Shown: positions 1 to 32,000 of the stretch, in pieces
How positions within the stretch are numbered: position 1 is the first letter of the stretch
Layout: each line of letters starts with the position of its first letter
NCBI RefSeq assembly: GCF_003860215.1
Contig: NZ_RQYH01000025.1
Span: 2,132-34,131, forward strand
DNA: 32,000 nt
Direction: 5' to 3'
DNA from: Desulfovibrio sp. OH1186_COT-070
Lineage (GTDB): Bacteria > Desulfobacterota > Desulfovibrionia > Desulfovibrionales > Desulfovibrionaceae
The notes under the pieces: generated by a model
Databases searched by the model: none
Told to the model about the DNA's origin: nothing
The model's input: the letters and a program-made list of their open reading frames with translations, nothing else
Program-made: the position numbers and the translations under genes

Positions 1-399
1 TGCGGCACGCCCCGCCCCATGCGCTACGATGCGGTGCCCTCGGCCATTTTCACGGCTCCCGAAATCGGTGAAGTGGGTCTGAGCGAGGCGCAGGCAAGGG
101 AAAGCGGCATTGCTGTGGTCTGCGGCACAGTGCAGATGCGCGAGTTGGGCAAGGCCCATGCCATGGGCGAGTTGCCGGGTTTTTTCAAAATCGTGGCCGA
201 AGCCCAAAGCGGCCGTGTTCTCGGCGTGCACATTGTGGGCGCGCACGCATCGGACATGGTTGCCGAAGCCGGGCTGGCGCTGACAGCCGGACTCACCGTC
301 AGCCAGATCGCCGAAACCATCCATGCGCACCCCACTCTGGCCGAGGGCATGTACGAGGCGGCCCATGCCGTCCTGCACACCATGTGGGCCACACCATAA
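1..399 (+). CDS. Pyridine nucleotide-disulfide oxidoreductase, C-terminal dimerisation domain (dihydrolipoyl dehydrogenase family); 5' end lies outside the window
   Basis: The frame is open from base 1 and ends at TAA 397-399. The translation carries the typical Pyr_redox_dim signature (...GVHIVGAHASDMVAEAGLAL...IAETIHAHPTLAEGMYEAA). Confidence 0.8.
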   Translation, partial: CGTPRPMRYDAVPSAIFTAPEIGEVGLSEAQARESGIAVVCGTVQMRELGKAHAMGELPGFFKIVAEAQSGRVLGVHIVGAHASDMVAEAGLALTAGLTVSQIAETIHAHPTLAEGMYEAAHAVLHTMWATP

Positions 400-410
400 C
401 GTTTGCCAGC

Positions 411-437
411 GCCGTGCCGCAAGCTATCCGGCACGGC
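411..437. terminator. GC-rich hairpin between convergent genes (possible bidirectional terminator)
   Basis: GCCGTGCCG (411-419) pairs with CGGCACGGC (429-437) as a 9-bp perfect stem with a 9-nt loop. There is no clear U-tract on either strand. Confidence 0.3.
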
Positions 438-465
438 GTCCTCCGGACATGCACTCCCCCCGCTT

Positions 466-1131
466 TCAGTTTTTGATGATTTCAAAAAACTCTTCAGGCC
501 GCAGAACGGCCACTTTTTTGTTGACAAACGGCCCCAGAAGGCCACTTTCCTCCTGCTGGCGCAGTATTCTGTACAGCGAGATGCGATGAACGCCCAGCAG
601 GGCGGCCATCTCCTGCCGTGAAATCCCCACATCGGCAACGGGCGGGTCACTGCCGGGCACGATGCGCTGCGCCAAAAACTTGCATGTCCGCACCAGCACG
701 CTGTCCAGATACAAGGAGGCGGCCTGATGGGAAAGCGCGCGCATCTTGCGCGCCATGGATTGGGCGAGGTTCATGAGCAGGTCGGGGTGCTCCCTGCGCA
801 CAACATCCAGGCTTTGCGGCGAAAAAGCCCAGACCACGCTTTCCACGGAGCAGGTGAAATATCCTTCGCTGGGCATGGGATCAAAAAAGGGGGTTTCGCC
901 GAAAAGGCATCCTTCATGGATGTACCAGAGGATTTTTTCCATTCCTTCAAGGCTCTGCTGCGTCAGACGCACCTTGCCCCGCTCCAGAAAATACAGCTTT
1001 CTTCCCAGAGGAATCCTTTCTCCCCTGCGCAGCACACAACGCTCCGCCAGATGCAACACTGTGCGCCACGGAGCGTTCATCTCGCGCATTTCCTTGAAGG
1101 CCAGACCGCGTCCACCTACATTGAGAGCCAT
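466..1131 (-). CDS. Crp/Fnr-family transcriptional regulator (cNMP-binding domain plus C-terminal HTH)
   Basis: Start is ATG at 1131, preceded by a G-rich SD (GGGGGG). The product begins MALNVGGRGL... and contains FGETPFF-type cNMP-binding beta-roll motifs. The C-terminal HTH is ISRQEMAALLGVHRISLYRILR. The longer track ORF reaching 1329 has no SD. Confidence 0.85.
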   Translation of the reverse strand: MALNVGGRGLAFKEMREMNAPWRTVLHLAERCVLRRGERIPLGRKLYFLERGKVRLTQQSLEGMEKILWYIHEGCLFGETPFFDPMPSEGYFTCSVESVVWAFSPQSLDVVRREHPDLLMNLAQSMARKMRALSHQAASLYLDSVLVRTCKFLAQRIVPGSDPPVADVGISRQEMAALLGVHRISLYRILRQQEESGLLGPFVNKKVAVLRPEEFFEIIKN

Positions 1132-1197
1132 GCTGCCCCCCCTTGCAGAGCATTTTCCGGCTTCAGCATGCCACGACACAAAGGAAAAAACAATTTT

Positions 1198-1213
1198 TTG
1201 TGAAAAATGTTGC
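1198..1213. promoter_or_regulatory. Candidate CRP/FNR-type operator TGTGA-N6-TTGCA in the divergent crp/permease promoter region
   Basis: Sequence is TGTGAAAAATGTTGCA. It shares a 13-nt exact core, TTTTTGTGAAAAA (1195-1207), with a second intergenic site at 9868-9880 on the opposite strand. Confidence 0.3.
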
Positions 1214-1369
1214 AAATGAAACACGGCATGGCGTGCATTCCTGCTATGGTGGAGCCAATTCTTCCGCTGCCGGATGACAGGGTCGAAGGGCCAGGACACA
1301 ACGCCGGCAGTGCCACGCGGCCACCGCAAACCTCAGGCCGCATATGCCCACCGGGCAAGAGAGGACGCC

Positions 1370-2770
1370 ATGCCTGAAGCCCTCGCGCCCAACCGCATTC
1401 TGCTGTACAAGTGGATCACCAACCTTATCGTCCCAATTGCCGCCTATCTGCTGCTTGTCCAGAACAGCAGCCTCACTCCGCCCATGGCGGCCTTTCTGGC
1501 TGTAACGCTCTGGGCCGTGTGCGCCTGGGCCATGGAAACCCTCAACGATATTGCCGTGGGCATTCTCCTGCCGGGCCTGTACGTCCTGTTTTGCGAGGGG
1601 GTGAACATCGGCGTGGTCCATGCCCCGTGGCGCAGTGAAATCTGGATTATCGCCGTGGGAGGCTTCATTCTGGGCAAAATCATTCAGGAAACAGGGCTCG
1701 GCAAACGCATTGCCATGGGCAGCGTACGCGCCATGGGCGGCAGTTTTTCCGGGGCACTGCTGGGCCTGACCATCGGTGCCATCATCCTCTCGCCTCTGGT
1801 GCCTTCCATCATGGGCAAGGCCGCCATTCTCTGCGGCGTGGCCATAAGCCTCTGCGATGCCATGAATTTCAAGCCCAAGGGCCGCGAAGCCACGGCCATC
1901 ATGCTGGGTGCCTGCATTGCCGTAGGCTCCACCAAGCTGGCCTGGCTTACCGGGGCGGGCGATCTTGTCATGGGCATGGGTCTGGTGGACAAGGCCATGG
2001 GCACCCAGACCTCCTGGATGGAATACGCCAAGTACAACTTTGTGCCCGCCATGCTCTACACCTTCCTGTCCATGGGCATTGTTCTGGTGCTGCTGCGCTC
2101 CTCCGTTTCCCGCGAAACCATCCGTTCCACAGTACAGCAGGCTTACAGCGAGCTTGGCCCCATGAGCGCAGAGCAAAAGCGCGCCATGCTTCTTCTGCTG
2201 GTCACCGTGGTGCTGCTCAGCACAGACAAGCTGCACGGCATCAGCGCCGGAGTGGTGCTGATGATCATCTCCGCCCTGTCCTTTGCGCCGGGCATGGCGC
2301 TCATGGACGCCGGACGGCTCAGCCGGGTGAACTTTGCGCCCATTTTCTTCATTATGGGGTGCATGGCCATCGGCAGCACCGGAGGTTTTCTCAAGGTCAC
2401 ACAATGGATGGCCGGACTGGTGCTGCCCCTGTTCAGCGACACGGGTACGATGCTGGCATCTCTTTGTTCTTACGCCACGGGCGTTGGCATGAACTTTTTG
2501 CTCACACCGCTGGCGGCCACCTCCACCCTGACCGCGCCCATTACCGAACTGGGCATGCGGATGGGTCTGGATCCGCGCATCCTCTATTTCTCATTCCAGT
2601 ACGGACTGGACAATCTCATCTTTCCCTATGAGTACGCCCTGTATCTCTACTTTTTCAGCAGCGGCTACATCAATTTCAGGGAAATGGCCCTTGTCATGGC
2701 TGTGCGCATGCTGCTGGCCGGACTTTTTGTGGCCTGCATCGCCATGCCCTACTGGCGTCTGGTATTGTGA
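1370..2770 (+). CDS. Anion permease of the ArsB/NhaD superfamily (DASS/SLC13-like di/tricarboxylate or sulfate-type transporter)
   Basis: Start is ATG 1370 with an SD (GAGAGG). The product is a 466-aa polytopic hydrophobic protein with repeated halves. I recognise its motifs as DASS-type anion permease; the substrate is not inferable. Confidence 0.7.
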   Translation: MPEALAPNRILLYKWITNLIVPIAAYLLLVQNSSLTPPMAAFLAVTLWAVCAWAMETLNDIAVGILLPGLYVLFCEGVNIGVVHAPWRSEIWIIAVGGFILGKIIQETGLGKRIAMGSVRAMGGSFSGALLGLTIGAIILSPLVPSIMGKAAILCGVAISLCDAMNFKPKGREATAIMLGACIAVGSTKLAWLTGAGDLVMGMGLVDKAMGTQTSWMEYAKYNFVPAMLYTFLSMGIVLVLLRSSVSRETIRSTVQQAYSELGPMSAEQKRAMLLLLVTVVLLSTDKLHGISAGVVLMIISALSFAPGMALMDAGRLSRVNFAPIFFIMGCMAIGSTGGFLKVTQWMAGLVLPLFSDTGTMLASLCSYATGVGMNFLLTPLAATSTLTAPITELGMRMGLDPRILYFSFQYGLDNLIFPYEYALYLYFFSSGYINFREMALVMAVRMLLAGLFVACIAMPYWRLVL

Positions 2771-2867
2771 GTACAGTATTCCCCTCCCGGCATGATTGCC
2801 GGGAATGTCGCAGATTTTCCCTTGCCGGGCAGACCCGGCAGCACACCTTTTCTTCAGGAGGAAAAGT

Positions 2868-4319
2868 ATGGGCCACCCGACAATTTACCCCACCGGCGTC
2901 ACCCTGTTCAAGCCTGAAAAGGCTTGGGGCGGATTCACCATCTTTCAGGCGCAGGAAATGGGCGCAGTGCTCATGGACATGAACGGACGCGAAGTCAACG
3001 TCTGGAAAGGCGTGCTCGGCATGCCCAACAAAATCCTGCCCGGCGGCTACATGCTCACCAGCCGGGGCCGCCGCAGCGGCAAATACAGCGTGCAGGATGG
3101 CCTGGATGTGGTGCAGGTGGACTGGGACGGCAAGGTCGTCTGGAAGTTTGACAGAAACGAATACATCGAAGATCCCGGCACACCCGGACGCTGGATGGCC
3201 CGCTACCACCATGATGTGCAGCGCGAGGGAAATCCCGTGGGCTATTACGCCCCGAACATGGAGCCGAAACCTCTGGAAGGCAATACCCTGATACTGGCTC
3301 ACCGCAATGCCCGCAATCCCAAAATTTCCGACAAACTTCTGGTGGACGACCTCATTCTGGAAGTGAACTGGGAGGGCGAAATCCTTTGGGAATGGCTGTG
3401 CAATGAACATTTTGACGAGTTCGGTTTCCGTGAGGGAGCAAAAAACACCCTGGCCCGCAATCCCAACTACCGCCCCACCCAGCCCGAAGGGCAGGGCGAC
3501 TGGATGCACCTCAACTCCATGTCTGCCCTGGGTCCCAACAAATGGCACGATGCGGGCGACGAACGCTTTCACCCGGACAACATCATCGTTGACGGCCGCG
3601 AAACCAACATCATCTTCATCATCAGCAAAAAGACCGGCAAAGTTGTCTGGAAGCTGGGGCCGGACTACGATACAACCCCGGAACTGCGCGCCATGGGCTG
3701 GATCATCGGCCAGCACCATGCCCACATGATCCCGAAGGGACTGCCCGGCGAGGGCAATATCCTGGTTTTCGACAACGGTGGCTGGGGCGGCTATGACGTG
3801 CCCAATCCCGGATCGCCCACGGGCGTCAAGGCCGCCCTGCGCGATTACTCCCGCGTACTGGAAATAGACCCCACAAGCCTCAAAATCGTGTGGCAGTATA
3901 CCCCGCGCGAAGCAGGCTTTCTGGAACCCATGGACAGCAACCGCTTCTACAGCCCCTTTATCAGCAGCGCGCAACGCCTGCCCAACGGCAACACCCTGAT
4001 TACCGAAGGTTCCGACGGGCGCGTGTTCGAGGTAACGCGCGAGCACGAAATCGTGTGGGAATTCATTTCGCCCTACTGGGGCAGGAACGTACCCATGAAC
4101 ATGACCTACCGCGCCTATCGCGTGCCCTACCAATGGGTACCCCAAGCCCCCAAGCCGGAAGAAAAACCCATCGCCCCTCTGGACGTGACCACATTCCGCG
4201 TGCCCGGAGCCGCCGCCCTGGGTGACCGCGTCAGGGAGTGCGTTGTGGACGGCTGCGTACCCTATGAGGGCAGCAATGCCCTGTGCGTGGCCTCAGAAGA
4301 AGACATCAGGGACAAATAG
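2868..4319 (+). CDS. Arylsulfotransferase (ASST)-like beta-propeller protein with no signal peptide
   Basis: Start is ATG 2868 with a strong SD (AGGAGG). Repeated propeller-type motifs are present (GNTLILAHRN, GNILVFDNGGWG, NGNTLITEGSDGRVFEV) along with His-rich segments (HHDVQ, GQHHAHM), as in the ASST families. The N-terminus MGHPTIYPTGVTLF is not signal-like. Confidence 0.65.
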   Translation: MGHPTIYPTGVTLFKPEKAWGGFTIFQAQEMGAVLMDMNGREVNVWKGVLGMPNKILPGGYMLTSRGRRSGKYSVQDGLDVVQVDWDGKVVWKFDRNEYIEDPGTPGRWMARYHHDVQREGNPVGYYAPNMEPKPLEGNTLILAHRNARNPKISDKLLVDDLILEVNWEGEILWEWLCNEHFDEFGFREGAKNTLARNPNYRPTQPEGQGDWMHLNSMSALGPNKWHDAGDERFHPDNIIVDGRETNIIFIISKKTGKVVWKLGPDYDTTPELRAMGWIIGQHHAHMIPKGLPGEGNILVFDNGGWGGYDVPNPGSPTGVKAALRDYSRVLEIDPTSLKIVWQYTPREAGFLEPMDSNRFYSPFISSAQRLPNGNTLITEGSDGRVFEVTREHEIVWEFISPYWGRNVPMNMTYRAYRVPYQWVPQAPKPEEKPIAPLDVTTFRVPGAAALGDRVRECVVDGCVPYEGSNALCVASEEDIRDK

Positions 4320-4328
4320 CAGCTACGC

Positions 4329-4364
4329 CGGAACGCCGCGATCCCCCGGGCCCGCGGCGTTCCG
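4329..4364 (+). promoter_or_regulatory. Intercistronic GC-rich stem-loop (12-bp perfect stem, 12-nt loop)
   Basis: CGGAACGCCGCG (4329-4340) pairs with CGCGGCGTTCCG (4353-4364). It starts 10 nt after the ASST-like stop and ends 4 nt before the SD (GGAG 4369-4372) of the next gene. No U-tract follows. Confidence 0.5.
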
Positions 4365-4378
4365 CAACGGAGAAAAAC

Positions 4379-5200
4379 ATGGGCAGCATTCTCTACACGG
4401 CTCCGGACTGCATCCGCTGCAAAATCGTCAAGGATTTTCTGGCCGAAAAGCGGCAGGAGTACAGGGCGGTGGATTTCAAAGGCGATACCGAAACATTCAA
4501 CAAGTTTTACCGCACCTACCGCAAGGCCATCTACCGTAACCCGGAAGGAGTCGAGTTTCCGCTGTTTCAAGATGGCGATGTCATCAGACAGGGTTCCGGC
4601 GAAATTCTCGCCTATCTGCTCTCCGGCCATGGGCTGGAGGGCTGCGTGACCCGCAGCGACATGCTGCACGGCAAAATTTCAGGACTCTACCCCTCACAAT
4701 GCCCGGACGGGCAGGAAGAAAATTTCCAGACCTTGGTCAGACGCCTTGCCGAAGGCGGCCTCCAGGTCTGGCTGCAAACCGATGGGCGCAAGCCGGAGCT
4801 GCTGGAAAAACTGCTGTGCGTCAAGAATACGCACGTTCTCTGCAATATGGTGGGCGGCGCGGAAGCCACAACAAAAATTTTCGGCGGCGCGCCGTCCGCC
4901 GACGAACTGGGCGCAACCATCCGGCTGGTGAGCAACACGCCTGACGGCGCGGTACGCTTTCTGGTCATGCCGCTGCCCGATGACAGCGGCTGGTCCTGGC
5001 CCCGGCGGGAAGATGCCGCCGCAGCGGCAAAAATGGTGGCCGCAGCATGCGGCCAACCGACACTGCCCTACACCATCACACCCGTCACTCCGGAAATGAC
5101 TTGGGATACCCGTGGGTTGGAGCCCCTGCCGGGCGAAAACCTGCTCATGTACCGCTCTGCCGCGCGGCAGCATTTGTTCAAGGCAGAGATCGCCAGATAA
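4379..5200 (+). CDS. Glutaredoxin/NrdH-like domain (CxxC) fused to a radical-SAM-activase-like C-terminal region lacking the CX3CX2C motif
   Basis: Start is ATG 4379 with SD GGAG. The N-terminus MGSILYTAPDCIRCKIVKDFLAEK... is a thioredoxin-fold CxxC motif. The remainder resembles the non-cluster part of NrdG/PflA-type activases (ISGLYP..., LQTDGRKPELLEKLL, AVRFLVMPLP). No Cx3Cx2C motif occurs anywhere in the protein. Confidence 0.65.
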   Translation: MGSILYTAPDCIRCKIVKDFLAEKRQEYRAVDFKGDTETFNKFYRTYRKAIYRNPEGVEFPLFQDGDVIRQGSGEILAYLLSGHGLEGCVTRSDMLHGKISGLYPSQCPDGQEENFQTLVRRLAEGGLQVWLQTDGRKPELLEKLLCVKNTHVLCNMVGGAEATTKIFGGAPSADELGATIRLVSNTPDGAVRFLVMPLPDDSGWSWPRREDAAAAAKMVAAACGQPTLPYTITPVTPEMTWDTRGLEPLPGENLLMYRSAARQHLFKAEIAR

Positions 5201-5407
5201 AAATTTGCTCCTTTGCCCGCCAAAAGCGGAAAACACGCCCGGCCGCGCCCCTTGCGCGGCCGCCTCGCGTGGTCTACATTTGCGCCCTGAATTTTCCGGC
5301 AACGTCTTTTCCGCACGGCAAAAAACGGCATGGGAACGCGGAGCAGACGGCCGTATTTGCCTGGAGCGAAAGGCTTTGCCCGCAGCTCTCCAGAAAAGGA
5401 GCAAGAC

Positions 5408-6667
5408 ATGTCCCGGATCAAGAATCTGCGTGAGGAAGCCCTGAACCTGCACAAGGACAACCAGGGAAAAATCGAGGTTCGCGTAAAAATCCCCGTGCGG
5501 GATGCCGATGACCTGACGCTGGCCTATTCGCCCGGCGTTGCGGAACCCTGCATGGAAATCCACCACCACCCCGAAAGGCTGGACTGGTACACCAACCACG
5601 CCAATTTTGTTTGCGTGGTATCCAACGGCACGGCTGTGCTGGGCCTGGGCGACATCGGCGCTGCCGCAGGCATGCCTGTCATGGAGGGCAAGTCTTTGCT
5701 TTTCAAGGCATTTGCTGATGTGGACGCTTTTCCCATCTGCGTGAATACCAGGGACACACAAAAAATCATCGAGCTCATCGAACTCATGACTCCCACCTTC
5801 GGCGGCGTAAACCTTGAGGACATCAAGGCCCCCGAATGTTTTGTCATTGAAGACGGCCTCAAGGAGCGCGGCATCTTCAAGGGCCCCATTTTTCATGATG
5901 ACCAGCACGGCACAGCGGTGGTCACGCTGGCCGGCCTGATCAATGCCCTGAAAGTGACCAGCAAAAAGCTCGAAGACATCAAGGTGGTCACCAGCGGCGC
6001 GGGCGCGGCGGGCATGGCCATTGTCAAGCTGCTCATGGCCGTGGGGCTCAAAAACGTCATCATGTGCGACTCGCGGGGCAGCATCTGGGAAGGACGCGGC
6101 GAAGGCATGAATCCCTACAAGGAAGATATTGCCCGGCGCACCAATCCCGACAGGGTCAGGGGCGCTCTGGCCGATGCCATCAGGGGCGCGGATGTTTTCA
6201 TCGGCGTATCGGCACCCGATACCCTGGATGAGGGCATGATCCGCAGCATGGCCAAGGATCCCATTGTCTTTGCCCAAGCCAATCCGATTCCGGAAATCTG
6301 GCCGCTGCAACGCGCCCATGATGCCGGAGCCAGAGTGATTTCCACCGGGCGCTCCGACTGCCCGAACCAGATCAACAACGTTCTGGCCTTTCCCGGCATT
6401 TTCCGCGGCGCTCTTGACGTGCGCGCCACGGACATCAACGATGCCATGAAAATCGCTGCGGCCCGCGCCCTGGCCGATCTGGTCGGGCCTGACGAACTGG
6501 GACCGCAGATGATCATTCCCTCCAGTTTCAACCCCGAGGTGGCCCCTGCGGTGGCTGCGGCAACGGCCAAAGCCGCCATGGACAGCGGCGTTGCCCGCAT
6601 GCGGCTCGACCCTGCATCTGTGGCGGAAAGCCTGCGCGCGCGCCTGGCCGGACGAGTGCGGGCCTGA
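5408..6667 (+). CDS. NAD(P)-dependent malic enzyme (short form, no PTA domain)
   Basis: Start is ATG 5408 with SD AAAGGAG. The product carries diagnostic malic-enzyme motifs: LAYSPGVAEPC, GTAVLGLGDIG, PVMEGKSLLFK, FGGVNLEDI, FHDDQHGTA, GAGAAG and ANPIPEI. Confidence 0.92.
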   Translation: MSRIKNLREEALNLHKDNQGKIEVRVKIPVRDADDLTLAYSPGVAEPCMEIHHHPERLDWYTNHANFVCVVSNGTAVLGLGDIGAAAGMPVMEGKSLLFKAFADVDAFPICVNTRDTQKIIELIELMTPTFGGVNLEDIKAPECFVIEDGLKERGIFKGPIFHDDQHGTAVVTLAGLINALKVTSKKLEDIKVVTSGAGAAGMAIVKLLMAVGLKNVIMCDSRGSIWEGRGEGMNPYKEDIARRTNPDRVRGALADAIRGADVFIGVSAPDTLDEGMIRSMAKDPIVFAQANPIPEIWPLQRAHDAGARVISTGRSDCPNQINNVLAFPGIFRGALDVRATDINDAMKIAAARALADLVGPDELGPQMIIPSSFNPEVAPAVAAATAKAAMDSGVARMRLDPASVAESLRARLAGRVRA

Positions 6668-6818
6668 CAGCCTTGTGCGCCTGCCGCCTCCTGATTGTGT
6701 GCCCGCTCAAGGCAGAAAAAAATTGACCGCATCTCCACAATGCGGGTATCCTTGCTGTATCTTTTTCTGACGGGCGAAGATTCTGCTCGCGGAAAACGCA
6801 TTCAACATGGGAGGGACA

Positions 6819-8192
6819 ATGGACGGATTACTGGGTGTGCTGAACAGCATCAGTGACTTTGTCTGGGGGCCGGTGATGCTGGTGATGCTTGGAGGAACCG
6901 GCCTGTATCTCACTATCGGGCTGAAATTTTTCTCCTTCCGCAACTGGGTCAGGGCATACAAATGCCTGTGGGCCGGGCGCAGAAACCAGTCGGCGCACGG
7001 AGAACTTTCTCCCTGGAACGCCCTGATGACGGCCCTTGCCGCCGATATCGGCACGGGCAATATTGTGGGTGTTGCCACAGCCATTGCCATTGGCGGCCCC
7101 GGCGCCCTCTTCTGGATGTGGGTCACCGCTCTTGTGGGCATGATGACAAAGTTTTCCGAAGTGCTGCTTTCCGTATATTTTCGTGAAAAGACTCCCGCCG
7201 GCAACTGGGTGGGCGGGGCCATGTACTTCATCAAAAACGGCCTCGGTCCACGCTGGAAATGGCTCGGCACATGCTTTGCCATTTTCGGCGCCATTGCCTG
7301 CTTCGGCATCGGCGCAATGGTGCAGGCCAACGCCATCAGCGTGAATGCTTCCAAAAATCTTCACCTGCCGGAATGGACAACATCTCTTGTCCTGCTGCTG
7401 CTTGCCGGTCTGGTGCTTGTGGGCGGCGTCAAGCGCATCGGCGCTGTGGCGGGCAAGCTGGTGCCCCTGATGGCCGTTATCTATATGCTGATGTGCCTCA
7501 TCATCATTTTCATGAATATCGAGCGTGTGCCCTCTGTCTTCTGGTGGGTGGTGACAGATGCCTTTACGCCCACTGCGGCTCAGGGCGGTTTTGCGGGAGC
7601 AACGGTCATGATGGCCATCCGCATGGGCATGGCGCGGGGTATTTTTTCCAACGAGGCCGGTCTGGGCTCCGCCCCCATGGCACATGCCGCCTCCACGGCG
7701 GAATCGCCGCTGGTGCAGGCTTCCATCGGCATGCTGGACGTTTTCATTGACACCATCATTGTGTGCAGCATGACGGGCTTTGTGATTCTTGTATCTCTGG
7801 ACGCCGCAGGGCATCCCCTGTGGAGCTCCGGCCTCAGCGGAGGAGTGCTGACTGCTGCGGCTTTCCAGCACTATCTGCCCGGCATCGGCCACTACGGCAT
7901 CACCATCTGCCTGTCGCTCTTTGCCTTTACCACCATCCTTGGCTGGTGCGTCTACGGTGAAAGGTGCATCATCTATCTCTTTGGCGACAAGGGGCAAAAA
8001 CCCTTCCGGGTAATCTATGTGCTGGCCGTTGCCGTGGGTGCCGTGCTGGCGCTGGATGTGGTCTGGACTCTGGCCGATATCGGCAATGCGCTCATGGCAT
8101 TCCCCAACATCATCGGCATTCTGCTGCTCAGCCCCACGCTCTTCCGCATTGTCCGCGAAGAGGTGGCCAAGGATCCACGCTTTGTGCTGTAA
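6819..8192 (+). CDS. Alanine/glycine:cation symporter (AGCS family)
   Basis: The product contains AGCS motifs (GELSPWNALMTALAADIGTGNIVGVATAI, GGPGALFWMW, FSNEAGLGSAPMAHA). I prefer ATG 6819 because GGAG lies 5 nt upstream. ATG 6807 is an alternative start. Confidence 0.9.
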   Translation: MDGLLGVLNSISDFVWGPVMLVMLGGTGLYLTIGLKFFSFRNWVRAYKCLWAGRRNQSAHGELSPWNALMTALAADIGTGNIVGVATAIAIGGPGALFWMWVTALVGMMTKFSEVLLSVYFREKTPAGNWVGGAMYFIKNGLGPRWKWLGTCFAIFGAIACFGIGAMVQANAISVNASKNLHLPEWTTSLVLLLLAGLVLVGGVKRIGAVAGKLVPLMAVIYMLMCLIIIFMNIERVPSVFWWVVTDAFTPTAAQGGFAGATVMMAIRMGMARGIFSNEAGLGSAPMAHAASTAESPLVQASIGMLDVFIDTIIVCSMTGFVILVSLDAAGHPLWSSGLSGGVLTAAAFQHYLPGIGHYGITICLSLFAFTTILGWCVYGERCIIYLFGDKGQKPFRVIYVLAVAVGAVLALDVVWTLADIGNALMAFPNIIGILLLSPTLFRIVREEVAKDPRFVL

Positions 8193-8226
8193 AAAATGCT
8201 GTAGAGGCCCTGTTTACGGCATCTCC

Positions 8227-8259
8227 AAACTCCCGGCTGTTCTTGCGGCCGGGAGTTTT
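8227..8259 (+). terminator. Rho-independent terminator after the symporter gene
   Basis: AAACTCCCGGC (8227-8237) pairs with GCCGGGAGTTT (8248-8258), and the stem runs into a T-tract (GAGTTTTG). Confidence 0.6.
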
Positions 8260-8288
8260 GGGCACTGCCCTGGCCCGGCGAGGAACCC

Positions 8289-9374
8289 ATGAAAAAGTCA
8301 ATCCTGCTTTTGCTGTGCACCGCCCTGCTGGCGGGCACAATGCTTGTGGCGGCAGAATCCGGACAAAAGGATCACGGAGGTACGGCAGACATGAAGACAC
8401 AAAAAACCTCCGGCCTGCGGGACGCATACTTTGCGGGCGGCTGTTTCTGGGGGGTGGAGGAATATTTTTCCAGAATTCCTGGAGTGATGGATGTCGCCGT
8501 AGGGTATGCCAACGGCGAAAAAAAGAACCCCACCTATGAAGAAGTCTGCTCCGGAAAAACGGGCCATGCGGAAACCGCGCATGTGCGCTACGATCCGGCC
8601 ATTGTCAGCCTGCGGACTCTCGCCGGACAATTTTTCAAGATCATTGACCCGTTCAGCGTGAACCGGCAGGGAAACGATGTGGGCAGCCAGTACCGGACCG
8701 GGCTGTACTATCAGCATGAGGAAGACAGGAAGATTCTTGCAGACGTAATGTCGGAGGAAGCAAAAAAATACGGCAGACCGCTGGCAGTGGAACTGACGCC
8801 GCTGAAAAACTATTACCCGGCGGAAGACTACCACCAAGACTACCTGAAGAAAAATCCCAACGGCTACTGCCACATCAGTTTCGACAGCCTCAAGGATATT
8901 CCCGCCCGGACAACGGGCCTGGTGGACCCCCAAAAGTATTCCAAACCGTCTGAAGCGGAGTTGAAAAAACGCCTCACGCCGGAGGAATATGCCGTTACCC
9001 GGCAGGCGGGGACAGAGCGCGCATTTTCCGGAAAGTACTGGGACCACAAGGCAGACGGCATATATGTGGATGTGGTGACGGGAGAGCCGCTTTTTTCTTC
9101 CGCCGACAAATTCGATTCCGGGTGCGGCTGGCCAAGCTTTTCAAAGCCCGTTGATCCGGCTGTGGTGACCGACCATGAAGACCGCAGCCACGGCATGCTG
9201 CGGACCGAGGTACGCAGCCGCGTGGGGGATTCCCATCTGGGGCATGTTTTTGACGACGGGCCGAAAGAGAGGGGCGGTCTGCGCTATTGCATCAACAGCG
9301 CCGCCATCCGTTTTGTCCCTTATGACGAAATGGAAAAAGAGGGCTACGGAAACCTGAAACACCTTGTCCGGTAA
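8289..9374 (+). CDS. msrAB: Bifunctional methionine sulfoxide reductase MsrA-MsrB with N-terminal signal peptide
   Basis: Start is ATG 8289 with SD GAGGA. The signal-like N-terminus is [24 protein letters not shown]. The MsrA motif [10 protein letters not shown] is present. The MsrB region carries CGWPSF and the [11 protein letters not shown] catalytic Cys. Confidence 0.9.
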
Positions 9375-9417
9375 ATCCGTCTGCACACAAAAGCACTCCT
9401 GCCCTGCACACCCGGCA

Positions 9418-9852
9418 TCAGAACAGATGCAGGGCAAGAGCCGCCACCACAAGATACCGGGCAAGCTTCGCCACTGCCACAATGGCAAGAAAGGACCAGA
9501 ACGGCTCGCGCAGCGCCCCGGCGGCAATGGTGAGCGGATCTCCGATCACGGGAGCCCAGCTTGCCAGCAAGGACCAGCGGCCGTATGCGTGATACCAGTG
9601 TTCCGCCTTTTTCAGATTTTTTTCCTGCACGGGAAACCAGGCTCGCCCCGCAAAACGCCGGGCGAGCCTCCCGAACAGCCAGTTGACGACAGACCCGAGA
9701 GTATTGCCAAGAGTCGCCACGGCAATCAGCAGCCACGGCGGCCCGCTTTGGGTTGCAAGCATCCCGGCCAGCACAAGTTCGGACTGGACGGGCAAAAGCG
9801 TTGCCGCAAGAAAGGCGGAGGAAAACAGCCCCCACAGCGCAAAGGCACTCAC
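9418..9852 (-). CDS. yqaA: YqaA-family (DedA-related) inner membrane protein
   Basis: Start is GTG at 9852. The product is colinear with E. coli YqaA as I recall it (LFSSAFLAATLLPVQSELVL..., GNTLGSVVNW, SWAPVIGDPL). Confidence 0.8.
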   Translation of the reverse strand: MSAFALWGLFSSAFLAATLLPVQSELVLAGMLATQSGPPWLLIAVATLGNTLGSVVNWLFGRLARRFAGRAWFPVQEKNLKKAEHWYHAYGRWSLLASWAPVIGDPLTIAAGALREPFWSFLAIVAVAKLARYLVVAALALHLF

Positions 9853-9860
9853 GCGCTACC

Positions 9861-9876
9861 TGCCATGTTTTTCACA
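9861..9876. promoter_or_regulatory. Second candidate CRP/FNR-type site (minus-strand reading TGTGAAAAACATGGCA)
   Basis: It lies in the divergent yqaA / DSD1-enzyme intergenic region. It shares the 13-nt core TTTTTGTGAAAAA with the site at 1195-1207, and 12 of 16 positions match over the 16-mer. Confidence 0.25.
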
Positions 9877-10001
9877 AAAATGTCCAACGGGCGGAAATAG
9901 TTGCAAGCAGATGCCGCATATGGCATATGGGCAAAACATCCCTGCCCGCAACGTGGCCGCAGGGACAGCAAGCCCGCAGAAACTCCGCACAAGGTTTTGC
10001 C

Positions 10002-11162
10002 ATGACCAACCTCTCCCATCAGGGCTTGTTCACCCCGGCCGGTTCCCTGGCCGCAGTGGATACGCCCTGCCTGCTTCTGGATCCCCAAAAAATGGACGCC
10101 AATATCGCCCGTTTGCGGCAGAGCCTTGAAGCCACGGGAACAGGCTTTCGCCCCCACCTCAAGACAGCCAAGTCCGTGGATGTGGCGCGGCGGATGTTTG
10201 CCCACGGGCACGGCCCGGCCACGGTATCCACCCTGGCTGAAGCCGAGGCTTTTGCGCAGGCGGGCTTTACCGACCTGACCTATGCTGTGGGCATCACCCC
10301 CTGCAAGCTGCCCCGTGTGGCCGCCCTCCACAGGCAGGGGACCACTGTAAGCGTGATTCTGGACAGTGTGGAGCAGGCCGAAGCCGTGGCGGATTTTGCC
10401 CGACGACATCTGCCCATTCCGGCTCTTGTCGAACTGGACTGTGACGGCCACCGGTCCGGCGTGTGCCCCGACGATCACGAACTCCTGCTGGACATTGCTT
10501 CCCGACTGGCCCCAGCCCCTCTGCTGGGGGTACTGACCCATGCGGGCGAAAGCTACCACGCGCGGGGCAAGGCGGCGCTGGCCGCCGCCGCAGAAAACGA
10601 GCGGGCCTGCGCAACGCGCGCGGCGCACATTCTGCGTGCCGCCGGACATGCCTGCCCTGTGGTCAGCGCAGGCTCCACCCCCACGGCTTTTTCTGCACAA
10701 AGCCGCCATGGCCTGACCGAAGTCCGGGCCGGTGTGTTTGTCTTTTTTGACCTGGTGCAGGCCGGTATCGGCGTATGCAGGCATGAAGACATTGCCCTTT
10801 CCGTGCTGGCCACTGTCATCGGGCATCAACCCAGCAAGGGCTGGATCATCATTGATGCCGGATGGACTGCCCTTTCCGCCGACCGTGGCACAGATTCCCA
10901 GGAAAAAAGCCAGGGGCTGGGCATGGTCTGCGACCTGAACGGCGTTCCCCTGCCCGGCCTGACAGTTCTTGACGCCAATCAGGAGCACGGTATCGTGGCC
11001 TGCCGCAACCCGGCGTGCATGCCCCACCTGCCTGTGGGCGCGCGGCTGCGCATCCTGCCCGTCCACGCCTGCGCTACCGCTACGCAACATGACCGATACC
11101 ATGTGCTCGGGCCGGACGGCAACGAAATCACAACCACCTGGCCACGCTTCAGGGGCTGGTGA
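10002..11162 (+). CDS. DSD1-family PLP enzyme (D-threonine aldolase / D-serine dehydratase-like, alanine-racemase N-terminal fold)
   Basis: Start is ATG 10002. The product contains the PLP-lysine motif RPHLKTAK. The C-terminal motif LRILPVHACATATQHD is typical of the D-Ser dehydratase-like domain. Confidence 0.8.
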   Translation: MTNLSHQGLFTPAGSLAAVDTPCLLLDPQKMDANIARLRQSLEATGTGFRPHLKTAKSVDVARRMFAHGHGPATVSTLAEAEAFAQAGFTDLTYAVGITPCKLPRVAALHRQGTTVSVILDSVEQAEAVADFARRHLPIPALVELDCDGHRSGVCPDDHELLLDIASRLAPAPLLGVLTHAGESYHARGKAALAAAAENERACATRAAHILRAAGHACPVVSAGSTPTAFSAQSRHGLTEVRAGVFVFFDLVQAGIGVCRHEDIALSVLATVIGHQPSKGWIIIDAGWTALSADRGTDSQEKSQGLGMVCDLNGVPLPGLTVLDANQEHGIVACRNPACMPHLPVGARLRILPVHACATATQHDRYHVLGPDGNEITTTWPRFRGW

Positions 11163-11256
11163 AATATTTCTGCTCTTGCCACTTCTCCGCAAAGGGCGGA
11201 AGGAGTGGCCTGGCGTATCCGAAAACATACAGACATGCTCTGCCAAAGGAAAAAAC

Positions 11257-11991
11257 ATGCTGCGCAAAATCATTCGCATTGATGCGGAAAAATGTAACGG
11301 TTGCGGCGCATGCGTCAACGCCTGCCATGAAGGGGCCATCGTCATGCGGGACGGCAAGGCCGCCCTTTTGCGCGATGACTATTGCGACGGCCTGGGAGAC
11401 TGCTTGCCGGCCTGCCCCACCGACGCCATCAGTTTTGAAGTGCGCGAGGCCCTGCCGTATGACGAACAGGCAGTGCTGGAAAACATGCGCAAAGCCCAGA
11501 AAACGCCTCCTTCCGGCGGTTGCCCGGGCAGCATGAGCAGGCGGATTGACGTACAGCATACGCCGGTTGCGGATACCGGGGCTGACCAGCCATCCTGTCT
11601 GGGGCAGTGGCCGGTGCAACTGCGCCTTGTACCGACCAACGCCGCTTTTTTTGACAACGCGCGCCTGCTGCTTGCAGCGGACTGCACGGCCTTTGCCTTT
11701 GCCTCCTTTCACCGGAAATTCATGGCAGGCAAGGTAACACTCATTGGCTGCCCCAAGCTTGATCCCGTGGATTATGCGGAAAAACTGACCGCCATCCTGA
11801 CGGACAATACTATCGCCTCGCTGGAAGTGGTCAGAATGAGCGTGCCCTGCTGTGGCGGCATTGCCGATGCCGCAGCACGGGCCGTGCAGAAGTGCGGCAA
11901 GGCCGTGGACTTCAGCGTGGTCACCATTACCCCCGAAGGCAAGCTGCTCACAATGCCGGCAGAGGGCTTGTCGCCCTTGGGCGCGCGGTAA
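11257..11991 (+). CDS. 4Fe-4S dicluster ferredoxin-domain protein with Cys-containing C-terminal domain
   Basis: Start is ATG 11257 with SD AAAGGA. Two cluster motifs are present, CNGCGACVNAC and CDGLGDCLPACP. The C-terminal domain carries GCPKLD and VPCCGG. Confidence 0.8.
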   Translation: MLRKIIRIDAEKCNGCGACVNACHEGAIVMRDGKAALLRDDYCDGLGDCLPACPTDAISFEVREALPYDEQAVLENMRKAQKTPPSGGCPGSMSRRIDVQHTPVADTGADQPSCLGQWPVQLRLVPTNAAFFDNARLLLAADCTAFAFASFHRKFMAGKVTLIGCPKLDPVDYAEKLTAILTDNTIASLEVVRMSVPCCGGIADAAARAVQKCGKAVDFSVVTITPEGKLLTMPAEGLSPLGAR

Positions 11992-12004
11992 TTTCAGGCA
12001 CCAC

Positions 12005-12055
12005 AAAGAGAGCGCACACCGCCTGACGCTATGCCAGACGGTGTGCGCTCTTTTG
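12005..12055. terminator. Bidirectional rho-independent terminator between convergent ferredoxin and ddh genes
   Basis: AGAGCGCACACCG (12009-12021) pairs with CGGTGTGCGCTCT (12039-12051) as a 13-bp perfect stem. It is flanked by AAA on the 5' side and TTT on the 3' side. Confidence 0.7.
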
Positions 12056-12080
12056 CGCGAGGCCAAAGGCCTCCCGCTGT

Positions 12081-13001
12081 TTATACCAGTCTGGCAATGT
12101 TTTTCATGCGGTCGCCGGGCAGCAGGGCCACGGGGGGCACGTCAATGAGCGTATGGCAGCCGGGGGCAAGGCGCGTGGCAGCCCGCGCGCACGCCACCAG
12201 CACCTGGGCCGTCAGGGCCGGATTGTTGATGCGCATGTCAAACTGCAAGCGCTGGTTGGCAACACTGCCGGAAGCACCGATGCGCTCCATGAGCACACCG
12301 TGGGAGGTGTCGGCCACAGCATCCAGTTCTTCCCGGCTGCCGACTTGGCGCACGTCCAGCGGATCACTGCTGAAATAGGGATCAGCGGCGATTTTCTGCC
12401 GGATGTCCTCAAAGGAGGCCCCGGCCGCAGGGAGAACATAGACCAGACGGGAATGCCTGCCGCCGCCCAGGGGGATGGTGATGGCGCAGGCATTTTCAAC
12501 CCCGGCAACAGAGCGCGCCGCCACAGAATGCCCCATGGAGCGTCCTCGGCCAAAGTTGGTAAAGGTTGTTCCTGTGGGCGTCATGGCTTCAAAAAGAGCG
12601 CGGAACACCGAGTCTGTTCCCGGATCCCAACCCGCAGCCGTGATGCAGGTAGCCTCCGCTGCCCTGGCCGCTGCATCCAGATCCGCCACCAGTTGGGGGA
12701 TCTCCGCATGGATGTCGAAGCTGTCCACAGCGTTGATGCCTTTTGCCAGATACATGCGGGCATCGGCAGGCACATTGCGGGAAGGACCGCACAAAATCAT
12801 CACATCGGGCTTTCCCCCGACGGCCGTCAGATCTTCAAGAGAGCCATAGTCCGGCACGCCTTGCAGGGCAAAAGGCTGCGTGCCCAGCGAAGAAGCCCGG
12901 CGCACCACACCCAGGCACTGACAGTCCCCGGACGCAAGCAGGCAGTCAATGACAGCCCTGCCGATATTTCCCAACCCGTGTACCGCTATTTTGATCGCCA
13001 T
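12081..13001 (-). CDS. ddh: meso-Diaminopimelate D-dehydrogenase
   Basis: Start is ATG 13001 with SD GGGAGG. The product begins MAIKIAVHGLGNIGR (Rossmann motif). It is colinear with Ddh proteins (GWDPGTDS, FTNFGRGRSMGHS). Confidence 0.88.
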   Translation of the reverse strand: MAIKIAVHGLGNIGRAVIDCLLASGDCQCLGVVRRASSLGTQPFALQGVPDYGSLEDLTAVGGKPDVMILCGPSRNVPADARMYLAKGINAVDSFDIHAEIPQLVADLDAAARAAEATCITAAGWDPGTDSVFRALFEAMTPTGTTFTNFGRGRSMGHSVAARSVAGVENACAITIPLGGGRHSRLVYVLPAAGASFEDIRQKIAADPYFSSDPLDVRQVGSREELDAVADTSHGVLMERIGASGSVANQRLQFDMRINNPALTAQVLVACARAATRLAPGCHTLIDVPPVALLPGDRMKNIARLV

Positions 13002-13213
13002 ATGCGCCTCCCGGCTGTTGGCATTTTTTCCGTTGCGCAACAAGGATGCGGAGCATCCCTGAACCGCACCGACAGTTCAAAAATACTCCGCAAAAAAACA
13101 CTTCACGGGGAAAAAATCAACCAGGAAGGAAAGCCCGCAGGCGCGCCGATTTTCGGCAAACCCTGCACACAGAACTGCCTTCGGCAGGTTTCAGGCGCAA
13201 AAAATACTGTGCA

Positions 13214-13489
13214 TCAAAAATCGCTCAAACATTCCCGCAAAGAAGATACACCGCAGGAGTGCACCATCTGGAGGGGAATATTGCGCGAACGGGCAACCTG
13301 TACAGCCTTGCGCCGGGCTTCATGGGAAATTTTGTTGGTAAAGACAATCATGGCGTCAGGGTTTCCGATTTTATTCACAAAATTTCGCTCGTTGCGAGCA
13401 ATACATTTCAGGGAGTGGCCCTGCTCTTCAGCAGCAGAAATATATTCCTTGTGCAGACGATCCATTCCGCCGATAAGGGTGACGCACAT
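13214..13489 (-). CDS. DUF2325-family small protein
   Basis: Start is ATG 13489 with a strong SD (AGGAGG). The product begins MCVTLIGGMDRL... and contains DAMIVFTNKISHEARRKA, the pattern typical of DUF2325. Confidence 0.75.
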   Translation of the reverse strand: MCVTLIGGMDRLHKEYISAAEEQGHSLKCIARNERNFVNKIGNPDAMIVFTNKISHEARRKAVQVARSRNIPLQMVHSCGVSSLRECLSDF

Positions 13490-13662
13490 GTGAACCTCCT
13501 TCTTGCGTCGCAGACATACCAAGCGACGCCCTTGGTTCCTTCTTTAATTGAAAAAGGATTTCAATGTCAACAGAAAAGTACAGAGAAAATCATTTTTCTT
13601 CGGCAAGATGCCCGGTTCTGCATTTTTTGCACAGCCGCCGCAGGCACGGTTCGTCTGCCTTT

Positions 13663-14763
13663 TCAGAACGCAGAAGCCCTACGCGGCGCCGCAGTGGACC
13701 CGCGCACAATGAGCTTGTGGCCGTACTCCACCCGGGTTATGTTCCGCCGGAAGGCAAGCCCCCTGATTTTTTCATGCAGAATTTCCAGAGCATTGCGCCC
13801 CTTGTCGCGCATATAATGCTCAACCGTAGTCAGGCCCACGCCGGCGAAGCCCGAAGGGAAAATGTTGTCAAAACCACATACGCTGTAGTCCGCAGGAACG
13901 GAAAATCCGGCCCCGCGCACAGCGTCAATCACGCCATAGGCCAGCATGTCGTTCATGGCTACAAAGGCGGTGATTTTTTTCTCGCCAAGGCACTTTTCCG
14001 CCAGTTCCTGCCCGATAACATATTCTATCTGCAAATTTTCCAGTTCTGTTTCCGGCCTGATGTCTCTGCTTTTCACCAGAATGCCGCCTTGCGGGCATAG
14101 CCGGGAAAAAGTGTCGCGCAAGCCCTGCAAGCGTTGCGTGCGGATGGGGTTGGCCCGGTCCAGGGTGGTTGAAATATAGGCCAGATGCCGATGCCCCAAT
14201 TCGTGCATATGCCGGGCCACGAGGCTTCCGGCCTCATAATTGTCCAACTCCACGGCGTCTGTATTGAGGTTCTGCCGCCTGTCACCGATAACGACCACGG
14301 GCAGCTTCCCGTCGACTTTTTCCAGCACTTCCTGCGGATGGGCCAGCATGGCGAAAATAATGCCCGACATGCCCATGCTGCGCGCCAGATGCAGTGCCGC
14401 CAGTTCGCTTGCAAGGCTGCGATAGGTTGTGTGTATGCAGGTGGCATATCCCCTGTGACTGGCAGCCTGCTGGACTGCCTGAATGACCGTGGAATAATAG
14501 GGATTTGTGATGTTGGGCGCCACGATAAGCACTGACGGGATGCTTGTGTAACCGGCAGCGCGCCCCGCACTGCGGTAGCCCAGACGCTCGGCAGCCGCAA
14601 AAACGGCGGCAACGGTTTCGTCGGAAAACGAAACGCCGTCACGCCTGTTGAGCACCATGGACACCGTCGCCGGGGAAACTCCGGCAGCCTGCGCCACATG
14701 CGCCAGCGTGACCTTTTTCGTGCCGGACGACCTTTTCTCCTTGTCGCCTGTCCCTGCCGTCAT
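13663..14763 (-). CDS. LacI-family transcriptional regulator
   Basis: Start is ATG 14763 with SD AGGAGG. The N-terminal HTH is VTLAHVAQAAGVSPATVSMVLN, followed by a periplasmic-binding-protein-like sugar-binding fold. Confidence 0.85.
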   Translation of the reverse strand: MTAGTGDKEKRSSGTKKVTLAHVAQAAGVSPATVSMVLNRRDGVSFSDETVAAVFAAAERLGYRSAGRAAGYTSIPSVLIVAPNITNPYYSTVIQAVQQAASHRGYATCIHTTYRSLASELAALHLARSMGMSGIIFAMLAHPQEVLEKVDGKLPVVVIGDRRQNLNTDAVELDNYEAGSLVARHMHELGHRHLAYISTTLDRANPIRTQRLQGLRDTFSRLCPQGGILVKSRDIRPETELENLQIEYVIGQELAEKCLGEKKITAFVAMNDMLAYGVIDAVRGAGFSVPADYSVCGFDNIFPSGFAGVGLTTVEHYMRDKGRNALEILHEKIRGLAFRRNITRVEYGHKLIVRGSTAAPRRASAF

Positions 14764-14870
14764 GAAAACCTCCTGTCTGGCCCAACTGTCCCACACCGCA
14801 AGGTACATGGCAAGCGTGCCAAAACTTCGACATCCGTCAGGCACAGAAATATATTTTAATAAAAATTTAA

Positions 14871-14900
14871 TTGACATAAAAAATTTTTCCACGGTAAGAT
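14871..14900 (+). promoter_or_regulatory. Candidate sigma70-type promoter for the MFS/phosphodiesterase operon
   Basis: TTGACA (14871-14876), an 18-nt spacer, then TAAGAT (14895-14900). It sits inside a strongly AT-rich intergenic region. Confidence 0.3.
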
Positions 14901-15035
14901 GCGCTTTATCATAGAGTAAACACGAGAGATGGATAAAATTAACAAAAACTATTTTTTGGACTCAGCATACTAAAAATCAGTAAAATTTTAACCTGCCAAC
15001 ATGGCGCACACATTGCCGCCCCGGAGGATGCCTGT

Positions 15036-16379
15036 ATGGACGACCGCTCACAGCAAAAATATGTTCCTTCCAAAAGTGAAATGCGCAAAGTCGTTATCGC
15101 CAGCCTGCTTGGCGCCACCATTGAATGGTATGATTTTTTCCTCTACGGCGTGGTGGCAGGCATTGTGTTCAACAAGCTCTACTTTCCTACCACCGATCCT
15201 TTCATGGGCACCATTCTGGCGTACAGCACCTTTGCCATCGGCTATCTTGCGCGGCCCTTTGGGGGCTTTCTTTTCGGGCATTACGGCGACAAACTGGGGC
15301 GCAAGCGCATGCTCATTCTCACCATGCTCATCATGGGCATTGCCACCGTGGGCATTGGCCTTGTGCCGACCTACGCCTCCATCGGCATTGCCGCGCCCAT
15401 CATCCTGCAAACGCTACGCCTGTGTCAGGGCCTTGGGCTTGGCGGGGAATGGGGCGGTGCTGTGCTCATGACCTATGAGTACGCCAGCGAACGCCAGAAA
15501 GCCTTTTATGCCAGTATTCCCCAGATGGGCCTTGCCACCGGGCTGTGCCTTTCTTCCGGTATGGTGGCCCTGCTTTCATGGCTGCTGGACAACGACCAGT
15601 TTCTTGCCTGGGGCTGGCGAATCGCCTTCCTGCTCAGTATCGTTCTCATCGGCGTTGCCCTGTATGTGCGTATGCACATTCTGGAAACTCCCGAATTCCG
15701 CAGGGCGGAAGCCAAGGGCGACACCCGCAAAAAAAACCTGCCCATTGTGACCGCATTCAAAAATTATCCCGGAAACATTGCTCTGGGCGTAGGCGCCCGG
15801 TGGATAGACGGCGTATTTTTCAATGTTCTGGCGGTATTTTCCATTACCTATCTCGTGCAGCAGATCCAAACCTCACGCACTGAAGCGCTGACTGCGGTGA
15901 TGCTCGCGGCATTGCTCATGTGCCCCTTCATCCTGATCGCAGGCCGCCTGGCCGACCGTTTTGGCCGGGGGCGCGTCTACGGCCTCGCCAGCCTTGCCTG
16001 CGGCATCTCCATTTTTCCCTCGTTCTGGCTTATGCAGAGCAGTGGCGGCAACATGCTCCTCATCGGTCTGGCCATTGCCATCCCCCTGAGCATTTTTTAT
16101 GCGGGTGTTTTCGGACCCGAGGCCGCCCTGTTTTCAGACCTGTTTCCGGCTGAGGTGCGGTACACGGGAATTTCCATCGTCTACCAGTTTCCGGGTTTTC
16201 TTGTCGCAGGTATCGTGCCCGGCGTATGCACAGCCCTGATCCAATGGAATGACGGCGACCCCCTGTATATCTGCATATTTGTGCTCGTGGCTGCGGCCAC
16301 CAGCGCACTCTCCGCCTTCACAATCCAGGCACGACACGACAGGGCCGCGGCGCGGACTGCGGGCTCCCCGCAGGAGTAA
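15036..16379 (+). CDS. MFS transporter, metabolite:H+ symporter (MHS) family
   Basis: Start is ATG 15036 with SD GGAGG. The product contains TIEWYDFFLYG, GHYGDKLGRKRML and GGEWGGAVL, the MHS family motifs seen in KgtP/ProP/ShiA-type transporters. Confidence 0.85.
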   Translation: MDDRSQQKYVPSKSEMRKVVIASLLGATIEWYDFFLYGVVAGIVFNKLYFPTTDPFMGTILAYSTFAIGYLARPFGGFLFGHYGDKLGRKRMLILTMLIMGIATVGIGLVPTYASIGIAAPIILQTLRLCQGLGLGGEWGGAVLMTYEYASERQKAFYASIPQMGLATGLCLSSGMVALLSWLLDNDQFLAWGWRIAFLLSIVLIGVALYVRMHILETPEFRRAEAKGDTRKKNLPIVTAFKNYPGNIALGVGARWIDGVFFNVLAVFSITYLVQQIQTSRTEALTAVMLAALLMCPFILIAGRLADRFGRGRVYGLASLACGISIFPSFWLMQSSGGNMLLIGLAIAIPLSIFYAGVFGPEAALFSDLFPAEVRYTGISIVYQFPGFLVAGIVPGVCTALIQWNDGDPLYICIFVLVAAATSALSAFTIQARHDRAAARTAGSPQE

Positions 16380-16383
16380 CCCC

Positions 16384-17205
16384 ATGCGCATACTGCAACT
16401 GTCAGACACGCACCTGCGGGGCGACCACAAATTGTCCTTCGGGGTGGTGGATACCCGACGCTGCCTGAATGAAGCAGCAGATCATCTGAAAAGTCTGGAA
16501 CAACAGCCTGACATCGTCGTTATTACGGGAGATCTGGCCGACAGCGGCGATCTGGACGCATACCACATTCTGCGCGACACGCTGACGCAGCTTGGAATTC
16601 CCGTCCATGCCGTACCGGGGAATCACGACAGGCGCGACCGCATGCACGCGGTCATACCACACTGGTGCCCGGCCAAGGAGGATATCGCACCCTACCTCTG
16701 CCATACAGTGGAAAAAGAAAACCTGCGGCTGGTACTGATGGATAGTATGCATCCCGGATCCCACTCCGGGCATCTGCACGCCCAAACGGGTGACTGGCTT
16801 GAACGCGAACTGGCAAAGCGCCCCGATACACCCACCCTGCTCTTCATGCACCACCCTCCGTTCCTCACAGGCATGGGAGCAATGGACGAACCTTTCGAGA
16901 ATGTGGAGCGCCTTGGAGCCATTGTCGCGCGCAATCCGCAGTTACGTCTGTGTTTCGGGCATATGCACCGTCCGATCATAACCCAGTGGCACGGGCGTAC
17001 AGCCATGACGGCACCGGCAGTTTCCATGCAGATAGACCTTGACCTCTCGCCCGGAGGCGGCGACACCTTCCGCATGGAGACGCCGGGCTATCTGCTGCAC
17101 CATTTCGACAACGGCGTGTGGAATTCCCACGTCTGCCAGATTGCCGTACAGGCCACGTTTGCCGGGCCGTATCCCTTCGTCGGTTCGGTCAATCCCACCC
17201 AATAG
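16384..17205 (+). CDS. Class III metallophosphoesterase, GpdQ/CpdA-like phosphodiesterase
   Basis: Start is ATG 16384, 5 nt after the MFS stop. The product contains DTH...GDLADSG...GNHD...HHPP...GHMH metal-ligand motifs. It is colinear with Enterobacter GpdQ as I recall it. Confidence 0.85.
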   Translation: MRILQLSDTHLRGDHKLSFGVVDTRRCLNEAADHLKSLEQQPDIVVITGDLADSGDLDAYHILRDTLTQLGIPVHAVPGNHDRRDRMHAVIPHWCPAKEDIAPYLCHTVEKENLRLVLMDSMHPGSHSGHLHAQTGDWLERELAKRPDTPTLLFMHHPPFLTGMGAMDEPFENVERLGAIVARNPQLRLCFGHMHRPIITQWHGRTAMTAPAVSMQIDLDLSPGGGDTFRMETPGYLLHHFDNGVWNSHVCQIAVQATFAGPYPFVGSVNPTQ

Positions 17206-17308
17206 GGCTGCGGCACAGAACACGCCTCCCCGTGCCCGCCTTGCACTGCACAGGCGAACAGGAGAGGCATTGCTTTTTTATCTCTCTGGTGCCCCTTTGA
17301 AATTGCGG

Positions 17309-17351
17309 TAAAAACAAAGAAAGGGCTTGCGGCATTTCTGCCATAAGCCCT
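17309..17351 (-). terminator. Rho-independent terminator downstream of tRNA-Arg
   Basis: Minus-strand transcript reads AGGGCUUAUGGCA-GAAA-UGCCGCAAGCCCU. That is a 7+4 bp stem with a 2-nt internal mismatch, followed by UUCUUUGUUUUU. Confidence 0.7.
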
Positions 17352-17357
17352 GAAAAG

Positions 17358-17434
17358 TGGCGCGCTCGAAGAGATTCGAACTCCTGACCTACAGGTTCGT
17401 AGCCTGTTGCTCTATCCAGCTGAGCTACGAGCGC
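17358..17434 (-). tRNA. tRNA-Arg (anticodon ACG), CCA encoded
   Basis: The reverse complement GCGCTCG-TA-GCTC-AGCTGGATA-GAGC-A-ACAGG-CTACGAA-CCTGT-AGGTC-AGGAG-TTCGAAT-CTCTT-CGAGCGC-G-CCA folds as a canonical cloverleaf. The acceptor stem pairs perfectly and the anticodon loop is CT-ACG-AA. Confidence 0.95.
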
Positions 17435-17492
17435 ATCAATCTCTATTTTTTATCGTATGGGGGGAATGAACGTCAAGCGTCCTTTTTCTCCG

Positions 17493-17762
17493 CTACTCAG
17501 CCTTCATGGCGTTCACGGCGCGAGCCAGACGCGAAACCTTGCGTGCAGCCTTTTTCCAGTGCAGGGCTCCCTTGCCCGCAGCCTTGGCCAAAACGGACGA
17601 GGCCACGCCCAGAGCTTCACCGGCCTGAAGCTGATCGTTGTTCTGAATGGCGGCACGCACGCTCTTGACGGCATTTTTGACGCGCGTACGGACAGCGCGG
17701 TTGCGGGCTGCCCGCTGGATGCTCTGCCGGTGACGTTTGACGGCTGACTTGTGGTTGGCCAC
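17493..17762 (-). CDS. rpsT: 30S ribosomal protein S20
   Basis: GTG at 17762 lies 5 nt after GGAGG and gives (M)[13 protein letters not shown]..., the canonical S20 N-terminus. The track start at 17774 is a GTG overlapping the SD. Confidence 0.9.
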
Positions 17763-17858
17763 TGTATCCTCCACTCTCTCGGGGCATAGGCCCCTGCCAT
17801 ATTTTTCGTTCCGAAAAAATGTATTTGCCCCAACAGCCAGAAACTGTCAAGCACAAAA

Positions 17859-19943
17859 TCACATTTGCAGGGCGGCAAAATCCGCCAGGCGCGCAAAGCG
17901 TTCGCCCAACAGGCGCAGCATGGTCAGACGGTTGCGGCGCAAGGCTTCGTCCTCGGCCATGACCATGACCCCGTTGAAAAAGGCATCCACAGCAGGTCGC
18001 ACGTCGTTGAGGCAGGCCAGGGCAGCCGTGTGATTGTGCGCGGCCCACAGGCTGTCCAGACGGGGCAGAAGGTTCTCCAGCGTGGCGGCCAGCGCTTTTT
18101 CCGCATCTTCCTGAAGCAGGGAGGGATCCCAATGGCCGGGCAGTTCCGCCAAATCCGCCTGCTTGCGCAGAATGTTGGAGACGCGCTTGAAGGTCTGCAC
18201 CGCATCGGCATAGCCTTCCTCACGGCTGAAGACCACCAGAGCCGACAGGCGCGCCGCGCAGTCCCGCACATCTTCCGTGCCCGCGCCCAGCGCGGCGTCC
18301 ACCAGCAGCGTGTCCCGTCCCTGGGTCAGGAAATAGTTGCGCAGCCTGGCGACAAAAAATTCCATCAGCTTGTCCAGCGTTTCGGAGGCGGGCATTTTCC
18401 ACGGCCTGTCACCGTAGAGATTGTGGGCTTTGGCAAAAACCTGCCGCACGTCCAGAGAAAGGCCGAAGTCCAGCAGAATGCGGATGATGCCCAGAGCACA
18501 CCGCCGCAGGCCGTTGGCATCCGCCGTGCCTGTGGGGATCATGCCCAGGCCGAAGCAGCCGACAAGAGTGTCGGCCTTGTCGGCCAGCGACAGAAGCGCA
18601 CCGCACAGACTGCGGGGCAGCGGCGAATCCGGCCCGGCAGGAAGATACTGTTCGGCAAGAGCCTGAGCCACAGCGCGGCTCTCGCCCTTGCGCTCCGCGT
18701 AGATCCCCCCCATGATGCCCTGAAGCGTATCAAACTCGCCCACCAGACCGCTGACCAGATCCGCCTTGGAGAGACGCCCGGCGCGCGCAGTGTCTTCGAC
18801 CATGTCCTGCGCGCAGCATTCGGCCAGCCAGCGGCACAGGGCTTCGAGGCGCCGGGTTTTGTCGCCCATGCTGCCCAGGCTGCCGAGAAAGATTACAGAA
18901 TCCAGCTTGCGCAGCCATGTCGCAAAATCGTCGCGCAAGTCCGCATGCCAGAAAAAGCGGGCGTCCTCCAGGCGGGCGCGCAGCACACGCTCCCATCCCT
19001 GCTTGACGCACGCCATGTCTTCGGGCGCAATATTGAGCACCGTGAGAAAGTGCGGCAGCAGCTTTTTGTCCGCCCCTTCAATGCCAAAACTCTTTTGGTG
19101 GCTTTCCATGCTGGTCAGCAGCACTTCCCGCGGAATCTCCAGATAGGCGGGATCAAAATCCGCCAGCAGGGGCACGGGATGCTCCACCAGCCCCTGCACC
19201 TCGTCCAGCAGGTCGTCCTTCCAGAGAACTGTGCCGCTGACGCCCTTGGCAAGACTGTCGCCGGCCTCCACAATTTTTGCGCGCCGGGCAGCGGGATCAA
19301 GCGTTACGGAGCAGGCATTGGCCAGAACTTCGGCAAAATCCCGGGCATGAGCCACCACAAAGGGGCCGGGACCGTGAACGCGGTGTCCCCAGGTCTGCCG
19401 CCCTGCTGTTACCGGGCCAACGGCAAAAGGCACCACCACATCGTCCAGCAGGGCAAGTATCCAGCGCAGGGGGCGGGCGTACGCCACGGGATATGCGCCC
19501 CAGCGCATACGCTTGGCAAAGGGCAGGGCCGTGATGACTTCCGGACAGATGGCCGCCAGAATGTCCAGAGCGGATCCGCCGCCCGTACGTTTGCGCGCGG
19601 CCACATATTCGCCCTTGTCGGTCTGCTGCCGGAAAATTTCCTCAGGGGAGCAGCCCACGGTACGGGCAAAACCCTCCAGAGCCTTGCCGGGCCTGCCTTC
19701 CGCATCGTAGGCCACCCGCACCGGCGGCCCGAGGACGATTTCTTCCTTCTCTTTCTGCACGGGATTGAGGTCTTCCACCGTCACCACGGCGCGGCGCGGC
19801 GTACTCATGGCGCACAGGCCGCCGTACTCCAGCCCGGCGTCGTCAAGGGCGGCGGCAAAGCGCCCGGCAAGTTCCGCATCCTGAAGCGGCAGGAAACGGG
19901 AAGGCAGCTCCTCGCTGCCGATTTCAAGCACAAAGGTCGCCAC
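17859..19943 (-). CDS. glyS: Glycine--tRNA ligase beta subunit
   Basis: GTG start at 19943 lies 4 nt after the glyQ stop. The product begins MATFVLEIGSEELPSRF, the GlyS N-terminal signature, and is 694 aa long. Confidence 0.95.
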   Translation of the reverse strand: MATFVLEIGSEELPSRFLPLQDAELAGRFAAALDDAGLEYGGLCAMSTPRRAVVTVEDLNPVQKEKEEIVLGPPVRVAYDAEGRPGKALEGFARTVGCSPEEIFRQQTDKGEYVAARKRTGGGSALDILAAICPEVITALPFAKRMRWGAYPVAYARPLRWILALLDDVVVPFAVGPVTAGRQTWGHRVHGPGPFVVAHARDFAEVLANACSVTLDPAARRAKIVEAGDSLAKGVSGTVLWKDDLLDEVQGLVEHPVPLLADFDPAYLEIPREVLLTSMESHQKSFGIEGADKKLLPHFLTVLNIAPEDMACVKQGWERVLRARLEDARFFWHADLRDDFATWLRKLDSVIFLGSLGSMGDKTRRLEALCRWLAECCAQDMVEDTARAGRLSKADLVSGLVGEFDTLQGIMGGIYAERKGESRAVAQALAEQYLPAGPDSPLPRSLCGALLSLADKADTLVGCFGLGMIPTGTADANGLRRCALGIIRILLDFGLSLDVRQVFAKAHNLYGDRPWKMPASETLDKLMEFFVARLRNYFLTQGRDTLLVDAALGAGTEDVRDCAARLSALVVFSREEGYADAVQTFKRVSNILRKQADLAELPGHWDPSLLQEDAEKALAATLENLLPRLDSLWAAHNHTAALACLNDVRPAVDAFFNGVMVMAEDEALRRNRLTMLRLLGERFARLADFAALQM

Positions 19944-19946
19944 GAT

Positions 19947-20825
19947 TTACCTCGCATCCTTGGTGAGCATGGGATAGCCCAGTTCCTCGCGCTGGGCGGC
20001 GTACAGGCGGGCCACACCGGCGGCCAGCGCCCGCACCCTGCCGATATAGCCGGTGCGCTCGGTGATGGATATGGCTCCGCGCGCGTCCAGCAGATTGAAC
20101 GTGTGCGAACACTTCAGGCAATAGTCATACGCGGGCCAGGGCAGCCCCAGTTCCTGCATGGCTCTGCTCTGGCTCTCGAAATCCGCAAAATGGCGCAACA
20201 GCATATCGGCACTGCTGGCCTCAAAATTGTGGCGGGACTGCTCCACTTCATTCTGGTGGTAAATATGACCATAGGTCACCTGCCTGTTCCAGGCCAGATC
20301 ATAGACCGACTCCACCCCCTGAAGATACATGGCCAGACGTTCCAGCCCGTACGTCAACTCCACGCTCACAGGTGAGAGGTCAATGCCCCCCACCTGCTGA
20401 AAATAGGTGAACTGGCTGACCTCCATGCCGTTGAGCCAGACCTCCCATCCCAAACCCCAGGCGCCGAGGGTGGGGGATTCCCAGTCGTCTTCCACAAAGC
20501 GGATATCGTGGGCAGACTGGCTGATGCCCAAAGCGCCGAGGCTCGCCAGATAAAGATCCTGGATATTGTCGGGCGAGGGCTTCATGATCACCTGAAACTG
20601 GAAATAGCGTTGCAGGCGATTGGGATTTTCGCCGTACCGGCCGTCAGTGGGACGCCGGGAAGGCTCCACATAGGCCACGTTCCACGGTTCCGGGCCGATC
20701 ACCCGCAAAAAGGTGTGCGGATTGAAGGTTCCTGCGCCACACTCCACACCCGACGGCTGCTCCACAACGCAGCCCTGGTCGGCCCAGTATTTTTGCAGGG
20801 TGAAGATAATATCCTGAAAGTACAT
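19947..20825 (-). CDS. glyQ: Glycine--tRNA ligase alpha subunit
   Basis: Start is ATG 20825. The product begins [19 protein letters not shown]..., followed by highly conserved GlyQ sequence ([19 protein letters not shown]). Confidence 0.95.
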
Positions 20826-20926
20826 ATTTTGTCCTTGTTTTCGGCAGCATTTGACCCCAAACGGCATTGCCGCAACGCAGCCGCGCCAAGAGGCGGCTTT
20901 GCGATGAACGGCGAACGCGGCCCGCC

Positions 20927-21676
20927 CTACACTTTCCGGAAGTGCCCGCCTTCCCAGGCCAGGCCAAGATGGTACTGCACAAAACCGTCAATGGCCCGCG
21001 CACAGGCGTGGCGCACGGCAGCGGGCAGGTCCCCGGTCCGCCAGCCGGACGGCCATTCTTGCTGCACATGGCGCAAAAGGTCAAGCCCGTCCGCATCCAT
21101 ATCCACGCCGTAGCGCGCTCCGCCCGCCGCAGCCCGGCAGGAAGCGCAGCGGACATGGCCTTCGTCCACCACAAACTGCCCTCCGCCAGAAAGAGAAGCG
21201 CCGCACAGCCCGCATCTGCCAAGATCAGGGGCAAAACCCAGAGCCCCGGCCAAACGCAGACGAAAAAAAAGCGGCAGCAGTGCTGGCAGGACGGAAGCGC
21301 TCTCCAGGGTGACGCGCAAATCTTCCACCAGGGCATAGGCATCGTCCGCCCCTTCGGGCGGCACACCCAATGCCTCCACAAAGCGCAGGCAGTTGACGGC
21401 CAGCCCCATGCGCCGCCAGTCTTTGCGCAAGACCCTGGGGCCGCCCAGAAGCACGGCCTCCTCGAGATTGAGAAAGCCGCTACGCCCGGCCCTGACCCTG
21501 CAATGCAGAGAATTGAAAATATCCAGGCATCCGCAGAAGCGGCGGCGACTGCGGCTGCCGCCAAAGGCGAACAACGTCAGGAGGCCATGCCGACGGCTGA
21601 GCATTCGCAGCCAGAGGTCAGACTCGCGAAAATGCCCCATGCGCAAAACAAGCGCACGATCCGCCCATTCGGTCAT
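20927..21676 (-). CDS. recO: DNA repair protein RecO
   Basis: ATG 21676 overlaps the upstream stop (ATGA). The product has an OB-fold N-terminus ([20 protein letters not shown]) and a Cys4 zinc motif (CGLCG...CASC). Confidence 0.85.
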
Positions 21677-22554
21677 GGCTGGACGGCAGGAGGAAAGGTA
21701 ATCGTGCGCACCTGCCCCGCCTGCCCGGACAGCGGCATTTCCTTGCCGTTGTAGCGCAGCCGTACGCCGCCGGCATTGCCCAGCTTCAATTCCAGCGTCT
21801 TGCTGAAGGTCAGGGCAAAGGTGTCTCCCTTGCGCAGGGAAAACTGGCGCGTATCGCTGTTGTCGGCGGTGGAATGCACCCAGCACTCGGCTATGGCCGT
21901 CAGAATGACCTTGTGGGACCCCAGAAGCTCTTCCGCCCCCGGAGCAGACGTTGCAGCGCCTTCGCCGCTTCGCTGCGGGGGCGCTGCGTCCGGAGCGGAG
22001 GCAGGAGTTGCGGGTGCGCCGGAAGGGGCCTGCCTGTCGGCAGGCTGGCCGCCCGAAGACTGTGAGGAAGTGGGGGAGCTTCCCTGCTGGCCGGCTTGCC
22101 CGGCATCCGCGGGCACGCTTTCCTCCACGGGGGCGGGCTGCGCCAAACGCCGCGTCTGGCGGCCCAGAAAGTCCATGGCGCCCTGCTGCCAGAACACATA
22201 GGCCCCCACCCCCAGACAAAGCAGCACAAAGAGTACGGAAAAAACACGGAAATTGCGGCGTGAAGCCGGGGGAATTTCCGGCTGATAGGGACTTTGCGGA
22301 ACAAACCTCTCCGCTTCGTCATCCAGCCTGCGGATGACCGGGGCAACAGCATCTTCGGGCAGCCCCACATAGGCCGCATAGGCGCGGAGAAAACCCTTGG
22401 CATAGGCAAGAGGAGGCAGGGAGCCTTCGTCGCCGTCCTCAATGGCGCGCAACAGGCGCGCGCCGATTTTCAGGTGATTCGCCGCATCGTCAATGGTCAG
22501 GCCACGCTTTTCGCGCTCGGCGCGCAGAGCCATACCCAGTTCGGCCAACGTCAT
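21673..22554 (-). CDS. rodZ: RodZ-like HTH membrane protein (XRE-type HTH, one TM segment, Pro/Ala-rich linker, DUF4115-like C-terminus)
   Basis: Start is ATG 22554 with SD GAGGA. The N-terminal HTH is LRAEREKRGLTIDDAANHLKIGARLLRAIE. The TM segment is FRVFSVLFVLLCLGVGAYVFW. Confidence 0.75.
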   Translation of the reverse strand: MTLAELGMALRAEREKRGLTIDDAANHLKIGARLLRAIEDGDEGSLPPLAYAKGFLRAYAAYVGLPEDAVAPVIRRLDDEAERFVPQSPYQPEIPPASRRNFRVFSVLFVLLCLGVGAYVFWQQGAMDFLGRQTRRLAQPAPVEESVPADAGQAGQQGSSPTSSQSSGGQPADRQAPSGAPATPASAPDAAPPQRSGEGAATSAPGAEELLGSHKVILTAIAECWVHSTADNSDTRQFSLRKGDTFALTFSKTLELKLGNAGGVRLRYNGKEMPLSGQAGQVRTITFPPAVQP

Positions 22555-22617
22555 AACACGTCCTCAACAAGGGTTGAAACACCTGCTCCCCCGCCCTTTG
22601 CGGAGCCGGGGCAAACG

Positions 22618-23559
22618 CTACAGTCGGATATCAATGACCGCCTTTCTGCGAAGCTGGGCACTGTAGTCCTCAAAACGCTCCATTGCCTTGGGCTGGCGCA
22701 GCCGGGCGTCAATCTGGGGCTTGGCCTCCTCAAAAGTGAGCATCCTGGCTGCGCCGCCGCCCGGCCGGAAAAGATGCACCTGGGCCTTGTGCCCCTGCAG
22801 ATCAAAAATTTCCGTGACATCGCCGGGCTTCATCTTGCTGAGGCGGGCTTCCCATTCCGGGTTGAGGCGCTCCCACTCCACCGGCCCCATATCTCCGCCC
22901 TTGTCCCTGTTGGGCGCAACGGAATATTTGGACACGGCCTCCGCAAAGCCCAGAGAGCCGGATTTGATCTGCGCGGCAACAGAGGCCGCATTGGCCTTGG
23001 GCGAATAGACCAGAATGCCCATGTGCAGGCCCGTCCGGTCATAGAAAGTATCCTTGTGCGCCTCGTAGTACGCCTTGATTTCATCGGGCGTGACCACGAC
23101 CCTGCGCCCCACTTCCATGCTCATGACCTTCTGGCGCAGAAGATTTTTCTCTATGCCGGAACGCAGTTCGGCCACGCTGGACTTCTGCCGCGCCAGTTGT
23201 GCCTCGAACTGCTCTCTGGTCAGGTTGTTGCCCTTCATGATTCTGGTGATTTCATCGTCCACTTCCGACGGGGCAACGGTGGCCTTGAGCCGTTTGGCCT
23301 CCTGCACGATGAGGATATCCATGACCATCACGTCCAGCACCTTGCGGAGAACAGCGTCCACTGCCTTGGCCTGCTTGGGATTGTCGGGGCTGAGGCGCGC
23401 ACGCGCCAATTCGGGCAGGGCATTTTTTTGCAGGTCAAACATGGTGATGACCTGGCCGTTGACCACAGCCGCAATTTTGTTGAGTTGAGCGGCCTGCACG
23501 GCACAGGGCCAAAGCAGGGCGAGGCACAGCAGCAAAACGGAGGCTTTTTTCACAGCCAT
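22618..23559 (-). CDS. Periplasmic SurA-like chaperone / parvulin-type peptidyl-prolyl isomerase
   Basis: Start is ATG 23559 with SD AGGAGA. The signal peptide is MAVKKASVLLLCLALLWPCAVQA. A SurA_N-like region is followed by a PpiC-type rotamase domain. Confidence 0.8.
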   Translation of the reverse strand: MAVKKASVLLLCLALLWPCAVQAAQLNKIAAVVNGQVITMFDLQKNALPELARARLSPDNPKQAKAVDAVLRKVLDVMVMDILIVQEAKRLKATVAPSEVDDEITRIMKGNNLTREQFEAQLARQKSSVAELRSGIEKNLLRQKVMSMEVGRRVVVTPDEIKAYYEAHKDTFYDRTGLHMGILVYSPKANAASVAAQIKSGSLGFAEAVSKYSVAPNRDKGGDMGPVEWERLNPEWEARLSKMKPGDVTEIFDLQGHKAQVHLFRPGGGAARMLTFEEAKPQIDARLRQPKAMERFEDYSAQLRRKAVIDIRL

Positions 23560-23739
23560 TCTCCTGTAGAAAAATACCAGATACTATCTTTTTATCAGAT
23601 ATCGCACTTTCGCTGCATATGCAATGCAGGGGGAGCAGAGCCGCCAACAACAGTCCAAACCCGCGACAAACCCCGCCTGGCCCTGCGCCGTCCAGACTGC
23701 GCAACCGTGCGCGCACGCGGCACAAAGCCCGGCAGCCCG

Positions 23740-26700
23740 CTACTGCGGGCATTCCGTCCCGGCGGGGGGAGAAGGCACGCGCACCCCTTCCAGCAGGGCA
23801 CAGATTCTTTGCAGCCCTCCGGAGAAAGATTCTTCTGGCGGCAGCGGCAAATGCAGTCCTGCGGGAGGCAACATGCGCACCCCCGGCACGGAAGACGCCA
23901 GCTTCAGGATGCTTTCGGGCTGAACAGCGCTCTGGCCGTCAGGCCAGGTCAGGCGCACGTGGTCACGCCGCACATCGGCCTTCTGCACTTGCAGACGGCC
24001 AAGAAACTGCTTGAAGTCCAGCACGGCCAGAAAATTCTGCACTTCTTCGGGGAAGGGGCCGAAACGGTCCCGCATGTCCAGAGCAGCCGCCTCACGGGCA
24101 CTGCCGCTGCCTGCCGAGGTCAGGGCCTTGTAACAGCGCAGGCGTTCGCGCCCGTCCTCCACATAGGTTTCGGGAATATGCGCGGGCAGGCCCAAGGTCA
24201 GTTCGGTTTCGGGCACCAGCGCTCCGGGAGTACCCTTGAGGCGCGAAACTTCCTCCTCAAGCATTTCCAGATACAGATCCAGCCCCACCCGGCACATGTG
24301 CCCGGACTGCACCTCGCCCAGGATGTTTCCCGCTCCCCGCAGGCGCAAATCTTCCATGGCCACCTGAAAGCCCGCGCCCAGATAGTCCATGTCCATGATG
24401 ACGCGCAGGCGTTCTTCCGCCACCGGAGTCAGCCTGCGCGCATCAGGCACGACAAAAAAGGCGTATGCCTGCCGGTCGCTGCGCCCCACGCGCCCCCTGA
24501 GTTGGTACAACTGCCCCAGGCCGAACATCTGCGCCTGATCCACCACAAGCGTATTGGCCCGTGGAAAATCCAGGCCCGACTCCACAATGGACGTGCAGAC
24601 CAGCACATCCAGTTCTCCGTGCCAGAACTTGCGCATGGTGCCTTCCAGAGCGACTTCGGCCATCTGCCCATGCGCCATGCCCACCCGAGCCGAGGGAACC
24701 AGCCCGCGCACATATTCGGCCACGCGCTCCAGACCCTGCACGCGGTTGTACACCCAAAATACCTGCCCCTGCCGCTCCAGTTCGCGCTCCAGCACCTTGC
24801 GCAGCACGTCGTCATCGCGCTGCAGCACAGCCCCGGCCACAGGCTTGCGGTCCTGGGGGGCGGTTTCGATGATGGAAAGCTCGCGTATGCCGGACATGGA
24901 AAGCTGGAGCGTACGCGGAATGGGTGTGGCCGTCAGGGTGAGCACATCCACATTTTTTTTCAGGGCCTTGAGTTTTTCCTTGTGGCGCACCCCGAACCGC
25001 TGCTCTTCGTCAAGAATGAGCAGCGCAAGGTTGGGAAGCTTGACATCATTGGACAAAATCCGGTGCGTGCCGATGAGAATGTCTGTCTGCCCCGCCTCTG
25101 CCGCCCGCAGGACTTCTTTTTGCCGGGGGCGGGGCACAAAACGGCTCAACAGACCCACGTTCACGGGAAAACCCGCCAGCCGCGCACGAAAGGTCTGGTA
25201 GTGCTGCTCGGCCAGCACCGTGGTGGGGCAGAGCATGGCCACCTGCCGCCCCTCGGAGGCCGCGCGAAAGGCCGCCCGCAGGGCTACCTCGGTTTTGCCG
25301 AAGCCCACATCGCCGCAGACCAGACGGTCCATGGGCGCGCTTTTGTCCATGTCTTCCAGCACATCCCTGATGGCCTTGGCCTGATCCGGCGTTTCCTCAA
25401 AGCCGAAGGTGGCCTCGAACTCGTGATACAAATCTCCCGGCGGATCATAGCGAAAGCCCTTGGTCACCTTGCGGTAGGCATACATTTCCACCAGATCGGC
25501 GGCAATTTTTTCTATGGCCTTGCGCGCCTTTTCCCTGCCGCTGGCCCAGGCGGCCGTGCCCAGACGATCCAGCGCCGGTTCGCTGCCCTCCGCCCCCTTG
25601 AAACGCTGCACAAGGCCCAGCCGGTCCACGGGCACATAGAGCTTGTCCTGCCCGGAATACTCCACAAGCAGAAAATCGTTGGCCGCGGCGTGCATATCAA
25701 GGCGGTGCAGGCCCGCAAAACGGCCGATGCCGTAGTCACGGTGCACCAGAAGGTCGCCGGGCTTGAGGTCGTCAAAGCTGTCCAGCCCCTTGAAGACGCG
25801 CGAAGATACGCGGGGGGCCTTTTCCGCCCTGGGATACAGGATTTCTTCGCCCAGAATCAGGGCATTGTCCCAGGCAAGCTCCGCCCCCCGGCGAAAAGGC
25901 GACACCAGCGCAAAAAGGCCGGCCTGATCCGGCGCGTAGCGCAACGCGGGCGCAATGCCCTCCTGCGCGGCCAGCTTGAGAAATCCGGCCCGGCTTCTGG
26001 CCGAGGCAAAACTCAGCACCACCTGACGCCGCCCGCCCCTCCACTCCTTGAGAGCAGCGGAAAGGTGCTGCCAGGGGCGGTCAGAAGCGCCTGGCTGCGA
26101 AAAAAGGTCGGCAAAGGAATGCAGGGGCCTCTCGGCCAGGCGTATCCCGCGTTGTTCCACCCCCACCACCAGCGGCTCGGCGTGGACGCACTGAAAGCTG
26201 TTCCAGGGCGCGGGCAGAGAACGTTTGCGCAAGGCCAGGGACGTGGGCTGCGGCACAGGAGCTTCCAACGACTCAAGCCGTTCCTTGAGCAGAAGGCGCT
26301 CCTGAAGCAGGGCATCGCCGCTGTCCGCTTCGCCGGGCAGAAGCCAGAGGCTGTCTGCGGGGAGCCAGTCTTCCAGCAGGCTCGGATTTTCCAGCACGCA
26401 GCCGGGCAAAAGCCCTTCTCCCCCGGCATCCAGGGATTTTTTGAAGGAATAGCAGTCGTTCTCGCTGATGCGCCCTTGGGACAGCATATCGTTGCAGCGA
26501 TGCCGCGCCGCGTCCAGCGCGCTGGCGTCGAGAGCCAGAGGAGAAACGGGCAGCAGCGTAAATTCCGCACAGTCCAGCAGTGAACGCTGGCTTTCGGCGT
26601 CAAAAAAACGCATGTCTTCCAGCGTGTCACCGAAAAATTCCAGCCGCAGTGGGCGGGCGTAGCCCGAAGGGAAAATATCCAGAATATCGCCGCGCCGGGC

Positions 26701-27237
26701 CATTTCTCCGGGGCGAACCACCATGGGCACACGCCGGTATCCCCATTCCGAAGCCTGCTCCAGCAGAAGATCCGGCGACCAGTCGCTGCCCCACGCGAGA
26801 TCCAGACTGCGGGAGGCGAAGAAATCCCGCGGCATGTAACGCAACAAAAGGCTTTGGGCGCTGACCACAAGGCAGTGCGCCCCGGGCAGGGCCAAGGCAT
26901 GGAATACCGCCAGCAGCGAGGCCCACCGGGCCGTATCCCGCCAGTCGATCAACTCCGGCAGGAACAGGCAGGGGCTTTGCCATGACGGCATGGACAGGGA
27001 AACATCGCCGAGGGAAAGCTCCGGCGCAAAAAGCGTGGTCAGGGCGCGGGCAGCATGAAATTCCTCACGGGTGCGGGCGAGAATGACCGAAGTGCGGCCC
27101 GCAGCCTGCGCCTCGCAGGCAATGCGGCAGCGGGTGACCATGCCGCTGCGCTCCAGATGTATCCTGCTGTCTCCGGACGCAAGCAGTGTTTTGATATCCA
27201 TGCCGTGATCTGCGTGAAAGGACAAAGGGGGCGGCAT
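23740..27237 (-). CDS. mfd: Transcription-repair coupling factor Mfd
   Basis: The product contains the CarD-like segment (LKPGDLLVHRDYGIGRF). SF2 helicase motifs are present (CGDVGFGKTEVA, DEEQRFGV) along with a TRCF C-terminal domain. ATG 27237 is used as the start; ATG 27201 is an alternative and neither has a strong SD. Confidence 0.93.
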   Translation of the reverse strand: MPPPLSFHADHGMDIKTLLASGDSRIHLERSGMVTRCRIACEAQAAGRTSVILARTREEFHAARALTTLFAPELSLGDVSLSMPSWQSPCLFLPELIDWRDTARWASLLAVFHALALPGAHCLVVSAQSLLLRYMPRDFFASRSLDLAWGSDWSPDLLLEQASEWGYRRVPMVVRPGEMARRGDILDIFPSGYARPLRLEFFGDTLEDMRFFDAESQRSLLDCAEFTLLPVSPLALDASALDAARHRCNDMLSQGRISENDCYSFKKSLDAGGEGLLPGCVLENPSLLEDWLPADSLWLLPGEADSGDALLQERLLLKERLESLEAPVPQPTSLALRKRSLPAPWNSFQCVHAEPLVVGVEQRGIRLAERPLHSFADLFSQPGASDRPWQHLSAALKEWRGGRRQVVLSFASARSRAGFLKLAAQEGIAPALRYAPDQAGLFALVSPFRRGAELAWDNALILGEEILYPRAEKAPRVSSRVFKGLDSFDDLKPGDLLVHRDYGIGRFAGLHRLDMHAAANDFLLVEYSGQDKLYVPVDRLGLVQRFKGAEGSEPALDRLGTAAWASGREKARKAIEKIAADLVEMYAYRKVTKGFRYDPPGDLYHEFEATFGFEETPDQAKAIRDVLEDMDKSAPMDRLVCGDVGFGKTEVALRAAFRAASEGRQVAMLCPTTVLAEQHYQTFRARLAGFPVNVGLLSRFVPRPRQKEVLRAAEAGQTDILIGTHRILSNDVKLPNLALLILDEEQRFGVRHKEKLKALKKNVDVLTLTATPIPRTLQLSMSGIRELSIIETAPQDRKPVAGAVLQRDDDVLRKVLERELERQGQVFWVYNRVQGLERVAEYVRGLVPSARVGMAHGQMAEVALEGTMRKFWHGELDVLVCTSIVESGLDFPRANTLVVDQAQMFGLGQLYQLRGRVGRSDRQAYAFFVVPDARRLTPVAEERLRVIMDMDYLGAGFQVAMEDLRLRGAGNILGEVQSGHMCRVGLDLYLEMLEEEVSRLKGTPGALVPETELTLGLPAHIPETYVEDGRERLRCYKALTSAGSGSAREAAALDMRDRFGPFPEEVQNFLAVLDFKQFLGRLQVQKADVRRDHVRLTWPDGQSAVQPESILKLASSVPGVRMLPPAGLHLPLPPEESFSGGLQRICALLEGVRVPSPPAGTECPQ

Positions 27238-27258
27238 GTGGCCGCCCCCGGTAAGGCA

Positions 27259-27573
27259 TCAATGACCGCCGCAACCGGCGCAGGAGGAGCATCCGCCGCC
27301 GGTAGCAGGGAAAGGATTGGCAGGCTCGACCACAAAACCCATGTGATTGAGATCCACTGTCACGCCCTGCACCTGTTCCAGCAGTTCGGCGTTGATGCAG
27401 AAAGTGTGGCCTGCCTGTTCTTCGGTTTTGTCTTCCGCGCCCGGTTCGTCCAGAGCCAGGGCCAGACGGGGGCCGCCGCACCCCCCGGCCATGTATATCC
27501 TGATGGGGGCTTTTTCCTTGCCCTCGAAAAATGCATCAAGCTCCTTGCGAGCGCTGTCAGTCACGGTAAGCAT
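27259..27573 (-). CDS. HesB/IscA-like small protein, Cys form (paralog of the adjacent Sec gene)
   Basis: Start is ATG 27573 with SD GAGGA 7 nt upstream. The track start 27579 is a TTG. The 104-aa product is MLTVTDSARKELDAFFEGKEKAPIRIYMAGGCGGPRLALALDEP...GGGCSSCAGCGGH. Confidence 0.85.
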   Translation of the reverse strand: MLTVTDSARKELDAFFEGKEKAPIRIYMAGGCGGPRLALALDEPGAEDKTEEQAGHTFCINAELLEQVQGVTVDLNHMGFVVEPANPFPATGGGCSSCAGCGGH

Positions 27574-27627
27574 TGTCAATTCCTCGATATTTTTTGATTG
27601 TTGTTTGCAGGGCGGCGGTTTTGCATG

Positions 27628-27942
27628 TCAATGGCTTCCGCAACTGCTGCAGCTGCTGCACCCGCCGCCGGTGTCGGCAAAGGGCACGTCAGGTCTTACC
27701 ACAAATCCCATATAGTTCAAATCCACTGTCACCCCCTGCACCTGTTCCAGCAACCCGGCATCCATGCAGAAGGTATAGCCAGCCTGTTCCTCGGTCTTGT
27801 CCTGTTCGTTCGGCTCATCCAGAGCCAGGGCCAGACGGGGACCGCCTCAACCGGCCGCCATATATACCCTGACGGGCTCCTTCTTTTTGCCGGCAAAAAA
27901 AGCATCAAGCTCCTTGCGGGCACTTTCTGTCAATGTTATCAT
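27628..27942 (-). CDS. HesB/IscA-like selenoprotein candidate with in-frame UGA (Sec) at codon 32; absent from the ORF track
   Basis: ATG 27942 is preceded by SD GGAGGA 8 nt upstream. An in-frame TGA lies at 27849-27847 and the stop TGA at 27630-27628. Manual translation gives MITLTESARKELDAFFAGKKKEPVRVYMAAG-U-GGPRLALALDEPNEQDKTEEQAGYTFCMDAGLLEQVQGVTVDLNYMGFVVRPDVPFADTGGGCSSCSSCGSH. It aligns without gaps to the neighbouring 104-aa paralog (78/104 identical by hand count), with U opposite Cys32. Confidence 0.8.
27802..27834 (-). promoter_or_regulatory. Candidate bacterial SECIS hairpin downstream of the UGA
   Basis: The core on the mRNA is GGCUC-UGGAU-GAGCC (27826-27812), starting 20 nt after the UGA. 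The 5-nt apical loop contains GG. A possible lower CUG/CAG helix (27834-27832 with 27804-27802) lies across an internal loop. The Cys paralog has GAA instead of GAG here, which breaks the central C-G pair. Confidence 0.4.
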
Positions 27943-27976
27943 GTCTTGTATCCTCCAAATAGACTGTGGTTGCTGT

Positions 27977-28005
27977 TAGATAGGTACAAGCCCCCGACTT
28001 GTCAA
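27977..28005 (-). promoter_or_regulatory. Weak sigma70-like promoter candidate for the Sec-HesB gene
   Basis: Minus-strand TTGACA (28005-28000), a 17-nt spacer, then TATCTA (27982-27977). The -10 element matches the consensus at only 3 of 6 positions. Confidence 0.25.
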
Positions 28006-28103
28006 TCCGGGCTTTTCTTTGGCCGCAAAAAACATAAAAAACACACATTATTATAGATGCACCTCCGCAAAACAGTCGGAGGCAAAGCCGATCTGGAGAT
28101 ACA

Positions 28104-28667
28104 ATGTCTGTGGCAACCCGCCTTCTGAACGCCGGAGAAATGGCACAACTTCTTGAAAATCTGGCGTCCCGGATTCTTGAAAAGCATACCCGCTGCGAAA
28201 ATGTGATGCTTGTAGGCATCCAGCGCCGGGGAGCGGATCTGGCGCACCGCCTGGCCGGCCTGCTGAAAAAACGTCTCGGCCGCCCCGTTCCTCTGGGAAC
28301 TCTGGACATCAACCTCTACCGCGACGACTGGACAAGCCTGGCCGGAAAAACGCCGCATGTGGGGCAATCGCGCATTGACGAAGGAGTGGACAACCGCACC
28401 GTCATTCTTGTGGATGACGTCTTGTATACGGGGCGCACTGTCCGCGCGGCTCTGGAAGCCCTGCTGGATTACGGCCGCCCCAGTTCTGTGGAACTTCTGG
28501 CCCTTGTTGACCGGGGACACCGCGAGCTTCCCATCCATGCGGATTATGTGGGGCTTGCTGTGTGCACCGACCGTCAGGAACAGGTCAACGTGCTCCTGAC
28601 AGAACGTGACGGCGAAGACGTTGTGCGCCTTGAGCGCCCCGGCAGCGCTGGCGCGACCCCAAGGTAA
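28104..28667 (+). CDS. pyrR: Bifunctional pyrimidine regulatory protein / uracil phosphoribosyltransferase PyrR
   Basis: Start is ATG 28104 with SD GGAG. The product carries the PRPP-binding motif VILVDDVLYTGRTVRAA. It also contains LDINLYRDD and LVDRGHRELPI, colinear with B. subtilis PyrR as I recall it. Confidence 0.9.
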   Translation: MSVATRLLNAGEMAQLLENLASRILEKHTRCENVMLVGIQRRGADLAHRLAGLLKKRLGRPVPLGTLDINLYRDDWTSLAGKTPHVGQSRIDEGVDNRTVILVDDVLYTGRTVRAALEALLDYGRPSSVELLALVDRGHRELPIHADYVGLAVCTDRQEQVNVLLTERDGEDVVRLERPGSAGATPR

Positions 28668-28728
28668 CAGAAAAAAACTGCCTGCCCGGAAAGGGGGTTT
28701 TCATGTCTGCACGCAGAACCTGAATCGG

Positions 28729-28760
28729 CATATCCGCTCCACGGTTGTGGAGCGCATATG
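28729..28760. repeat. Inverted repeat with 14-bp arms, one mismatch and a 4-nt spacer, in the yedE leader
   Basis: CATATCCGCTCCAC-GGTT-GTGGAGCGCATATG. It lies 62 nt after the pyrR stop and 124 nt before the yedE ATG. No U-tract follows. Confidence 0.55.
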
Positions 28761-28883
28761 GACGGGGGGAGCGGCTCGGACAGGGATGCCCCGCTTGCCC
28801 GCACTGACCCGCTGGATTCCTCCGTCCGCAGTTCCGGCCCCGGCCGGACAATACGGGCACTGCCCGCCACGAAGGAGGAGTTC

Positions 28884-29978
28884 ATGAAAACAGGCTTCAA
28901 CTTTTTTTCCACTGCCACAGGCATTGCGGCCACAGGGCTCATCTTCGGGGTTCTGGCCATTTTGCTGCAAAAGGCCGGAAATCCCGGCAACATGGGCGTC
29001 TGCGTGGCCTGCTTCAGCCGGGATCTGGCCGGGGCCGTGGGGCTGCACCGGGCAGCCGTTGTGCAGTACCTGCGCCCGGAGATCATGGGCATGGTGCTGG
29101 GCGCGTTCGGCGCAGCGCTGGCCTTTGGCGAATACCGGCCGCGCGGCGGCTCCGCACCGGCAACACGCTTTCTTCTGGGGGCCATTGCGGGCATCGGCGC
29201 ACTGGTTTTTCTGGGCTGCCCCTGGCGGGCTCTGCTGCGTCTGGCCGGGGGAGACGCCCATGCAATCTTTGGCCTGCTGGGGCTCATTGCCGGGGTCGGC
29301 GTGGGCACAATTTTCTTTCGCATGGGCTTTTCTCTGGGGCGCAGCCAGACCCAAGGCAAAATTTCCGGCCTTGTTCTGCCCGCCCTCATGCTGGGCCTTG
29401 TGGCCCTTGCTCTGGCCAACCCGCCGATTCCCGATCAGGCGCAGAGCGGCGTGCTCTTTTATTCCCTCAAAGGCCCCGGCGCACAGCACGCGCCCTTTTT
29501 CCTCTCGCTGGGCGCAGGGCTGGCTGTAGGCTTTTTTGCCCAGCGCAGCCGCTTCTGTACCATGGGAGCTGTGCGTGACGTGCTGCTTTTCAACCAGTGG
29601 CATCTGGCCCTGGGATTTTTGGCCATGCTGGCGGCGGCACTGTTCATGAACCTCGCGTTCGGCACGTTCCACTGGGGTTTTGAGAACCAGCCCGTAGCCC
29701 AGCCGGACAATGTCTGGAACTTTCTGGGCATGGTCACCTCGGGGCTGGCCTTTGCCCTGGCGGGCGGTTGCCCCGGCCGCCAGCTTTTCATGGCCGGTGA
29801 AGGAGACAACGATGCCGCAGTCTTTGCGCTGGGGCTTGTCACGGGCGCAGCCATGGCCCACAACTTCGGCATGGCCTCCAGCCCGGTGGGCATTGGCCCT
29901 CACGGCATTGCCGCCACCCTGGGCGGTTTGGGCATCTGCCTGATGATCGGCTTTTTCAACTGCAAGCGAGGCGCCTGA
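28884..29978 (+). CDS. yedE: YedE-family membrane protein (putative selenium/sulfur-compound transporter)
   Basis: Start is ATG 28884 with a strong SD (GAAGGAGG). The product is polytopic and has the two pseudo-repeat conserved-Cys motifs of this family, GNPGNMGVCVACFSRD and SRFCTMGAVRD, plus LAGGCPGRQ. Confidence 0.85.
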   Translation: MKTGFNFFSTATGIAATGLIFGVLAILLQKAGNPGNMGVCVACFSRDLAGAVGLHRAAVVQYLRPEIMGMVLGAFGAALAFGEYRPRGGSAPATRFLLGAIAGIGALVFLGCPWRALLRLAGGDAHAIFGLLGLIAGVGVGTIFFRMGFSLGRSQTQGKISGLVLPALMLGLVALALANPPIPDQAQSGVLFYSLKGPGAQHAPFFLSLGAGLAVGFFAQRSRFCTMGAVRDVLLFNQWHLALGFLAMLAAALFMNLAFGTFHWGFENQPVAQPDNVWNFLGMVTSGLAFALAGGCPGRQLFMAGEGDNDAAVFALGLVTGAAMAHNFGMASSPVGIGPHGIAATLGGLGICLMIGFFNCKRGA

Positions 29979-30208
29979 TGTCTGTTCTCATTGATACGCG
30001 AGGGCTTTCCTGCCCCCAACCCGTACTTTTGTTTCTGAACGCAGCCAAGGCCGATCCCGACAAAACCTTTACCGTGCTGGTGGACAATGACGCCAGCCGT
30101 GAAAACGTCAGCCGCGCGGCCCGCAACCACGGGTTTGGCGTGACCCTCCAACAGGAAGACGAAGGCGTGATACGCCTGGAACTGACAAAAAACGGCCAGG
30201 CGTCCTGA
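29978..30208 (+). CDS. yedF: TusA/SirA-like sulfurtransferase-fold protein (YedF-like)
   Basis: The ATG overlaps the yedE stop (TGATG). The 76-aa product contains the DTRGLSCPQP CPxP active-site motif. Confidence 0.8.
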   Translation: MSVLIDTRGLSCPQPVLLFLNAAKADPDKTFTVLVDNDASRENVSRAARNHGFGVTLQQEDEGVIRLELTKNGQAS

Positions 30209-30279
30209 CTTTGGCGACGCCCAAGGCTATTGACGGGGCATCCCGGCGGTTCGCCTGCCGGGATGCCCAAGGACACCGT

Positions 30280-30894
30280 ATGCCCACAACCAGCCGACAC
30301 ACAGGCGCGGACGGCTTTTTTGCAAAACTGCGTGCGGGCGTTGCGGCCCTTGCCCACCGGATACGGTCTCCTGACGGACGCAAGGCCCTCAATGATCGGG
30401 GCCTGCTGGTCTTCAGCCATACGGGCGAGGTGATCAGAGCGGAACGGCTGTTGCGGGCAACGGGCTTTGACGTGGAGGTCAAAGGGCCGCCGCCGCAGTT
30501 GCGGACAGGCTGTGACATGGTCGTGGTTTTTGCCCTGATGCGGCAGGCAGCCGTTCTGGAAACGCTGCAACGCATCGGCCTGGTGCCGCAACAGGTCGTC
30601 AGCGCCCAGGACGTGCTGCTGGAACCGGTGTCCCTTTTTCAGGTCAAGCATTTTGGCGGACGCTGGATCATGGTTCGCGCGGCCAACATGAAGATCACCC
30701 TGGACAAAACGGACAACCGCATTGTGAACATTTCCGGCGGGGGCTGCCCCGATGTGCCGTGGCTGGCCCACAAATTGTGCGGCCTTCGCCTTGACCAGGC
30801 CCCGGAGCCCCTCTCGCTGGGCAGCACCCTCTGCTGCTACAGCCTGCAAAAAGCCTTTGAGGAATTGCGGAGGCAGAGCGCATGTGGTGCATAG
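30280..30894 (+). CDS. DUF3343 (putative Se/S carrier-like) domain protein with Cys-rich C-terminal extension
   Basis: Start is ATG 30280 with SD AAGGA; TTG 30211 is an alternative start. The DUF3343-like core is LLVFSHTGEVIRAERLLRATGFDVEVKGPPPQLRTGCDMVVVF. The C-terminal half carries GGGCPDVPW, TLCCYS and a terminal SACGA. Confidence 0.7.
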   Translation: MPTTSRHTGADGFFAKLRAGVAALAHRIRSPDGRKALNDRGLLVFSHTGEVIRAERLLRATGFDVEVKGPPPQLRTGCDMVVVFALMRQAAVLETLQRIGLVPQQVVSAQDVLLEPVSLFQVKHFGGRWIMVRAANMKITLDKTDNRIVNISGGGCPDVPWLAHKLCGLRLDQAPEPLSLGSTLCCYSLQKAFEELRRQSACGA

Positions 30895-31769
30895 TGGGCA
30901 CCCTGCCCCAGGAAGATATGCCTCTCTGCCCGCAGGGAGTTCGCGCGCAAAGCAGCCTGCAAAACGGCATGCTGTGCCTGCCCGACGGGCACAAAGTTCC
31001 CGTGGAGCGGGGCACAGCGGCACTGGCGGCCACTGCCCTGACGGTTTGCAGCGCACTGGGGCTGGAGCCGCCCCGCCTGCTTCTGGTGGGCGATCCGGGA
31101 AACGGCGCGGGCAGCCGCGCCATCTACGCATGGCTGGAAGAACACCTGGCGGAGATGGCTCCCGCCGGGCTTGTCTTCCATTATCTTTTTCCGGATACGG
31201 ACGGGCACAACCGCGTTCTGCTGACCGCCCGCGCCCTGCCCCGCCCGCCGCTCATGGTGGCTGATGCCGGGTTCATGTATGCCGCCAAGATGAGTGGGTA
31301 TGCCGATGCCTATGACCTGTTCACCCCTGACATGGGGGAACTGGCTTTTCTGGCCGACGAGCAGGCGCCCCATCCTTTCTATACACGGGGCTTTCTGCTG
31401 GCGGAAGAGGATGACGCCCCTGCCCTGCTGGCCCGCGCGCAAGCCCACGGCAACTGCCCCGCCAACCTTCTGATCAAGGGGGCCCGCGACCTCATTGTGT
31501 GCGGAGGAAGGGTGGCGCACACCGTATCCCGACCGTGTGTGCCGGCCATGGAATGCATCGGGGGAACAGGGGACATGGTGACCGGGCTGGTCACGGCCTT
31601 TCTTGTGAAGGGCTTTTCTGTGGAGCAAGCCTGCCTGACGGCGGCGCGTCTTGCCCGGCTGCTGGCAAAGGCCCATGATCCTGATCCGGGAACCACCGTG
31701 GGGCAACTGCTGGAAAGCCTGCCGCAGGTTCTGCGCGACTGCGGAAAAGACCTCGCCTGTCTGGGATAA
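30882..31769 (+). CDS. Ribokinase-fold protein resembling the YjeF C-terminal (Carb_kinase / NAD(P)HX dehydratase-like) domain
   Basis: ATG 30882 is preceded by SD GGAGG and overlaps the preceding gene by 13 nt. The motifs VADAGFMY, LFTPDMGELAFL, LLIKGARDLIV and GGTGDMVTGLVTAFL occur in the order typical of the Carb_kinase family. Confidence 0.65.
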   Translation: MWCIVGTLPQEDMPLCPQGVRAQSSLQNGMLCLPDGHKVPVERGTAALAATALTVCSALGLEPPRLLLVGDPGNGAGSRAIYAWLEEHLAEMAPAGLVFHYLFPDTDGHNRVLLTARALPRPPLMVADAGFMYAAKMSGYADAYDLFTPDMGELAFLADEQAPHPFYTRGFLLAEEDDAPALLARAQAHGNCPANLLIKGARDLIVCGGRVAHTVSRPCVPAMECIGGTGDMVTGLVTAFLVKGFSVEQACLTAARLARLLAKAHDPDPGTTVGQLLESLPQVLRDCGKDLACLG

Positions 31770-32000
31770 GCACCCGCTGATTGCAGACTGGCCTTTGTGG
31801 TGTACCTGACTGCATGGATCCCAAAAATGCTATGCCATCAAGGATATCTCTGATGTGCTAAAAATTTTTTGAAAATAGTAACGGCGCTGAATCAAAAATA
31901 TGGTTCTAGATAGTGTCGTCACGAGATTGAGGCCCATAAAAAGATACATCTGATCTGAATAGCGGCCAAGAATGAGGCTGCATTTTTCGCGTATCGGGTC

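What the first reader, a model, noticed from the sequence alone, without database searches (positions are those of the whole stretch)
4379..5200. Glutaredoxin domain fused to a radical-SAM-activase-like body that has lost its Cx3Cx2C cluster motif
Residues 1 to about 85 form an NrdH/Grx-like CxxC domain (APDCIRCK). The rest is colinear with the post-cluster part of NrdG/PflA-type activating enzymes (ISGLYP / LQTDGRKPELLEKLL / RFLVMPLP pattern). No Cx3Cx2C motif exists anywhere in the protein. The Grx domain therefore appears to replace the SAM-cluster module. Its position immediately after the ASST-like gene echoes the AssT-DsbL/DsbI pairing. It may be a redox maturation or activation partner of a previously undescribed type.
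Basis: inference. Interest (0 to 1): 0.5.

Follow-up and report, generated by a model that had tools for sequence, protein, structure and literature searches.

The report
Glutaredoxin fused to cluster-less radical-SAM fold
This gene encodes a previously undescribed protein, a small thiol-redox (glutaredoxin-like) domain fused to a radical-SAM enzyme body that has lost its iron-sulfur site, and it always travels with a cytoplasmic sulfotransferase-like enzyme, a lipoamide dehydrogenase and a lipoyl carrier protein, which suggests an uncharacterised NADH-driven reductase system in gut sulfide-producing bacteria.

Summary
ORF 4379-5200 (273 aa) has an NrdH/Grx-like CxxC domain at residues 1-85. 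Its C-terminal domain is homologous to the post-cluster part of NrdG2-type activases: 24 of 28 family members hit TIGR02495, hhalign gives 97% probability (E 5e-11), and the top Foldseek hits are radical SAM enzymes. No Cx3Cx2C is present, and the GGE motif reads GLYP.

This is not a one-off. The fusion is a broad family of about 255-293 aa proteins with no Pfam or NCBIfam model. It occurs in Desulfovibrionaceae, Desulfomicrobium and uncultured anaerobes.

The fusion is co-conserved, down to 25-35% identity, with three other genes:
- a signal-peptide-less ASST-like beta-propeller whose only invariant Cys lies in a disordered C-terminal tail
- an Lpd-like flavoprotein
- a GcvH lipoyl carrier

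An anion transporter usually sits alongside.

My best reading is a thiol relay: NADH, then Lpd, then lipoyl-GcvH, then the Grx CxxC, then the ASST-like tail Cys. The dead half-barrel would act as a docking module. The most likely chemistry is PAPS-reductase-like release of sulfite from an imported sulfate ester. That step is inferred, not shown.

The scan also noted this gene pairing in one other genome (first-reader note only).

The parts
4379..5200 (+). Grx-RS-like fusion gene (273 aa plus stop), here called GrxRS
   Evidence: Open frame. 232 homologues, nearly all 270-280 aa. AF2 pLDDT 93.9 and pTM 0.89.
4379..4633 (+). NrdH/Grx-like thioredoxin-fold domain, residues 1-85
   Evidence: Family scans, PDB profile hits to NrdH and BC3987 and Foldseek. 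Residues invariant across the whole superfamily: C11, C14, Y44, P61 (the cis-Pro position) and Q71.
4409..4420 (+). CxxC redox motif, C11-I-R-C14
   Evidence: Invariant in 44 diverse family members, and R13 is nearly invariant.
4649..4975 (+). Core of the radical-SAM-like domain (residues 91-199), aligned to NrdG2 strands beta2-beta5
   Evidence: hhalign probability 97%, E 4.8e-11. ISGLYPS pairs with ITGGEPT. LQTDGRKPELLEKLL pairs with LDTNGSRPDVLERLL. N156..G159 pairs with the DVK motif. TIGR02495 hits.
4700..4702 (+). C108, just after the degenerate GGE position
   Evidence: Invariant in Desulfovibrionaceae and Desulfomicrobium members. Not conserved in the wider family, which keeps S-G-G-D-P there.
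4976..5197 (+). C-terminal part of the barrel domain (residues 200-273) with the conserved Y-R-x-A-x-R helix (R259, R263)
   Evidence: Confidently modelled strands and helices. R259 is invariant and R263 nearly invariant family-wide. No sequence match to NrdG2 in this stretch.
4329..4364 (+). GC-rich hairpin between the ASST-like stop codon and the GrxRS Shine-Dalgarno, with no T-run
   Evidence: Read directly in the sequence. Not reported as a terminator.
2868..4319 (+). Cytoplasmic ASST-like beta-propeller (483 aa from the ATG at 2868), the conserved partner. The single invariant Cys473 lies in a disordered C-terminal tail.
   Evidence: PF05935 85 bits and PF14269 64 bits. Best Foldseek matches are Cpz4 (E 3e-15) and E. 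coli ASST (E 6e-10). Residues 470-483 have pLDDT below 50. C473 is the only invariant Cys.
1274..2770 (+). DASS-family anion:Na+ symporter, first gene of the putative operon
   Evidence: PF00939 and TIGR00785. A DASS gene lies within 6 kb of GrxRS in 25 of 57 species loci. TctABC replaces it in distant loci.
466..1329 (-). Divergent Crp/Fnr-family regulator
   Evidence: cNMP_binding plus HTH_Crp_2. A Crp-type gene lies within 7 kb in 24 of 57 loci, and next to GrxRS even where ASST-like is not adjacent.
1..399 (+). 3' end of an Lpd-like flavoprotein disulfide reductase (full gene at G000:C158:1109-2497)
   Evidence: Pyr_redox_2 plus Pyr_redox_dim, CLNRGC and HAHPT motifs. It is 54-58% identical to the Lpd that follows GrxRS in Mailhella and Desulfomicrobium loci.

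Best explanation
GrxRS is the dedicated thiol-disulfide relay of a conserved four-protein cytoplasmic reductase system.

Proposed electron path:
1. NADH reduces the Lpd-like flavoprotein.
2. Lpd reduces the lipoyl group on the cluster's GcvH.
3. Dihydrolipoyl-GcvH reduces the C11/C14 pair of the Grx domain.
4. The Grx domain acts on the single invariant cysteine (C473) on the flexible C-terminal tail of the ASST-like enzyme.

The NrdG-derived half-barrel no longer makes radicals. It has no cluster cysteines, and in this clade it has no GGE motif. I propose it is kept as a docking module. It would hold either the partner's C-terminal tail, as its activase ancestors hold the C-terminal glycyl loop of their substrates, or the lipoyl-lysine arm, as LipA does.

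The most likely chemistry resembles PAPS reductase. The ASST-like enzyme takes the sulfuryl group from an imported sulfate ester. The group passes to the tail Cys as an S-sulfonate. The Grx CxxC then releases sulfite.

The net reaction is sulfate ester + NADH -> alcohol/phenol + sulfite + NAD+. It needs no ATP, and the sulfite can feed DsrAB.

Shown: the domain homologies, loss of the cluster motif, the co-conserved four-gene module, the single tail Cys, and intact redox motifs in Lpd and GcvH.

Inferred: the order of electron transfer, the docking role of the barrel, the sulfuryl/sulfite chemistry and the substrate.
For: Homology and loss of the cluster:
- Family scans, the profile-profile comparison and the model with its fold search establish the NrdG2-type fold.
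- No Cx3Cx2C occurs in about 60 family members. The next tier of profile hits are genuine 250-aa activases with Cx3Cx2C at about position 27.
- Family-wide invariant residues concentrate in the Grx domain (C11, C14, Y44, P61, Q71) and at barrel-top positions (G136, R259).

Conserved module:
- Desulfovibrionaceae loci show ASST-like, GrxRS, Lpd and GcvH together.
- Four loci at only 25-40% GrxRS identity show TctABC-(AcnX)-GrxRS-ASST-like, plus Lpd and GcvH in two of them and GcvH alone in a third; the fourth has neither next to it.
- Genome-level co-occurrence is 10 of 10 against 0 of 5.
- All cluster Lpds carry CxxxxC and HAHPT, and all GcvHs carry the ESVK lipoyl-lysine motif.
- The window's own genome keeps all four parts. 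The Lpd lies 3 kb upstream, and its GcvH type sits on another contig.

Partner enzyme:
- It has the PAPS-independent sulfotransferase fold and a disordered tail.
- C473 is its only invariant Cys.
- It has no signal peptide.

Other:
- dsrAB is present in the own genome.
- Established knowledge: PAPS reductase (CysH) uses one Cys on a flexible C-terminal tail, forms an S-sulfocysteine, and is resolved by Trx/Grx. Lipoyl proteins plus Lpd are known to reduce CxxC proteins, as in the M. tuberculosis Lpd-DlaT-AhpD system and the lipoyl-dependent Ohr/OsmC peroxidases.
Against: - There is no biochemical or expression evidence.
- Domain geometry could not be examined, so it is unknown whether the CxxC faces the barrel mouth.
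- Lpd and GcvH are missing next to GrxRS in 13 of 46 informative loci, and here GcvH is unlinked.
- The conserved transporters (DASS, TctABC) and neighbours such as malic enzyme and AcnX suggest a di- or tricarboxylate substrate. That is not obviously an aryl sulfate, unless the substrate carries both a carboxylate and a sulfate group.
- The catalytic His of ASST could not be mapped residue by residue. Sequence similarity to solved ASSTs is weak.
- OsmC next to GcvH in several genomes allows an antioxidant role for the Lpd/GcvH pair.
Confidence: 0.5

Rival explanations
1. Maturation or repair factor. GrxRS acts once or occasionally on the ASST-like enzyme. It would reduce an inhibitory disulfide, persulfide or sulfenate on the tail Cys, or help folding. 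It would not take part in each catalytic turnover.
For: Tight pairing with the ASST-like gene. The ancestors of the barrel are activating enzymes that act on a partner protein. Lpd and GcvH are absent from the locus in some genomes.
Against: A dedicated NADH-Lpd-GcvH supply line is conserved with the pair across very distant lineages. That fits stoichiometric electron demand better than occasional repair. General Trx/Grx systems could do occasional repair.
Confidence: 0.17
2. General lipoyl-dependent antioxidant or nitrosative-stress module. GrxRS would be a broad-specificity disulfide or S-nitrosothiol reductase fed by Lpd/GcvH, alongside OsmC-type peroxidases and under a Crp/Fnr (HcpR-like) regulator. 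The ASST-like gene would only be a neighbour.
For: OsmC lies beside the ASST-like gene or beside GcvH in several genomes, including the window's own. DJ-1/PfpI and MsrAB genes lie nearby. A Crp-type regulator stays next to GrxRS even where ASST-like is not adjacent. In D. desulfuricans 27774 a GcvH-OsmC pair (Ddes_0152/0153) is co-regulated (PMC5701242 supplement). Its identity with this module was not verified.
Against: Genome-level presence and absence of GrxRS tracks ASST-like exactly in the 15 genomes tested. OsmC is absent from the distant loci, while ASST-like is always there. Anion transporters are part of the module, which points to substrate metabolism rather than stress defence.
Confidence: 0.15
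3. Non-canonical radical or metallo-enzyme. The CxxC pair plus C108, or a partner ligand, binds an Fe-S cluster or another metal at the former cluster site. GrxRS would still activate or modify the ASST-like protein, for example at the conserved F-R-V-P-G-A-A segment, which faintly resembles a glycyl-radical motif.
For: Three Cys (C11, C14, C108) are invariant within the Desulfovibrionaceae clade. Distant members keep an S-G-G-D-P stretch like the SAM-binding GGE motif. The F-R-[VML]-P-G-A-A segment is conserved in all ASST-like partners. Some glutaredoxins are known to bind [2Fe-2S] clusters.
Against: Only two Cys are invariant family-wide, and C108 is clade-specific. The clade that has C108 has lost the GGE-like motif, so no lineage has both. 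The partner is a beta-propeller, not a glycyl-radical-enzyme fold. Genuine activases in the same genomes keep Cx3Cx2C.
Confidence: 0.06
4. Degenerate remnant: a decaying activase gene or an assembly or annotation artefact with no function.
For: Loss of the defining cluster motif, and sub-threshold scores against every curated family.
Against: Hundreds of intact full-length orthologues exist at 25-99% identity, with conserved length and invariant residues. The fold is predicted with very high confidence. Gene order is conserved.
Confidence: 0.01

Closest known systems
NrdG2-type anaerobic ribonucleotide reductase activase (TIGR02495) and PflA, both radical SAM glycyl-radical activating enzymes
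   Same: The C-terminal domain is homologous. It shares strands beta2-beta5 of the partial TIM barrel, including the D-T-N-G-x-x-P-like stretch (Q-T-D-G-R-K-P here) and the following L-L-E-x-L-L helix. Like them, it is a small single-barrel protein that works with one dedicated partner protein.
   Different: It lacks the first roughly 65 residues that carry beta1, Cx3Cx2C and alpha1. GGEP is replaced by GLYP. It has no Fe-S ligands. Its neighbour is not a glycyl radical enzyme. It scores 15 bits against a cut-off of 131.
NrdH-redoxin, small glutaredoxin-like proteins and thioredoxin-like BC3987
   Same: Thioredoxin fold of about 80 residues, with CxxC at the start of helix 1 and a cis-Pro position. 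NrdH likewise serves one dedicated reductase by reducing Cys residues on its flexible C-terminal tail (class Ib RNR NrdE).
   Different: The active site is C-x-R-C, not CVQC or CPYC. It carries a family-specific basic insert (F-Y-R-x-x-R-x-x-I-x-R). It is fused to a 185-aa barrel. The predicted reductant is lipoyl-GcvH/Lpd rather than thioredoxin reductase or glutathione.
PAPS/APS reductase (CysH) with thioredoxin or glutaredoxin
   Same: This is a working analogy. The partner enzyme has a single conserved Cys on a flexible C-terminal tail, sulfuryl-transfer chemistry is expected, and a dithiol redoxin is dedicated to resolving the adduct and releasing sulfite.
   Different: There is no homology: the partner is a beta-propeller ASST fold, not a PP-loop ATPase fold. 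The donor would be a sulfate ester rather than (P)APS. None of this chemistry is demonstrated.
E. coli AssT with DsbL/DsbI
   Same: A PAPS-independent sulfotransferase-fold enzyme is genetically paired with a dedicated thioredoxin-fold protein.
   Different: AssT, DsbL and DsbI are periplasmic or membrane-bound and oxidising (disulfide-forming). This pair is cytoplasmic and linked to an NADH-driven reducing chain. DsbL has no radical-SAM-like domain.
Lipoyl-dependent thiol relays: M. tuberculosis Lpd-DlaT-AhpD-AhpC, and Ohr/OsmC lipoyl-dependent peroxidases
   Same: NADH, Lpd and a lipoylated carrier protein deliver electrons to a CxxC adaptor protein that serves a terminal enzyme.
   Different: The adaptor here is a Grx-RS-like fusion and the terminal enzyme is an ASST-like propeller. 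The carrier is a free-standing GcvH, not an E2 lipoyl domain.

Membership tests
Radical SAM superfamily / NrdG2 activase (PF04055, TIGR02495) | Cx3Cx2C (or a variant three-Cys) motif that ligates the [4Fe-4S] cluster after strand beta1 | tested here: not met
   No such motif in P0001 or in about 60 full-length family members. Genuine NrdG2 proteins from related genomes have CNxxCPxCHN.
Radical SAM superfamily / NrdG2 activase (PF04055, TIGR02495) | GGE(P) SAM-binding motif at the end of beta2 | tested here: not met
   hhalign pairs G-L-Y-P-S with G-G-E-P-T. Distant family members keep G-G-D-P.
Radical SAM superfamily / NrdG2 activase (PF04055, TIGR02495) | Partial (beta/alpha)6 TIM-barrel fold | tested here: met
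   AF2 model pLDDT 93.9. Top Foldseek hits are SkfB, LipA, BlsE, BioB and PflA, probability 1.0, E 5e-5 to 9e-4. Only beta2-beta6 equivalents are present.
Radical SAM superfamily / NrdG2 activase (PF04055, TIGR02495) | Score above the curated family cut-off | tested here: not met
   TIGR02495 gives 15 bits against a cut-off of 131 for P0001. The best family member has E 4.5e-8, still below the cut-off.
Radical SAM superfamily / NrdG2 activase (PF04055, TIGR02495) | Genetic pairing with a glycyl radical enzyme (NrdD or PFL-like) | tested here: not met
   The neighbours are ASST-like, Lpd, GcvH and transporters in 60+ loci. The genome's glycyl radical enzyme has its own canonical activase.
Glutaredoxin / NrdH-redoxin | Thioredoxin fold with CxxC at the N-terminus of helix 1 and a cis-Pro loop | tested here: met
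   The model shows beta-alpha-beta-alpha-beta-beta-alpha over residues 3-82. TM-score is 0.72-0.75 to NrdH and BC3987. C11, C14 and P61 are invariant.
Glutaredoxin / NrdH-redoxin | Score above curated cut-offs, and the NrdH signature motifs (CVQC, WSGFRP) | tested here: not met
   PF00462 gives 16.7 bits against a cut-off of 22.9, and TIGR02194 gives 22.6 against 85.75. The sequence reads C-I-R-C and has no WSGFRP.
Glutaredoxin / NrdH-redoxin | Reduction by glutathione or thioredoxin reductase | not testable with these tools
   Needs biochemistry. The gene context instead points to lipoyl-GcvH and Lpd.
DsbL/DsbI-type partner of AssT | Periplasmic or membrane location and oxidising DsbA/DsbB-like proteins | tested here: not met
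   No signal peptide or transmembrane segment is visible in GrxRS or the ASST-like protein. The companions are NADH-linked reductive components.
PAPS-independent aryl-sulfate sulfotransferase (partner protein, PF05935/PF14269) | Six-bladed beta-propeller ASST fold and a score above the family cut-off | tested here: met
   PF05935 gives 85 bits against a cut-off of 24. Best Foldseek hits are Cpz4 (E 3e-15) and E. coli ASST (E 6e-10).
PAPS-independent aryl-sulfate sulfotransferase (partner protein, PF05935/PF14269) | Catalytic histidine that forms the sulfo-enzyme intermediate | tested here: inconclusive
   Many His are invariant (H114, H115, H145, H181, H214, H235, H283, H284, H286), and H283 aligns with the Q-H of Cpz4. 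No residue-level structural alignment to the E. coli catalytic His was available.

The most novel reading that the evidence does not exclude
The four-gene module (ASST-like, Grx-RS-like fusion, Lpd, GcvH) is an ATP-independent, NADH-driven sulfate-ester reductase. It would convert imported host- or diet-derived sulfate esters, for example sulfated phenolic acids, directly into sulfite. That would give gut sulfite and sulfate reducers such as Bilophila and Desulfovibrio a previously unknown route to H2S. The cluster-less radical-SAM barrel would be an example of an activase fold turned into a peptide- or lipoyl-arm-docking module for a redoxin.
Probability: 0.3. Interest if true: 0.85.

Novelty: new variant of a known kind. 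Interest (0 to 1): 0.64.

Why it matters
First, it documents a widespread protein family with no curated model in which a radical-SAM activase fold has lost its cluster and SAM motifs, yet is strongly conserved as part of a redoxin. That is a clear case of a radical enzyme scaffold reused for non-radical work, and it is a caution for annotation: some members are labelled 'pyruvate formate lyase activating enzyme'.

Second, it defines a conserved four-component system in Bilophila, Desulfovibrio, Mailhella and other anaerobes. Its parts are a cytoplasmic ASST-like enzyme, the fusion protein, Lpd and GcvH. The components suggest a directly testable reaction.

If the product is sulfite, this would be a new source of intestinal H2S from sulfated metabolites. 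It would also be a new biological use of the lipoyl-H-protein as an electron carrier.

Tried and rejected
- Tri-cysteine site (C11, C14, C108) as a general metal or cluster site. Rejected as a family feature, because C108 is confined to the Desulfovibrionaceae/Desulfomicrobium clade.
- Lpd and GcvH directly downstream in this window. Not so: the downstream gene is a malic enzyme. The Lpd lies just upstream of the window start, and the matching GcvH is on another contig next to OsmC.
- Canonical glycine-cleavage GcvH as the partner. The copy in the gcvT-H-PA-PB operon is the less similar one.
- Sequence-only PDB searches gave nothing for the C-terminal domain and only Cpz4 for the ASST-like protein. 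Structure prediction was needed.
- Six literature searches for this module or architecture found nothing relevant. The D. desulfuricans 27774 transcriptome paper mentions only a GcvH-OsmC pair.
- Taxonomy of the distant loci L100-L103 could not be established.
- Geometry of the CxxC relative to the barrel mouth could not be checked, because model coordinates are not exposed.
Full report
**1. What is at 4379-5200**

The + strand frame from the ATG at 4379 to the stop at 5198-5200 gives a 273-aa protein. A longer GTG-initiated frame from 4283 exists. Homologues, however, begin at the same M-x-I-T-L-Y-T-A-P-D-C as the ATG form, and a GGAG lies 6 nt upstream of that ATG.

The protein has seven cysteines, at positions 11, 14, 89, 108, 147, 155 and 224. 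It has no Cx3Cx2C.

**2. N-terminal domain**

On its own the window protein scores below threshold. Its best matches are GST_N_3 (E 8e-4), Glutaredoxin (E 9e-3) and NrdH/YruB-type NCBIfam models (E about 1e-4).

The evidence becomes solid at family level:
- All 28 aligned homologues hit PF00462, TIGR02194 and TIGR02196.
- A family profile finds solved NrdH and thioredoxin-like proteins at E 4e-7 to 4e-6.
- The AF2 model (pLDDT 93.9, pTM 0.89) superposes on NrdH/Grx structures with target-normalised TM-scores of 0.72-0.75.

The active site reads C-I-R-C.

**3. C-terminal domain**

- 24 of 28 members hit TIGR02495 (NrdG2), best E 4.5e-8, and 7 of 28 hit PF04055.
- I took ten genuine NrdG2 genes from related genomes and compared profiles. 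hhalign gives 97% probability and E 4.8e-11.
- Residues 91-199 align with NrdG2 columns 70-177. I-S-G-L-Y-P-S lies on I-T-G-G-E-P-T. L-Q-T-D-G-R-K-P-E-L-L-E-K-L-L lies on L-D-T-N-G-S-R-P-D-V-L-E-R-L-L. N156..G159 lies on the D-V-K strand.
- Foldseek against the PDB puts radical SAM enzymes first: SkfB, M. tuberculosis LipA, BlsE, BioB and E. coli PflA.

The alignment begins after the part of NrdG2 that carries beta1, CNxxCPxCHN and alpha1. At the level of architecture, the Grx domain plus a roughly 13-residue linker therefore stands where the cluster module used to be. I could not test whether the CxxC physically occupies the cluster position, because no coordinates were available.

**4. The fusion is a family**

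A word-indexed search found 232 homologues, nearly all 270-280 aa. They carry names such as 'hypothetical protein', 'glutaredoxin family protein' and, wrongly, 'pyruvate formate lyase activating enzyme'.

An exhaustive profile search with the C-terminal domain alone gave 328 hits.
- The upper tiers are 255-293 aa proteins with CxxC at position 11 and no Cx3Cx2C.
- Genuine roughly 250-aa activases with Cx3Cx2C at about position 27 appear only from about E 1e-16 downward.

In a 44-sequence alignment that reaches down to 24% identity, the invariant residues are C11, C14, Y44, P61, Q71, G136, L142 and R259.

C108 is invariant in Desulfovibrionaceae and Desulfomicrobium but is not conserved elsewhere. 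Distant members instead keep S-G-G-D-P, which resembles GGE. No lineage combines three conserved Cys with a GGE-like motif, which argues against a hidden cluster/SAM site.

In species genomes the close family occurs in Desulfovibrio, Bilophila, Mailhella, Solidesulfovibrio, Desulfomicrobium and uncultured relatives. In an even sample of 401 genomes of the phylum, nine carried the full-length form: eight in the window's genus, counting the window's own genome, and one in another family.

**5. Gene neighbourhood**

In the window the order is:
- Lpd-like 3' end (1-399, +)
- Crp/Fnr regulator (466-1329, -)
- DASS transporter (1274-2770, +)
- ASST-like (2868-4319, +)
- a GC hairpin
- GrxRS (4379-5200, +)
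- malic enzyme (5330-6667, +)

Across 57 species loci:
- ASST-like (at least 60% identical) lies within 6 kb in 44 of 52 informative cases and directly upstream in 25.
- Lpd and/or GcvH follow within 3.5 kb in 33 of 46 informative cases.

In the five loci where ASST-like is not adjacent, each genome still has an orthologue elsewhere (E about 1e-262). Five genomes with GrxRS all have ASST-like, and five relatives without GrxRS have none.

Four loci whose GrxRS is only 25-40% identical show the same core: TctABC-(AcnX)-GrxRS-ASST-like, plus Lpd and GcvH in two of them and GcvH alone in a third; the fourth has neither next to it.

All cluster Lpds have the CxxxxC disulfide and the HAHPT motif. 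All GcvHs have the E-S-V-K lipoyl-lysine site.

The window's own genome keeps all four parts:
- The upstream Lpd is 54-58% identical to the Lpd that follows GrxRS in Mailhella and Desulfomicrobium.
- A GcvH of the matching type (57-60% identical) sits on another contig next to OsmC.

**6. The partner enzyme**

The ASST-like protein starts M-G-H-P-T-I-Y-P and has no signal peptide. It scores well above the ASST Pfam cut-offs. Its model is closest to Cpz4 (E 3e-15) and E. coli ASST (E 6e-10).

It is unusually conserved, at 60-83% identity even where GrxRS is about 30% identical. Its only invariant cysteine is C473, in an x-x-C-V-plus-acidic tail that the model leaves disordered (pLDDT below 50 for residues 470-483). 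An F-R-[VML]-P-G-A-A segment about 25 residues upstream is also conserved, and I cannot explain it.

**7. How it most likely works**

The shown facts are:
- a CxxC redoxin fused to a dead activase barrel
- strict coupling to a sulfotransferase-fold enzyme with one Cys on a flexible tail
- a conserved NADH-Lpd-lipoyl-GcvH set
- an anion transporter
- a cytoplasmic location

From these I infer a relay: NADH, then Lpd, then lipoyl-GcvH, then the Grx CxxC, then the tail Cys. The barrel would serve as a docking surface. Its ancestors bind the C-terminal glycyl loop of their substrate proteins, and LipA-type barrels bind a lipoyl-lysine arm.

A single catalytic Cys on a C-terminal tail, resolved by a dedicated redoxin, is the design of PAPS reductase. 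Combined with ASST-type sulfuryl transfer, this gives the hypothesis that a sulfate ester is reduced to sulfite without ATP. The own genome has dsrAB to use that sulfite.

I put about 0.5 on the relay reading as a whole and about 0.3 on the sulfite chemistry specifically.

**8. Rival readings**

- Occasional repair or maturation of the ASST-like enzyme (0.17).
- A general lipoyl-dependent stress module, suggested by OsmC, MsrAB, DJ-1 and Crp/Fnr neighbours (0.15).
- A non-canonical metal or radical site (0.06).
- A degenerate remnant, which is excluded by the conservation data.

**9. Comparison and novelty**

The protein is not a member of the radical SAM superfamily in the functional sense. 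The cluster motif, the GGE motif, the family score and the glycyl-radical-enzyme pairing were all tested and not met. Only the fold and the homology are met.

It is Grx/NrdH-like in fold and motif position but lies below every curated cut-off and lacks the NrdH signatures.

The AssT-DsbL/DsbI parallel is only formal. That system is periplasmic and oxidising.

I found no paper on this architecture or module. The scan itself had noted the same pairing in one other genome, as an unchecked first-reader note.

I rate it a new variant of a known kind: a dedicated redoxin relay that uses a repurposed radical-SAM scaffold, within an uncharacterised four-component system.

**10. Limits**

- No model coordinates were available.
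- The taxonomy of the distant loci is unknown.
- The catalytic His of the ASST-like enzyme was not mapped.
- The genome co-occurrence samples are small, and the genomes are related to one another.

Noticed in passing
L011:7505-12017 (G000:C216): The genome's second GcvH sits directly after an OsmC-like gene and before a glycyl radical enzyme (812 aa, PFL-like plus Gly_radical) with its own ferredoxin-domain activase. OsmC plus GcvH looks like a lipoyl-dependent peroxidase pair.
   Followed up: partly
window 4194-4214 (ASST-like residues 443-449) and the orthologues in L001-L103: An F-R-[VML]-P-G-A-A segment about 25 residues before the tail Cys is conserved in every ASST-like partner. It faintly resembles the R-V-x-G glycyl-radical motif, and its role is unexplained.
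   Followed up: partly
G079:C10:698845-699084: In one genome of another family, a short ASST-like C-terminal fragment with an in-frame TAG lies right next to the GrxRS gene, while an intact copy lies about 11 kb away. This looks like a decayed duplicate.
   Followed up: no
Desulfovibrio genomes G099, G165, G255 and G283; loci L007, L012, L014, L041, L042, L047: Many genomes carry two close ASST-like copies plus a divergent paralogue (27-29% identity) near the same cluster. The ASST-like family has expanded in these bacteria.
   Followed up: no
window 2868-4319; cluster members listed: Public records name orthologues of the ASST-like protein either 'aryl-sulfate sulfotransferase' or 'thioredoxin'. 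Some GrxRS orthologues are named 'pyruvate formate lyase activating enzyme'. All of these names are likely to mislead.
   Followed up: no
G000:C158:1-1090 (L074:2-961), just upstream of the window: A DJ-1/PfpI-family gene precedes the Lpd-like gene. Together with MsrAB at window 8289-9374, this gives the region a thiol and oxidative-stress character.
   Followed up: no
L101:5267-6916 and L103:5180-6844: In two distant loci, a two-subunit AcnX-type (aconitase X) dehydratase lies between the TctABC transporter and GrxRS. In this window a malic enzyme follows GrxRS. Both hint that the substrate's carbon skeleton is a hydroxy di- or tricarboxylate.
   Followed up: no
P0162: One distant family member has S-H-R-C instead of C-x-R-C, so it is a natural monothiol variant of the redox site.
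   Followed up: no

What the first reader, a model, noticed from the sequence alone, without database searches (positions are those of the whole stretch)
27259..31769. Selenoprotein client genes and putative selenium-supply genes co-localised in about 4.5 kb
The Sec/Cys HesB-like pair on the minus strand and the yedE-led cluster on the plus strand are oriented away from each other. Only pyrR and two non-coding spacers lie between them. Physical linkage of a Sec-decoded Fe-S-carrier-like protein with a putative Se importer/relay suggests a functional connection. For example, the HesB-like proteins might act as selenide or Se-carrier scaffolds rather than classical Fe-S carriers. The presence of pyrR inside the neighbourhood is unexplained and may be coincidental.
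Basis: inference. Interest (0 to 1): 0.65.

Follow-up and report, generated by a model that had tools for sequence, protein, structure and literature searches.

The report
Selenocysteine-codon leader controlling a selenium-uptake operon
The selenoprotein genes and the selenium-supply genes do sit side by side, but only in one Desulfovibrio lineage, and the more notable find is that the "non-coding spacer" before the selenium transporter gene holds a conserved mini-gene with a selenocysteine codon that looks like a built-in selenium sensor.

Summary
The window holds a tandem Sec/Cys HesB-like pair (27259-27942, minus), pyrR, and yedE-yedF(TusA)-DUF3343/DUF8182-ribokinase-like (28884-31769, plus).

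The proposed HesB-YedE coupling is weakly supported. The adjacency occurs only in the gut Desulfovibrio (desulfuricans/piger) clade: 21 of 62 HesB loci, and 16 of 16 close but 0 of 23 distant module loci. The steadier partner of the HesB pair is pyrR. The four-gene yedE module moves as a unit. Elsewhere it lies beside selD/selB/selA, Sec-fdhA or glycine reductase genes.

The new element is in the pyrR-yedE spacer. It has a Shine-Dalgarno site, ATG 28703, five codons, in-frame UGA 28721 and a SECIS-like hairpin 12 nt later. The read-through frame stops at 28805, just before an anti-SD that can pair either with an upstream anti-anti-SD or with the yedE SD. The element is present in 54 loci, always upstream of yedE. 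Both helices covary and indels are codon-sized.

My best reading is a Sec-decoding leader ORF that senses selenium status and attenuates yedE translation. This is computational only, and I found no published precedent.

The parts
27259..27579 (-). hesB_Cys: IscA/HesB-family protein (NF038090), the Cys paralogue. It has a GGCGGP motif and a C-terminal GGGCSSCAGCGGH.
   Evidence: ORF. NF038090 at 93.7 bits against a cutoff of 85. The profile aligns to solved A-type carriers 1nwb, 2apn and 1s98.
27628..27942 (-). hesB_Sec: the selenocysteine paralogue. The UGA codon lies at 27847-27849 (codon 32).
   Evidence: The frame continues through the TGA with 75% identity to the Cys paralogue. NF038090 at 92.6 bits. 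Forty-eight of 80 related loci carry a Sec+Cys tandem pair.
27812..27826 (-). Bacterial SECIS hairpin of hesB_Sec: GGCUC-UGGAU-GAGCC, at +23 to +37 from the UGA.
   Evidence: The stem is perfect in 41 of 41 distinct Sec copies and in only 6 of 80 Cys copies. The window's own Cys copy has 4 of 5 pairs.
28104..28667 (+). pyrR (bifunctional pyr regulator/UPRTase), divergent from the hesB pair.
   Evidence: NF003549 at 216.5 bits against a cutoff of 138. It lies next to hesB in 45 of 80 loci across several genera.
28691..28807 (+). Leader ORF upstream of yedE: SD AAGGGGG (28691-97), ATG 28703, five sense codons, in-frame UGA 28721-28723, and a read-through frame ending at TGA 28805-28807. With UGA read as Sec, the 34 codons give MSARRT-U-IGISAPRLWSAYGRGERLGQGCPACPH.
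   Evidence: ATG and TGA are invariant and in frame in all 54 instances. The aligned second stop is in frame in 20 of 21 rows, with lengths of 102, 105, 108 or 111 nt. The peptide is not conserved and matches no NCBIfam family.
28735..28754 (+). SECIS-like hairpin CGCUCCAC-GGUU-GUGGAGCG, starting 11-12 nt after the leader UGA.
   Evidence: Found by pattern in 46 of 84 yedE upstream regions, against 0.65 expected in shuffles and 0 on the reverse complement. 96% of cells are paired and 3 of 7 pairs show compensatory change. The GGY loop resembles the FdhA SECIS GGCUCU-GGC-AGAGUC in L088 and L155.
28761..28768 (+). Anti-anti-SD (GACGGGGG) inside the read-through frame. It pairs with the anti-SD.
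   Evidence: RNAalifold recovers the long-range helix on 26 leaders. 94% of cells are paired, 4 of 7 pairs are compensatory, and 0 of 500 shuffles reach the score. The helix is predicted in the window when the SD is left out.
28816..28826 (+). Anti-SD (AUUCCUCCGUC), starting 8 nt after the leader's second stop. It can pair with either the anti-anti-SD or the yedE SD.
   Evidence: The anti-SD:SD helix has 89.7% of cells paired, 4 of 6 pairs compensatory, and 0 of 500 shuffles reach the score. It is present in the MFE fold of the full window leader.
28874..28879 (+). yedE Shine-Dalgarno GGAGGA, 4 nt before ATG 28884.
   Evidence: Sequence. It covaries with the anti-SD (GGAGGA/UCCUCC, GGGGGG/UCCCC, GGGGUG/CACCCC).
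28884..29978 (+). yedE: 364-aa membrane protein, a putative selenium transporter.
   Evidence: TIGR04112 at 440 bits against a cutoff of 200. Most homologues are 364 aa.
29978..30208 (+). Short YedF-like TusA-domain protein (76 aa, CPQP motif).
   Evidence: PF01206 at 53.4 bits. It scores below the YedF equivalog cutoffs (52 against 110, and 25 against 79).
30211..30894 (+). DUF3343 (Se_S_carrier) protein with about 95 extra C-terminal residues (GGGCPDVP, CCYSL). Homologues are recorded as carrying DUF8182. The likely start is ATG 30280.
   Evidence: PF11823 at 49.7 bits. Homologues carry PF11823+PF26554. No PDB or NCBIfam match.
30882..31769 (+). Divergent ribokinase-superfamily protein, the fourth gene of the module. 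Sources annotate homologues as 'NAD(P)H-hydrate dehydratase' or 'sugar kinase'.
   Evidence: PF01256 at 27.0 bits against 27, and TIGR00196 at 26.7 against 129.85. AF2 model pLDDT 87.6. Foldseek TM 0.51-0.56 to ThiD, PdxK/PdxY and Nnr at 11-17% identity. It follows yedE-yedF-DUF3343 in nearly all 80 metagenome loci, down to 43% identity.

Best explanation
The 4.5 kb holds three separate units that lie together only in the gut Desulfovibrio (desulfuricans/piger) clade.

(1) A tandem Sec/Cys pair of HesB/IscA-like proteins. The Sec copy is decoded through a conserved SECIS hairpin. These are selenoprotein 'clients' in which Sec replaces the first cluster-ligand Cys of A-type carriers, with a Cys isoform alongside.

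(2) pyrR. It is the ancestral divergent neighbour of the HesB pair.

(3) A self-contained four-gene selenium-supply module: yedE, TusA/yedF, DUF3343-DUF8182 and a ribokinase-like protein. It moves as a block between genomic contexts, often next to selD/selB/selA or other selenoprotein genes.

The link between HesB and the module is the generic one, in which selenium supply feeds Sec-tRNA and so all selenoproteins. It is not a dedicated pathway.

The module carries its own cis-regulator in the pyrR-yedE spacer. This is a leader ORF whose 7th codon is UGA, followed by a SECIS-like hairpin.

Inferred mechanism:
- When selenium, and hence Sec-tRNA(Sec)/SelB, is scarce, the ribosome terminates at the UGA. 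The anti-anti-SD (28761-68) stays paired with the anti-SD (28816-26). The yedE SD is free and the module is translated.
- When selenium is plentiful, Sec is inserted. The ribosome reads through the hairpin and the anti-anti-SD to the stop at 28805, just short of the anti-SD. The freed anti-SD pairs with the yedE SD and uptake is shut down.

Shown computationally: the element, its specificity for yedE, both helices with covariation, and frame conservation. Inferred only: actual Sec insertion, and the direction of the response.
For: Gene identities.

HesB SECIS: the stem is perfect in 41 of 41 Sec copies against 6 of 80 Cys copies. The Sec position aligns with the GGCSG Cys of solved IscA-type proteins.

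The linkage is lineage-specific:
- yedE lies in 21 of 62 HesB loci and pyrR in 38 of 62.
- hesB lies in 16 of 16 module loci with a kinase-like protein at 62% identity or more, and in 0 of 23 below that.
- HesB HMM hits occur in only 19 of 88 module loci, all of the same arrangement.
- Other HesB neighbours are housekeeping genes.

The module is a mobile unit in at least five contexts, including selB..grd, fdhA(Sec)..selD-selB-selA, hypF and MtmB. The four-gene order is kept in nearly all 80 metagenome loci, with GC content from 30% to 70%.

Leader element:
- It forms a conserved block in the spacer alignment.
- It was found in 46 of 84 yedE upstream regions against 0.65 in shuffles.
- The covariance model hits one site per locus in 54 loci, always upstream of yedE on its strand. 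No other hit below E = 0.005 occurs in 2.35 Mb.
- It stays with yedE where a 2-kb insert separates yedE from pyrR, and in contexts without pyrR.
- The hairpin covaries.
- The anti-anti-SD:anti-SD and anti-SD:SD helices both covary and share the anti-SD.
- Distant lineages (L088, L081, L115/L116, L144) keep the same layout with different sequences.
- The window folds show both alternatives.
- The second stop is in frame in 20 of 21 rows, with codon-sized length variation.
- The peptide itself is not conserved. The hairpin is read in different frames in the window and in L003.

Support for the direction: yedE mRNA rises 5.3 log2-fold on selenium depletion in Methanococcus maripaludis (PMC11097638).
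Against: - There are no expression, ribosome-profiling or 75Se data. Sec insertion at leader codon 7 is inferred.
- Energy-based duplex tests did not separate the anti-anti-SD:anti-SD pairing from shuffles in this GC-rich RNA (mean -27.9 against -28.0). They separated anti-SD:SD only weakly (-18.5 against -15.2).
- The whole-leader fold has a z-score of only -1.55.
- Most of the 54 instances are related Desulfovibrionaceae, so the shuffle statistics overstate independence.
- Any anti-SD resembles the 16S rRNA 3' end, so part of the anti-SD:SD complementarity is trivial.
- The leader is absent from some module loci (L082-85 and all low-GC lineages). It is therefore not obligatory for the module.
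- The UGA-to-hairpin spacing (10-13 nt) differs from that in hesB (20 nt) and fdhA (17 nt) of related genomes.
- The genome scan for HesB used a Cys-form peptide pattern. It therefore missed lineages with only Sec forms and the archaeal/clostridial TIGR01911 type.
Confidence: 0.62

Rival explanations
1. The HesB-like Sec/Cys proteins are selenide or selenium-carrier scaffolds that work with the YedE/YedF/DUF3343 relay, and the co-localisation reflects that shared pathway.
For: The adjacency is conserved in the gut Desulfovibrio clade: 21 genomes and 16 contigs. The module tends to sit by selenium genes elsewhere. The function of HesB-like selenoproteins is unknown (PMC11097638, PMC13188914).
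Against: The adjacency traces to a single lineage with identical synteny. Seventeen HesB loci keep pyrR but lack yedE, and 24 lack both. No HesB-like gene lies in the 69 module loci outside that clade. The units are divergently oriented with pyrR between them, and a 2-kb insert separates them in some species. No upstream motif is shared. In M. maripaludis, hesB (MMJJ_08070) and yedE (MMJJ_13000) carry locus tags far apart (PMC11097638).
Confidence: 0.1
2. The leader UGA is an ordinary stop codon. A 6-codon mini-ORF and the downstream RNA form a switch that responds to something else, such as SelB binding to the hairpin as at E. coli selAB, a small ligand, or general translation status. There is no Sec insertion.
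For: E. coli selAB is repressed by SelB binding a SECIS-like 5'UTR hairpin without decoding (as described in PMC13449736). The hairpin and the two helices would serve equally well in such a switch.
Against: ATG and UGA are invariant and in frame, with a 3-nt indel in L081. The second stop is in frame in 20 of 21 rows despite length variation of 102, 105, 108 and 111 nt, and it always lies just before the anti-SD. The hairpin lies about 120 nt from the yedE SD rather than 3 nt as at selAB.
Confidence: 0.2
3. The element is the same but the sign is opposite. Read-through ribosomes that stop at 28805 cover or unwind the anti-SD and free the yedE SD, so selenium sufficiency switches the module on.
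For: The second stop lies only 8-10 nt from the anti-SD. A terminating ribosome's footprint could therefore reach it. The MFE of the full-length leader is the SD-sequestered state.
Against: It gives positive feedback on uptake, which is the opposite of the rise in yedE mRNA on selenium depletion in M. maripaludis (PMC11097638). It also gives no role to the conserved, covarying anti-anti-SD helix.
Confidence: 0.2
4. The read-through ORF encodes a functional small selenoprotein, for example a selenium-binding peptide, rather than a sensor.
For: The ORF length is conserved at 28-43 codons and the UGA position is invariant.
Against: The amino-acid sequence is not conserved, and conserved stretches coincide with RNA helices. 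The hairpin arm is read in different frames in the window and in L003. There is no family match.
Confidence: 0.05

Closest known systems
Leader-peptide attenuators (trp/his operons; translational attenuation of ermC/cat)
   Same: A short upstream ORF whose translation at a 'test' codon decides between mutually exclusive RNA helices. One of those helices sequesters the downstream SD.
   Different: The test codon is UGA, recoded as selenocysteine with a SECIS-like hairpin. The input would therefore be Sec-tRNA(Sec)/SelB, i.e. selenium status, not a standard aminoacyl-tRNA or an antibiotic. No terminator U-tract is present, so control looks translational.
E. coli selAB 5'UTR SECIS-like element (SelB-mediated translational repression; described in PMC13449736)
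   Same: A SECIS-type hairpin upstream of a selenium-metabolism operon, read by the Sec machinery to give feedback.
   Different: At selAB the hairpin lies 3 nt from the SD, has no upstream ATG...UGA, and acts by steric block. Here the hairpin follows an in-frame UGA in a translated leader, lies about 120 nt from the SD, and acts through an anti-anti-SD/anti-SD/SD relay.
Selenium control of fdhF(Sec) in Treponema primitia by translation-transcription uncoupling at the Sec codon (PMC3892789)
   Same: Failure to decode UGA under selenium limitation alters expression of downstream sequence.
   Different: There the UGA lies inside the selenoenzyme gene itself, and limitation lowers downstream transcript. 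Here a dedicated leader ORF controls a separate transporter operon.
HesB-like selenoproteins (TIGR01911; NF038090 IscA_HesB_Se) and A-type Fe-S carriers (IscA/SufA/ErpA)
   Same: The window pair passes NF038090. The Sec/Cys residue aligns with the first ligand Cys of IscA.
   Different: The C-terminal motif is GGGCSSCxGCG rather than C-G-C. Scores against the IscA, SufA and ErpA equivalogs are far below their cutoffs. Function is untested.
YedE/YedF/DUF3343 selenium-metabolism genes (Lin et al. 2015, PMC5322559)
   Same: yedE, a TusA-like yedF and a DUF3343 protein are clustered and associated with selD.
   Different: Here YedF is the short TusA-only form, and DUF3343 carries an extra DUF8182 domain. 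A conserved fourth gene (ribokinase-like) and a Sec-codon leader are present. Neither appears in that paper where I searched it.

Membership tests
NF038090 IscA_HesB_Se (HesB-like Sec/Cys family) | Profile score above the curated cutoff | tested here: met
   93.7 and 92.6 bits against a cutoff of 85.
NF038090 IscA_HesB_Se (HesB-like Sec/Cys family) | Sec or Cys at the G-G-[C/U]-x-G-P position, with a SECIS after the UGA in Sec forms | tested here: met
   The UGA aligns with invariant Cys34. The hairpin is perfect in 41 of 41 Sec copies.
A-type Fe-S cluster carrier (IscA/SufA/ErpA) | Three ligand cysteines C-x(n)-C-G-C, and equivalog-level similarity | tested here: inconclusive
   The first Cys aligns. 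The C-terminus is CSSCxGC rather than CGC. PF01521 scores 24.2 and 27.3 against 26.3. Equivalog scores are 16-23 bits against cutoffs of 117-181. Cluster binding is not testable here.
TIGR04112 seleno_YedE | Equivalog score above the cutoff over the full length | tested here: met
   440.4 bits against 200, covering residues 14-357.
YedF (TIGR03527 / PRK11018) | Equivalog score above the cutoff (TusA domain plus C-terminal domain for TIGR03527) | tested here: not met
   52.2 against 110 and 25.1 against 79. Only the TusA domain is present (PF01206, 53.4 bits). It works like the N-terminal half of YedF. The DUF3343 part is a separate gene.
NAD(P)H-hydrate dehydratase (YjeF_C / Nnr), the name given by sources to the fourth gene | TIGR00196 or PF01256 score above the cutoff | tested here: not met
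   26.7 against 129.85, and 27.0 against 27.0, which is borderline. PDB profile hits cover only the C-terminal ~90 residues.
Ribokinase superfamily fold | Alpha/beta ribokinase-like core with a GxGD anion-hole motif | tested here: met
   AF2 pLDDT 87.6. Foldseek TM 0.51-0.56 to ThiD, PdxK, PdxY and Nnr. The GGTGD motif is invariant.
Bacterial SECIS (for the leader hairpin) | Stem-loop shortly downstream of an in-frame UGA, with G/U in the apical loop, in an organism that has the Sec machinery | tested here: met
   The gap is 10-13 nt, the stem 7-10 bp, and the loops GGU, GUU, GGC or GGUU. The loop resembles the FdhA SECIS of related genomes. The genome decodes hesB_Sec.
Bacterial SECIS (for the leader hairpin) | SelB binding and actual Sec insertion | not testable with these tools
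   This needs 75Se labelling, a SelB gel shift or ribosome profiling.
Leader-ORF translational attenuator | Short ORF with a regulatory codon, two mutually exclusive conserved helices, and one helix sequestering the downstream SD | tested here: met
   The regulatory output was not tested.
selAB-type SECIS-like operator | Hairpin immediately next to the SD, with no decoded UGA upstream | tested here: not met
   The hairpin ends at 28754 and the SD starts at 28874. It is preceded by an in-frame ATG...UGA.

The most novel reading that the evidence does not exclude
Desulfovibrionaceae sense their selenium status directly through the genetic code. A dedicated leader ORF has a single UGA, read as selenocysteine with the help of its own SECIS, and this UGA acts as the test codon of a translational attenuator. 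The attenuator switches the YedE selenium-uptake/relay operon off when Sec-tRNA(Sec) is plentiful. It would be the first natural attenuator based on stop-codon recoding. It would also be the first cis-acting selenium sensor for a transporter. It would further mark the conserved ribokinase-like fourth gene as an unrecognised selenium-metabolism enzyme.
Probability: 0.5. Interest if true: 0.85.

Novelty: new variant of a known kind. Interest (0 to 1): 0.72.

Why it matters
How bacteria sense selenium and control its uptake is largely unknown. The M. maripaludis study (PMC11097638) states that no selenium-specific transporter is established and that the sensing route is unclear.

A leader ORF that uses Sec decoding as its read-out would give a simple, directly testable mechanism. 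It also provides a ready-made selenium-responsive genetic switch. It would tie YedE expression to selenium status, which strengthens YedE's assignment as a selenium-supply protein.

The work also adds a conserved fourth gene, a ribokinase-like protein now misnamed NAD(P)H-hydrate dehydratase, to the YedE/YedF/DUF3343 set.

For the original finding, the work shows that gene adjacency within one clade should not be read as a HesB-YedE pathway.

Tried and rejected
- **Rfam.** A permissive scan of 27000-32000 (E up to 1) gave only chance hits to eukaryotic and archaeal families. It found no SECIS and no PyrR-binding site.
- **Promoters and terminators.** The scan found no sigma-70-like site. The terminator-like hits are mostly inside genes. 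The strongest (27227-27249) overlaps the mfd start.
- **Single-sequence fold of the hesB SECIS region.** It was not significant (z = -1.12). The comparative test was what counted.
- **First ORF picker.** It chose antisense ORFs in this GC-rich DNA. I replaced it with a codon-usage score.
- **Shared operator.** I looked for one between the hesB and yedE upstream regions. No 9-mer recurs.
- **Duplex-energy tests.** Tests of the anti-anti-SD:anti-SD and anti-SD:SD pairings against shuffles were uninformative. I relied on covariation instead.
- **Secondary covariance-model hits.** The weak hit in L116, L117 and L130 (E = 0.08) lies inside a coding region and was dismissed.
- **Sequence searches.** The DUF3343-DUF8182 protein found nothing in PDB or NCBIfam, and the leader peptides found nothing in NCBIfam.
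- It was rerun with A3.
- **Rejected readings of the leader hairpin:**
  - A pyrR terminator. There is no U-tract, and the element follows yedE in contexts without pyrR.
  - A longer 406-aa YedE starting at ATG 28758. The family model starts at residue 14 of the 364-aa form, and most homologues are 364 aa.

Full report
**1. What is in the window**

On the minus strand:
- mfd lies at 23740-27237.
- hesB_Cys lies at 27259-27579.
- hesB_Sec lies at 27628-27942. Its frame runs through a TGA at 27847-27849 that aligns with the invariant Cys34 of the paralogue.
- Both HesB copies exceed the NF038090 IscA_HesB_Se cutoff.

On the plus strand:
- pyrR lies at 28104-28667.
- yedE lies at 28884-29978 (TIGR04112, 440 bits).
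- A 76-aa TusA-domain protein lies at 29978-30208. It scores below the YedF equivalog cutoffs.
- A DUF3343/Se_S_carrier protein with an extra C-terminal domain lies at 30211/30280-30894.
- A protein at 30882-31769 barely touches the Carb_kinase/YjeF_C profile.

The rest of the window holds housekeeping genes: a SurA-like gene, rodZ, glyQ, glyS, tRNA-Arg, an MFS gene, a LacI gene and a DAPDH gene. I found no selD, selA, selB, fdhA or grd.

**2. The HesB pair is a real Sec/Cys pair**

A genome scan with a HesB alignment returned 80 loci, all from Desulfovibrionales. The search pattern matches only Cys forms, which is a sampling limit.

- Forty-eight of the 80 loci carry a tandem Sec+Cys pair, in either order. 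D. piger has three copies.
- All 41 distinct Sec copies have the same perfect hairpin GGCUC-UGGAY-GAG(C/U)C at +23 to +37 from the UGA. Only 6 of 80 Cys copies can form it, even though both encode A-L-D-E-P there. That is a SECIS under selection.
- A profile of the family aligns to solved A-type carriers (1nwb, 2apn, 1s98, 1x0g). The Sec/Cys residue falls on the GGCSG ligand cysteine.

The literature lists HesB-like selenoproteins but gives them no function (PMC11097638, PMC13188914).

**3. Is the HesB-YedE linkage conserved?**

From the HesB side:
- Among 62 species-representative loci with at least 4.5 kb of flank, yedE is present in 21 and pyrR in 38.
- Seventeen loci keep pyrR next to hesB without yedE. 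These include Bilophila, Lawsonia, Halodesulfovibrio, Oleidesulfovibrio and Desulfolutivibrio.
- Twenty-four loci have neither.
- All yedE-positive loci share one gene order: kinase-like, DUF3343, yedF, yedE, pyrR, then divergently hesB, hesB, mfd. They belong to the desulfuricans/piger gut clade.
- In five of them a 2-kb insert lies between yedE and pyrR. It holds a GSP_synth-like gene and a small ORF.
- Other recurrent HesB neighbours are housekeeping genes: PrmA, HhH-GPD, an M23 peptidase, an S41 protease, HslU, ArgB, RarA, FabI, HisD and LOG.

From the module side:
- Look-ups of YedE and kinase-like homologues show the same four genes in other contexts. One is selB-EamA-module-grdX-grdE-grdB (L082/83). 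A second is fdhA(split at Sec)-fdhB-fdhE-module-selD-selB-selA (L088). The remaining two are HEM4...module-hypF (L081) and an MtmB/URO-D methyltransferase cluster (L084/85).
- A metagenome scan with the kinase-like protein gave 80 loci at 43-71% identity and 30-70% GC. The yedE-yedF-DUF3343-kinase-like order is kept nearly everywhere.
- hesB and pyrR are present in 16 of 16 loci at 62% identity or more, and in 0 of 23 below that. selD lies in 10 of 33 distant loci with enough flank.
- A HesB HMM run on six-frame translations, with TGA read through, hit 19 of 88 module loci. All 19 have the one arrangement.

The adjacency is therefore one lineage-specific juxtaposition. The module's tendency to sit by selenium genes makes a selenoprotein neighbour unsurprising. 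Nothing points to a dedicated HesB-YedE pathway. pyrR is the more faithful partner of the HesB pair, and I cannot explain why.

**4. The pyrR-yedE spacer is not empty**

Aligning the spacer from 18 loci exposed a block conserved far better than its surroundings. In the window it reads as follows:
- SD AAGGGGG at 28691-97.
- ATG at 28703, followed by TCT GCA CGC AGA ACC.
- UGA at 28721-23.
- After 11-12 nt, the hairpin CGCUCCAC-GGUU-GUGGAGCG at 28735-54.
- If the UGA is read through, the frame runs to TGA 28805-07.
- Eight nt later comes AUUCCUCCGUC (28816-26), which is complementary to the yedE SD GGAGGA (28874-79).

A pattern search looked for ATG, 4-7 codons, TGA, an 8-16 nt gap and a stem of at least 6 bp. 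It found the element in 46 of 84 yedE upstream regions. The expectation was 0.65 in shuffles, and the reverse complement gave 0. A group with a bulged stem adds more instances.

The element is present in every gut-Desulfovibrio locus. It is also present in L088, L081, L144 and the L114-L130 group, which have other flanks. It stays at -150 to -225 from yedE where the 2-kb insert separates yedE from pyrR. It therefore belongs to yedE.

A covariance model of the ORF plus hairpin hits exactly one site per locus in 54 loci, always upstream of yedE on its strand. Nothing else scores below E = 0.005 in 2.35 Mb searched on both strands.

**5. Structure and frame**

*The hairpin.* 96% of cells are paired and 3 of 7 pairs change on both sides. 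Slid controls reach 29-60%. Variants include GUUCCAC/GUGGAAC, AACUUCAC/GUGAGGUU and AGACCUUG/UGAGGUCU. Its GGY loop and stem length resemble the FdhA SECIS GGCUCU-GGC-AGAGUC of L088 and L155.

*The anti-anti-SD:anti-SD helix.* RNAalifold on 26 full leaders returned the hairpin and one long-range helix. That helix joins a G-rich segment just after the hairpin (the anti-anti-SD, window 28761-68) to the anti-SD. 94% of cells are paired, 4 of 7 pairs are compensatory, and 0 of 500 shuffles reach the score.

*The anti-SD:SD helix.* The competing helix between the anti-SD and the yedE SD has 89.7% of cells paired and 4 of 6 pairs compensatory. No shuffle out of 500 reaches its score. Examples are UCCUCC/GGAGGA, UCCCC/GGGGGG and CACCCC/GGGGUG.

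*Two alternative folds.* The two helices share the anti-SD, so they exclude each other. The window leader folds into anti-SD:SD when complete. It folds into anti-anti-SD:anti-SD when the SD is left out. Distant lineages with unrelated sequences show the same three-part layout.

*Frame evidence.*
- The aligned second stop is in frame with the ATG in 20 of 21 rows. The distances are 102, 105, 108 or 111 nt, so indels come in whole codons.
- The one exception has a 1-nt deletion and an earlier in-frame stop.
- The second stop lies a few nucleotides up to about 20 nt before the anti-SD in nearly all distinct leaders.
- The peptide is not conserved. The conserved residues are those encoded by the helices, and the hairpin is read in different frames in the window and in L003.
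- No NCBIfam family matches the peptide.

**6. Mechanism (inferred)**

With little Sec-tRNA(Sec)/SelB, the ribosome terminates at codon 7. The anti-anti-SD:anti-SD helix forms first during transcription and persists. The yedE SD stays open and the module is made.

With ample selenium, Sec is inserted. The ribosome unwinds the hairpin and the anti-anti-SD and stops just short of the anti-SD. The anti-SD then pairs with the SD and translation initiation at yedE falls.

This sign matches the 5.3 log2-fold rise of yedE mRNA on selenium depletion in M. maripaludis (PMC11097638). The opposite sign is possible, in which the terminating ribosome masks the anti-SD. A switch that needs SelB binding but no decoding is also possible. 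Both are listed as rivals.

Weak points:
- There are no experimental data.
- Duplex energies do not beat shuffles in this GC-rich RNA.
- The sequences are related, so the shuffle tests overstate independence.
- The leader is missing from L082-85 and from low-GC lineages. Those lineages instead show a conserved TTTGAC-containing motif upstream of yedE.

**7. What is known**

- YedE, YedF and DUF3343 were proposed as selenium genes from gene context (PMC5322559, PMC9312934). My term search of PMC5322559 found no kinase-like partner, and the leader element appears in no paper I found.
- E. coli selAB has a SECIS-like 5'UTR hairpin bound by SelB (described in PMC13449736).
- T. primitia fdhF(Sec) transcription depends on decoding its own UGA (PMC3892789). 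That paper notes that an attenuator based on a rare amino acid had only been built synthetically.
- Full-text searches for a Sec-codon leader, attenuator or selenium sensor found nothing. A 2026 review of 119 selenoprotein families mentions no leader or attenuator. The searchable library is incomplete, so prior description cannot be excluded.

**8. The fourth gene**

- Its homologues are highly conserved, with invariant ADAGFMYVAKMSGYA...FTPD.GE.AFLADE.APHPFYTRGFLL, NCP and MECIGGTGD.
- Sources name it NAD(P)H-hydrate dehydratase or sugar kinase.
- It fails the Nnr model (26.7 against 129.85).
- Its AF2 model (pLDDT 87.6) matches ribokinase-fold vitamin kinases and Nnr at TM of about 0.55 and 11-17% identity.
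- Its fixed place after DUF3343, often before selD, makes it a candidate selenium-metabolism enzyme of unknown reaction.

**9. Verdict**

The HesB-YedE functional reading is only partly supported, because the linkage is one-clade synteny.

The most interesting content of the interval is a conserved UGA-containing leader with a SECIS-like hairpin and an SD switch upstream of yedE. I rate it a new variant of leader-ORF attenuation, with about even odds that it works as a selenium sensor as described.

Noticed in passing
window 27943-28103 (hesB_Sec-pyrR intergenic); L013-L073: pyrR lies divergently next to the HesB pair in 45 of 80 loci, across Desulfovibrio, Bilophila, Lawsonia, Halodesulfovibrio, Oleidesulfovibrio and Desulfolutivibrio. 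The outer flanks differ between these genera. No reason for a pyrR-hesB association is apparent.
   Followed up: partly
window 30882-31769; L089-L168: The ribokinase-fold gene is a constant fourth member of the yedE-yedF-DUF3343 operon, down to 43% identity and 30% GC, and is often followed by selD. Databases name it NAD(P)H-hydrate dehydratase, but it fails that model. It is a candidate unrecognised selenium-metabolism enzyme.
   Followed up: partly
window 30570-30894: The DUF3343 protein has about 95 extra C-terminal residues with Cys motifs (GGGCPDVP, CCYSL). Homologues are recorded as carrying PF26554 (DUF8182). No PDB or NCBIfam match was found.
   Followed up: partly
L088 3024-15626: L088 holds a compact selenium island: fdhA (split at its Sec codon), fdhB, fdhE, leader, yedE, yedF, DUF3343, kinase-like, selD, selB and selA.
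   Followed up: partly
L125, L129, L141, L147, L154, L155, L161, L168 (about 60-120 nt upstream of yedE): Distant, mostly low-GC module loci lack the Sec leader. They share instead a TTTGAC-containing motif, palindromic in L129. In L125 and L154 the adjacent upstream sequence looked by eye like the start of a divergent LysR-type gene, but this was not checked. The motif may be a LysR_Se operator, which would be an alternative way of controlling the same module.
   Followed up: no
L023 7043-8670; also L039, L042, L045, L108: A 2-kb insert lies between the yedE leader and pyrR. It holds a glutathionylspermidine-synthase-like gene (PF03738) and a 139-aa ORF with no family.
   Followed up: partly
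L028, L029, L036, L099-L102, L106: D. piger-type loci carry three tandem HesB copies (Cys, Cys, Sec) rather than two. The Sec/Cys order is reversed between lineages (23 loci with Sec first, 21 with Cys first).
   Followed up: no
window 27227-27249: A strong 9-bp GC hairpin (GGGGGCGGC...GCCGCCCCC) followed by Ts was scored as a terminator after hesB_Cys. Its loop holds the mfd start codon (27237).
   Followed up: no
window 31800-32000: Base composition drops abruptly to AT-rich sequence right after the module's last gene. This may be an island or insertion boundary at the window edge.
   Followed up: no
window 28758-28883: An ATG at 28758 opens a frame continuous with yedE. Some gene callers report 406-412-aa YedE forms (P0122, P0136). 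This extension overlaps the leader RNA and is probably a miscall.
   Followed up: partly

What the first reader, a model, noticed from the sequence alone, without database searches (positions are those of the whole stretch)
27628..27942. Hidden selenoprotein gene: HesB/IscA-like ORF with in-frame UGA aligned to the Cys of its neighbour
The minus-strand frame from ATG 27942 to stop 27628 (315 nt) is interrupted once, by TGA at 27849-27847 (codon 32). Neither half reaches the ORF-track length cut-off, so the gene is not listed. Translating through the TGA gives a 104-aa protein that aligns without gaps to the adjacent 104-aa gene product (27259-27573). By hand count 78 of 104 residues are identical. 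Similarity is equally strong before the TGA (SARKELDAFF, YMA) and after it (GGPRLALALDEP, KTEEQAG, LLEQVQGVTVDLN, GGGCSSC). The TGA lies exactly opposite Cys32 (G-C-GGPRL versus G-U-GGPRL). A strong SD (GGAGGA) precedes the ATG. Conservation continuing past a stop, a Cys/UGA column and a redox-type motif are the classical signature of Sec decoding. A HesB-like selenoprotein family exists in TIGRFAMs (HesB_rel_seleno, as I recall). Standard gene callers would miss this copy or call it a pseudogene.
Basis: partly seen in the sequence, partly recalled or inferred. Interest (0 to 1): 0.85.

Follow-up and report, generated by a model that had tools for sequence, protein, structure and literature searches.

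The report
Known HesB-like selenoprotein gene, confirmed
The interrupted reading frame is a real gene for a small IscA/HesB-like protein that carries selenocysteine at its first metal-binding cysteine position, but this selenoprotein family has been known in Desulfovibrio since 2006, so the find is correct and ordinary.

Summary
The minus-strand frame 27942..27628 has 104 codons and one in-frame TGA (27849-27847, codon 32). That TGA lies opposite Cys32 of the adjacent 104-aa paralogue, and 78 of 104 residues are identical without gaps.

The selenoprotein reading is strongly supported:
- The TGA is present in 13 independent assemblies of this and sister lineages.
- dN/dS is about 0.1 on both sides of the TGA.
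- Among 203 family gene copies collected from about 100 loci, 76 have TGA and 125 have TGC/TGT at this column.
- All 18 distinct Sec-form sequences carry the hairpin GGCUC-UGGAY-GAGCC 20 nt after the UGA. Only 1 of 33 Cys forms keeps it, although many encode the same A-L-D-E-P peptide.
- The protein passes NCBIfam NF038090 (IscA_HesB_Se) and is 57% identical to the published Desulfovibrio vulgaris HesB-like selenoprotein.

The window comes from an unclassified oral Desulfovibrio. A gap in the RefSeq and GenBank accession series suggests NCBI already annotates the gene.

Not tested: selA/B/C/D in this genome. Minor correction: TIGR01911 is not the matching model.

A tandem array of one Sec copy plus one or two Cys copies between pyrR and mfd is widespread in Desulfovibrionaceae.

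The parts
27628..27942 (-). Selenoprotein gene: a 104-aa IscA/HesB-family protein with Sec at residue 32. The range includes its own TGA stop at 27630-27628.
   Evidence: Translation. NF038090 92.6 bits against cut-off 85, and PF01521 27.3 against 26.3. dN/dS about 0.1 on both sides of the TGA. 57% identity to the published D. vulgaris HesB-like selenoprotein.
27847..27849 (-). In-frame UGA read as selenocysteine (codon 32). It aligns to Cys32 of the paralogue and to Cys35 of E. coli IscA.
   Evidence: Family-wide column count TGA 76, TGC 123, TGT 2. Alignment to IscA 1r94 '..SGCSG..'.
27811..27827 (-). SECIS-like hairpin U-GGCUC-UGGAU-GAGCC-G. The 5-bp core stem is 27826-27822 / 27816-27812, the loop is 27821-27817, and a U.G closing pair extends the base. 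The core stem starts 20 nt after the UGA.
   Evidence: Fold. The 5-bp stem is intact in 17/17 distinct Sec forms plus L101, against 1/33 distinct Cys forms. It is the RNAalifold consensus structure. The chance of the hairpin-compatible codon set given the peptide is about 0.027.
27951..27956 (-). Shine-Dalgarno GGAGGA, 8 nt upstream of the ATG.
   Evidence: Read directly from the sequence.
27640..27660 (-). C-terminal C-S-S-C-S-S-C motif (Cys95, Cys98, Cys101). These are the presumed partner ligands of Sec32.
   Evidence: Translation. C95 and C101 are invariant and C98 is at least 90% conserved in alignment A1.
27259..27573 (-). Tandem Cys-containing paralogue (104 aa), 54 nt downstream on the same strand. 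NCBI names it WP_124792992.1 'IscA/HesB family protein'.
   Evidence: At the hairpin position it reads GGCUC-UGGAC-GAACC, with 4 of 5 pairs.
27217..27249 (-). Terminator-like hairpin (9 G-C pairs) followed by a T-rich tail after the Cys copy. It probably marks the end of a two-gene transcription unit.
   Evidence: This is a consensus match only; 1 was found against 1.1 expected in shuffles.
28758..30894 (+). Context, not part of the gene. YedE putative selenium transporter (28758-29978), TusA/YedF-like protein (29978-30208) and DUF3343 / Se_S_carrier protein (30280-30894), lying beyond the divergent pyrR (28104-28667).
   Evidence: TIGR04112 439.8 bits against cut-off 200. Pfam and NCBI names. 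The adjacency is not kept outside the syntenic group.

Best explanation
The frame 27942..27628 is a functional selenoprotein gene of the HesB-like / IscA_HesB_Se family in an unclassified (canine oral) Desulfovibrio.

Decoding. The UGA at codon 32 is decoded as selenocysteine. A short hairpin (GGCUC-UGGAU-GAGCC) lies inside the reading frame 20 nt downstream, built from the codons for A-L-D-E-P. It recruits SelB carrying Sec-tRNA(Sec) to the ribosome. The second UGA, 72 codons later, has no such hairpin and terminates translation.

Product. The product is a 104-aa A-type-carrier-like protein. Sec replaces the first of the conserved ligand cysteines (the Cys35 position of IscA). Together with the C-terminal CxxCxxC motif it presumably binds or transfers an Fe-S cluster, iron, or a sulfur/selenium species.

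Partner. The gene is followed by a Cys paralogue, with which it is probably co-transcribed.

Shown here: the frame, the Cys/Sec column, purifying selection through the UGA, the Sec-specific hairpin, and family membership. Inferred: SelB recruitment, the ligand role of Sec, and co-transcription.
For: - Sequence facts.
- Not an error: the TGA is identical in 6 assemblies and kept in 7 assemblies of two lineages about 5% diverged.
- Selection: window against L011 gives dN/dS 0/0.167 upstream and 0.025/0.215 downstream. Window against L019 gives 0.177/1.67 upstream and 0.172/1.71 downstream.
- Family-wide Cys/Sec column: 76 TGA, 125 TGY. There are 30 distinct Sec proteins in about 10 lineages, including Ca. 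Desulfovibrio intestinipullorum at 44% identity.
- Hairpin: 5/5 pairs in 17/17 distinct Sec sequences plus L101, against 1/33 Cys sequences. The 14 Cys forms encoding the identical ALDEP peptide break the stem with GAA, GCC or GCG.
- Codon choice: the hairpin-compatible codon set has probability about 0.027 from the window's own codon usage.
- No reassignment: TGA is a normal stop in 4 of 13 window genes.
- Family: NF038090 passed. 57% identity, E 3e-38, to the published D. vulgaris HesB-like selenoprotein.
- Genus: Desulfovibrio species are listed with SelD, FdhA and HesB-like selenoproteins (PMC1794560).
- Experiment at family level: a HesB-like protein was shown by 75Se labelling in Methanococcus maripaludis (PMC11097638).
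- Selenium use: YedE, reported as exclusive to Se-utilising organisms (PMC5322559), lies about 800 bp away.
- Machinery in the clade: SelA is ubiquitous in Desulfovibrionaceae.
Against: - No selA, selB, selC or selD and no tRNA-Sec is in the window or in any fetched locus. Their presence in this genome could not be tested.
- The hairpin is invariant, so there is no compensatory covariation. Part of its conservation could in principle reflect shared ancestry of the Sec forms.
- On its own the local fold is not exceptional against shuffles (z = -1.4 for 60 nt).
- Rfam has no matching model.
- There is no expression or proteomic evidence for this gene.
Confidence: 0.93

Rival explanations
1. The frame is a pseudogene. 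After duplication of the Cys gene, one copy acquired a TGC-to-TGA nonsense mutation and is decaying.
For: A single-base change separates TGA from TGC. An intact Cys paralogue sits next door and could make the copy dispensable. Gene callers treat the frame as two fragments.
Against: The TGA is retained in sister lineages with 11-12 synonymous and only 4-5 conservative changes, and with no frameshift or second stop. dN/dS downstream of the TGA is about 0.1, the same as upstream, even at 75% protein identity. The same column is TGA in about 10 lineages. A hairpin specific to the TGA copies is maintained by rare codon choices.
Confidence: 0.02
2. The TGA is a sequencing or assembly error, and the true codon is TGC or TGT.
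For: Only a single base distinguishes the two codons.
Against: The TGA is identical in 13 independent assemblies from different sequencing runs and in the metagenome contig L018.
Confidence: 0.005
3. The UGA is passed or used without selenocysteine. Possibilities are near-cognate read-through (Trp or Cys), or termination that gives a 31-aa peptide with independent initiation of a C-terminal fragment. Either could be the main outcome, or the outcome when selenium is scarce.
For: The Sec machinery of this genome was not examined. Gene callers find a 66-aa ORF starting at an alternative start codon in sister lineages. Sec insertion is generally inefficient and selenium-dependent (general knowledge).
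Against: The residue is the invariant first ligand Cys of the domain, so Trp, or a split at this point, would destroy the site. The hairpin has the form and placement of bacterial SECIS elements and is specific to the UGA forms. Homologues in D. vulgaris and D. desulfuricans are accepted selenoproteins in Sec-decoding organisms.
Confidence: 0.04

Closest known systems
HesB-like selenoprotein of Desulfovibrio vulgaris and D. desulfuricans (Zhang, Romero, Salinas and Gladyshev 2006, Genome Biol 7:R94, PMC1794560; sequences in its supplementary file 4)
   Same: Same genus-level group and same domain. Sec is at the same column, in a UxGP-type motif followed by RLALALDEPNE. The tail is the same Gly/Ser/Cys-rich C-terminal type. 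The window protein is 57% identical over 90 aa, E 3e-38. The published D. desulfuricans fragment is identical to the Sec copy found in L054.
   Different: The local motif is AGUGGPR rather than GGUSGPR. Nothing of substance differs. The tandem Cys partner and the pyrR-mfd location did not come up in the passages of that paper that I read.
NCBIfam NF038090 'IscA_HesB_Se' (IscA/HesB family protein)
   Same: Both window copies score above the curated cut-off over the full model length: 92.6 and 93.8 bits against 85. NCBI uses this name for the Cys copy, WP_124792992.1.
   Different: None. This is the family the gene belongs to.
TIGR01911 'HesB_rel_seleno', the model usually cited for HesB-like selenoproteins (reviews PMC9312934 and PMC13188914). 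A HesB-like protein of Methanococcus maripaludis was confirmed as a selenoprotein by 75Se labelling (PMC11097638).
   Same: Small HesB/IscA-related proteins with Sec at the first conserved Cys, motif UxGP.
   Different: The window protein scores 33.6 bits against a cut-off of 66.35, and the match covers only residues 2-76. The C-terminal part differs, so this is a sister family and not the same model.
A-type Fe-S carriers IscA, SufA and ErpA (PF01521; PDB 1r94, 1s98, 1x0g, 2apn)
   Same: Same domain. Residue 32 aligns to the first ligand cysteine, '..GCSG..'.
   Different: The equivalog models are missed by a wide margin, for example TIGR02011 IscA at 22.8 against 150.6. The C-terminal ligand motif is CxxCxxC in a Gly/Ser-rich tail instead of C-G-C. 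Sec takes the place of Cys. The function is unknown.
Bacterial SECIS elements, for example E. coli fdhF (bSECIS consensus of Zhang and Gladyshev 2005)
   Same: A stem-loop inside the coding region just after the UGA, with a small apical loop containing G (criterion as quoted in PMC1088965).
   Different: The core stem is only 5 bp. It begins 20 nt after the UGA (17 nt in L009 and L010), against about 11 nt in fdhF (from memory). There is no Rfam model to score it against.

Membership tests
NCBIfam NF038090 IscA_HesB_Se | HMM score at or above the curated cut-off (85 bits) over the full length. | tested here: met
   92.6 bits for the Sec copy (U scored as C) and 93.8 bits for the Cys copy, covering model positions 1-101 of 101.
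TIGR01911 HesB_rel_seleno | HMM score at or above the curated cut-off (66.35 bits). | tested here: not met
   33.6 and 33.5 bits, matching residues 2-76 only.
Pfam PF01521 Fe-S_biosyn (HesB/IscA domain) | Gathering score of 26.3 bits. | tested here: met
   27.3 bits for the Sec copy. The Cys copy falls just below at 24.1 bits.
IscA / SufA / ErpA proper (A-type carriers) | Equivalog HMM cut-offs, and the three ligand cysteines C-X(n)-C-G-C. | tested here: not met
   TIGR02011 scores 22.8 against 150.6, ErpA 20.1 against 117, and SufA 16.2 against 136. The first Cys position is conserved, as Sec, but the C-terminal motif is CSSCSSC and not CGC.
Bacterial selenoprotein gene | In-frame UGA aligned with Cys in homologues, with coding conservation continuing past it. 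| tested here: met
   The column reads 76 TGA against 125 TGY. dN/dS downstream is 0.10-0.12.
Bacterial selenoprotein gene | SECIS stem-loop immediately downstream of the UGA, with a small apical loop containing G. | tested here: met
   The hairpin GGCUC-UGGAU-GAGCC is present in all 18 distinct Sec forms and in 1 of 33 Cys forms. The criterion is quoted from PMC1088965.
Bacterial selenoprotein gene | The genome encodes SelA, SelB, tRNA-Sec (selC) and SelD. | not testable with these tools
   None of these is in the window or the loci. A SelA search returned about 8000 Desulfovibrionaceae hits, and none of the 120 listed could be assigned to this organism. Indirect evidence: YedE is adjacent (PMC5322559) and the genus is known to decode Sec.
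Bacterial selenoprotein gene | Selenium is actually incorporated (75Se labelling or mass spectrometry). | not testable with these tools
   Experimental. It has been done only for a HesB-like protein of M. maripaludis (PMC11097638).

The most novel reading that the evidence does not exclude
The conserved tandem array of one Sec copy plus one or two Cys copies between pyrR and mfd, found as UC, CU, CCU or CUC in most Desulfovibrionaceae loci examined, could be a selenium-responsive isoform set. Under this reading the Sec form is made when selenium is available and the Cys form serves as a back-up. Translation or termination at the UGA might itself couple expression to selenium supply. The protein might also act in selenium or sulfur trafficking together with the nearby YedE-TusA-DUF3343 genes, and not in Fe-S assembly.
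Probability: 0.12. Interest if true: 0.45.

Novelty: already known. Interest (0 to 1): 0.15.

Why it matters
The finding matters mainly as an annotation point. Prodigal-type gene callers split this gene into 31-aa plus 45- or 66-aa fragments in every metagenome assembly examined. As a result, protein catalogues hold only fragments of the Sec form.

The biology is established. HesB-like proteins have been listed among bacterial selenoprotein families since the mid-2000s, including in Desulfovibrio, and a curated NCBIfam model exists.

Two modest additions come from this work:
- A clean natural control shows that the short A-L-D-E-P hairpin is selected only in UGA-bearing copies.
- Sec and Cys copies almost always sit in tandem between pyrR and mfd in this clade. 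That offers a simple system for studying Sec/Cys isoform use and the still unknown function of HesB-like selenoproteins.

Tried and rejected
- Rfam scan of the window: only a tRNA was found, and no bacterial SECIS family matched.
- ARAGORN on the window and 8 loci: no tRNA-Sec.
- NCBIfam scans of 26 window ORFs: no selA, selB or selD.
- GC3-based scan for other UGA-interrupted genes in the window: it does not discriminate in this 60% GC genome and was abandoned.
An alignment query would have been the better choice.
- The metagenome scan pattern contained the Cys codon, so the direct hits were Cys-biased. Sec copies were recovered from the flanks with an HMM search on six-frame translations that read TGA as a residue.
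- Exact look-up of the read-through protein: the version with U was rejected by the tool, and the version with X is not in the collection. Whether NCBI annotates the gene rests only on the accession gap.
- SelA search with the D. vulgaris sequence: it could not be tied to this organism.
- Covariation analysis: the hairpin is invariant, so it gives no compensatory changes.
- Neighbour-joining tree of Sec and Cys forms: Sec forms are not monophyletic, but the protein is too short for a reliable tree, so it was not used.
- Functional link to YedE/TusA/DUF3343: considered, then set aside as inherited gene order. More distant family members sit next to ValRS/PrmA, a [NiFe]-hydrogenase operon, or pyrR without YedE.
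- Genome-wide UGA reassignment: rejected, because TGA ends 4 of 13 window genes and both family genes.

Full report
**1. Observation**

- The frame from ATG 27942 to the TGA stop at 27630-27628 has 104 sense codons. It is interrupted once, by TGA at 27849-27847 (codon 32).
- The adjacent gene 27573..27259 also encodes 104 residues.
- The two products align without gaps at 78/104 identical residues: 22/31 before the TGA and 56/72 after it. At the DNA level 236/315 nt match.
- TGA lies opposite TGC, Cys32.
- GGAGGA lies 8 nt upstream of the ATG.

**2. The TGA is real and under selection**

- The exact Cys paralogue is found on many public contigs. In six independent assemblies the upstream frame is identical to the window over all 315 nt, TGA included. 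The gene callers split it there into a 31-aa ORF and a 45-aa ORF.
- Protein searches recovered only 66-aa C-terminal fragments of the Sec form (P0056, P0058). Their contigs come from two sister lineages that differ from the window at 16-17 of 315 nt. Both keep the TGA, and the differences are 11-12 synonymous and 4-5 conservative changes on both sides of it.
- Nei-Gojobori estimates against L011 give dN/dS of 0/0.167 upstream and 0.025/0.215 downstream. Against the 75%-identical orthologue L019 they are 0.177/1.67 upstream and 0.172/1.71 downstream.
- The part after the TGA is therefore translated and constrained as strongly as the part before it. A pseudogene and a sequencing error are both excluded.

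**3. The Cys/Sec column across the family**

- A genome scan gave four Desulfovibrio loci. Two of them, an uncultured Desulfovibrio MAG and Ca. Desulfovibrio intestinipullorum, are 43-44% identical to the query and have TGA at the same column (AAGGUSPRLAMALDEP).
- A metagenome scan added 80 loci.
- I searched all sources with an HMM built from alignment A1, using six-frame translations in which TGA is read as a residue. This found 203 family gene copies.
- At the Cys32 column, 123 copies have TGC, 2 have TGT, 76 have TGA, 1 has GCG and 1 has a gap.
- That amounts to 30 distinct Sec proteins in roughly ten lineages and 60 distinct Cys proteins.

**4. SECIS element**

- Downstream of the window's UGA the RNA folds into U-GGCUC-UGGAU-GAGCC-G. 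The core stem starts 20 nt after the UGA, and the loop contains GG.
- The hairpin is built from the codons xxG-GCU-CUG-GAY-GAG-CCn, which encode A-L-D-E-P.
- All 17 distinct Sec-form downstream sequences have the intact 5-bp stem, one of them through a G.U pair. So does an 18th from a more distant locus, L101. RNAalifold returns this hairpin as the consensus structure.
- Of 33 alignable distinct Cys-form sequences, only one can form five pairs at this place. The 14 that encode the very same ALDEP peptide all break the stem by using GAA for Glu, or GCC or GCG for Ala. The window's own Cys paralogue has GAC-GAA, giving 4 of 5 pairs.
- From the window's codon usage (GCU is 10% of Ala codons, GAG is 42% of Glu codons), the hairpin-compatible codon set has a probability of about 0.027 given the peptide.
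- In several lineages changes at the base of the stem add U-A pairs, for example CUG to UUG at codon 39 in L011 and L015.
- Because the core is invariant there is no compensatory covariation. The evidence is the contrast between Sec and Cys forms. The lineages are not fully independent.
- TGA is an ordinary stop for 4 of 13 window genes and for both family genes. UGA is therefore recoded locally and not reassigned.

**5. Family and organism**

- With U scored as C, the protein passes NCBIfam NF038090 'IscA_HesB_Se' (92.6 bits, cut-off 85) and Pfam PF01521 (27.3 bits, cut-off 26.3).
- It does not pass TIGR01911 'HesB_rel_seleno' (33.6 bits, cut-off 66.35) or any IscA, SufA or ErpA equivalog model.
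- Against solved structures, residue 32 aligns to the first ligand cysteine of E. coli IscA ('SGCSG') and of HI1723.
- The C-terminal ligands are CSSCSSC rather than CGC. C95 and C101 are invariant in the family.
- Exact look-ups place the window in Desulfovibrio sp. OH1186_COT-070 / OH1209_COT-279, listed as 'unclassified Desulfovibrio'.
- The accession series runs as follows: PPIase RRD69857; Cys copy RRD69858 / WP_124792992; pyrR RRD69860 / WP_124792994; TusA ..61 / ..95; DUF3343 ..62 / ..96.
- Exactly one number is missing in each series, at the place where the Sec frame lies. I infer from this that NCBI's pipeline already annotates a protein there. I could not verify it.

**6. Comparison with what is known**

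- HesB-like proteins are an established selenoprotein family. Zhang et al. 2006 count 11 members and list HesB-like selenoproteins in D. vulgaris and D. desulfuricans, alongside SelD and FdhA (PMC1794560).
- A 2026 review gives the family motif as UxGP (PMC13188914).
- The supplement of the 2006 paper holds the sequences. The D. vulgaris protein (..VYLAPGGUSGPRLALALDEPNESD..) is 57% identical to the window protein over 90 residues, E 3e-38. The D. desulfuricans fragment is identical to the Sec copy I found in L054.
- A HesB-like protein of M. maripaludis was shown to be a selenoprotein by mutagenesis and 75Se labelling. Its function remains unclear (PMC11097638).
- The finding is therefore a correct rediscovery of a known selenoprotein in a genus where it is already documented.

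**7. Context**

- The Sec and Cys copies lie head to tail, 54 nt apart. A terminator-like hairpin follows at 27249-27227, and then mfd. This suggests a two-gene unit, which is an inference.
- Upstream and divergent lies pyrR, followed by YedE (TIGR04112, 440 bits), a TusA/YedF-like gene and a DUF3343/Se_S_carrier gene. These are the candidate selenium uptake and trafficking genes of Lin et al. 2015, who report YedE only in Se-utilising organisms (PMC5322559).
- Across the 98 sources, the family genes form arrays between pyrR and mfd: CU 34, CCU 20, UC 19 (the window's type), C 17, CC 4, CUC 3.
- YedE-TusA-DUF3343 lies beyond pyrR in several lineages but not in others.
- More distant family members sit in unrelated contexts: ValRS/PrmA, a [NiFe]-hydrogenase operon, or pyrR with an amino-acid permease.
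- I therefore read the YedE adjacency as inherited gene order. It is useful as a sign that the organism uses selenium, but it is not evidence of a functional link.

**8. What remains untested**

- No sel gene and no tRNA-Sec is in the window or in any locus.
- A search with D. vulgaris SelA shows the enzyme is ubiquitous in Desulfovibrionaceae, with about 8000 strong hits. None of the 120 listed could be assigned to this organism.
- Selenium incorporation, SelB binding, co-transcription and the biochemical role of the protein are all inferred.

**9. Verdict**

- Novelty is low: the family is known, the genus is known, a curated model exists, and the gene is probably already annotated in RefSeq.
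- The most novel reading still open is that the conserved Sec/Cys tandem array is a selenium-responsive isoform set or has a role in selenium trafficking. I give it about 0.12.

Noticed in passing
window 27259-27942; loci L001-L102: In most Desulfovibrionaceae loci examined, family genes form tandem arrays between pyrR and mfd, with one Sec copy plus one or two Cys copies. The counts are CU 34, CCU 20, UC 19, CUC 3, Cys-only 21. The order of the Sec and Cys copies differs between lineages.
   Followed up: partly
window 28758-30894 (+): YedE putative selenium transporter (TIGR04112, 440 bits), a TusA/YedF-like gene and a 204-aa DUF3343/Se_S_carrier plus DUF8182 gene form a cluster beyond pyrR. 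It is followed by a weak Carb_kinase-like gene at 30882-31769. For the exact 406-aa YedE sequence the look-up showed no NCBI accession, and YedE has no number in the accession series.
   Followed up: partly
window 27201-27249 (-): The longest mfd ORF starts at 27237, inside the terminator-like hairpin that follows the Cys copy. RefSeq starts mfd at 27201 (1153 aa), and GenBank has a 1133-aa version. The 1165-aa ORF is probably over-extended.
   Followed up: partly
L011-L017, about 6202-6424 in L011: Sister lineages have a 223-nt spacer between the Sec and Cys copies, where the window has 54 nt. This is an indel of about 169 nt of unknown content.
   Followed up: no
L008 1675 (+); L009 and L010 at about 5500 and 6650: L008 carries an extra, divergent family copy with GCG (Ala) at the Cys/Sec column. 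L009 and L010 carry three copies (C-U-C), and the outer ones are very divergent, for example CKGPMLIIALDEA.
   Followed up: no
L096 3659 (+), Cys copy: This is the only Cys form with a perfect hairpin at the SECIS position. It reads GGCGC-UGGAU-GCGCC, a doubly changed stem relative to GGCUC/GAGCC. It could be a remnant SECIS or chance.
   Followed up: no
L102 2670-6179: In one more distant lineage a Cys-form family gene directly follows the [NiFe]-hydrogenase small and large subunit genes and the HycI maturation protease gene. AprB/AprA-like genes lie nearby.
   Followed up: no
L077 1587 (+): One Sec copy has a 10-residue partial duplication just before the Sec codon (..GGNPRLSPPAGGURGPRL..). 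It may be an assembly artefact on a low-coverage contig.
   Followed up: no
window 8289-9374 (+): This is a fused MsrA/MsrB methionine sulfoxide reductase gene, read as one uninterrupted ORF. MsrA is a selenoprotein in some Deltaproteobacteria (PMC1794560), but no in-frame TGA interrupts it here.
   Followed up: no

Follow-up and report, generated by a model that had tools for sequence, protein, structure and literature searches.

Analysis of the window, the whole stretch of 32,000 nucleotides from a gut Desulfovibrio, revealed four open reading frames in the same orientation on the forward strand between positions 28884 and 31769. The first gene, yedE (28884..29978), encodes a polytopic membrane protein of 364 aa that belongs to the YeeE/YedE superfamily (TIGR04112) and is a putative channel for selenium species. 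The second (29978..30208), a short 'YedF', encodes a TusA-like carrier of 76 aa with a single domain, recognised by its Pfam TusA domain and CPQP motif. The third, here named G3 (30280..30894), encodes 204 aa composed of a variable N-terminal tail, a DUF3343 domain and a DUF8182 domain, and the fourth, G4 (30882..31769), a divergent ribokinase-superfamily protein of 295 aa, assigned on its fold and IGGTGD motif. These four genes form a co-transcribed-looking, translationally coupled unit.

The TGA of yedE (29976-29978) and the ATG of the second gene (29978) have one base in common in a TGATG junction. The second gene ends with TGA at 30206-30208, and a gap of 71 nt separates it from the ATG of G3 at 30280. 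G3 stops at TAG 30892-30894 and G4 runs from ATG 30882 to TAA 31767-31769, and the resulting overlap of 13 nt (30882..30894, forward strand), read directly from the sequence, is a feature of translational coupling. A Shine-Dalgarno-like motif was read from the sequence 4-8 nt 5' of the start of every gene among the four. The abutting or overlapping boundaries claimed in a preliminary description of this DNA are borne out by the coordinates, the TGATG junction and the 13-nt overlap. A sigma-70-like promoter, a convincing terminator and an Rfam element were looked for around the cluster and none was found.

Alternative starts were considered for two genes. The motif AAGGAGGA lies 4 nt 5' of the yedE ATG at 28884, and relatives of YedE begin aligning at residue 1 or 6, counted from this codon. 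The ATG at 28758 (406 aa), chosen by automatic gene callers, was rejected, as the strong Shine-Dalgarno motif and the homologue alignment favour 28884; no support was found for an N-terminal extension to 28758. For G3, ATG 30280 is the better start because AAGGA lies 6 nt upstream, protein P0121 is identical from this start and the upstream N-terminal region is non-conserved. The TTG at 30211, named earlier as an alternative, does exist in the sequence but is unsupported and was rejected.

Domains and motifs of the four proteins

YedE matched TIGR04112 (seleno_YedE) with 440.4 bits (cut-off 200) over profile positions 2-337 of 337, and scored 34.6 bits with the thiosulfate transporter TsuA/YeeE model NF052577, for which the cut-off is 400. 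YedE of the TIGR04112 type is reported to be restricted to SelD-containing organisms (PMC5322559). The product of the second gene matched Pfam TusA (PF01206) with 53.4 bits (cut-off 28.6) and carries the CPQP active-site motif at residues 12-15. Its best NCBIfam match is the N-terminal domain of TIGR03527 YedF, with 52 bits against a cut-off of 110 and covering profile positions 1-70 of 194 only, and it is thus not a long-form YedF; the E. coli short-form YedF model NF008242 gave 25.1 bits against a cut-off of 79. Long-form YedF (TIGR03527) is composed of a TusA/SirA-like domain (CPxP) and a DsrE-like domain (CGxC), with no DUF3343 (PMC5322559). The earlier claim that DUF3343 is fused to YedF is contradicted by this composition and by our domain check, which rules out reading the system as a 're-split' fusion of YedF and DUF3343.

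NCBI protein P0121 (204 aa), identical to G3, carries both PF11823 and PF26554. The DUF3343/Se_S_carrier domain of G3 (30400..30600, forward strand; PF11823) scored 49.7 bits (cut-off 25) and contains Cys78 in the motif GCD[ML]; this cysteine is present in 21/21 diverse G3 sequences, among them fused forms and forms from archaea and Chloroflexota. The DUF8182 domain (30613..30882, forward strand; PF26554) contains Cys156 in VN[IV]SGGGCPD[VI]P and Cys185 in [TS]LC, both invariant in the same alignment. Precomputed PF26554 matches are present in P0121 and in all of the 120 homologues listed. The region previously described as a Cys-rich domain is Pfam DUF8182. G3 has just three invariant cysteines, two of which lie in DUF8182 and the third in DUF3343, and its C-terminal CG is not conserved.

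The AF2 model of G3 has a mean pLDDT of 81, with residues 1-36 as a disordered tail; in this model DUF8182 is predicted as a four-strand meander followed by helices (pLDDT >90). Foldseek comparison with the PDB gave weak ACT/ferredoxin-like matches to the DUF3343 half (TM ~0.25) and no match for DUF8182, and the G3 family profile found zero matches among PDB sequences, so that no relative with a known structure was identified. When the profile of DUF8182 was compared with that of the TusA proteins of the cassettes, ...SGGGCPDVP... aligned to ...GLSCPQP... at a probability of 0.3%; kinship between the two was rejected, and the resemblance is at motif level only.

The nucleotide-binding/anion-hole motif IGGTGD is kept in G4 and is nearly invariant across its family, which has in addition the family-specific motifs ADAGxMYxxK and FTPDxGExAFLADxxAxHPxY. 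The AF2 model (pLDDT 88, pTM 0.90) gave 66 Foldseek matches in the PDB at E<=1e-3, with TM 0.5-0.57 and 11-16% identity, and the best 50 of the 66 all belong to the ribokinase superfamily (PfkB, PdxK, Nnr and ThiM-like). G4 thus has the features of the ribokinase-like superfamily, namely the three-layer alpha/beta/alpha fold, the C-terminal GxGD and the catalytic Asp. Its match to Carb_kinase/YjeF_C (PF01256) is partial and at the cut-off (27.0 bits, cut-off 27), and its score with the NAD(P)HX dehydratase equivalog TIGR00196 is 26.7 bits against a cut-off of 129.85; none of the NCBIfam models fits G4. The family profile matches ThiM (3dzv, 3.8e-8) and Nnr (2ax3, 2e-5) in the C-terminal half only, and no similarity to Nnr/ThiM was detectable with it in the N-terminal, substrate-binding half. 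The family comprises 231 clusters at 50% identity among 1.84 billion proteins. On sequence grounds G4 represents a separate small family that is YjeF_C-like in name only, and the public-record name 'NAD(P)H-hydrate dehydratase' is probably wrong, a systematic mis-annotation. Among the family names given in the preliminary description, YedE, TusA-like and DUF3343 hold, and the YjeF_C label is nominal. No invariant cysteine was found in the G4 family alignment. The cysteine of MECIGGTGD beside the active site is largely confined to Desulfovibrionaceae, rarely appearing elsewhere, and was ruled out as a family-wide feature, since most other lineages have Ala or Pro at this position.

Conservation and genomic context of the cluster

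The G4 family was found in at least 587 species (GTDB). Among the informative loci from other species, 70 of 73 show the gene order yedE-yedF-G3-G4, and the homologue of the second gene comes after yedE in these 70 loci. The overlap between G3 and G4 is kept in 75/78 related loci and is exactly 13 nt in 44 of those 75. In P0244, P0246, P0248, P0249 and P0251 the two are fused, DUF3343-DUF8182 being followed by the G4 domain in one protein. G3 and G4 are thus an obligate pair: adjacent, overlapping and sometimes fused. No published description of such a pair was found, and a literature search on DUF8182/PF26554, Se_S_carrier, and YedE with a kinase gave nothing relevant.

Co-conservation spans Desulfobacterota, Nitrospirota, Thermodesulfobacteriota, Chloroflexota and one archaeon, and the arrangement varies between lineages. 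The version in Dehalococcoidia is YedE-G3-G4-TusA; one Chloroflexota locus reads LysR followed by YedE-G3-G4-TusA-SelD; and Methanoperedens has a split YedE with G3-G4. In Dehalococcoidales two G3-G4 pairs occur, one with YedE, TusA and a long YedF and the other with a split YedE. True long YedF proteins are present near the cassette in other loci as well. Two loci break the pattern, L002 being without yedE and yedF and L041 having G4 alone. A fifth gene is not broadly kept in the flanks, where only selD and a few lineage-specific neighbours recur. The four-gene arrangement occurs far more often than expected by chance, and the four components are co-inherited across distant phyla; the co-conservation expected in the preliminary description is borne out by the shared order, the fusions and the spread over several phyla.

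Analysis of the flanks revealed selD in 12/80 related loci (~15%). In two loci, selB, tRNA-Sec and selA as well as selD lie just 3' of the cassette: the order in L006 is yedE-yedF-G3-G4-selD-selB-tRNA-Sec-selA, and L030 has a similar arrangement with formate dehydrogenase nearby. Within the 32-kb window selD is absent. In the window, 1 kb 5' of the cluster, a gene for a HesB-like selenoprotein contains an in-frame TGA, implying Sec decoding. Overall, our analysis identifies a selenium-linked four-component module. The earlier idea that the genes functionally belong together as a SelD-related module for selenium (or sulfur) is upheld by the co-conservation and by the selD, selB, tRNA-Sec and selA genes adjoining some loci. 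Its description as an undescribed pathway applies in part: in 2015 Lin et al. already linked YedE, YedF and DUF3343 with selenium (PMC5322559), and what is new is the DUF8182 domain and the kinase-fold partner.

Proposed selenium route and rival explanations

The question at stake is how trace selenium is acquired and passed to selenophosphate synthetase without toxic free selenide, against an excess of sulfur; according to a 2024 paper no selenium-specific transporter has been established in any organism (PMC11097638). The four genes probably constitute one dedicated module for selenium acquisition and trafficking. For this module we infer which reactions take place, in what order, and that the selenium reaches SelD. 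By analogy with the passage of thiosulfate through YeeE, YedE may pass an anionic selenium species through the membrane, such as selenite or a selenosulfate/selenotrisulfide-type ion. The TusA-like protein would dock on YedE and bind the incoming selenium through the cysteine of its CPxP motif, in the way that YeeD captures thiosulfate, the YeeE-YeeD pair being the precedent for a channel with a TusA-like partner (PMC11073785). Selenium would then be handed to G3, whose three invariant cysteines could carry perselenide or selenotrisulfide; these cysteines could instead ligate an Fe-S cluster. G4 bound to G3 would spend a nucleotide (ATP or ADP) in processing or releasing the selenium held by G3, and its product would be a form usable by SelD and hence available for the synthesis of Sec, selenouridine or cofactors. 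As a working guess, G4 may activate a selenium-oxygen or selenium-carrier intermediate in a phosphorylation-type reaction, with elimination as the next step; this echoes the chemistry of its YjeF_C relatives, which phosphorylate first and then eliminate. The nucleotide-dependent step is a guess because G4 lacks an invariant cysteine and no counterpart of its substrate pocket could be recognised. Against the selenium module count the yedE deletion in Methanococcus maripaludis, which gave no clear selenium-transport phenotype although selenium starvation induced the transcript (PMC11097638), the presence of selD beside only ~15% of the loci and the two exceptional loci L002 and L041; the chemistry would also allow sulfur.

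More speculatively, G3-G4 might be an unrecognised two-subunit, sometimes fused, enzyme-carrier that activates selenium held by three cysteines with ATP/ADP and delivers reduced selenium to SelD. If so, it would supply the missing step of specific selenium mobilisation and a new chemistry in the ribokinase superfamily, and it would explain how these anaerobes tell selenium apart from sulfide present in vast excess. The candidate YedE/YedF system gains two co-travelling proteins, a putative three-cysteine carrier and a predicted nucleotide-dependent enzyme. Conserved across phyla and often beside the selenocysteine machinery, the set is a testable lead on how selenium is acquired and handed over; the locus offers a defined operon and four purifiable proteins, and among the hosts are sulfate reducers amenable to genetics as well as gut pathobionts (Desulfovibrio, Bilophila) whose energy metabolism depends on selenoenzymes.

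Comparison with known systems showed both likenesses and differences. The candidate YedE/YedF (FdhT/FdhU) selenium system shares a TIGR04112 YedE followed by a TusA/SirA-like protein, DUF3343 (a candidate Se/S chaperone) nearby and a genomic association with selD (PMC5322559). The present cluster differs from it in its single-domain TusA, without the DsrE-like domain of TIGR03527, in the DUF8182 domain that adds two more invariant cysteines to the DUF3343 protein, and in the ribokinase-fold partner, which is unmentioned in the 2015 study (PMC5322559) and later reviews. YeeE/YeeD (TsuA/TsuB) thiosulfate uptake likewise consists of a superfamily channel and, directly after it, a small TusA-like protein in which one cysteine is essential, and is the mechanistic template for the steps proposed for YedE and the TusA-like protein (PMC11073785). 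In contrast to YeeE/YeeD, which belongs to sulfur assimilation and lacks equivalents of G3 and G4, the present YedE fails the TsuA model and its context is selenium. In TusA-DsrE relays (TusA to DsrEFH/TusBCD to DsrC/TusE), small cysteine carriers also pass a chalcogen from where it enters to the enzyme that consumes it, whereas here the carriers are DUF3343 and DUF8182, not of the DsrE fold, and a nucleotide-dependent enzyme, as proposed for G4, would be built into the relay. G4 has the same fold as the ADP- or ATP-dependent NAD(P)HX dehydratase YjeF_C/Nnr and the hydroxyethylthiazole kinase ThiM, and has in common with them the C-terminal motifs VKGxxD and GGTGDxxTG; its FTPDxGE presumably resembles TPHxGE of YjeF_C. 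It differs in falling below equivalog cut-offs, in having its own invariant motifs and in having a dedicated protein partner, G3.

Four other explanations were weighed against the selenium module. It is unlikely that the cluster serves sulfur, with YedE importing thiosulfate or sulfane sulfur and TusA, G3 and G4 relaying persulfide for assimilation, thio-cofactor synthesis or tRNA thiolation, as in YeeE/YeeD and TusA/DsrE relays. Characterised YeeE/YedE-superfamily members do move thiosulfate or zero-valent sulfur (PMC11073785, PMC11582611), and TusA, DsrE and DUF3343 are not restricted to selenium-using organisms (PMC5322559). Some neighbours point the same way, namely a lipoyl-carrier-like GCV_H and a pyridine-nucleotide disulfide reductase between the two cassettes of Dehalococcoidales and a TtuA-like tRNA thiolase nearby in Methanoperedens. 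However, YedE fits the selenium-type model and falls far below the cut-off of the TsuA model (440 bits, and 34.6 bits against 400). The recurring neighbours are selD, selB, selA, tRNA-Sec, long YedF, HesB-like and C-GCAxxG-C-C (seleno)proteins, and cys, sox and dsr genes are not among them; moreover, the hosts are sulfide-producing anaerobes that would have no evident need for a high-affinity importer of reduced sulfur. Detoxification, buffering or export of excess selenium, instead of supply to SelD, is improbable. Lin et al. raised YedE as a possible exporter (PMC5322559), and multi-cysteine carriers with an energy-consuming partner would also fit sequestration, but selD lies directly 3' on the same strand with Sec machinery adjoining in some loci, the M. 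maripaludis yedE transcript is induced by selenium starvation (PMC11097638), and the flanks show neither a conserved reductase nor a conserved partner of the efflux type.

We give no greater credence than to detoxification to the idea that G3-G4 regulates or gates YedE, G3 being an Fe-S or thiol sensor and G4 a nucleotide-binding switch, with neither acting on selenium itself as carrier or enzyme. The three invariant cysteines across the two G3 domains could ligate a cluster, the ACT/ferredoxin-like fold of DUF3343 is typical of small-ligand sensors, G4 is without an invariant cysteine, and SoxT1B shows that a YeeE-like protein can signal (PMC11582611). Against such a role, G4 retains the catalytic Asp of GGTGD and many invariant polar residues, as an enzyme would; the clustering of DUF3343 proteins with Sec lyase and YedF suggests carriers (PMC5322559); and G3-G4 pairs also adjoin long YedF without a neighbouring YedE. 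Very improbable is the remaining explanation, that G4 is a housekeeping NAD(P)HX dehydratase, or an unrelated sugar/vitamin kinase placed beside yedEF by chance. It is favoured by the threshold match to Pfam Carb_kinase (27.0 bits) and by the public-record names, which include 'sugar kinase' besides 'NAD(P)H-hydrate dehydratase', and is opposed by the low equivalog score (26.7 bits against 129.85), by the restriction of Nnr/ThiM similarity to the nucleotide-binding C-terminal half and by the tiny size of the family (231 clusters), as a repair enzyme family would be expected to be much larger. The overlap with G3 in 75/78 loci, the G3-G4 fusions and the conserved context across phyla also argue against it.

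Layout and conservation of the four-gene cassette

ORF reading of the window, which is high-GC DNA of a gut Desulfovibrio, revealed four same-strand ORFs filling positions 28884-31769. The closest proteins in public records carry the label 'unclassified Desulfovibrio'. The yedE gene (28884-29978, plus strand) ends in a TGA stop whose A is shared with the overlapping ATG of gene 2, a short TusA-like 'yedF' (29978-30208, plus strand, 76 aa). The third gene, G3, encoding a 204-aa DUF3343-DUF8182 protein, runs on the plus strand from ATG 30280, 71 nt past the gene 2 stop, to TAG 30894. The fourth, G4, encoding a divergent ribokinase-fold protein of 295 aa, runs on the same strand from ATG 30882 to 31769 and starts within the end of G3 (13-nt overlap). 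Each of the four starts is preceded by a Shine-Dalgarno-like motif at a distance of 4-8 nt. For G3, ATG 30280 is most likely the start, judging from AAGGA 6 nt upstream, the identical 204-aa NCBI protein P0121 and the variable nature of the N-terminal tail.

When each GTDB species was represented by one genome, G4 relatives were identified in at least 587 species. Gene order was determined in the 80 best loci by tblastn, using the four proteins of the window as queries; 70 of the 80 have yedE-yedF-G3-G4 in this order on a single strand. Seven loci were cut by contig ends and one had an assembly gap at the expected yedF; the only two real exceptions were L002, lacking yedE and yedF, and L041, where G4 occurs alone. 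The preliminary description, which proposed a coupled selenium or sulfur delivery cluster upstream of SelD, depended on the four genes being conserved together, and it withstood this comparison. The hosts are Desulfovibrionaceae (including Bilophila and Lawsonia), Desulfobacterales, Syntrophobacterales, Desulfohalobiaceae, Thermodesulfobacterium and Thermodesulfovibrio (Nitrospirota). G4 starts before the G3 stop in 75 of 78 loci, the overlap being exactly 13 nt in 44 of these, and yedE and yedF overlap or lie at most 40 nt apart in 60 of 70 loci. Clustering of all flanking ORFs from the 80 loci yielded no further broadly conserved flank gene. The cassette is self-contained, and its four genes make up a coupled unit co-inherited across phyla, in which G3 and G4 form an obligate pair.

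The G3 and G4 families, their fusions and rearrangements

The AF2 model of G4 is a confident ribokinase-superfamily fold (pLDDT 88, pTM 0.90). Structural neighbours in the PDB are PfkB, PdxK, Nnr and ThiM-like proteins, with TM scores of only 0.5-0.57 and identities of 11-16%, and the similarity of the G4 family profile to ThiM and Nnr is confined to the C-terminal half, which is the nucleotide-binding one. On the NAD(P)HX dehydratase equivalog model G4 reached 26.7 bits where the cut-off is 129.85, and on Pfam Carb_kinase exactly 27.0 bits, a threshold score. From the equivalog shortfall, the threshold score and the half-length matches, G4 therefore constitutes a separate family. Its members carry the names 'NAD(P)H-hydrate dehydratase' and 'sugar kinase' in public databases; since the equivalog model is failed by 100 bits, the former label is probably a systematic over-annotation. 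With 231 clusters at 50% identity among 1.84 billion representatives, this is a small family. GDxGxGxGS, HYxxP, ADAGxMYxxK, FTPDxGExAFLADxxAxHPxY and ExIGGTGD are among the motifs that it conserves, and none of its cysteines is invariant.

G3 consists of DUF3343 (PF11823) followed by DUF8182 (PF26554, a name from newer Pfam releases). In its AF2 model (mean pLDDT 81, tail disordered) DUF3343 adopts a beta-alpha-beta-beta-alpha-beta fold and DUF8182 a four-strand meander with three helices; neither sequence profiles nor Foldseek found a solved relative of DUF8182. Comparison of 21 diverse sequences, including archaeal, Chloroflexota and fused forms, revealed exactly three invariant cysteines: Cys78 in DUF3343 (motif GCD[ML]), Cys156 (SGGGCPD[VI]P) and Cys185 ([TS]LC). 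The remaining cysteines of Desulfovibrio G3 are lineage-specific. The invariant DUF8182 loop VNISGGGCPDVP (window 30730-30760, G3 residues 150-160) resembles the TusA active site, the likeness being a strand, a GGG loop, C-P-D-V-P in place of C-P-x-P, and a helix. An hhalign comparison of DUF8182 with TusA pairs both motifs, yet at 0.3% probability, which is not significant.

Five representative proteins of 514-588 aa (P0244 among them) are natural fusions in which DUF3343-DUF8182 is joined to the G4 domain; by the Rosetta-stone argument, this suggests a physical cooperation of G3 and G4. Distant members have the identical parts list in other gene orders. The order is YedE-G3-G4-TusA in Dehalococcoidia and YedE-G3-G4-TusA-SelD, beside LysR, on a Chloroflexota contig; in a Candidatus Methanoperedens locus (L081, 4100-7900) a split YedE is followed by G3-G4 with no adjacent TusA. 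A Dehalococcoidales island (L088, 1200-13100), whose layout recurs on the contigs of protein P0481, holds two paralogous G3-G4 pairs, one accompanying TusA, YedE and a long, two-domain YedF and the other a split YedE. Between the pairs lie a divergently transcribed GCV_H-like lipoyl carrier and a pyridine-nucleotide disulfide oxidoreductase, which might supply dithiol reducing power, and upstream HGD-D/BcrAD genes flank a small stand-alone DUF3343 gene. The system has G3-G4 as its invariant core, regularly accompanied by YedE and TusA-type proteins. The archaeal cassette lies just 3' of a phage-type integrase, a position hinting that it was acquired horizontally, and a gene for a TtuA-like tRNA thiolase lies close by.

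Association with selenium genes and a proposed route

Analysis of gene 1 against the selenium-type YedE equivalog TIGR04112 gave 440 bits (cut-off 200), and the score against the thiosulfate transporter model TsuA was below cut-off (34.6 bits versus 400). TIGR04112 YedE is reported to be confined to SelD-containing organisms, and YedF and DUF3343 to be neighbours of selD and Sec lyase (PMC5322559). The gene 2 protein is a TusA-family protein with a CPQP motif that most closely resembles the YedF N-terminal domain; it falls below the cut-off of both YedF equivalog models because the second domain is absent. The preliminary description had DUF3343 fused to YedF in many Firmicutes, a premise that needs correction: domain analysis and the literature identify the second domain of long YedF as DsrE-like and not as DUF3343 (PMC5322559).

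The cassette is physically associated with Sec machinery in several lineages. The selD gene (TIGR00476, 354 bits) occurs in the flanks of 12 of the 80 best loci, usually directly 3' of G4 on the same strand. Loci L006 (7900-15800) and L030 (8100-18900) present complete 'selenium islands': L006 has the order yedE-yedF-G3-G4-selD-selB-tRNA-Sec-selA, and in L030 the cassette is accompanied by selD, selB, tRNA-Sec and selA, followed by a formate dehydrogenase catalytic subunit. Long YedF (TIGR03527, 229 bits) and C-GCAxxG-C-C (seleno)proteins are also recurring neighbours. In the window, 1 kb upstream of the cassette, a HesB/IscA-like gene (27628-27942, minus strand; NF038090, IscA_HesB_Se) contains an in-frame TGA (27847-27849) that aligns exactly with a cysteine of its tandem paralogue (27259-27579, minus strand), AAG*GGPRL against AGGCGGPRL. 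By this alignment the gene is a predicted HesB-like selenoprotein beside its Cys isoform, so that the organism appears capable of Sec decoding. The hairpin that follows the UGA after about 20 nt was no better than shuffled sequence (z = -0.56). In 10 loci of related gut Desulfovibrio, HesB-like genes lie 5' of the cassette.

In the proposed route, YedE would let in an anionic selenium species, which the CPxP cysteine of the TusA-like protein may capture, by analogy with YeeE-YeeD, where uptake needs the TusA-like partner and the substrate modifies its cysteine (PMC11073785). The three cysteines of G3 would then receive the selenium, and G4 would spend a nucleotide in a processing or release step feeding SelD. 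The nearest G4 relatives phosphorylate a hydroxyl group, which Nnr then eliminates, so an activation-elimination on an Se-O or Se-carrier intermediate is conceivable for G4, as a guess.

Among other explanations, a module that handles sulfur and not selenium is unlikely. Selenium detoxification or export is less probable still, and we consider it just as doubtful that G3-G4 is a sensor or gating device with an Fe-S cluster. Because G3 and G4 also occur fused, their overlap is conserved and G4 falls short of the equivalog cut-off, co-location of G4 by chance, as a housekeeping enzyme, is effectively excluded. The system is rated as a putative chalcogen channel with a cysteine relay, to which a dedicated putative nucleotide-dependent enzyme is added. 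The association of YedE, YedF and DUF3343 with selenium is published and was still called putative in papers of 2024-2026 (PMC11097638, PMC13188914); deletion of yedE in M. maripaludis gave no clear phenotype (PMC11097638). No description of a DUF8182 role, the G4 family or the obligate pairing with YedE and TusA was found in the literature, NCBIfam or named Pfam families; compared with the published association, DUF8182, G4 and their pairing are new here. The module occurs widely, has clear limits and can be tested directly; it bears on how selenium is specifically acquired and delivered to SelD.

Borders of the cassette

The yedE start at 28884 in the preliminary description is better supported than the 406-aa version of automatic callers, and AAGGAGGA precedes ATG 28884. 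The callers' ATG 28758 was rejected, as homologue alignments leave 28758-28883 uncovered and a strong Shine-Dalgarno precedes 28884. Directly upstream on the same strand lies pyrR (28104-28667; PyrR equivalog, 216 bits), a position that it also has in at least four loci of related gut Desulfovibrio; the 216 nt between pyrR and yedE yielded no regulatory RNA.

In nine loci (L038, L058, L062, L063, L064, L067, L068, L074 and L079), mostly of Desulfobacterales and Desulfohalobiaceae with one Desulfovibrionaceae MAG (L079), an 80-aa protein with a conserved CxxC-like motif (…GVCLLCTH…) is encoded about 30-150 nt directly 3' of G4 on the same strand. Neither Pfam nor NCBIfam gave a match for this protein, which could be a lineage-specific fifth component. 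In the window, the DNA right past G4 (31770-32000) is AT-rich. Among the matches listed, all three same-species contigs (L085, L086 and L087) stop 170-300 bp beyond the G4 stop, which suggests a repeat, mobile element or assembly breakpoint immediately 3' of G4.
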